Origin: a virus | Lineage: Duplodnaviria; Heunggongvirae; Uroviricota; Caudoviricetes | Reading direction: 5' to 3' (one strand) | Length of the DNA stretch: 12,399 nucleotides | Virus record (IMG/VR): IMGVR_UViG_2534681737_000003 | In this document: piece by piece, positions 1 through 12,399 of the stretch | Layout of the letters: every line of letters begins with the position of its first letter | Numbering within the stretch: position 1 is the stretch's first letter | The notes under the pieces: generated by a model | What the model was told of the DNA's origin: nothing | Seen by the model: the letters and a program-made list of their open reading frames with translations, nothing else | Databases searched by the model: none | Program-made: the position numbers and the translations under genes

Positions 1-456
1 CTGTGCGTGGTCATCATTGCCCTGCTGGTGGCCTGTGGTGCGCTTAGTCTGGGGCTGAATCATTACCGTGATAACGCCATAACCTACAAAGAGCAGCGCG
101 ATAAAAAAGTCAGTGAGCTGGAGCAGGCAAATGCAACCATTACTGATATGCAGCAGCGCCAGCGTGATGTTGCTGCACTTGATGCCAGATACTCGAGGGA
201 ATTAGCCGATGCGAGAGCTGAAAATGAAACTCTTCGCGCTGACGTTGCCGCTGGTCGTAAGCGCCTGCGGATCAACGCCACCTGTCCAGGCTCCGTGCGT
301 GAAGCCCCCACCACCTCCGGCGTGGATAATGCAACCGGCCCCCAACTGGCAGACACCGTTACACGGGATTATTTCACCCTCAGAGAGCGGCTGATGACGA
401 TGCACAAGCAACTGGAAGGGGCACAGGACTATATCCGCACTCAGTGCCTGAAATAA
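1..456 (+). CDS. Rz: Spanin inner-membrane subunit (i-spanin) Rz, 5'-truncated by the window edge
   Basis: Track ORF 7..456; the frame is open from base 1. Translation ([12 protein letters not shown]...DVAAGRKRL...[19 protein letters not shown]) is collinear with lambda Rz as I recall it. N-terminal hydrophobic stretch consistent with the signal-anchor TM. The first few codons lie upstream of the window. Confidence 0.9.
209..394 (+). CDS. Rz1: Spanin outer-membrane lipoprotein subunit (o-spanin) Rz1, embedded in the +1 frame of Rz
   Basis: Track ORF 209..394 lies wholly inside Rz in another frame. It has a lipobox (LVVSAC) followed by a proline-rich segment ([14 protein letters not shown]) that matches lambda Rz1 closely. 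Start could be ATG 209 or ATG 224; 209 aligns better with the lambda N-terminus. Confidence 0.85.
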
Positions 457-806
457 GTTTTGTTGATGCGCCGTATCGTCGCTGTATTCCCTCATTAACA
501 GAGACCGCAGCCCGACAGGGAGACTCCTCTGCGCGAGTGTGCGGGGATAATCAAAAACGATACACACCGGGGTTTACCGCGTTAACGGAGCGCGGCGTTG
601 TCCCCTCATAGTCGCCTGTCCGGTGCGATGGTGGAAGAAGCCGGATGTTTATCACTATTAATTGATGACACAGAAATGGATTCATTGAATTTCAGCACGT
701 TTTTGTATTCGTGTTATTGAACATCTGTTTATTTTACTTTTAACATATTGATAATAAAAAGAGCTGTAAATCTTTAGATGAGTCGATTTTGTCCGGGGAA
801 GTTCAA

Positions 807-947
807 ATGGATTTTATGCTGACGGTTTCTGGTGTGGTTATCCTGTCCATTGCTTATACTGCAGATAAATATGGCTGCCATTTGTTATCACGTATTGGCG
901 CTTATTGTTCGTTGATGCTGATTTTCTCGTCGCTTTTTTTTGAGTAA
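807..947 (+). CDS. Hypothetical 46-aa hydrophobic peptide (possible small membrane protein; speculative)
   Basis: Hand-translated ATG 807 to TAA 945-947: MDFMLTVSGVVILSIAYTADKYGCHLLSRIGAYCSLMLIFSSLFFE. GGGGAAG 6 nt upstream could act as a weak SD. Sits in the AT-rich spacer. Below the track length cutoff; no homology recognised. Confidence 0.15.
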   Translation: MDFMLTVSGVVILSIAYTADKYGCHLLSRIGAYCSLMLIFSSLFFE

Positions 948-1079
948 GTTATATTAATTATAACAAATAATTTTCTGTGTTATTTTTTCAGGCTATCCCG
1001 TCAGAGGGGAAGCCTGTACTGCCGGGGAGCGAATGGAAAACTGATGTGTCCGGTAACTGCGTGTTCTGTGAACACCATG

Positions 1080-1265
1080 TTACTTAATTATGTAATTCAT
1101 ACCCGAACTCTCTGTTGACAGCCTTCTTCTGCAGGCTTCAATAACCCACGCTGAAAAGTTTCCTGAACCTTTCAGATCAAGAGCGATGTTAATTTGTTCA
1201 ATCATCTGGTTTGGAAATCGGATGTTGCGGGTTGTTGTTCTGCGGGTTCTGTTCTTTGATGACAT
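1080..1265 (-). CDS. Small putative ribbon-helix-helix DNA-binding protein, possibly YlcI/YnfO-like (DUF3950)
   Basis: Track ORF 61 aa (MSSKNRTRRTTTRNIRFPNQMIEQINIALDLKGSGNFSAWVIEACRRRL...). Basic N-terminus, then a short strand-like segment and two helix-like segments, as in RHH repressors. GGGGAAA SD-like motif about 5 nt upstream of the ATG on the minus strand. Position next to cos/Nu1 resembles where ylcI/ynfO-type genes sit in E. coli lambdoid prophages (from memory, unverified). Confidence 0.45.
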   Translation of the reverse strand: MSSKNRTRRTTTRNIRFPNQMIEQINIALDLKGSGNFSAWVIEACRRRLSTESSGMNYIIK

Positions 1266-1326
1266 AATGTTTCCCCATATTCAGTGTTGCTGATTTGTAT
1301 TATCTGAAGTTGCTTTTACGTTAATT

Positions 1327-1360
1327 TGACGCAGATCAATTAATACGATACCTGCGTCAT
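1327..1360. promoter_or_regulatory. Paired inverted repeats (candidate operator) upstream of the minus-strand small RHH-like gene
   Basis: TGACGCAG at 1327-1334 has its exact reverse complement CTGCGTCA at 1352-1359, and ATCAATTA is paired with TAATTGAT. Located 60-95 bp upstream of the 1265 start of the minus-strand ORF. Function inferred only. Confidence 0.25.
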
Positions 1361-1471
1361 AATTGATTATTTCTCGTGGTTTGATGGCGTACACACATGT
1401 TGTGATAAACCTTATATAGATGATAATTATTATCATTTCGTGGGTCCTTTCCGGCGATCCGACCGGTTACG

Positions 1472-1483
1472 GGGCGGCGACCT
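1472..1483 (+). other. cosN: cosN 12-nt cohesive-end sequence (terminase nicking site)
   Basis: Exact GGGCGGCGACCT, the lambda 5' single-stranded cohesive end, in the canonical context ...GGTTACG|GGGCGGCGACCT|CGCG. Confidence 0.85.
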
Positions 1484-1520
1484 CGCGGGTTTTCGCTATT
1501 TATGAAAATTTTCCGGGATC

Positions 1521-1619
1521 CATGTCCGGTTTCTCTTCAAGTTAACTATATGAAAAATATAAAAACAGGTCTTCTGTGAACCGGACATGAACAAAAAACA
1601 GACATGTAAACCGGACATG
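1521..1619. repeat. Three copies of AACCGGACATG (one inverted, two direct) in the cosB position: candidate small-terminase R-site binding elements
   Basis: CATGTCCGGTT at 1521-1531 (inverted), AACCGGACATG at 1579-1589 and 1609-1619 (direct, 30 bp apart), with an A-rich tract (1551-1566) between the first and second. Arrangement parallels lambda cosB (R3, IHF site, R2, R1); binding is inferred. Confidence 0.55.
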
Positions 1620-1666
1620 ACCGGTTTTGTTGTGATTGTGAGGTGAGAGTTTTTGCGAGGTGAGGA

Positions 1667-2176
1667 GTGGCTACGCAGACTGAAGTTGCCAGGCATTTGA
1701 GTCTGACCGATCGCCAGCTTCGCAGATTGCAGAAATTACCGGGTGCCCCGGTCTCGAATAAGCGAGGGCAACTGGATCTGGATGCCTGGCGCGATTTTTA
1801 CATATCGTATCTGAGAAGAAGTAAAAACGATGTGCCTGATGGCGATAGCGAAGAAGACTATGAAGAGAAATTGCTTATTGCCAGATGGGAACTGACAGCA
1901 GAACAGGCTGTTACACAGCAGTTAAAAAATGAGGTGTCAAAAGGAAAACTGATTGACACCGGGTTCTGTATTTTTGCCCTCAGTAAGCTGGCAATGGCGT
2001 TATCCAGTACGCTTGATTCCATCCCTTTATCCATGCAGCGACAGTTTCCTGATTTAACACCGCGCCATCTTGACCATCTGAAAACCCTTATTGCTAAGGG
2101 GGCAAATCAGTGTGCGCGGGCAGGGGATAAATTACCGGATTTACTTGATGAATATATCAGAGCAACAACTGAATAA
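1667..2176 (+). CDS. Nu1: Terminase small subunit (Nu1 homolog)
   Basis: Track ORF 169 aa with GTG start at 1667 (in-frame TGA at 1661-1663 prevents extension); GAGG SD-like motif upstream. C-terminal two thirds are collinear with lambda gpNu1 (e.g. FCIFALSKLA...IPLSMQRQFPDL..RHLDHLK); the N-terminus has an HTH-like segment. Confidence 0.9.
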   Translation: MATQTEVARHLSLTDRQLRRLQKLPGAPVSNKRGQLDLDAWRDFYISYLRRSKNDVPDGDSEEDYEEKLLIARWELTAEQAVTQQLKNEVSKGKLIDTGFCIFALSKLAMALSSTLDSIPLSMQRQFPDLTPRHLDHLKTLIAKGANQCARAGDKLPDLLDEYIRATTE

Positions 2177-4076
2177 TATGATGAGCGCTGTCACAACTGC
2201 ATTACAGCCCCTGATAAGGGCATTGCCGGTGACGCCAGTTGAATGGGCTGATCAAAATTATTATCTGCCTAAAGAATCTTCATATGGTGAGGGCGAATGG
2301 AAAACGCTGCCATTCCAGATCGCCATCATGAACAGCATGGGGAATGATCAGATCCGCACTGTTAATCTGATTAAATCTGCCCGTGTTGGCTATACAAAGA
2401 TGTTGCTGGGGGTGGTCGGGTATTTTATTGAGCATAAATCCCGAAACAGTCTGCTTTTTCAGCCCACGGATTCTGCCGCTGAAGATTTTATGAAGTCTCA
2501 CGTGGAGGCGACGATTCGGAACGTGCCATGCCTGAAAGACCTTTCCCCATGGCTGGGTCGTAAACATCGTGACAATACTCTCACGCTGAAACGCTTTTCA
2601 TCGGGCGTCGGTTTCTGGTGCCTGGGCGGCGCTGCCGCCAAAAACTACCGTGAAAAATCCGTGGACGTGGTCTGTTATGACGAGCTTTCCTCGTTCGAAC
2701 CGGATGTTGAAAAAGAGGGTTCGCCAACCCTGCTGGGGGATAAACGTATTGAGGGCTCTGTATGGCCAAAATCCATTCGCGGCTCGACGCCTAAAATCAA
2801 AGGCTCCTGCCAGATCGAAAAAGCCGCTAACGAGTCGGCACACTTCATGCGTTTTTATGTGCCCTGTCCGCACTGTGGGGAGGAGCAGTATCTGAAATTT
2901 GGCGATGATGCCTCGCCTTTCGGTCTTAAGTGGGAGAAGAATAAGCCAGAAAGTGTTTTCTACCTTTGTGAGCATCATGGCTGTGTGATCCATCAGTCTG
3001 AGCTTGACCAGAGTAACGGGCGGTGGATCTGTGAAAACACGGGCATGTGGACCCGTGACGGCCTGATGTTTTTCAGCGCCCGGGGTGATGAAATTCCGCC
3101 GCCGCGCTCCATCACTTTCCATATCTGGACGGCGTACAGTCCGTTCACCACCTGGGTACAGATTGTCTATGACTGGCTGGATGCACTGAAAGATCCCAAC
3201 GGCCTGAAAACCTTTGTGAACACCACGCTGGGCGAGACCTGGGAAGAGGCTGTGGGCGAAAAACTCGATCACCAGGTGCTGATGGATAAGGTTGTGCGTT
3301 ACACGGCGGCGGTGCCTGCCCGGGTGGTTTATCTGACGGCGGGCATTGACTCGCAGCGAAACCGTTTTGAGATGTATGTCTGGGGATGGGCTCCGGGAGA
3401 GGAAGCCTTTCTGGTGGATAAAATCATCATTATGGGGCGTCCTGATGAGGAAGAGACGCTGTTACGTGTGGATGCGGCGATCAACAAAAAATACCGCCAT
3501 GCGGATGGCACCGAAATGACTATTTCCCGTGTCTGCTGGGACACCGGGGGGATCGATGGTGAAATTGTTTATCAGAGATCAAAAAAACACGGTGTTTTCC
3601 GGGTGCTGCCGGTAAAAGGCGCATCTGTCTATGGCAAGCCGGTGATCACCATGCCAAAAACCCGCAATCAGCGGGGCGTGTATCTGTGTGAAGTGGGAAC
3701 GGACACCGCAAAAGAAATTCTCTATGCCCGTATGAAAGCCGATCCCTCGCCTGCGGATGAAGCCACGTCGTATGCCATCCGTTTTCCTGATGATCCGGAG
3801 ATTTTTTCGCAGACAGAGGCGCAGCAACTGGTCGCGGAAGAGCTTGTGGAGAAGTGGGAAAAAGGAAAGATGCGTCTGCTGTGGGATAACAAAAAGCGGC
3901 GTAACGAAGCGCTGGACTGCCTGGTGTATGCCTACGCGGCATTACGTGTGTCCGTGCAACGCTGGCAGCTTGATCTGGCTGTACTGGCAAAATCCCGGGA
4001 AGAAGAGACGACCCGGCCAACCCTTAAAGAACTGGCAGCGAAGCTGTCCGGAGGAGTGAATGGTTACAGTCGCTGA
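2148..4076 (+). CDS. A: Terminase large subunit (gpA homolog; ATPase/endonuclease)
   Basis: Track ORF 2091..4076; preferred start is ATG 2148 (MNISEQQLNNMM...), matching the lambda gpA N-terminus MNIS.. and giving 642 aa versus 641 in lambda. Extensive collinear identity (VEWAD.NYYLPKES, GGAAAKNYREKSVDV, PCPHCGEEQYLKFGD, TFVNTTLGETWE). Overlaps the Nu1 3' end by 29 nt, as in lambda. Confidence 0.95.
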   Translation: MNISEQQLNNMMSAVTTALQPLIRALPVTPVEWADQNYYLPKESSYGEGEWKTLPFQIAIMNSMGNDQIRTVNLIKSARVGYTKMLLGVVGYFIEHKSRNSLLFQPTDSAAEDFMKSHVEATIRNVPCLKDLSPWLGRKHRDNTLTLKRFSSGVGFWCLGGAAAKNYREKSVDVVCYDELSSFEPDVEKEGSPTLLGDKRIEGSVWPKSIRGSTPKIKGSCQIEKAANESAHFMRFYVPCPHCGEEQYLKFGDDASPFGLKWEKNKPESVFYLCEHHGCVIHQSELDQSNGRWICENTGMWTRDGLMFFSARGDEIPPPRSITFHIWTAYSPFTTWVQIVYDWLDALKDPNGLKTFVNTTLGETWEEAVGEKLDHQVLMDKVVRYTAAVPARVVYLTAGIDSQRNRFEMYVWGWAPGEEAFLVDKIIIMGRPDEEETLLRVDAAINKKYRHADGTEMTISRVCWDTGGIDGEIVYQRSKKHGVFRVLPVKGASVYGKPVITMPKTRNQRGVYLCEVGTDTAKEILYARMKADPSPADEATSYAIRFPDDPEIFSQTEAQQLVAEELVEKWEKGKMRLLWDNKKRRNEALDCLVYAYAALRVSVQRWQLDLAVLAKSREEETTRPTLKELAAKLSGGVNGYSR

Positions 4077-4266
4077 ACTGCAGGCGCTGCGTCAGGCGCG
4101 CCTTGATTTATTAACCGGTAAACGGGTGGTGTCTGTCCAGAAAGATGGTCGCAGAATTGAATATACGGCGGCTTCTCTGGATGAGCTTAACCGGGCGATC
4201 AATGATGCGGAGTCGGTACTGGGGACAACCCGGTGTCGCCGTCGTCCGCTGGGAGTGAGATTATGA
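4060..4266 (+). CDS. W: Head-tail joining / head completion protein gpW homolog
   Basis: 68-aa ORF; MVTVAELQALRQARLDLLTGKRVVSVQKDGRRIEY resembles lambda gpW (68 aa). GGAGGAG SD at 4051-4057. Overlaps the end of A and the start of B. Confidence 0.9.
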   Translation: MVTVAELQALRQARLDLLTGKRVVSVQKDGRRIEYTAASLDELNRAINDAESVLGTTRCRRRPLGVRL

Positions 4267-5855
4267 AACGAACGCCTGTCCTGATTGATGTGAACGGCGT
4301 TCCGCTTCGTGAGAGTCTCAGCTACAACGGGGGCGGTGCAGGATTTGGCGGGCAAATGGCTGAGTGGTTGCCACCGGCGCAGAGTGCCGATGCGGCCCTG
4401 CTGCCCGCGTTGCGTCTGGGGAATGCCCGGGCAGATGATCTGGTGCGCAATAACGGAATAGCGGCTAATGCGGTGGCTCTGCATAAGGATCACATTGTCG
4501 GGCATATGTTTCTGATCAGCTACCGTCCGAACTGGCGCTGGCTGGGGATGCGGGAGACCGCAGCAAAAAGCTTTGTCGATGAGGTGGAGGCGGCCTGGTC
4601 GGAATACGCCGAAGGGATGTCTGGCGAGATCGACGTGGAAGGAAAACGCACGTTCACGGAATTTATCCGTGAAGGTGTGGGCGTTCATGCGTTTAACGGC
4701 GAAATCTTTGTGCAGCCGGTCTGGGATACGGAAACCACGCAGTTATTCCGTACGCGTTTTAAAGCCGTGAGTCCGAAACGGGTGGACACGCCTGGACACG
4801 GTATGGGGAACCGTTTTCTGCGGGCCGGTGTGGAGGTCGATCGATATGGCCGTGCCGTCGCGTACCATATCTGTGAGGATGATTTTCCGTTCTCTGGTAG
4901 TGGACGATGGGAACGGATCCCGCGTGAACTTCCCACCGGGCGTCCGGCCATGCTGCATATTTTCGAGCCGGTGGAGGACGGGCAGACCCGTGGGGCTAAT
5001 CAGTTTTACAGCGTCATGGAACGGCTGAAGATGCTCGATTCCCTGCAGGCAACACAGCTTCAGTCGGCCATAGTGAAGGCGATGTATGCAGCGACGATTG
5101 AAAGTGAACTTGATACCGAAAAGGCCTTTGAATATATCGCCGGCGCGCCACAGGAGCAGAAGGATAATCCGCTTATTAATATTCTGGAGAAGTTTTCCAG
5201 CTGGTATGACACGAATAACGTGACACTGGGCGGTGTCAAAATTCCGCACCTTTTCCCTGGTGATGATCTGAAACTACAGACTGCGCAGGATTCAGACAAT
5301 GGATTTTCTGCGCTTGAACAGGCGCTGCTGCGGTATATCGCCGCCGGTCTTGGCGTTTCCTACGAACAGTTGTCCCGTGATTACTCGAAGGTCAGTTACT
5401 CAAGTGCCCGCGCCTCCGCCAATGAGTCGTGGCGCTATTTTATGGGGCGGCGAAAATTTATTGCGGCCCGGCTGGCCACGCAGATGTTTTCCTGCTGGCT
5501 GGAAGAGGCACTTCTTCGGGGGATTATTCGTCCGCCACGGGCACGTTTTGATTTTTATCAGGCGCGATCAGCCTGGTCACGGGCAGAGTGGATTGGTGCC
5601 GGAAGAATGGCCATTGACGGGCTCAAGGAAGTCCAGGAATCAGTGATGCGCATTGAGGCCGGACTGAGCACGTATGAGAAAGAGCTGGCGCTGATGGGCG
5701 AGGATTATCAGGACATTTTCCGCCAGCAGGTCAGGGAATCTGCTGAGCGGCAAAAAGCCGGACTCTCACGTCCGGTGTGGATAGCGCGGGCGTATCAGCA
5801 GCAGATAGCGGAGAGTCGCAGGCCGGAAGAGGAGACAACACCCCGTGAGACGTAA
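4263..5855 (+). CDS. B: Portal protein (gpB homolog)
   Basis: Track ORF 4233..5855; preferred start ATG 4263 (MKRTPVLI..) forms an ATGA overlap with the W stop. 530 aa versus 533 in lambda. Strongly collinear with lambda gpB (NARADDLVRNNG, FEPVEDGQTRGAN.FYSVME, LQSAIVKAMYAATIESELDT, LLRYIAAGLGVSYEQLSR, GRMAIDGLKEVQE). Confidence 0.95.
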   Translation: MKRTPVLIDVNGVPLRESLSYNGGGAGFGGQMAEWLPPAQSADAALLPALRLGNARADDLVRNNGIAANAVALHKDHIVGHMFLISYRPNWRWLGMRETAAKSFVDEVEAAWSEYAEGMSGEIDVEGKRTFTEFIREGVGVHAFNGEIFVQPVWDTETTQLFRTRFKAVSPKRVDTPGHGMGNRFLRAGVEVDRYGRAVAYHICEDDFPFSGSGRWERIPRELPTGRPAMLHIFEPVEDGQTRGANQFYSVMERLKMLDSLQATQLQSAIVKAMYAATIESELDTEKAFEYIAGAPQEQKDNPLINILEKFSSWYDTNNVTLGGVKIPHLFPGDDLKLQTAQDSDNGFSALEQALLRYIAAGLGVSYEQLSRDYSKVSYSSARASANESWRYFMGRRKFIAARLATQMFSCWLEEALLRGIIRPPRARFDFYQARSAWSRAEWIGAGRMAIDGLKEVQESVMRIEAGLSTYEKELALMGEDYQDIFRQQVRESAERQKAGLSRPVWIARAYQQQIAESRRPEEETTPRET

Positions 5856-7350
5856 TCTTTCACACATTATTGCCGCAGCATTCAATGAACCGCTGCTTCT
5901 GGAGCCCGCCTATGCGCGGGTTTTCTTTTGCGCGCTCGGGCGCGAGATGGGGGCAGCAAGTCTTTCGGTACCACAGCAGCAGGTACAGCTTGATGCTCCC
6001 GGAATGCTGGCTGAAACGGACGAGTACATGGCCGGAGGTAAACGACCGGCCCGTGTTTACCGGGTGGTGAACGGTATTGCTGTACTGCCGGTGACCGGCA
6101 CGCTGGTGCACCGGCTGGGGGGTATGCGGCCATTTTCCGGAATGACAGGCTATGACGGCATTGTCGCCTGTCTTCAGCAGGCAATGGCGGATAGCCAGGT
6201 GCGGGGCGTACTGCTGGACATTGACAGTCCGGGCGGGCAGGCCGCCGGCGCGTTTGACTGCGCTGACATGATTTACCGCCTCCGTCAGCAGAAGCCGGTC
6301 TGGGCACTGTGCAATGACACGGCCTGTTCTGCAGCCATGCTGCTGGCGTCGGCCTGCTCCCGACGGCTGGTTACCCAGACATCCCGTATCGGCTCCATTG
6401 GCGTGATGATGAGCCATGTCAGCTATGCCGGTCATCTGGCGCAGGCCGGTGTGGATATCACGCTGATTTACTCAGGGGCGCACAAGGTGGATGGCAATCA
6501 GTTTGAAGCCTTACCGGCAGAGGTTCGCCAGGACATGCAGCAGCGCATTGATGCGGCGCGCCGGATGTTTGCCGAAAAAGTGGCCATGTTTACCGGTCTG
6601 TCTGTTGATGCCGTCACGGGAACAGAGGCCGCCGTTTTTGAAGGTCAGTCCGGCATTGATGCCGGGCTGGCGGATGAATTAGTCAATGCGTCGGATGCCA
6701 TCAGTGTGATGGCCACGGCGCTGAACAGTAATGTCAGAGGAGGCACTATGCCGCAATTAACTGCAACGGAAGCCGCCGCGCAGGAGAACCAGCGAGTGAT
6801 GGGGATCCTGACATGCCAGGAAGCGAAAGGACGTGAACAGCTTGCCACGATGCTGGCAGGACAACAGGGCATGAGCGTTGAACAGGCCCGGGCGATTCTG
6901 GCCGCGGCGGCACCGCAGCAGCCGGTGGCATCCACGCAGAGTGAAGCCGATCGCATTATGGCGTGTGAAGAAGCGAACGGTCGTGAACAACTGGCGGCAA
7001 CGCTGGCGGCGATGCCGGAGATGACGGTGGAAAAAGCCCGCCCGATCCTGGCTGCTTCACCGCAGGCGGATGCCGGACCCTCACTCCGTGATCAGATCAT
7101 GGCACTGGATGAGGCAAAAGGGGCTGAGGCGCAGGCTGAACAGCTGGCTGCCTGCCCGGGAATGACTGTGGAGAGCGCCCGGGCTGTGCTGGCTGTGGGA
7201 TCAGGTAAGGCAGAACCGGTCTCTGCATCCACAACCGCCCTGTTTGAACGCATCATGGCGAACCATTCACCGGCAGCGGTACAGGGTGGCGTGCCACAGA
7301 CGTCAGCAGACGGTGATGCGGACGTGAAAATGCTCATGGCTATGCCATGA
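5845..7350 (+). CDS. C: Prohead protease / scaffold protein gpC homolog (S49/ClpP-like serine peptidase, N-terminal part) with repeat-rich C-terminal scaffold region
   Basis: Track ORF 501 aa, GTG start with GAGGAG SD about 10 nt upstream; overlaps the B stop. N-terminus AAFNEPLLLEPAYARVFF and the peptidase core (IDSPGG..AGAFDCADMI, PVWAL.ND.A.SAA.LLASA.SRRLVTQT.R.GSIGVMM) are collinear with lambda gpC. About 60 aa longer than lambda C (439 aa). Confidence 0.9.
   Translation: MRRNLSHIIAAAFNEPLLLEPAYARVFFCALGREMGAASLSVPQQQVQLDAPGMLAETDEYMAGGKRPARVYRVVNGIAVLPVTGTLVHRLGGMRPFSGMTGYDGIVACLQQAMADSQVRGVLLDIDSPGGQAAGAFDCADMIYRLRQQKPVWALCNDTACSAAMLLASACSRRLVTQTSRIGSIGVMMSHVSYAGHLAQAGVDITLIYSGAHKVDGNQFEALPAEVRQDMQQRIDAARRMFAEKVAMFTGLSVDAVTGTEAAVFEGQSGIDAGLADELVNASDAISVMATALNSNVRGGTMPQLTATEAAAQENQRVMGILTCQEAKGREQLATMLAGQQGMSVEQARAILAAAAPQQPVASTQSEADRIMACEEANGREQLAATLAAMPEMTVEKARPILAASPQADAGPSLRDQIMALDEAKGAEAQAEQLAACPGMTVESARAVLAVGSGKAEPVSASTTALFERIMANHSPAAVQGGVPQTSADGDADVKMLMAMP
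6748..7350 (+). CDS. Nu3: Candidate Nu3-type scaffolding protein from an in-frame internal start within C
   Basis: Strong internal RBS AGGAGG (6737-6742) 5 nt before in-frame ATG 6748 (MPQLTATEAAAQ...); shares the C stop at 7350. In lambda, Nu3 is likewise nested in-frame in the 3' part of C. The exact start is inferred. Confidence 0.5.
   Translation: MPQLTATEAAAQENQRVMGILTCQEAKGREQLATMLAGQQGMSVEQARAILAAAAPQQPVASTQSEADRIMACEEANGREQLAATLAAMPEMTVEKARPILAASPQADAGPSLRDQIMALDEAKGAEAQAEQLAACPGMTVESARAVLAVGSGKAEPVSASTTALFERIMANHSPAAVQGGVPQTSADGDADVKMLMAMP
6793..7290 (+). repeat. Three (plus a partial fourth) diverged tandem repeats of about 47-53 codons within the C/Nu3 scaffold region
   Basis: Protein-level repeats starting at nt 6793, 6952 and 7093: RVMGILTCQEAKGREQLATMLAGQQGMSVEQARAILAAAAPQ / RIMACEEANGREQLAATLAAMPEMTVEKARPILAASPQ / QIMALDEAKGAEAQAEQLAACPGMTVESARAVLAVGSG, then a partial ERIMANHSPAAVQ near 7246. 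The DNA copies are diverged, so not a recent duplication. Confidence 0.7.
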
Positions 7351-7386
7351 AGTCAGTGCTGACCATCAACAGGAGGTTTTTACAAT

Positions 7387-7734
7387 ATGGTAACGAAAAC
7401 CATCACTGAACAGCGTGCGGAAGTACGTATTTTTGCCGGTAATGATCCGGCTCATACCGCCACAGGCAGCAGCGGGATTTCCTCGGCAACACCGGCACTG
7501 ACGCCCCTGATGCTGGATGAAGCTACCGGGAAACTGGTGGTCTGGGACGGACAGAAAGCCGGTAGTGCGGTTGGCATACTGGTACTGCCGCTTGAAGGCA
7601 CAGAGACGGTACTGACGTATTACAAGTCGGGGACCTTTGCGACGGAGGCAATCCGCTGGCCTGACAGTGTGGATGAACACAAAAAGGCAAATGCCTTTGC
7701 CGGCAGTGCCCTGAGTCACGCGGCGCTGCCGTAA
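7387..7734 (+). CDS. D: Head decoration protein gpD homolog
   Basis: 115-aa track ORF; NDPAHTATG....A.TPLMLD....KLV.WDG...G.AVGIL and YKSGTF.....WP......KK.AFAG.A.S match lambda gpD (110 aa). GGAGG SD upstream. Confidence 0.9.
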   Translation: MVTKTITEQRAEVRIFAGNDPAHTATGSSGISSATPALTPLMLDEATGKLVVWDGQKAGSAVGILVLPLEGTETVLTYYKSGTFATEAIRWPDSVDEHKKANAFAGSALSHAALP

Positions 7735-7791
7735 CACGTTATCAGGCCACCGCGGTGGCCTGACTGATTTCTGAATGAAAGGAACTGATTT

Positions 7792-8820
7792 ATGGGATTG
7801 TTTACGACCCGCCAGTTACTCGGTTATACCGAACAAAAAGTGAAATTTCGTGCGCTGTTTCTGGAGCTGTTTTTCCGCCGTACGGTGAATTTCCATACCG
7901 AAGAGGTGATGCTGGACAAAATTACCGGAAAAACGCCGGTGGCGGCCTATGTTTCCCCGGTTGTTGAAGGAAAAGTGCTGCGTCATCGTGGTGGTGAAAC
8001 CCGCGTGTTACGTCCGGGCTACGTCAAGCCGAAACACGAATTTAATTACCAGCAGGCGGTTGAGCGTCTTCCCGGTGAAGATCCGGCTCAGCTGAACGAC
8101 CCGGCCTACCGTCGTCTGCGTATCATCACTGATAACCTCAAACAGGAAGAGCACGCCATTGTCCAGGTGGAAGAAATGCAGGCGGTGAATGCCGTGCTGT
8201 ATGGCAAATACACGATGGAAGGAGACCAGTTCGAGAAAATTGAGGTCGATTTTGGCAGGTCGACGAAGAATAACATCACTCAGGGTAGTGGTAAGGAGTG
8301 GTCAAAACAGGATCGTGACACGTTCGATCCTACACATGATCTTGACCTCTACTGCGACCAGGCCAGCGGTCTTGTGAATATTGCCATTATGGACGGTACC
8401 GTCTGGCGTCTGCTGAATGGCTTTAAATTGTTCCGCGAAAAACTGGATACCCGTCGCGGCTCTAATTCGCAACTCGAAACAGCGGTGAAAGACCTGGGCG
8501 CGGTGGTGTCCTTCAAAGGGTATTACGGCGATCTGGCCATTGTGGTGGCAAAAACGTCTTATGTGGCAGAGGACGGTACCGAAAAACGTTATCTGCCTGA
8601 GGGCTCGCTGGTCCTGGGGAATACGGCAGCAGAGGGCATTCGTTGCTATGGTGCCATTCAGGATGCGCAGGCGTTGTCCGAAGGTGTGGTGGCCTCTTCC
8701 CGTTATCCGAAACACTGGCTGACGGTAGGGGATCCCGCCCGTGAATTTACCATGACGCAGTCCGCGCCGCTGATGGTGTTGCCGGACCCGGATGAGTTTG
8801 TGGTGGTACAGGTGAAATAA
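7792..8820 (+). CDS. E: Major capsid protein gpE homolog
   Basis: 342-aa track ORF versus 341 in lambda; collinear identity throughout (PGYVKPKHE, DPAYRRLRII, AIVQVEEMQAVNAVLYGKYTM, KLDTRRGSNS.LETAVKDLG, AIVVAK, GDPAREFTMTQSAPLMVLPDPDEFV). Confidence 0.95.
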   Translation: MGLFTTRQLLGYTEQKVKFRALFLELFFRRTVNFHTEEVMLDKITGKTPVAAYVSPVVEGKVLRHRGGETRVLRPGYVKPKHEFNYQQAVERLPGEDPAQLNDPAYRRLRIITDNLKQEEHAIVQVEEMQAVNAVLYGKYTMEGDQFEKIEVDFGRSTKNNITQGSGKEWSKQDRDTFDPTHDLDLYCDQASGLVNIAIMDGTVWRLLNGFKLFREKLDTRRGSNSQLETAVKDLGAVVSFKGYYGDLAIVVAKTSYVAEDGTEKRYLPEGSLVLGNTAAEGIRCYGAIQDAQALSEGVVASSRYPKHWLTVGDPAREFTMTQSAPLMVLPDPDEFVVVQVK

Positions 8821-8828
8821 TCCGTGAG

Positions 8829-8858
8829 CGGGGGCGAAATGCCCCCGTGTCTTTTTTC
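8829..8858 (+). terminator. GC-rich stem-loop plus T-run immediately after the major capsid gene (candidate partial terminator or mRNA-stabilising hairpin)
   Basis: CGGGGGC (8829-8835), loop GAAAT, GCCCCCG (8841-8847), then TGTCTTTTTTCAC with a T6 run at 8852-8857. Lies between the E stop (8820) and the FI start (8872). Function inferred; any termination is probably partial since downstream tail genes sit in the same operon. Confidence 0.4.
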
Positions 8859-8871
8859 ACAGGGGGATGAT

Positions 8872-9246
8872 ATGGCAACGAAAGAGCAAAATCTGAAACG
8901 GCTTGATGAACTGGCCCTGATTCTGGGGCGTGAGCCGGATATATCCGGGAGTGCCGCAGAGATAGCGCAGCGGGTGGCAGAATGGGAAGAGGAAATGCAG
9001 TCATCCGGCGATGATGTACAGGTTATGAATATGGATATCCGGGAGAGGGAAAACGCGGCTCATGATGTTCGTGAGGAAACATCCGGCGCGTTAACGCGCA
9101 TCAGAGTTCTGACCTGCCTCCATCTCTGTGGCGTTGATGGTGAAACGGGGGAATCCGTTGAGCTTGCGGATGTTGGTCGGGTGATTCTGATTATGTCCTC
9201 AGATGCAAAAACACACGTTGATGGTGGAATGGCTGTTTATGCGTGA
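8872..9246 (+). CDS. FI: DNA packaging / head-tail assembly protein gpFI homolog
   Basis: Track ORF 8824..9246; preferred start ATG 8872 (MATKEQNLKRL...) follows SD AGGGGGA, which avoids overlapping the hairpin. 124 aa, acidic, in the lambda FI position. Sequence similarity to lambda FI is weaker than for neighbours; assignment mainly by synteny and size. Confidence 0.75.
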   Translation: MATKEQNLKRLDELALILGREPDISGSAAEIAQRVAEWEEEMQSSGDDVQVMNMDIRERENAAHDVREETSGALTRIRVLTCLHLCGVDGETGESVELADVGRVILIMSSDAKTHVDGGMAVYA

Positions 9247-9592
9247 TTTTCAGAATGCCTTTGATGCCGCCCTTGCCGGGGTGGACAGTACGATTGTTGA
9301 AGTGATGGGCATCAGTGCGCAGTTCACCTCCGGTGCACAGCGTGGCGGCGAAGTTCAGGGGGTTTTTGACGATCCGGAGTCGCTGGGTTTTGCCAGTAGT
9401 GGGATCCGTATTGAAGGAAGCAGCCCGTCATTATTTGTGCGGACGGATACGGTTCGTGCCGTGCGGCGTGGTGACACGTTGACCATTAATGGTGAGACGT
9501 TCTGGGTGGATCGTGTTTCTCCGGATGACGGGGGCAGTTGTTATCTCTGGCTGAACCGTGGGCAACCACCCGCAGTTAACCGGCGACGATAA
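9239..9592 (+). CDS. FII: Head completion protein gpFII homolog
   Basis: Track ORF 9203..9592; preferred start ATG 9239 (MRDFQNAFDAALAG...) gives 117 aa as in lambda. Near-identical C-terminus to lambda FII (IRIEGSSPSLFVRTD.VR..RRGDTLTI....FWVDRVSPDDGGSC.LWL.RG.PPAVNRRR). Overlaps the FI stop. Confidence 0.9.
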   Translation: MRDFQNAFDAALAGVDSTIVEVMGISAQFTSGAQRGGEVQGVFDDPESLGFASSGIRIEGSSPSLFVRTDTVRAVRRGDTLTINGETFWVDRVSPDDGGSCYLWLNRGQPPAVNRRR

Positions 9593-9606
9593 ACGCAGGG
9601 TGAATT

Positions 9607-10182
9607 ATGGCGATAAAAGGGCTTGATCAGGCGATTGAAAATCTGAGCCGGGTTCGTAAAAACGCCATTCCGTCGGCTTCAGCAATGGCTATTAACCGCG
9701 TGGCTACAACGGCGATTAATCAGTCTTCATCACAGGTTGCCCGGGAGACCAGGGTGAGCCGGAAACTGGTAAAGGAACGGTCCAGACTGAAACGGGCCAC
9801 GGTCAGAAATCCGAATGCCAGAATTATCGTTAACCGCGGTGATCTCCCTGCTATTAAGCTGGGGATCAGGATGCTTGGTCATCGTCCGAACAGCATACTT
9901 AAAGCCGGTCAGCATCGTTATCAGCGGGCATTCATCCAGCGATTAAATAATGGGCGCTGGCATGTTATGCAACGTTTGCCAGAAGCCCGGTATGCGAAGG
10001 GCAATGACGATAAAGGAAGGAAAAAGCGTAATCGTCTTCCCATTCAGGTGGTTAAAATTCCGATGGCGGCCCCACTGAAGCAGGCTTTTGATGAGAACGT
10101 TAACCGTATCCGGCGAGAACGTCTGCCAAAAGAACTGGGCTATGCGTTGAAACAACAACTAAGGATTGTGATAAAGCGATGA
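9607..10182 (+). CDS. Z: Tail completion protein gpZ homolog
   Basis: 191 aa versus 192 in lambda; MAIKGL.QA.ENLSR....A.P.A.AMAINRVA..AI.QS.SQVARET.V.RKLVKER.RLKRATV.NP.ARI.VNRGDLP.IKLG and C-terminus IERIRRERLPKELGYAL..QLR.VIKR match lambda gpZ. Confidence 0.9.
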   Translation: MAIKGLDQAIENLSRVRKNAIPSASAMAINRVATTAINQSSSQVARETRVSRKLVKERSRLKRATVRNPNARIIVNRGDLPAIKLGIRMLGHRPNSILKAGQHRYQRAFIQRLNNGRWHVMQRLPEARYAKGNDDKGRKKRNRLPIQVVKIPMAAPLKQAFDENVNRIRRERLPKELGYALKQQLRIVIKR

Positions 10183-10574
10183 AACATACTGATATCCGTG
10201 CTGCAGTGCTGGATGCACTCGAGCAGCATGAACACGGGGCGACGCTGTTTGACGGTCGCCCCGCTGTTTTTGATGAGGCGGATTTTCCGGCAATTGCTGT
10301 TTATCTCACCGGCGCTGAATACACGGGCGAAGCGCTGGACAGCGATACCTGGCAGGCGGAGCTGCATATTGAAGTTTTCCTGCCTGCTCAGGTGCCGGAT
10401 TCAGAGCTGGATTCGTGGATGGAAAGCCGGATTTATCCGGCGATGAGTGCGATCCCGGCACTGTCAGGCCTGATTACCACGATGGTTACGCAGGGCTATG
10501 AGTATCGTCGTGATGACGATATGGCGTTATGGAGTTCTGCTGATTTGACTTATTCCATTACATACGAGATGTGA
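10179..10574 (+). CDS. U: Tail terminator protein gpU homolog
   Basis: 131 aa; near-identical to lambda gpU over most of its length ([79 protein letters not shown]). ATGA overlap with the Z stop. Confidence 0.92.
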
Positions 10575-10581
10575 GGACGAT

Positions 10582-11334
10582 ATGCCAACACCAAATCCTC
10601 TGGCACCGGTAAAAGGTGCCGGTACCACCCTGTGGGTTTATAACGGTCAGGGTGATGCCTATGCAAACCCGTTGTCAGACGATAACTGGCAGCGACTGGC
10701 ACAGGTAAAGGATCTGACGCCGGGCGAGATGACGGCAGAACCCTACGATGATAACTACCTGGATGATGAAGACGCGGACTGGACTGCGACCGGGCAGGGG
10801 CAGAAGTCTGCAGGAGATACCAGTTTTACGCTGGCCTGGAAACCGGGAGAAGAAGGTCAGAAAGGGCTTATAGGCTGGTTTGAAAGCGGGGATGTGCGGG
10901 CCTATAAAATCCGTTTCCCGAACGGCACGGTGGATGTGTTCCGTGGCTGGGTCAGCAGTATCGGTAAGGCCGTAACGGCGAAGGAAGTGATCACCCGTAC
11001 GGTGAAAGTGACCAACGTGGGTAAACCTTCTGTGGCGGAAGAACGCAGCGAAATTACGCCGGTCACTGCGATTAAGGTGACGCCGACATCTGGTACGGTG
11101 GCAAAAGGGAAAACAACAACCCTGACGGTTTCTTTTGAGCCGGAAAGTGCAACCGACAAAACGTTCAGAGCGGTTTCCGCCGATCCGTCAACGGGAACCA
11201 TTGCTGTGAAAGATATGGCGATCACTGTGACGGGGGTTAAGGCTGGAAAAGTGAGTATCCCCGTGATTTCCGGTAATGGTCAGTTTGCCACGGTAGCTGA
11301 AGTCACCGTTACTGAAGCGGGCGCTGCAGGGTAA
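10582..11334 (+). CDS. V: Major tail tube protein gpV homolog with C-terminal Ig-like (Big_2-type) domain
   Basis: 250 aa versus 246 in lambda; N-terminal 150 aa near-identical to lambda gpV ([114 protein letters not shown]). More variable C-terminal Ig-like domain. Confidence 0.95.
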
Positions 11335-11347
11335 ACGGAGGTAATAC

Positions 11348-11779
11348 ATGTTTCTGAAAACCGAACAATTTGAATATAACGGTGTGTCCGTCACGCTTTC
11401 CGAGCTGTCTGCGCTGCAGCGTATCGAGCATCTTGCCCTGCTGAAACGACGGGCAGAACAGGCTGAAGCCAGCGGTAACCTGCAGGTGAGCGTGGAAGAC
11501 CTTGTCAGAACCGGCGCGTTTCTGGTGGCGATGTCCCTGTGGCATAACCATCCACAGAAAACGGAGTCACCATCAATGAATGAGGCTGTGATGCAGATCG
11601 AACAGGAGGTGCTCACCACCTGGCCTGCTGATGCCATTGCCCGGGCGGAAGACGTGGTGTTGCGTCTGTCCGGGATGAGCGGGGCTGTTCATGTGGATAC
11701 GGATATCACCGAAGTGGCGAAAAATAACGCGCTTACTGATGATGATTTTTCTGCGGGAAAGTCTTCGACGGCGAGCTGA
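11348..11779 (+). CDS. G: Tail assembly chaperone gpG homolog (zero-frame product of the G/GT frameshift pair)
   Basis: 143 aa; [35 protein letters not shown].......[52 protein letters not shown] near-identical to lambda gpG. Ends ...SAGKSSTAS like lambda (..SAGKCSTVS). Confidence 0.92.
11755..11761 (+). other. Programmed -1 ribosomal frameshift slippery heptamer G GGA AAG (G to G-T)
   Basis: GGGAAAG at 11755-11761 in the zero frame of G (codons GGA 11756-11758, AAG 11759-11761), the same heptamer and position (about 6 codons before the G stop) as in lambda. The -1 frame downstream is open and lambda-T-like. Confidence 0.8.
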
Positions 11780-12399
11780 ATTTTGCCCTCAGACTGGCGC
11801 GAGAGATGGGGAGGCCTGACTGGCGCGCCATGCTTGCCGGGATGACATCCACCGAATATGCCGACTGGCGACATTTTTACCGCACGCATTATTTTCAGGA
11901 TACCCAACTGGATATGCATTTTTCCGGGCTGATGTACGCTGTACTCAGCCTGTTTTTTTGCGATCCGGATATCGGGGCAACCGGTGAACGGGGACCGAGA
12001 GGAGATACAGGTCCGGCAGGTCCGCAGGGGCCGAAAGGCGACAGGGGAGAGCGGGGAGATACCGGTCTGACGGGAAGCGCAGGTCCACAGGGTCCAAAGG
12101 GAGATACCGGTGCGGCAGGCCCGGCAGGCCCACAGGGACCGAAAGGAGAAACAGGTGCGGCTGGCCCGGTGGGGGCAACCGGACCTCAGGGACCGAAGGG
12201 CGACCCGGGGGAGACACAAATCCGTTTTCGTCTGGGGCCGGGAAACATTATTGAGACAAACAGCCATGGCTGGTTCCCGGATACAGATGGCGCACTCATC
12301 ACCGGACTGACCTTTCTTGACCCCAAAGATGCCACACGGGTTCAGGGTTTTTTTCAGCATTTGCAGGTCAGGTTTGGTGACGGGCCGTGGCAGGATGTC
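11761..12399 (+). CDS. -1 frame continuation of G: lambda gpT-like N-terminal segment (about 70 aa) fused in-frame to a collagen-like Gly-X-Y repeat and a further domain; 3'-truncated by the window edge
   Basis: Hand-translated from 11761: [70 protein letters not shown] is collinear with the lambda gpT region just after the frameshift, then diverges into the Gly-X-Y triplets and [63 protein letters not shown]. No stop to 12399. Absent from the track, most likely because it has no in-window stop. Confidence 0.65.
11974..12216 (+). repeat. Collagen-like triple-helix repeat, 27 uninterrupted Gly-X-Y triplets (coding-level repeat)
   Basis: Frame 1: [81 protein letters not shown]. The GPQGPKG(D/E) unit recurs four times with synonymous codon differences. 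Confidence 0.85.

What the first reader, a model, noticed from the sequence alone, without database searches (positions are those of the whole stretch)
1080..1360. Small RHH-like gene next to cos with paired inverted repeats upstream (possible autoregulated moron)
A 61-aa basic protein with a plausible ribbon-helix-helix layout is encoded on the minus strand, opposite to the whole late operon. Upstream of it lie two inverted-repeat pairs (TGACGCAG/CTGCGTCA and ATCAATTA/TAATTGAT, 1327-1360), the kind of site small dimeric repressors bind. A divergently oriented small regulator between lysis and packaging genes is typical of an accessory gene expressed from the prophage.
Basis: partly seen in the sequence, partly recalled or inferred. 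Interest (0 to 1): 0.45.

Follow-up and report, generated by a model that had tools for sequence, protein, structure and literature searches.

The report
Small prophage regulator gene, oxygen-sensor promoter
This is a real, already-catalogued small DNA-binding-type gene (YlcI/YnfO family) sitting backwards next to the packaging site of a lambda-like E. coli prophage, and the "paired inverted repeats" upstream are best explained as a binding site for the host oxygen sensor FNR in its promoter rather than as the protein's own operator.

Summary
A 61-aa basic ORF lies at 1080-1265 on the minus strand. Two perfect 8-bp inverted repeats lie at 1327-1367, an arrangement not seen in any simulation.

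The ORF is a real gene under purifying selection (pS 0.40, pN 0.04). It belongs to the YlcI/YnfO family (DUF3950, PHROG 949). Phage lambda has an unannotated homologue. A ribbon-helix-helix fold is plausible, but each supporting line is weak.

The operator reading is not supported:
- The junction of the two left arms forms TTGAC-GCAG-ATCAA (1326-1339), an FNR box.
- The orthologous K-12 sites (ylcI/nohD, ynfO/nohA) are published FNR targets by ChIP and EMSA.
- The box sits 21 bp from a GATAAT -10, the geometry of a class II FNR promoter.
- Perfect FNR boxes with the same geometry precede distant family members in Citrobacter and Salmonella.
- The distal arms are degenerate or missing in other lambda-type lineages.
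- Proteins 89-93% identical occur with no repeats upstream.
- Phages with the same cos core lack both gene and repeats.

The "accessory cassette" reading is supported. Autoregulation is unproven here, although satellite-borne relatives do carry operator-like palindromes. This is a known family with modest new insight.

The parts
1080..1265 (-). YlcI/YnfO-family (DUF3950) gene, 61 aa. The first ~49 codons are conserved; the C-terminal tail is mosaic.
   Evidence: Pfam PF13132 E 9e-19; NCBIfam NF041551 35.2 bits against a cut-off of 30; PHROG 949 E 9e-32. RefSeq annotates WP_001329960.1 as a YlcI/YnfO family protein. pS 0.40 against pN 0.039; variable sites by codon position 10/7/30. Tail variability.
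1273..1276 (-). Shine-Dalgarno-like GGGG, ending 7 nt before the ATG
   Evidence: Read directly from the sequence. GGGG/GGGA is retained in the homologous haplotypes.
1299..1304 (-). Inferred -10 hexamer GATAAT (GACAAT in lambda and DLP12). The predicted TSS is about 1291-1293.
   Evidence: Sequence. It lies 21 bp from the FNR box in all lambda-type haplotypes, including the divergent L248 lineage. Citrobacter and Salmonella relatives have GAAAGT and GACAGT at 22 bp. No TSS data are available, so this is an inference.
1326..1339 (.). FNR box TTGAC-GCAG-ATCAA (9 of 10 half-site positions; perfect TTGAT...ATCAA in lambda, DLP12 and Qin)
   Evidence: Unique in the window, 0.07 expected by chance. 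The orthologous K-12 sites are FNR ChIP-chip and ChIP-seq peaks, and the intergenic fragment containing the site was shifted by purified FNR. Half-sites are perfect in every haplotype found except the window type, which has one T-to-C change; the N4 spacer varies.
1327..1367 (.). The two interleaved 8-bp inverted repeats of the finding (A 1327-1334 / A' 1352-1359; B 1335-1342 / B' 1360-1367)
   Evidence: 3 of 42 sites vary across 28 lambda-type haplotypes. The A/A' pair falls to 5/8 with no compensating change in the L220 lineage, and A'B' are absent in the L248/L252 lineage.
1340..1372 (.). Distal element (spacer plus arms A'B'). Strongly conserved within the lambda/window lineage; no factor assigned.
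   Evidence: 100% identical between the window and lambda across 1331-1372. Absent in the L248/L252 lineage.
1400..1427 (+). Promoter-like site TTGTGA-16-GATAAT reading towards cos and terS; overlaps the Fur-like box
   Evidence: This is a consensus match only.
1416..1436 (.). Fur-box-like AT-rich palindrome (my own count: 15 of 19 to GATAATGATAATCATTATC on the minus strand), inside the conserved cos core
   Evidence: Palindromes I4 and I7. The core GATGATAATTATTATCATTT is shared with DLP12. There, Chen et al. 2007 predicted a 25.3-bit Fur cluster (nohB) and gel-shifted the Qin (nohA) site. The consensus search at 3 mismatches or fewer found nothing.
1421..1500 (.). cos core (cosQ-like GGGTCCT segment and cosN), shared with phages that lack the gene and the repeats
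   Evidence: Homology to Stx1a phages, mEp237, HK225 and N15 starts at about 1421-1422.
1472..1483 (+). Cohesive-end sequence GGGCGGCGACCT (cosN)
   Evidence: The alignment to the lambda right end stops at the preceding GGTTACG. That GGGCGGCGACCT is lambda's left cohesive end is recalled knowledge, not retrieved here.

Best explanation
The region is a reverse-oriented accessory gene cassette between the lysis genes and cos of a lambda-type E. coli prophage.

It encodes a small basic protein of the YlcI/YnfO (DUF3950) family. The protein is most likely a ribbon-helix-helix DNA-binding regulator.

Its control region is built around a host FNR site. The box TTGAC-GCAG-ATCAA (1326-1339) lies 21 bp upstream of a GATAAT -10 hexamer (1304-1299). 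This places FNR at about -41, the class II activating position. A TSS near 1291-1293 would give a ~26-nt leader with a GGGG ribosome-binding site.

The gene is therefore most likely switched on by FNR under low oxygen in the lysogen. The two 'inverted-repeat pairs' arise because the FNR palindrome is flanked by a lineage-specific distal element carrying complementary 8-mers. They are not the conserved functional unit.

Shown here:
- gene reality and family membership;
- the FNR-box sequence and its conservation in independent contexts;
- the presence/absence behaviour of the cassette.

Shown in the literature for the K-12 orthologues: FNR binding (ChIP and EMSA) and Fur binding (gel shift of the nohA site).

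Inferred: promoter geometry and TSS, FNR activation, the RHH fold, and repressor activity. The target in lambdoid phages is unknown.
For: Family and coding.

Lambda homologue: lambda has a 64-aa homologue with the same upstream DNA.

FNR box: unique in the window.

K-12 orthologous sites:
- The sequence TTAAGTTGATGCAGATCAATTAAT was identified under FNR ChIP-chip peaks at nohB and nohA, and purified FNR shifted the fragment (PMC1802558).
- FNR ChIP-seq peaks at ylcI/nohB and nohA/ynfO are marked '+' in all five listed columns.
- The site's PWM score, 16.68, is the highest among the values shown in the retrieved passages.
- The estimated target of the DLP12 peak is 'ylcI' (PMC3688515 supplements).
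- The DLP12 sequence matches the window region. I mapped the published coordinates onto it using an assumed +777 offset between genome versions, which I did not verify.

Independent contexts:
- Perfect FNR boxes lie at -63.5 to -69.5 from the ATG in lambda-type prophages, in a Citrobacter koseri chromosomal copy and in a Salmonella island copy (43-54% identical proteins).
- In each, the box is followed after 21-22 bp by GAnAnT.

Footprint within lambda-type loci:
- FNR half-sites are perfect in every haplotype found except the window type (one T-to-C change), while N4 varies.
- The L248/L252 lineage keeps the box, the ATTAA flank and the -10 at the same spacing but has lost the distal arms.

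Accessory status: low GC; the cassette is absent from Stx1a phages, mEp237, HK225 and N15, which share the cos core.

RHH fold:
- AF2 gives an extended N-terminus plus two helices.
- A CopG-family RHH is the second-ranked profile hit in the PDB, at E 0.45.
- hhalign against a set of RHH cores gives P 1.3e-4 with NIRFP aligned to Arc NLRWP.

Repressor function by analogy: satellite-borne DUF3950 genes carry 2-4 palindromic boxes over their own promoters, and two tandem paralogues have two different box types.
Against: - Myers et al. [quoted passage not shown]
- Grainger et al. saw low activity and a marginal fnr effect, but only for a fusion in the noh direction.
- No TSS data were available to me.
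- The consensus promoter scan found no minus-strand sigma-70 site at its threshold. This is expected for an activator-dependent promoter lacking a -35, but it is still a negative result.
- The window carries the weakest box variant (TTGAC).
- Proteins 89-93% identical in the HNH-endonuclease context have no FNR box, so FNR control is not universal in the family.
- Every fold comparison is below conventional significance, and the AF2 models have pLDDT of only 64-71.
- The strong conservation of the distal element 1340-1372 within the lambda lineage is not explained by an FNR site alone.
Confidence: 0.6

Rival explanations
1. First reader's model. The two inverted-repeat pairs are the operator of the encoded RHH dimer or tetramer, which represses its own promoter (an autoregulated moron).
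For: The interleaved repeat pair is far from chance. It lies in the promoter region and is highly conserved within the lambda lineage: 3 of 42 sites vary, and the window and lambda are 100% identical across 1331-1372. RHH proteins commonly autoregulate (general knowledge). Satellite relatives have operator-like palindromes over their own promoters. Autorepression overlapping the FNR box could explain why FNR occupancy produces no expression change.
Against: - Proteins 89-93% identical in the HNH context have none of the four 8-mers (1 mismatch allowed) within 400 bp upstream.
- The L248/L252 lineage keeps the gene, cos and the FNR box but lacks arms A'B'.
- The L220 lineage has A/A' reduced to 5/8 with no compensating change.
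- In lambda and K-12, arm A is TGATGCAG, a mismatch to A' that makes the FNR box perfect.
- The half-site centres are 25 bp apart, about 2.4 helical turns. That puts them on different faces of the helix, unlike Arc, CopG or MetJ operators (general knowledge).
- The repeats bear no resemblance to the satellite boxes.
Confidence: 0.15
2. FNR binds here, but the site is non-regulatory, or it serves the rightward direction towards cos and terS (the noh genes) together with the Fur box, rather than the minus-strand gene.
For: No FNR-dependent expression change was found for either K-12 locus. The literature originally assigned both the FNR and the Fur sites to nohA/nohB. A plus-strand promoter-like site overlaps the Fur-like box. 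Many FNR ChIP peaks have no transcriptional effect (PMC3688515).
Against: - The noh-direction fusion had low activity and only a marginal fnr effect.
- Myers et al. estimate ylcI as the target of the DLP12 peak.
- By my own reading of the sequence, rightward -10 candidates would place the box at about -37.5 or -43.5. Leftward it sits at about -41.
- Perfect FNR boxes recur at the same distance upstream of DUF3950 genes in Citrobacter and Salmonella, where there is no cos or terS.
Confidence: 0.15
3. The repeats act as an RNA or DNA hairpin. One possibility is a plus-strand stem-loop followed by a U-rich tract. It would insulate the terminase genes from read-through in the prophage, or act as a processing site in the late transcript.
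For: The plus-strand RNA 1320-1375 folds to -15.3 kcal/mol, z = -5.0, with 0 of 200 shuffles as stable, and is followed by UUAUUUCUC. The common C/T variant at 1330 gives a G-U pair in the plus-strand RNA but a C-A mismatch in the minus-strand RNA.
Against: - The terminator scan did not call it.
- The stem is AT-rich with internal loops.
- Only one informative variable site exists, and the FNR half-site optimum explains it equally well.
- The L220 changes break pairs, and the L248/L252 lineage lacks the 3' arm entirely.
- There is no Rfam match.
Confidence: 0.07
4. The repeats are an accessory part of cos, used in packaging initiation or termination.
For: They are close to cosN (105-146 bp). 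Their conservation is comparable to that of the cosQ-cosN segment.
Against: Phages with a homologous cosQ/cosN core (Stx1a phages, mEp237, HK225, N15) lack the repeats, and homology begins at about 1421. The cos descriptions I read name only cosQ, cosN and cosB within about 200 bp (PMC4669245, PMC9026076).
Confidence: 0.03

Closest known systems
YlcI (DLP12) and YnfO (Qin) of E. coli K-12, and the unannotated lambda ORF at 48109-48303 (complement)
   Same: Same family by Pfam and NCBIfam. YlcI and the lambda ORF share the same position and orientation between the lysis/bor region and cos (Qin's layout was not examined here). They share the upstream DNA, including the FNR box and the Fur-like box; N-terminal identity is about 77-90%.
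   Different: The window protein has a different, shorter C-terminal tail, shared with the HNH-context lineage. Its FNR box is TTGAC rather than TTGAT, and its -10 is GATAAT rather than GACAAT. The neighbouring TerS and cosB have a different specificity.
Arc and Mnt of phage P22, and CopG (small ribbon-helix-helix repressors)
   Same: Size and basic N-terminus. The beta-strand / helix / G-x-S-N turn / helix pattern is shared (NIRFP...GSGNFS against Arc NLRWP...GRSVNS). It is carried by a temperate phage. hhalign places the strand and helix A in register.
   Different: No significant sequence or structure match. No demonstrated operator. The promoter depends on a host activator site rather than on a phage immunity circuit.
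Class II FNR-activated promoters of E. coli (FNR site centred near -41.5, weak or absent -35)
   Same: A near-consensus TTGAT-N4-ATCAA box lies 21-22 bp upstream of a -10-like hexamer. FNR occupancy is documented at the orthologous loci.
   Different: No mapped TSS. No FNR-dependent expression was seen in the one genome-wide study that lists these loci. An extra conserved distal element is present.
Lambda morons bor and lom (lysogen-expressed accessory genes embedded in the late region)
   Same: bor shares the reverse orientation and the position between Rz and cos. The cassette has low GC and is present or absent among related phages. That bor and lom are expressed from the prophage, and that lom is embedded in the late region, comes from the literature and general knowledge.
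   Different: The product is a putative DNA-binding regulator rather than an outer-membrane protein. No intrinsic terminator was found downstream. The conserved 5' half of the gene doubles as a recombination joint between modules.

Membership tests
YlcI/YnfO family (Pfam DUF3950 PF13132; NCBIfam NF041551; PHROG 949) | Scores above the curated HMM cut-offs | tested here: met
   PF13132: 67.5 bits against a cut-off of 25. NF041551: 35.2 bits against 30. phrog_949: E 9e-32.
YlcI/YnfO family (Pfam DUF3950 PF13132; NCBIfam NF041551; PHROG 949) | Conserved core motif IRF(P)...NFSAWV.EAC | tested here: met
   I15, R16, F17, N36, F37, S38, W40, V41, A44 and C45 are invariant in a 35-sequence alignment across Enterobacterales.
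Ribbon-helix-helix (Arc/MetJ/CopG) superfamily | N-terminal beta-strand followed by two helices joined by a G-x-S/T/N turn | tested here: met
   AF2 gives an extended 13-18, helix 19-32 and helix 34/37-55. G33-S34-G35-N36-F37-S38 is read from the sequence. The strand can only form in a dimer, so it is not called by DSSP in the monomer.
Ribbon-helix-helix (Arc/MetJ/CopG) superfamily | Significant profile or structure similarity to solved RHH proteins | tested here: inconclusive
Ribbon-helix-helix (Arc/MetJ/CopG) superfamily | Intertwined dimer with a two-stranded antiparallel beta-ribbon that reads the major groove | not testable with these tools
   Only monomer prediction was available.
Class II FNR-dependent promoter | TTGAT-N4-ATCAA box | tested here: met
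   TTGACGCAGATCAA at 1326-1339 matches 9 of 10 half-site positions and is unique in the window. The box is perfect in lambda, DLP12 and most haplotypes.
Class II FNR-dependent promoter | Box centred near -41.5 relative to the TSS, with a -10 hexamer about 22 bp downstream | tested here: inconclusive
   GATAAT lies 21 bp downstream; the spacing is 22 bp in the Citrobacter and Salmonella relatives. No TSS is known.
Class II FNR-dependent promoter | FNR binding and FNR-dependent transcription | not testable with these tools
   Literature for the K-12 orthologues: binding yes, by ChIP-chip, ChIP-seq and EMSA. An expression change was not seen in glucose minimal medium.
Self-operator of an autoregulated RHH repressor | The operator travels with the protein across genomic contexts | tested here: not met
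   The HNH-context genes examined (7 of 11 loci; 89-93% identical proteins) have no arm 8-mers and no FNR-like box within 400 bp. The L248/L252 lineage lacks the distal arms.
Self-operator of an autoregulated RHH repressor | Arms keep complementarity when they vary | tested here: not met
   Lambda and K-12 carry TGATGCAG against CTGCGTCA. The L220 lineage is 5/8 complementary with no compensating change.
Moron / accessory cassette of a lambdoid prophage | Present or absent between conserved flanks, atypical composition, own orientation | tested here: met
   Stx1a phages run from the Rz-downstream DNA directly into the cos core. GC is 0.31-0.42 against 0.54-0.58. The gene is on the minus strand.
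Moron / accessory cassette of a lambdoid prophage | Own terminator | tested here: not met
   No minus-strand terminator-like site lies downstream of 1080. K-12 ylcI transcripts overlap those of ybcW.
cos subsite | Present in all phages sharing the same cosQ/cosN | tested here: not met
   Homology of Stx1a phages, mEp237, HK225 and N15 starts at about 1421. They have no repeats and no FNR box.
Type II antitoxin (RHH class) | Adjacent co-oriented toxin gene | tested here: not met
   No plausible co-oriented ORF lies downstream on the minus strand: none between 686 and 1079, and the nearest ones fall within the conserved Rz-downstream/Rz DNA. The neighbour is a convergent 46-aa ORF. The C-terminal tail is short and mosaic.

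The most novel reading that the evidence does not exclude
YlcI/YnfO proteins form a widespread enterobacterial class of small RHH repressors. One branch is hard-wired to FNR, so that lambda-type prophages, lambda included, express a DNA-binding regulator specifically under anaerobiosis. Another branch acts as the divergent switch repressor of P4-like/PICI satellites, and some of its members are fused to a copy of the helper's TerS DNA-binding domain. The phage-borne copy could then couple the oxygen status of the gut to control of a phage or satellite process, for example satellite derepression, or silencing of the cos-proximal rightward promoter.
Probability: 0.15. Interest if true: 0.6.

Novelty: new member of a known kind. 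Interest (0 to 1): 0.35.

Why it matters
The gene family is catalogued but uncharacterised. A search of the paper library for DUF3950, ynfO and ylcI returned no functional study.

The FNR and Fur sites next to it were published as sites "of nohA/nohB" before ylcI and ynfO were taken into account. Myers et al. later listed the peaks as ylcI/nohB and nohA/ynfO.

Two results give a concrete, cheap experiment:
- The conserved unit is "FNR box + -10 + DUF3950 gene".
- This unit recurs in lambda-type prophages, in a Citrobacter chromosome and in a Salmonella island.

The experiment is an anaerobic, fnr-dependent reporter in the ylcI direction. It would test for an overlooked lysogen-expressed gene in phage lambda itself.

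The result also corrects an attractive but wrong reading: a palindrome upstream of a small RHH gene is not necessarily its own operator.

The satellite side-observations could matter for phage-satellite biology. They are operator-like boxes over the promoters of DUF3950 genes, and RHH-TerS-DBD fusions. They lie outside this window.

Tried and rejected
1. Known ncRNA: Rfam at E <= 1 over 400-1800 gave only two chance-level hits.

2. Upstream ORF 1281-1436 (minus strand, 51 aa; 37 aa in lambda) as a leader peptide. Variable sites by codon position are 6/3/8, which shows no coding signature. The start codon and N-terminus differ because of a 7-bp indel. Rejected.

3. H-type pseudoknot from the interleaved arms: both connecting loops would have zero length, which is sterically implausible (my reasoning). 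The predicted fold is a simple hairpin.

4. IHF sites: by my own inspection, the ATCAA cores lack the TTR part of WATCAANNNNTTR.

5. Defence-system membership: no PADLOC hit for the protein.

6. Direct PDB sequence search with the single protein: only a chance ribosomal-protein hit.

7. A second AF2 run with a more diverse 35-sequence alignment did not improve confidence (pLDDT 64.5). The BFVD fold search was uninformative, and afdb50 was unavailable.

8. Lambda ribosome-profiling paper (Liu et al. 2013): not held in the library.

9. Extra copies of the repeat arms elsewhere in the window as candidate target sites: none at 3 mismatches or fewer.

10. Papers mentioning ylcI mutations (PMC12844343, PMC4330922): the mentions are bare entries in mutation tables and carry no functional information.

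11. Several viral-contig scans with distant members returned mostly the same E. coli or satellite loci.
Full report
**Origin and layout.** The window is 100% identical, over the 1001-bp probe 700-1700, to a lambdoid prophage of E. coli O157:H16 str. 98-3133. It is nearly identical to prophages of the O55:H7 lineage. Homologous DNA occurs in 4605 of 5426 complete E. coli genomes.

The local order is as follows:
- Rz/Rz1 (7-456, +);
- a low-GC stretch containing a 46-aa hydrophobic ORF (807-947, +);
- the ORF of the finding (1080-1265, -);
- a 206-bp intergenic region;
- the cohesive-end sequence GGGCGGCGACCT (1472-1483);
- a cosB with three AACCGGACATG repeats;
- terS (1667-2176, +) and terL.

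**Observation check.** The ORF and both 8-bp inverted repeats are present. Single 8-bp inverted repeats are unremarkable: the window has 12, against 6.1 +/- 3.3 simulated. The abutting interleaved pair was never produced in 1000 whole-window simulations or in 20,000 local simulations.

**The gene is real and belongs to a known family.**
- It scores above the curated cut-offs of Pfam DUF3950 and NCBIfam YlcI_YnfO_N, and it matches PHROG 949, a family of unknown function. RefSeq already names it a YlcI/YnfO family protein.
- Among 20 distinct alleles of the first 49 codons, pS is 0.40 and pN 0.039. Variable sites fall 10/7/30 by codon position.
- Phage lambda encodes a 64-aa homologue at 48109-48303 (complement). 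The RefSeq record NC_001416 does not annotate it.
- DLP12 ylcI has the same arrangement.
- Only the first ~49 residues are conserved. The tails, and the DNA downstream, are mosaic. The window allele combines a lambda-type 5' half and promoter with a tail found in another lineage.
- The family is wide in Enterobacterales: 2913 clusters at 90% identity.

**Fold.** Two AF2 monomer models (pLDDT 71 and 64) give an extended N-terminal segment followed by two helices. The turn GSGNFS matches the G-x-S/T/N turn typical of RHH proteins. Every comparison points to RHH proteins, but each is weak:
- Foldseek top hit HP0222, E 5.9;
- a PDB profile hit to a CopG-family RHH, E 0.45;
- Pfam RHH_6, E 0.09, for one member;

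I consider the RHH fold likely (about 0.7) but not proven. The dimer could not be modelled.

**What the repeats are.** The junction of the two left arms forms TTGAC-GCAG-ATCAA (1326-1339). This is the only match to the FNR-type pattern in the window.

The literature had already found this element at the K-12 orthologues:
- Grainger et al. found FNR ChIP-chip peaks at nohB and nohA. They named the site 5'-TTAAGTTGATGCAGATCAATTAAT-3' and showed that purified FNR shifts the fragment (PMC1802558).
- Myers et al. list peaks at ylcI/nohB and nohA/ynfO, marked '+' in all five listed columns. The site TTGATGCAGATCAA scores 16.68, the highest value among the retrieved passages. They estimate ylcI as the target of the DLP12 peak (PMC3688515 supplements).
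- The DLP12 sequence matches the window region. I matched the published coordinates to it with an assumed +777 offset between genome versions, which I did not verify.
- A TTGAC variant elsewhere in K-12 (ydiQ) scores 15.81, so the window's box should still be strong.

Twenty-one bp downstream on the gene strand lies GATAAT (1304-1299). This puts the box at about -41, the class II position (established knowledge of FNR promoters). It predicts a TSS near 1291-1293 and a ~26-nt leader with a GGGG ribosome-binding site.

**Comparative tests that separate the FNR box from the repeat pairs.**

1. Across all lambda-type haplotypes collected, the FNR half-sites are intact. The only exception is the window-type T-to-C change. 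The N4 spacer varies (CTGC or CCGC).
2. The L220 lineage has four changes in the distal arm and spacer. A/A' complementarity falls to 5/8 without compensation.
3. The L248/L252 lineage has the same cos core and gene position. It keeps ATTAA-TTGATCTGCATCAA and GACAAT at identical spacing, but the sequence in place of arms A'B' is unrelated.
4. Proteins 89-93% identical sit divergently from an HNH-endonuclease gene in other lambdoid prophages. In the seven such loci examined, none of the arm 8-mers and no FNR-like box occurs within 400 bp upstream.
5. Distant family members also carry perfect FNR boxes:
   - One is a Citrobacter koseri chromosomal gene next to a TonB-dependent receptor gene. Its box TTGATGTAAATCAA is centred at -69.5.
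   - The other is a Salmonella gene between fimbrial and type I restriction-modification genes. Its box TTGATATAAATCAA is centred at -63.5.
   - In both, the box is followed after 22 bp by GAAAGT or GACAGT.

Three independent perfect 10/10 boxes at the same position cannot reasonably be chance. The conserved functional unit is therefore FNR box, -10 and gene.

**Not part of cos.** Stx1a phages, mEp237, HK225 and N15 share the cosQ/cosN core, but their homology begins at about 1421. They have neither the gene nor the repeats. In the Stx1a phages the Rz-downstream DNA runs straight into the cos core. The ExcludonFinder study lists ybcW-ylcI as a convergent excludon in at least 50% of K-12 RNA-seq samples. 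This implies that the DLP12 orthologue is transcribed (PMC12288877).

**Is the protein a repressor?** There is no direct evidence in this context. In P4-like/PICI satellites, DUF3950 genes sit divergently from the primase operon. They are preceded by two to four copies of a 10-12-bp palindrome of the GTGTnnnnACAC type, placed around their own -35/-10.
- The box variants track residues just before the beta-strand: YKG goes with TTTAAA-type boxes and KKN with GCGC-type boxes.
- One E. coli satellite has two tandem paralogues with different boxes: TGGTACGTACCA x2 and GTTTAACAC x4. This argues that each box set belongs to its own DUF3950 protein.
- These observations make sequence-specific repression a reasonable family-level function, but phylogenetic linkage is not excluded.

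For the window, autorepression through the repeats gets about 0.15.

**Evidence against my preferred model.**
- Myers et al. place both K-12 peaks among sites with no FNR-dependent expression change.
- Only the noh direction has been tested with a reporter.
- No TSS is known.
- The very strong conservation of 1340-1372 within the lambda lineage is unexplained by FNR alone (100% identity to lambda; 3 of 42 sites variable across 1326-1367).
- A plus-strand hairpin (z = -5.0) and a second, unidentified protein remain possible for that element.

**Fur-like box.** A palindrome at 1416-1436 shares its core sequence with the DLP12 region, where Chen et al. predicted a strong Fur cluster. They gel-shifted the corresponding Qin (nohA) site (PMC2189734). 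It overlaps a plus-strand promoter-like site, and it lies inside the cos core that is conserved even where the gene is absent.

**Verdict.** This is a new member of a known but uncharacterised family. It adds a useful, testable inference: a conserved class II FNR promoter, present in lambda itself.

Noticed in passing
L001 2210-2404 (-) = lambda NC_001416 48109-48303: Phage lambda encodes a conserved 64-aa YlcI/YnfO homologue with a perfect FNR box upstream. The RefSeq record does not annotate it.
   Followed up: yes
window 600-1420, ORF 807-947 (+): Low-GC island (0.31-0.42) absent from Stx1a phages. Besides the DUF3950 gene it holds a 46-aa hydrophobic ORF (WP_000347013.1) with no Pfam, PHROG or PADLOC hit, convergent with the DUF3950 gene.
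   Followed up: partly
window 1416-1436 and 1400-1427 (+): Fur-box-like palindrome inside the conserved cos core, overlapping a plus-strand promoter-like site (TTGTGA-16-GATAAT) that reads towards cos and terS. Chen et al. 2007 gel-shifted the Qin (nohA) site with Fur and predicted a strong cluster at the DLP12 (nohB) site. A related palindrome persists in phages lacking the gene.
   Followed up: partly
window 1521-1531, 1579-1589, 1609-1619; terS 1667-2176: cosB carries three AACCGGACATG repeats (one inverted, two direct). The first ~60 residues of TerS do not match Pfam Phage_Nu1. This suggests a packaging specificity different from lambda's, although cosQ and cosN are the same.
   Followed up: no
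L126-L147, L296, L301, L302 (viral contigs): A divergent DUF3950 subfamily sits in P4-like/PICI satellites (int, alpA, BRO/AntA, primase). It is transcribed divergently from the primase operon and is preceded by 2-4 palindromic boxes (GTGTnnnnACAC type) around its own promoter. Box variants track residues before the beta-strand.
   Followed up: partly
L208 5545-6363 (E. coli CP027459): A satellite with two tandem DUF3950 genes, each with its own box type. The second (P0263, 120 aa) fuses DUF3950 to a TerS N-terminal DNA-binding domain. That domain is 64% identical to the neighbouring prophage's TerS and 53% to the satellite's own TerS. Six clusters with this fusion architecture were found. It may act in packaging interference or redirection.
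   Followed up: partly
L330 5001-5192; L333 5001-5174: Stand-alone chromosomal or island copies of the family in Citrobacter koseri (next to a TonB-dependent receptor gene) and in Salmonella (between fimbrial and type I R-M genes). Each has a perfect FNR box about 65 bp upstream of the start codon.
   Followed up: yes
L005-L044 (genome-contig hits): About 35 contigs assigned to unrelated taxa (Kitasatospora, Cohnella, Pedobacter, Streptomyces and others) carry lambda right-end sequence. Many are ~3.5-kb contigs. Most likely this is lambda control-DNA contamination of the assemblies.
   Followed up: no
window ~1119-1265 and flanks: The conserved first ~49 codons of the gene act as a recombination joint between modules. 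C-terminal tails and downstream DNA differ between lineages, and the window combines a lambda-type 5' half with a tail from the HNH-context lineage.
   Followed up: partly
one locus of the L003-L125 set (locus id not recorded; sequence printed): In one E. coli locus, DNA unrelated to the lambda-type sequence abuts the distal repeat arm and replaces the cos-side sequence. By eye it looks like an IS3-family element; I did not verify this.
   Followed up: no

Follow-up and report, generated by a model that had tools for sequence, protein, structure and literature searches.

The closest described relatives of the locus presented here are the C/Nu3 genes of bacteriophage lambda and genes 5 and 6 of phage 21. 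Interactions of the lambda Nu3 protein with itself, with C and with E have been reported (PMC3224144), and gpC is known here as the protease from the title of a cited reference (ref. 95 in PMC10695390). In phage 21, gene 5 encodes the head-tail preconnector gp5 and gene 6 encodes the scaffold gp6. The GenBank record M81255 annotates gene 6 as nested in gene 5, together with its ribosome binding site (RBS) and three repeats named Tri1 box, Tri box, and Tri3 box, all at positions corresponding to the features described below. A further phage 21 record, OL657228, names the two products "capsid protease/scaffolding protein" and "scaffolding protein." The nested in-frame arrangement is also annotated in phages N15 and Sano. 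Since the annotation of phage 21 dates from 1993, neither the triplication nor the nested gene is new; the triplication is real but already known. The original description of the phage 21 head genes is that of Smith and Feiss (1993, Gene 126:1-7). Nothing about the Tri boxes came up in full-text literature searches, and the judgement that the triplication is already known is based on the GenBank annotation.

The stretch of DNA analyzed here, hereafter called the window, has a length of 12,399 nucleotides (IMG/VR record IMGVR_UViG_2534681737_000003; all features below are on the + strand). Positions 5845-7350 very probably represent the gene 5/gene 6 pair, analogous to lambda C/Nu3, of a phage-21-type head module carried by an E. 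coli prophage and encoding a three-module scaffold. Gene 5, the lambda C homologue (5845-7350), is an open reading frame for a 501-aa protein made up of an S49 prohead protease and a scaffold region. It starts with a GTG inside the 3' end of the portal gene and is preceded by a putative RBS, GAGGAG (5830-5835), which corresponds to the gene 5 RBS of M81255 (positions 1486-1491 of that locus). Over all of its 1506 nt, it shares 98.6% identity with gene 5 of phage 21, and the products differ by 10 substitutions in 501 residues. This product also matches the head maturation protease family PHROG 53 (E = 1e-227) and lambda C (E = 5e-143), the 54% aa identity with the latter extending over the protease and unit 1 of the repeat. 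The peptidase S49 (SppA-like) domain (aa 146-293; 6280-6723) is found above the Pfam cut-off (PF01343, E = 7e-35) and matches SppA structures of the PDB (3rst/4kwb, E ~5e-16). Putative catalytic residues are Ser162 (6328-6330) and Lys214 (6484-6486), aligned to lambda Ser166 and Lys218, and the protease is presumably active.

The head operon, as assigned with PHROGs, has the order small and large terminase, W, portal, gene 5, decoration, major capsid, FI, and FII, and is collinear with the annotations of PhiR12, phage 21, and lambda. The portal gene spans 4233-5855 and the major capsid gene 7792-8820. Gene 5 thus lies between the portal gene on one side and the decoration and major capsid genes on the other, as in lambda-type head operons. 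The match with phage 21 is absent upstream of position 2230 (small terminase and N-terminus of the large terminase). At the other end, the distal tail genes are apparently lost, with a deletion at about 11972, and the prophage looks defective. Its gene 5 copy may therefore have escaped selection.

The C-terminal 200 residues of the gene 5 product contain three diverged modules of about 40 aa. Self-comparison of the protein (ungapped BLOSUM62, 25-aa windows) showed off-diagonals at +50, +47, and +97 aa with scores of 73, 64, and 62, compared with maxima averaging 29-31 (sd 4, largest 47) in 300 shuffles. With a hidden Markov model (HMM) of the unit, three domains are recognized in the protein, at E values of 1e-22 to 1e-24. 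Unit 1 (aa 317-355; 6793-6909; E = 4e-22) overlaps the Tri1 box of M81255 (window 6815-6918), unit 2 (aa 369-405; 6949-7059; E = 6e-24) the Tri box (window 6955-7065), and unit 3 (aa 416-452; 7090-7200; E = 3e-22) the Tri3 box (window 7096-7209). The consensus of the module is ..I..EAKGRE.LA..LA..PGMTVE.AK..LAAAP, and its three copies are 50-58% identical pairwise at the amino acid level and 56-65% at the nucleotide level (codon-aligned). They are separated by linkers of 10-14 aa rich in Pro, Gln, Ala, and Ser, and the last one is followed by a short tail. An earlier note on this DNA had counted three full repeats and a partial fourth. The three full units are those seen by the HMM; the putative fourth, a short helix LFERIMANHS resembling a unit start (7240-7269; 15-nt matches D6 and D8), is not detected by the unit HMM over its 8-10 residues, and is plausible as a partial repeat but not significant by itself. 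This region belongs to a helix (residues 160-173) in a single-sequence model of the Nu3-like protein, the motif is present in only nine of 55 distant full-length relatives, and a counterpart, ALDRLMQG, follows the single unit of lambda.

Indeed, lambda C contains one unit only (aa 360-398, by HMM) where the window has three. All three align to it, with scores of 86, 72, and 70 for units 1-3, unit 1 being the closest copy (62% identity). The earlier note's reading of a repeat triplicated with respect to lambda is thus borne out by the two comparisons it had proposed, of the C protein with itself and with lambda C, and an equal number of units in lambda C, which would have placed the length difference elsewhere, was not found. 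The protein is 501 aa long vs. 439 aa for lambda C, that is +62, in agreement with the excess of about 60 aa noticed earlier. It is longer because of the two extra units, partly offset by the longer linker of lambda between the internal methionine and the first unit; the balance with respect to lambda C is -7 aa in the protease, -36 in this linker, +97 in the units with their linkers, and +8 in the tail.

A panel of homologues was surveyed by running the HMM on the phage loci, tblastn with one unit being unsuited to counting, as the low-complexity filter shortens the query and one place per record is reported. Three units are found in phage 21, in the window, and in Gifsy-1, and one in lambda, N15 (gp5/gp6), phi80, and Xylella phage Sano. 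In the last three phages, the S49 protease and its single C-terminal module make up proteins of 447-449 aa. The Gifsy-1 protein STM2605 (lambda gpC homologue, 498 aa) has its three units in the same order as in the window. The first two Gifsy-1 units are positional orthologues of those of the window, with 74 and 81% identity as compared with 43-59% for other pairings, and the top Gifsy-1 match of the window's unit 3 is also unit 3 (59%). The two loci share only about 71% nucleotide identity, unit 3 and the tail being more diverged. Since Gifsy-1 has the triplication with the unit order unchanged, the triplication must be old.

Within gene 5, a Shine-Dalgarno (SD) sequence, GAGGAGG (6737-6743), lies 4 nt before an in-frame ATG at 6748. 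The strong internal RBS and start pointed out in the earlier note are therefore present in the DNA, and the predicted product of this nested gene 6 (6748-7350), a Nu3 homologue identical to the 200 C-terminal residues of gp5, holds all the units. It would begin at Met302 of gp5, which is followed by Pro-Gln-Leu-Thr-Ala-Thr. Gene 6 is an annotated coding sequence in the phage 21 records M81255 and OL657228; both also carry the RBS, and the start corresponding to 6748 is a putative or predicted feature there. The gene 6 product matches PHROG 8399 (head scaffolding protein) in three stretches, and is 100% identical in about 40 IMG/VR contigs. Of 80 related IMG/VR loci, 78 have the internal-start sequence GAGGAGGnnnnATGCC. 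In lambda, the aligned position is occupied by AGGAGGgcgaATG, that is AGGAGG-ATG, kept in place within a linker that is otherwise poorly conserved between the two phages. From these signals, the start at 6748 is probably used for translation. The conserved SD and ATG also support a start of lambda Nu3 at the corresponding site instead of the upstream ATG chosen in RefSeq.

The repeated unit is confidently predicted to be a discrete module of three helices. An AlphaFold2 (AF2) model of unit 1 has a pLDDT of 92.6 and a pTM of 0.75. Its matches in BFVD (TM scores of 0.85-0.90, probability of 1.00) are to other S49 prohead proteases of phages, in their C-terminal part. The single-sequence AF2 model of the whole Nu3-like protein is poor (pLDDT 64.8, pTM 0.30); too poor for conclusions on tertiary structure, it was left out of the fold search. 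The module occurs near the C-terminus of 340 representative proteins (E <= 1e-3), almost always singly, and its taxonomic breadth is given by this search together with the tblastn against phages. Among 55 full-length representatives at 50% identity, 53 have a single unit. Three-unit forms recur in the diverged representatives P0121, P0123, and P0125. Pfam, NCBIfam, and PDB sequence searches gave no match for the scaffold part; with no Pfam or NCBIfam family and no solved structure, this half of the protein goes unnamed in automatic annotation.

Unit number varies among close homologues from E. coli, which have 2, about 2.5, 3, or 4 units. Length variants of 451/452, 472, 482, and 551 aa show either hybrid junctions between units (R1/R2 or R3/R2) or deletions within a unit, and the hybrid junctions suggest unequal recombination between units. 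In the allele seen most often (P0038, 482 aa, at least 1000 contigs), half of unit 2 is deleted. The suggestion of the earlier note that repeat number could alter procapsid assembly or scaffold release is speculative; the existence of alleles with 2-4 units points to variation being tolerated, not to one strictly required number. These alleles are mostly prophage copies, of uncertain viability. As for isolated phages covering gene 5, 19 out of 19 have it at full length, within 6 nt. This copy-number polymorphism, unlike the triplication, may be previously undescribed.

Other readings of the repeat and of the nested gene have to be weighed against these data. Because the Nu3-like part contains 22% Ala, with Gln and Glu also abundant, and part of the unit is masked by BLAST as low in complexity, the repeat might be taken for a compositional artefact of an Ala-rich region. 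This is already refuted and has practically no probability left: shuffles preserving the composition of the Nu3 region score at most 44 as compared with the observed 62-73, the three units have 15 invariant columns in common, each unit matches the HMM with an E value of about 1e-22, and the module is found singly in hundreds of diverse proteins. It is hardly more credible that the Tri boxes are elements acting at the DNA or RNA level, for instance as binding sites for proteins or as RNA structures, instead of protein modules, even if M81255 describes them as repeat_region features of "function unknown" and OL657228 places two CII-pattern sites inside gene 6. The low nucleotide identity between units does not fit such elements, and synonymous positions are not conserved, only 7-9 of the 18-21 identical residues between units being encoded by identical codons. 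TRF found no repeat in the DNA, and the DNA repeat search gave only matches of 12-25 nt at 72-87%, of the kind expected by chance. The CII pattern itself is present three times in the window, when 2.4 occurrences are expected by chance, and Rfam has no match in the window. The repeat is visible at the protein level and not at the DNA level, and this strong protein signal, together with the confident fold prediction, argues for protein modules.

Production of the scaffold fragment by proteolysis of gp5 only, with the internal SD and ATG idle in translation, would be in line with the presence of a protease domain that is presumably active, and with PGAP annotating a single coding sequence. We consider it quite improbable in view of the conservation of the internal start signal, both in the related loci and in lambda, and of the nested starts annotated in phage 21, N15, and Sano. 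Besides, Shaw and Murialdo reportedly identified lambda Nu3 as a separately initiated product in 1980. More weight, although the idea is still rather doubtful, is given to the two extra units being neutral passengers, one module sufficing and copy number having no effect on assembly, on the number of scaffold copies, or on scaffold release. A single unit does suffice in most relatives, and alleles with 2, about 2.5, 3, and 4 units coexist in E. coli, the one seen most often having lost half of unit 2. However, the three units have stayed intact, in order, and conserved as protein since before the split between phage 21 and Gifsy-1, the isolated phages all keep a full-length gene 5, and three-unit forms are also present among diverged representatives.

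The two-product arrangement with a modular scaffold, which we favor, would work as follows. One reading frame would give two products, the 501-aa S49 protease-scaffold and, from the internal SD and ATG at 6748, a 200-aa scaffold. Their common C-terminal region would consist of three successive modules of three helices, each folding on its own. Most relatives have a single module, which would have been triplicated long ago in the phage 21/Gifsy-1 lineage. The module may retain both scaffold and protease inside the assembling procapsid, through contacts with the major capsid protein, with other copies of itself, or both; the protease would co-assemble because it carries the modules of the scaffold, which it would then degrade. 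Three modules would render every chain multivalent, and copy number would later have shifted within the range of 2 to 4 among E. coli prophages through unequal recombination. The data themselves cover homology, the architecture of the repeat, conservation of the internal start signal, the predicted fold, and the distribution of copy number; use of the internal start, the binding partner of the module, and any effect of its copy number are deduced. One may go further and regard module number as an evolvable parameter, changed by unequal recombination and by independent duplications elsewhere, that tunes scaffold valency and, through it, either the stoichiometry of scaffold to capsid or how robustly procapsids nucleate; this extension is speculative and, in our opinion, unlikely.

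As a discovery, the present locus is minor, the triplication being public and the gene common in E. coli prophages. What is added here is a confident model of the three-helix module, its occurrence in many S49 prohead protease/scaffold proteins, usually in a single copy, the triplication in Gifsy-1, and the E. coli alleles with 2-4 units. The natural alleles with one, two, three, and four modules constitute a ready series for studying the effects of scaffold valency on lambda-type procapsid assembly.

Other systems can be set beside this one. The Pfam helix-hairpin-helix (HHH) motif reached 13-15 bits for a gathering cut-off of 24 and was rejected. The P22 gp8-type scaffold, with its C-terminal helix-turn-helix coat-binding domain, showed insufficient similarity in fold or sequence. 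Tandem three-helix bundles of the staphylococcal protein A type have 9-18% identity and scores as for any small helical bundle; the resemblance is one of fold only, and a common origin or function has no support. In the herpesvirus HSV-1, nested in-frame initiation at UL26/UL26.5 produces a protease and an abundant scaffold with a common C-terminal region, hence their co-assembly; the herpesvirus protease has the assemblin fold, unrelated to S49, and no sequence kinship is expected. Lambda C/Nu3 shares with the window the position in the operon, the Ser/Lys pair, and the internal SD and ATG. Finally, phage 21 genes 5 and 6 are alike in the 501-aa length of gp5, the internal RBS and ATG, and the three Tri boxes.

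The gene in question (5845-7350, +) encodes a 501-aa protein that is assigned over its whole length to the head maturation proteases in PHROGs (phrog_53, E=1e-227). It carries a Peptidase_S49 domain (aa 146-293; PF01343, E=7e-35) related to solved SppA structures, in which Ser162 and Lys214 are aligned with Ser166 and Lys218 of lambda C. The C-terminal part is matched in three separate stretches by the head-scaffolding family phrog_8399. For the corresponding gene in the NZ_CP051001.1 locus (locus positions 8840-10345), RefSeq PGAP gives only the name "S49 family peptidase", with no CDS for the nested scaffold.

The triplicated repeat described in the earlier note is real and far above chance. 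When the protein is compared with itself (BLOSUM62, ungapped, 25-residue window), the off-diagonals at +50, +47 and +97 residues score 73, 64 and 62; in 300 shuffles, either of the whole protein or of the alanine-rich C-terminal 200 aa alone, the best off-diagonal averages 29-31 (sd 4) and never exceeds 47. Searched with an HMM of the unit, the protein yields exactly three domains (E between 4e-22 and 6e-24), all encoded on the plus strand: unit 1 at aa 317-355 (6793-6909), unit 2 at aa 369-405 (6949-7059) and unit 3 at aa 416-452 (7090-7200). Once aligned, the three units have 15 invariant columns and the consensus D.IMAC.EAKGREQLA..LAA.PGMTVE.ARAILAA. TRF detects no tandem repeat at the DNA level, and the repetition is visible in the protein only. 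Nucleotide identity between units is 56-65% (codon-aligned), and identical codons are used at fewer than half of the residues that are identical between units. Because the units are alike in protein and diverged in DNA, the duplication is old and conservation operates at the protein level. The partial fourth repeat that had also been claimed, LFERIMANH (~7240-7269), is plausible but not demonstrable from the sequence: lambda has an equivalent, ALDRLMQG, after its single unit, but the motif spans only 8-10 residues, is missed by the unit HMM and is present in 9 of 55 distant relatives, i.e., is not conserved there.

The internal ribosome-binding site and start codon are as first described, with GAGGAGG at 6737-6743, a 4-nt spacer and ATG at 6748. 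The nested Nu3-like product stands as a prediction: it would be of 200 aa and carry all three units. Met302 lies opposite lambda Met309 in the BLASTP alignment, where the lambda DNA is AGGAGGgcgaATG, and the motif GAGGAGGnnnnATGCC occurs in 78 of 80 related IMG/VR loci. Phage 21, N15 and Xylella phage Sano all have an annotated scaffold gene nested in frame. About 40 viral contigs of IMG/VR encode a product identical to the 200-aa one, and relatives are encoded by 403 stretches in that database. As to lambda itself, the RefSeq nu3 start (5132) is an ATG without Shine-Dalgarno sequence, while a perfect AGGAGG followed by ATG is located 210 nt 3' of it (~5331-5344; 2832-2845 vs. 2633 in our lambda locus), at the site homologous to where gene 6 starts in phage 21. 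The nu3 start may be misplaced in RefSeq.

For unit 1 with its flanks (a 56-aa segment), AlphaFold2, run on an alignment of 89 unit sequences taken from diverse relatives, gives a confident model (mean pLDDT 92.6, pTM 0.75) with three helices, which span segment residues 2-16, 24-31 and 38-47. The matches of this model in BFVD lie in the C-terminal portion of S49 prohead proteases of other phages (TM 0.85-0.90, probability 1.00), from Salmonella phage 37, Synechococcus virus S-ESS1 and an uncultured siphovirus. The PDB contains no sequence relative of the unit, and no family in Pfam or NCBIfam covers the unit or the scaffold module. When the whole 200-aa product is modelled from its sequence alone, the result is poor (pLDDT 64.8), with helical units and low-confidence linkers between them, consistent with beads on a string.

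A search of 1.84 billion representative proteins with the three-unit profile gave 340 at E<=1e-3. Among the best 150 of these, 132 have one unit, 13 two and five three; 55 of the 150 are full length (at least 380 aa), and 53 of the 55 have one unit, always near the C-terminus. Within a panel of named phages, three units are found in phage 21, the window and Salmonella Gifsy-1, and one in lambda, N15, phi80 and Xylella phage Sano. Unit number tracks length class in the 120 closest homologues from the databases, with two units at 451/452 aa, two units and half of unit 2 at 472 and 482 aa, three at 501 aa and four at 551 aa; one 657-aa protein with a larger internal duplication may be an assembly artefact. 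One homologue (P0085) has a hybrid of units 1 and 2, another (P0095) cleanly lacks unit 2, a third (P0002) gains a unit through a hybrid junction of units 3 and 2, and the most widely seen allele (P0038, 482 aa, at least 1000 contigs) is devoid of 19 aa of unit 2. Such junctions are what unequal or illegitimate recombination between the diverged units is expected to leave. The three-unit length (+/- 6 nt) is found in all 19 isolated phages covering the gene.

One frame holds an S49 protease and three conserved modules, predicted to be three-helix, with a conserved internal translation signal just 5' of them. In lambda, Nu3 is the scaffold, and Nu3-Nu3, Nu3-C and Nu3-E interactions have been reported (PMC3224144); gpC is presented as a protease in the title of Medina et al., 2010 (as listed in PMC10695390, ref. 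95). We propose that the shared module would bring the scaffold and the protease alike into the shell as it assembles, acting by capsid-protein binding and/or self-association, that the protease would then remove the scaffold, and that three modules would provide multivalency. The main rival, that the extra modules are tolerated passengers without effect, appears rather unlikely to us. A compositional artefact as the source of the repeat is excluded by the shuffles, the unit HMM and the occurrence of the module in diverse proteins. It is also unlikely that the "Tri boxes", repeat_region features of the phage 21 record M81255, function at the DNA level, since nucleotide and synonymous conservation between units is poor and CII patterns are at chance level. 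OL657228 does annotate CII-binding-site patterns (TTGYN6TTGY) in gene 6, at window 6753-6766 and 6987-7000 (-); with three in the window vs. 2.4 expected, these are most likely chance matches.

The window belongs to a lambdoid prophage and spans its late region, from lysis to tail genes. The plus strand encodes an Rz-like spanin (7-456), the small terminase (1667-2176), the large terminase, a W-like adaptor (4060-4266), the portal (4233-5855), the protease/scaffold gene, the decoration protein (7387-7734) and the major capsid protein (7792-8820), followed by FI, FII, Z, U, V and G. At 1.2 kb, the Rz-small terminase spacer (456-1667) exceeds that of the PhiR12 phages, which are otherwise collinear, by about 650 bp; the cos site expected within it was not located. 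It holds a 61-aa minus-strand ORF (1080-1265) with the length and relative position of the YlcI/YnfO-family gene annotated in the prophage of E. coli O157:H16 str. 98-3133. Only from 2230 onwards does the window match phage 21 and its nearest relatives; upstream (1-2230), it is the PhiR12 group that matches the small terminase and the N-terminal portion of the large one. This mosaic joint inside the large terminase gene (~2230) is at the boundary expected for a packaging-specificity swap.

At the other end, all phage matches to the G/T tail-assembly region stop at 11972, and 11972-12399 is a 97-99% match to a tail-fibre gene that the Stx phages ArgO145 and BP-4795 carry at about 44 kb. The junction looks like a deletion fusing gene T to the tail-fibre gene with removal of H, M, L, K, I and J, so that the prophage is probably defective. 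Among 5426 complete E. coli genomes, the exact junction is found only in 98-3133, where both flanking genes are partial pseudogenes according to PGAP. The 98-3133 prophage (NZ_CP051001.1 locus, locus positions 10342-10918 vs. window 7350-9600) no longer has the genes for the decoration protein, the major capsid protein, FI and Z, and is missing part of FII. Since the window retains them all, it is a less decayed relative from another genome. A 223-aa ORF (11689-12360, -) matches PHROG 18077 (unknown function, E=5e-83); because it is antisense to G/T and tail-fibre coding sequence, this PHROG may be built from spurious antisense ORFs.

Compared with lambda C, the protein is longer by 62 aa (501 vs. 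439), in line with the difference of about 60 aa noted earlier, and repeat numbers are unequal: the unit HMM finds a single unit in lambda C (aa 360-398) and three here. Identity between the two proteins is 54% over an alignment that starts at the N-terminus and extends through the first unit. Each of the three window units can be aligned to the single lambda unit (scores 86, 72 and 70), unit 1 being the closest (62%). The length balance comprises -7 aa in the protease part, -36 aa in the linker from the internal Met to the first unit (longer in lambda), +97 aa for the two extra units with their linkers and +8 aa in the tail. In Gifsy-1, units 1 and 2 are closest to window units 1 and 2 (74% and 81%, vs. 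43-59% for other pairings); given this pairing by position, the triplication predates the split between the head modules of phage 21 and Gifsy-1. The Gifsy-1 record cites Swiss-Prot 'Head-tail preconnector protein GP5 [Contains: Scaffold protein GP6...'.

The closest known system is phage 21 (M81255.1, OL657228.1), 98.6% identical over all 1506 nt of the gene, as are several isolated phage-21-like coliphages over the full gene; its gp5 differs at 10 of 501 residues. The source paper of its head-gene record is reportedly Smith and Feiss 1993, Gene 126:1-7. This record ('Bacteriophage 21 head gene operon') annotates gene 5 and a nested gene 6 with a putative RBS, the gene 6 start corresponding to window 6748, as well as 'Tri1 box' (6815-6918), 'Tri box' (6955-7065) and 'Tri3 box' (7096-7209), described as 'function unknown; putative'. 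In OL657228, the products are named 'capsid protease/scaffolding protein' and 'scaffolding protein'. The triplication and the nested gene are therefore already known, a verdict resting on the GenBank record. The observation is confirmed and its interpretation supported, but it is a rediscovery of an annotated phage 21 feature; the only elements that may be new are the confident predicted fold of the unit, its standing as a module without a name that S49 prohead proteases have in common, and the natural series of one to four copies.

Follow-up and report, generated by a model that had tools for sequence, protein, structure and literature searches.

The window, a stretch of 12,399 nucleotides of caudoviricete DNA (IMG/VR record IMGVR_UViG_2534681737_000003), carried a run of genes from the lysis genes through Nu1, A, W, B, C, D, E, FI, FII, Z, U and V to G. 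The tail tube gene V was located directly upstream of the chaperone gene G, in the order V-G-T found in lambda (Table 1). The exact G protein was common among E. coli prophages (4,087 index blocks), and at all 10 of the 10 places shown it was accompanied by a complete tail module. Programmed −1 frameshifting of the lambda type at the end of G is known from the work of Levin (1993) and of Xu, Hendrix and Duda (2004, 2013, 2014), reviewed in PMC5009743. The slippery heptamer, which the first-pass annotation of this sequence had described as conserved, was present in the lambda phase.

Table 1. Features around the 3' end of the window, in window coordinates.
Feature	Position	Strand	Remarks
Major tail tube gene V	10582..11334	+	Pfam Phage_TTP_12 (E=2e-68) plus Big_2; last intact tail gene upstream of G
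Tail assembly chaperone gene G	11348..11779	+	Intact, 143 aa; Pfam Phage_TAC_2 (PF06894), E=3e-50
Slippery heptamer G GGA AAG (−1 frameshift)	11755..11761	+	Phase as in lambda; near the 3' end of G
T' remnant	11755..11972	+	First 72 residues of the −1-frame T part; ends ...LSLFFCDPD
Deletion junction	11972..11973		T homology to 11972, stf homology from 11972/11973; three-way alignment of window, intact T and intact stf
Collagen-like region	11974..12216	+	27 uninterrupted Gly-X-Y triplets (81 aa); stf residues 281 onward; Pfam Collagen, E=3e-15
PfC (Phage_fiber_C, PF06820) trimerisation/C-terminal domain	12217..12399, runs off the window	+	E=6e-33, profile positions 1–60 of 64

The −1 frame crossed the stop codon of G and stayed open between 11755 and the window end. 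As the first-pass annotation had stated, it ran from the T frame into collagen-like tail-fibre sequence without meeting a stop. The annotation had estimated that about 70 residues were collinear with lambda T and that the lambda protein was about 75 residues longer. The alignment yielded 72 residues, with 60 of 73 positions matching the −1-frame T part of lambda (82% identity), while 74 of the 146 residues of the lambda T part were missing. The Pfam profile Phage_tail_T (PF06223) matched the −1 frame only over positions 1–36 of 73, and with 72 of 146 lambda residues the frame in the window did not contain a complete T domain. The locus thus resembled the lambda G/G-T chaperone system in its intact G, in the phase of the heptamer and in the gene order, but differed in a T part that halted midway, in the absence of a tape-measure gene next to it and in the entry of the frame into tail-fibre sequence.

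The transition, placed near 11971 by the first-pass annotation, consisted of a single hybrid codon, ATC (11971–11973), encoding Ile, with AT derived from T and C from codon 280 of the fibre gene. The predicted 27 Gly-X-Y triplets followed, and the non-collagen domain that had been seen leaving the window was identified as Phage_fiber_C. The annotation had also called for the sequence to be extended downstream. In a second IMG/VR contig (UViG_2537561727_000008), the stop of the fused frame was read 48 nt beyond the window end, at window-equivalent positions 12445–12447. There the frame ended ...WQDVKGLDEVGSDTGRTGE, followed by the stop, and the PfC domain was complete. If the frame were translated by way of the frameshift, the chimera of G, N-terminal T and collagen that had been anticipated would have a predicted length of 366 aa.

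Homology to the intact side-tail-fibre gene (stf) began at residue 281, and G281 was the first fibre residue retained. In the Pfam search of the fused frame, no match to PF08400 (PfN) was obtained, and PCoil was likewise missing. Compared with side tail fibres of the EPclA type, which have the architecture PfN-PCoil-Col-PfC (Ghosh et al. 2012, PMC3368898), the window kept Col and PfC, after which, as in other fibre loci of this type, comes a small second PfC ORF. It lacked the first 280 residues, comprising the PfN virion-attachment domain, PCoil and the first collagen triplets, and it lacked the fibre gene's own start. On the minus strand, an ATG-initiated ORF of 223 aa (11689–12360) lay antisense to the T'/collagen/PfC frame; it was rejected as a gene, the simplest cause being the stop-poor composition of a Gly-X-Y coding repeat.

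The breakpoint was placed by a three-way alignment of the window with intact T and intact stf, and fell at 11972/11973. Homology to T ran to ...GATCCGGATAT and fibre homology started at (T)CGGGGCAACC..., so that T codon 55/56 was joined in frame to stf codon 280/281. The microhomology at the join was 1 nt, a single T common to both sides; nothing was inserted, and no repeat was present at the junction. A run of seven T residues at 11952–11958 was the same as in intact T. A whole-window search covered 5,426 complete E. coli genomes. The best match to positions 1–11972 was a prophage of E. coli O55:H7 DEC5B (99.6% identity), and all 15 of the 15 best matches listed terminated at exactly 11972. 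Between 11700 and 11972, the nucleotide identity with the intact DEC5B prophage was 100%, and the frameshift module was therefore untouched.

Beyond this point, the DEC5B prophage continued with a complete T, the tape-measure gene, M, L, K, I, J, lom, stf (a 404-aa 'prophage tail fiber N-terminal domain' protein) and the small PfC ORF, and then with an IS2 element, four NleG/DUF1076 effector genes and the integrase. Both flanks of the junction were collinear with DEC5B, the left flank to position 27966 of the DEC5B locus and the right flank from about 38249. Relative to DEC5B, about 10.28 kb were missing (locus positions 27967 to about 38248). The missing stretch took in the final 82 codons of the T gene, the genes H, M, L, K, I, J and lom, and codons 1–280 of the fibre gene. 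A break of homology at a single point was thus combined with the absence of the intervening genes, as in a deletion-derived pseudogene fusion. From 11972/11973 onward, the window had 99.5% nucleotide identity to an intact 437-aa stf gene of the O103 strain ML775, and the Col and PfC part had 99.3% identity to the fibre gene of phage ArgO145, whereas the identity of the stf part with the stf of DEC5B was only about 88–91%.

An identical junction was found in the closed genome of E. coli O157:H16 98-3133, the only one of the 5,426 complete E. coli genomes to carry it. It was also found in the second IMG/VR contig, which was 100% identical to window positions 8123–12399, and in the metagenome contig OLIE01000603.1. 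In all three sequences the tape-measure gene H was absent after the fusion ORF, which was followed by the small PfC ORF and then by IS or NleG genes. In 98-3133, the right flank (small PfC ORF, four NleG-family genes, integrase) was collinear with DEC5B at 98.5%, and the four effector genes 3' of the junction had protein accessions identical to those of DEC5B. The fused frame was open in four of four carriers, which were 98–100% identical to each other; conservation was seen only within a narrow clone. At the window-equivalent of position 8123, the first 80 nt of the reverse complement of the second IMG/VR contig matched a near-holin region of the DEC5B locus (13745–13824), which reflects either a repeat artefact at the contig end or a further rearrangement within capsid gene E.

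Over the fused frame, the window and 98-3133 differed at 12 nucleotides, all in 12242–12399 and eleven of them in 12242–12351, within PfC. These differences turned six residues into the DEC5B allele, a pattern indicating that paralogous fibre genes of prophages exchanged alleles once the deletion had taken place. The sister prophage of 98-3133 had further lost head and head-tail genes relative to window positions 7392–9028 and 9569–10216. Since these losses occurred on top of the same junction, the T-stf deletion is older than the later decay.

The arrangement was rare. A scan of the 185,579 species-representative genomes of GTDB returned no instance of the junction. The 295 homologues of the fused ORF were divided into fibre-only sequences (up to 80% query coverage) and T-only sequences (26%), and no representative of a 90% cluster among them combined PF06223 with Collagen or PfC. 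The annotation of the 213-aa T'-collagen-PfC ORF was inconsistent between databases. The exact ORF of the 98-3133 type was deposited in GenBank from 12 draft contigs, labelled 'phage tail assembly protein T' (including EEW8232886.1, EEY0310019.1, EFB8800870.1 and EFE9134977.1). For 98-3133, PGAP/RefSeq described two pseudogenes instead, a 'phage tail assembly protein T, incomplete, missing C-terminus' adjoining a 'phage tail fiber C-terminal domain-containing protein, incomplete, missing N-terminus'. Two other chimeras ending in the same fibre gene were encountered. A 316-aa protein (MY011_28990) of independent origin combined an integrase arm-binding domain (PF13356) with collagen and PfC, and strain 2013C-4974 had a junction of truncated tape-measure and fibre genes (locus L002, 6501–7533) that was independent of the T-stf join. 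Deletions in such prophages may often end in stf.

The element is a defective lambda-like, NleG-effector-carrying prophage of EPEC/EHEC-type E. coli. We interpret the T-collagen fusion as the scar of an internal deletion of about 10.28 kb in this prophage, and as a non-functional pseudogene fusion, with a probability of roughly 0.93. According to this interpretation, T would have lost its C-terminal 82 codons and an EPclA-type stf its first 280 to one illegitimate deletion, together with the genes H-M-L-K-I-J-lom between them, and the broken ends, sharing one nucleotide, would have happened to join in frame. Past the intact G GGA AAG site, the −1 frame would then read T' (72 aa), Ile, collagen (81 aa) and PfC. 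The stop-free frame, the incomplete T and the predicted chimera had all been recognised correctly in the first-pass annotation, but their cause, the deletion, had not. Rather than representing a novel type of chaperone-fibre gene, the fusion is a product of ordinary prophage decay, and public databases already contained it. The in-frame join and the open frame in all carriers count against a scar, since both would also be expected under selection. A random join is in frame with a chance of 1 in 3, and because the carriers are 98–100% identical, the open frame is uninformative on selection. The additional loss of head genes in 98-3133 fits continuing decay. In the lambdoid prophages of EHEC, deletions of morphogenetic genes have been described as the rule, with only a minority of elements keeping all of these genes (Asadulghani et al. 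2009, PMC2669165). Like the defective lambdoid prophages of O157 and O55 in that study, the element in the window carries effectors, has lost essential tail genes by internal deletion and is still decaying in a sister strain. Its sole peculiarity is that the deletion is in frame downstream of a frameshift site.

Two other origins of the junction were considered. E. coli of this type contains numerous, nearly identical lambdoid prophages, with as many as 20 matching places in one genome. An assembly could have joined T and stf of different prophages through a chimeric contig or a collapsed repeat, and near-identical repeats are a classic cause of misassembly. The first-pass annotation had itself named an error around 11960–11980 as a possible objection. 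The objection did not hold, as the identical junction occurred in four independent sequences (closed genome, IMG/VR contig, metagenome contig and the 12 deposited contigs) that differed by 0–2% elsewhere. Moreover, the junction shared only 1 nt, without a repeat, and the run of seven T residues was unaltered with respect to intact T. We regard an artefact as practically negligible. A biological variant would be recombination between two prophages, with T from a DEC5B-like element, stf from another, and the chromosome between them lost or rearranged. The stf part was indeed closer to the ML775 and ArgO145 alleles than to the cognate stf of DEC5B, but the sequence downstream of the fusion in 98-3133 was collinear with the right arm of the same DEC5B prophage, and the clustered PfC differences that reproduce the DEC5B allele indicate a later allelic exchange. 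Alleles of stf are also known to be mosaic. Recombination between two prophages is accordingly unlikely as the origin. For the internal deletion, the closer match to ML775 and ArgO145 would mean that either the direct ancestor carried a fibre allele unlike that of DEC5B or the allele was exchanged later.

The fate of the open frame in the cell depends on transcription and frameshifting. A scan for promoters and terminators over 11200–12399 detected neither promoter-like nor terminator-like sites from V to the end of the window, and hence no sign of an independent transcription unit. In lambda, the 0 frame is maintained in about 96% of cases, with G and GT at a ratio of about 30:1 (PMC3296357, PMC5009743). 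Provided that transcription of the late operon persists, frameshifting would be expected in a few per cent of the ribosomes that translate G, and these would make a 366-aa G-T'-Ile-Col-PfC by-product instead of the normal 290-aa GT. Fragments of EPclA consisting of Col and PfC were reported to fold as trimers alone, with PfC acting as a trimerisation module that nucleates the triple helix (PMC3368898); by analogy, the 366-aa by-product could well be trimeric. It is useless as a chaperone for its own element or as a fibre, because half of the T domain, the cognate tape measure and tail tip, and the virion-attachment domain of the fibre are absent. The prophage is itself incapable of building a tail. 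Nothing suggests a function for the 366-aa chimera.

Selection for a new role was nevertheless weighed. An induced G-T'-Col-PfC trimer might interfere with the tail assembly of a co-resident or superinfecting lambdoid phage, or the chimera might have been retained for some other new role. The untouched frameshift module, the lack of a terminator-like site from V to the window end, the autonomous folding and trimerisation of Col-PfC, and the open frame in all carriers are compatible with such a role. So is the reported sensitivity of lambda tail assembly to the G:GT ratio, with the tape measure as the binding partner of G and V as that of T (PMC5009743, PMC3296357). A retained function is highly improbable, however. 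The junction was confined to near-identical sequences and was rare among complete genomes, no diverged lineage was available in which purifying selection would be displayed, and the same prophage was still decaying in 98-3133. The other independent deletions ending in stf, in strain 2013C-4974 and in the gene of MY011_28990, gave different chimeras, as random decay predicts, and just half of the T domain was left. In its most specific form, the proposal would make the trimer, with three tape-measure-binding G domains and a crippled T, a dominant-negative poison of tail assembly in other lambdoid phages, for which we see scarcely any likelihood; if true, the chimera would be an accidental, deletion-born interference factor.

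It is also quite improbable that the frame is expressed as a stand-alone 213-aa T'-Col-PfC protein from ATG 11806, independently of the frameshift in G, as the GenBank drafts imply. No start codon of the open frame lies before this ATG (11806–11808), which corresponds to the Met at which PGAP starts intact T proteins, and the 12 contigs carry the exact ORF under the T name. The sole purine-rich stretch (GAGAG), however, abuts the ATG without a spacer, leaving no usable Shine-Dalgarno spacing, and RefSeq treats the ORF as two pseudogene fragments. In addition, the T protein of lambda arises by frameshifting, as GT (Levin et al. 1993, cited in PMC5009743 and PMC3296357), which counts against a separate start. 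The first-pass annotation had raised the possibility that such an arrangement was an annotated prophage tail-fibre gene of common occurrence and with an independent start; the rarity of the arrangement and its treatment as truncated pseudogenes in RefSeq exclude that.

The biological importance of the fusion, as the scar of a deletion, is small. It demonstrates that an in-frame deletion 3' of a programmed frameshift site can mimic a designed fusion. The name 'phage tail assembly protein T' given to the 213-aa chimera in GenBank drafts is misleading, and the treatment as two pseudogenes in RefSeq is correct. The junction GCGATCCGGATAT/CGGGGCAACCGG can conveniently serve to mark the clonal lineage in which it occurs. 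For the prophages themselves, the locus is one more case in which effector prophages of EHEC and EPEC shed tail genes by illegitimate deletion while keeping their head genes, lysis genes and effector cargo.

Follow-up and report, generated by a model that had tools for sequence, protein, structure and literature searches.

In phage lambda the tail genes follow one another in the order V-G-T-H-M-L-K-I-J-lom-stf, and the locus described here raises the question of what has happened to a lambda-like prophage in which T runs, after 55 codons, directly into a collagen-like repeat. The window, by which we mean the whole stretch of 12,399 nucleotides that was analysed, is the late region of such a prophage, read on the plus strand; its first feature is the end of a lysis gene, which is followed by Nu1, A, W, B, C, D, E, FI, FII, Z, U, V, and G (Table 1). 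Nu1 through V (1667-11334) are intact, their lengths in the list of open reading frames being equal to those of intact relatives; the gene calls and Pfam families for this part were taken from the relative L020 and from the intact relatives L005-L014. The gene for the tail assembly chaperone G is complete as well, and an equal gene of 432 bp is annotated as gpG (WP_000479086.1) by RefSeq in three relatives. Up to this point the window and phage lambda are alike in their gene order, in G, in the slip site G GGA AAG, and in the N-terminus of T; they part at codon 56 of T, where the gene breaks off and a piece of a fibre gene stands in the place of lambda's H.

Table 1. Features of the locus. Positions are those of the window, except where a locus of a sister genome is named.
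Feature	Position	Strand	Basis or remark
Nu1	1667-2176	+	ORF list
A	2148-4076	+	ORF list
W	4060-4266	+	ORF list
B	4263-5855	+	ORF list
C	5845-7350	+	ORF list
D	7387-7734	+	ORF list
E	7792-8820	+	ORF list
FI	8824-9246	+	ORF list
FII	9239-9592	+	ORF list
Z	9607-10182	+	ORF list
U	10179-10574	+	ORF list
V	10582-11334	+	ORF list
G, tail assembly chaperone, 143 aa, complete	11348-11779	+	Pfam Phage_TAC_2, E = 3e-50
G/T -1 frameshift slippery heptamer G GGA AAG, conserved	11755-11761	+	read from sequence
Truncated T (T')	11761-11972	+	slip site to breakpoint; no mismatch to intact T up to 11972
Deletion junction	11972/11973		three-way alignments, window vs T parent vs fibre parent
Collagen-like region, 27 GXY triplets	11974-12216	+	translation; Pfam Collagen E = 2.6e-15
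163-bp interval, no differences among window, sister-lineage, and yehV/mlrA alleles	12079-12241		mismatch maps
Phage_fiber_C domain, runs off window	12220-12399	+	Pfam PF06820 E = 5.8e-33, profile 1-60/64
Secondary head/connector deletions	L016 15216-15275 and 15748-15807; L017 15216-15275; L019 10284-10343 and 10619-10678		

Alignment of the window with the parent of its T segment and the parent of its fibre segment resolves the junction to the nucleotide. The T parent reads ...GATCCGGATAT up to the break and GCATCC beyond it; the fibre parent reads ...GGCCCTGT up to the break and CGGGGCAACC beyond it. The breakpoint lies between 11971/11972 and 11972/11973, T11972 being the sole base common to both parents. 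T is left after position 2 of codon 56 (of 137) and the fibre gene is entered at position 3 of codon 280 (of 437); the resulting chimeric codon ATC (Ile, 11971-11973) keeps the reading frame, and the fusion of T' to the fibre is thus in frame. An earlier note, made from the sequence of the window, had described lambda-like collinearity from Nu1 through G into the N-terminus of T, ending at a breakpoint inside T at approximately 11965-11975. Gene lengths and gene order that match those of intact relatives bear out the first of these statements, and the alignments bear out and sharpen the second; the microhomology that the note proposed to look for at the junction comes down to a single nucleotide, T11972, which is essentially none.

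The break is equally sharp in database searches. To its left, the segment 11340-11972 shows zero mismatches to intact prophages, for example those of E2865 and DEC5B. With the whole window as query, 1,280 genomes are matched over 80% of its length or more, and the best 15 of these 1,280 all end at 11972; the closest among the matches listed is that of the O55:H7 strain DEC5B, at 99.6%. With the segment 11340-12399 as query, 3,511 of 5,426 complete E. coli genomes give a partial match and one covers the segment in full (the O157:H16 strain 98-3133, at 99.0% identity); the other best matches listed, with the exception of 2013C-4974, cover 11340-11972, many of them at 100%, and then end. Phage records show the same pattern, stopping at this point when queried across the junction, at 95% identity.

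On the T side of the junction, the slippery heptamer has the phase that is required, and from it onward the T frame (-1, overlapping the end of G) is open. The frameshift by which this arrangement yields gpG and gpGT is an established mechanism in lambda. In translation, the -1 frame of the window reads ...LSLFFCDPD and then passes into GXY triplets without an intervening stop codon, T' keeping 55 of the 137 annotated codons of T. The Pfam family Phage_tail_T (PF06223) accordingly matches the T of the window only over profile positions 1-36 of 73, with 27.7 bits, whereas the intact T of DEC5B is matched over positions 1-72 of 73; a complete T domain is absent from the window. In ten of ten unrelated contexts that encode the V protein of the window, which served as controls, T is followed by a tape-measure gene (TMP_2); in the window and six relatives, T' runs into collagen and Fiber_C, and not into a tape-measure gene. 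Late expression would be predicted to give, at a low level and by way of the G/T frameshift, a G-T'-collagen-Fiber_C chimera of 366 residues. Gene callers start the fusion at an internal methionine instead, which yields an open reading frame of 213 aa that has been given the name 'tail assembly protein T'. We consider the T'-collagen-Fiber_C chimera to be a by-product, probably without function, because it contains half a T domain, has no tape measure to bind, and lacks the domain by which a fibre is attached.

On the fibre side, the junction is followed by the last 157 codons of a prophage tail fibre of about 437 residues. The segment 11973-12399 matches the bodies of full-length prophage tail-fibre genes in 718 genomes, at 97-99.5% identity and with a median of 10 copies per genome; its best match is in the O103 strain ML775, at 99.5% DNA identity. 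Intact fibres of this kind are composed, by Pfam, of phage_tail_N, Collagen, and Phage_fiber_C. Of these, phage_tail_N (PF08400), which occupies residues 1-133 of the intact ML775 fibre, is absent from the open reading frame of the window; the collagen-like region corresponds to residues 281-361 of the 437-residue ML775 fibre, and the succession of a collagen GXY run and Phage_fiber_C is present as it is in the fibres of EHEC and EPEC prophages. Where the window breaks off within Phage_fiber_C, the IMG/VR contig L024, which is 100% identical there, continues to the complete domain (64 of 64 profile positions) and to the fibre stop codon, 48 nt past the end of the window. The collagen open reading frame is thus the C-terminal third of an EHEC/EPEC-type prophage fibre located after lom; its identification with the Stf protein of lambda is ruled out, as its domains are those of the phage_tail_N/collagen/Phage_fiber_C family.

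What stood between the two halves of the junction can be read from DEC5B (E. coli O55:H7, NZ_CP038389.1, approximately 2.083-2.111 Mb), which carries the intact counterpart of the prophage, 99.6% identical to window 1-11972. In DEC5B, G is followed by T (137 aa), the tape measure, M, L, K (a C40 peptidase), I, J, Lom, a fibre of 404 aa, and Fiber_C; beyond Fiber_C come IS2, four genes for effectors of the NleG family, and the integrase of a neighbouring prophage. Relative to DEC5B, the window has a gap of 10,282 bp, a figure that is an estimate because the fibre allele of the immediate ancestor differs from that of DEC5B (87.5% identity). These 10,282 bp hold the rest of T, the genes H, M, L, K, I, J, and lom, and fibre codons 1-279. 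The junction-bearing strain 98-3133 (O157:H16, closed genome NZ_CP051001.1; loci L001 and L016) agrees with DEC5B in its four NleG genes, whose proteins have identical RefSeq accessions in both, and in the prophage next to them; DEC5B differs in the shorter collagen run of its fibre allele and in the IS2 that is inserted after Fiber_C. Both flanks are therefore collinear with the intact prophage of DEC5B while the essential genes between them are absent, which is what identifies a prophage with an internal deletion.

These observations make it very probable that a lambda-like E. coli prophage with effector cargo lost about 10.3 kb in one illegitimate deletion, of which the junction is the scar, and that the prophage is now defective. 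The deletion fused T at codon 56 with the fibre gene after lom at codon 280, and took out the C-terminus of T, the tape measure H, the genes M, L, K, I, J, and lom, and the N-terminal attachment domain and coiled coil of the fibre; Z, U, V, and G were spared, as were the packaging, head, and connector genes. A prophage that lacks H, M, L, K, I, and J would be expected to assemble neither a tail tip nor a tube on its own; it is kept in the chromosome together with its cargo of type III effectors. The molecular route is one that we infer: a single illegitimate event, in the sense of one that is essentially independent of homology, fits the junction because the two parents share only one base. 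Illegitimate recombination of both kinds, dependent on short homologies and independent of them, is produced by E. coli.

The junction is rare and is confined to one lineage, that of the relatives of O157:H16 98-3133. Close relatives were found by looking up the variant of the terminase large subunit that is encoded in the window. The 25-mer that spans the junction occurs in the window and in six other assemblies (98-3133, L019, L020, L021, L022, and L024), and has no exact match among the GTDB species representatives, as is to be expected where each species is represented by one genome. L020 has the architecture of the window, with 11 mismatches in 12,398 bases (1-12398); L021 is identical to the window and ends, as a contig, at window 12077; L024 is 100% identical to window 8123-12399. 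At the protein level, the 213-aa chimeric open reading frame of the 98-3133 type is found on 12 contigs in the protein collection, in which the chimera of the window type has no exact match. RefSeq already flags both halves of the junction in NZ_CP051001.1 as incomplete pseudogenes; a literature search found the general phenomenon, and no paper on the T::fibre junction or on the prophages of 98-3133.

The window ends at 12399, and the context downstream of it was read from these relatives. In 98-3133, the sequence continues past the junction with the fibre remnant, a Fiber_C gene of 89 aa, the four NleG proteins, and the neighbouring prophage of DEC5B; the annotation of the 20 kb to either side shows no tape-measure gene and none for M, L, K, I, or J. 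The same succession of junction, Fiber_C, and NleG genes is found in four loci (L016, which is that of 98-3133, L019, L020, and L022). In L024, the part that lies past the end of the window contains the end of the 213-aa open reading frame, the 89-aa Fiber_C gene, an IS remnant, a frameshifted EspS, an element of the IS3 family, a YkgJ pseudogene, and nleA, and this downstream stretch of 5.7 kb contains no tail module. It (L024 1-5731, minus strand) is the distal cargo of a degraded prophage at the mlrA/yehV site of strain STECUZB006, and the same 5.7-kb cargo lies about 240 kb from the T::fibre prophage in 98-3133. At its other end, L024 has a peculiarity of its own: its last 80 nt (1-80 of the reverse complement) match without a difference a segment that lies ahead of the holin gene in 98-3133, and they abut the capsid gene E at window 8123. 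This marks either a further deletion variant or a chimeric contig, so that L024 and the window come from different assemblies.

The loss of some 8-10 kb of tail genes from within T, as the earlier note had it, is supported by the gap of 10,282 bp, and the comparison with related prophages that it recommended finds the left flank, and in 98-3133 the NleG cargo, shared with DEC5B; to this is added that lom and the N-terminal domain of the fibre are lost too. The note had also named the finding that would speak against a deletion, namely an intact tail module immediately downstream, with the collagen open reading frame as an independent gene. This arrangement is not seen in the relatives that were read, and H, M, L, K, I, and J follow the junction in none of those with the identical junction that run past it.

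Mismatch maps show that the fibre remnant of the window and of L024 is a mosaic. Its first part, 11973-12078, has the sister-lineage allele (that of 98-3133 and L020), set apart from the yehV allele by 11 differences; its last part, 12242-12399 (158 bases), has the allele found in the prophage at the yehV/mlrA site, set apart from the sister-lineage allele by 12 differences; the interval between them is the same in all (Table 1). The mosaic arose either by homologous exchange between the fibre genes of two prophages after the deletion, or as an assembly path through the 163-bp repeat, a reading with which the break of the L021 contig there (window 12077) agrees. As the last 158 bases carry the yehV/mlrA allele, the cargo downstream of the window may be either the NleG cluster or NleA; by exchange and by assembly path alike, the sequences predict that no tail genes would follow the junction.

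Decay of the prophage has continued in the sister genomes. Window 7393-9027 and 9570-10215 are missing from 98-3133 and L022, and window 7794-8702 and 9042-10190 from L019; in L017, C is joined directly to Fiber_C (7392 to 12282), and in L018 (18354-18413), U is joined to the fibre (10530 to 11970-11973). These secondary junctions show microhomologies of 2-9 nt, for example GATATCCG. The nested deletions are a record of the progressive decay of an effector-carrying prophage, and this series speaks against the lineage having been under selection to keep head or tail function. Some endpoints recur: window 7392 is the left endpoint of two deletions (7392 to 9028 in L016 and L022, 7392 to 12282 in L017), and the right endpoint of the U::fibre deletion in L018 falls within 3 nt of the T::fibre junction, by way of a TAT microhomology. 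The latter is either a secondary deletion that ended at the old scar by chance, or an independent event, in which case the site is a hot spot. A GGATA/GATATC hot spot at the deletion endpoints was considered and rejected, as most of the recurrences are explained by microhomology pairing between partner sites and a test would be post hoc. A further variation on the prophage is seen in another sister genome, L015 (12988-21929, GCA_015472365.1), where the portal gene B is interrupted by an inserted element with an integrase, AlpA, Bro-N, a D5_N/DUF5906 primase, SSB, a Phage_cap_E-like capsid gene, and an HDPD decoration gene, which resembles a capsid-forming phage satellite.

A comparable deletion arose independently in the unrelated strain 2013C-4974 (NZ_CP027587.1; L003 12000-13572), where the tape-measure gene breaks off after its first 78 codons and runs on into the final 798 bp of the fibre gene. 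There, too, the tail module is deleted, the right endpoint lies in the fibre gene, and Fiber_C is kept together with effector cargo (NleH, Cif). The deletion differs in that its left endpoint lies in H and not in T, its breakpoint in the fibre is further upstream, and its junction is out of frame; it affects another prophage, with other cargo, from which most of the A-G region has been lost as well. By their annotated open reading frame coordinates, the fusions in L018 and L003 are out of frame, and the remnant in L017 is called as a separate open reading frame. Selection for an in-frame fusion was therefore rejected as an explanation, one of four fibre-ending tail deletions being in frame, which is the chance expectation.

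Against an internal deletion it could be held that the T of this prophage recombined illegitimately with the fibre gene of another prophage in the same chromosome, as part of a larger rearrangement. The fibre segment is indeed present in a median of ten copies per genome, and the distal fibre remnant of the window and L024, as well as the next 5.7 kb of L024, belong to the prophage at the yehV/mlrA site. However, 98-3133, L019, L020, and L022 carry after the junction exactly the NleG cargo of DEC5B, and 98-3133 has the neighbouring prophage of DEC5B in addition, so that an internal deletion is sufficient. Moreover, the first 106 bases past the junction are of the sister-lineage allele and the switch to the yehV allele comes only later, inside the 163-bp identical stretch, a pattern that fits a secondary homologous exchange or an assembly path, and not the primary event. 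An exchange with another prophage is thus improbable as the origin of the scar.

Still less probable, and to an extent that leaves them hardly any weight, are two readings in which there is no deletion scar at all. In one, the junction was created in assembly, T and a repeated gene having been put together in a chimeric contig. Short-read contigs do end at fibre genes, which are repeats with many copies, as the contig of L021 does at window 12077, and the distal 158 bases of the window may themselves be a path artefact; yet T and the fibre gene have no repeat in common at the junction, and as they share only 1 nt there, an assembler would have had no reason to join them. The identical 25-mer, furthermore, recurs in six more assemblies that were made independently, one of them the closed chromosome NZ_CP051001.1. 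In the other, T'-collagen-Fiber_C is a normal, selected gene of a tail module that is organised differently, or the tail genes lie elsewhere in the prophage; the fusion being in frame, the intact G/T slip site, and the intact structural genes upstream are what could be expected of such a gene. It is difficult to reconcile with the closed genome of 98-3133, in which the tape-measure, M, L, K, I, and J genes are missing from 20 kb on either side of the junction, and with the fusion itself, in which the T domain is halved and the fibre is without its N-terminal attachment domain. The fusion is also limited to one lineage, within which the sister genomes L017 and L018 delete it further, and a single in-frame junction among four comparable deletions fits chance. 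An internal deletion in a prophage that has gone on decaying remains the reading that we favour.

Such a deletion has many precedents. In the lambdoid prophages of EHEC and EPEC, defects caused by the deletion of morphogenetic genes are the rule, and of the ten lambda-organised prophages of O157 Sakai, three (Sp8, Sp10, and Sp11) keep all of their morphogenetic genes; some of the defective Sakai prophages are packaged and transferred nonetheless, probably by means of virion proteins from neighbouring prophages (Asadulghani et al., 2009; PMC2669165). The prophage described here is like those of the Sakai Sp pool in its lambda-like late-gene order, in the type III effector cargo downstream of its tail fibre, in that morphogenetic genes have been lost (through deletions or the insertion of IS elements), and in that several near-identical prophages share one chromosome and exchange segments. 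The T::fibre scar is thus a case of ordinary prophage decay, of a kind that is already known.

With Nu1-FII, Z, U, V, and G intact, packaging into heads may still occur, and it is conceivable, though unlikely, that the tail-less prophage packages its genome into heads that are completed with the tails of co-resident lambdoid prophages, and so mobilises its effector cargo. If this were true, the prophage would be comparable to capsid-forming satellites, and the fact that the 3' end of the fibre gene, the Fiber_C gene, and the cargo are kept in every deletion variant would speak of selection on the cargo. That tail piracy is maintained as a strategy is unlikely, since the sister genomes rapidly lose further head genes.

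No new biological question arises from these findings, as defective lambdoid prophages and their complementation by neighbours are well documented (PMC2669165). Their value lies mainly in annotation: the 213-aa 'tail assembly protein T' is a pseudogene fusion, T'::fibre', and not a chaperone that bears a collagen domain. The junction is, in addition, a clean, lineage-specific typing marker for the relatives of O157:H16 98-3133, and together with the nested deletions it forms a small natural series that shows a lambdoid prophage with effector genes being pared down and its cargo preserved.
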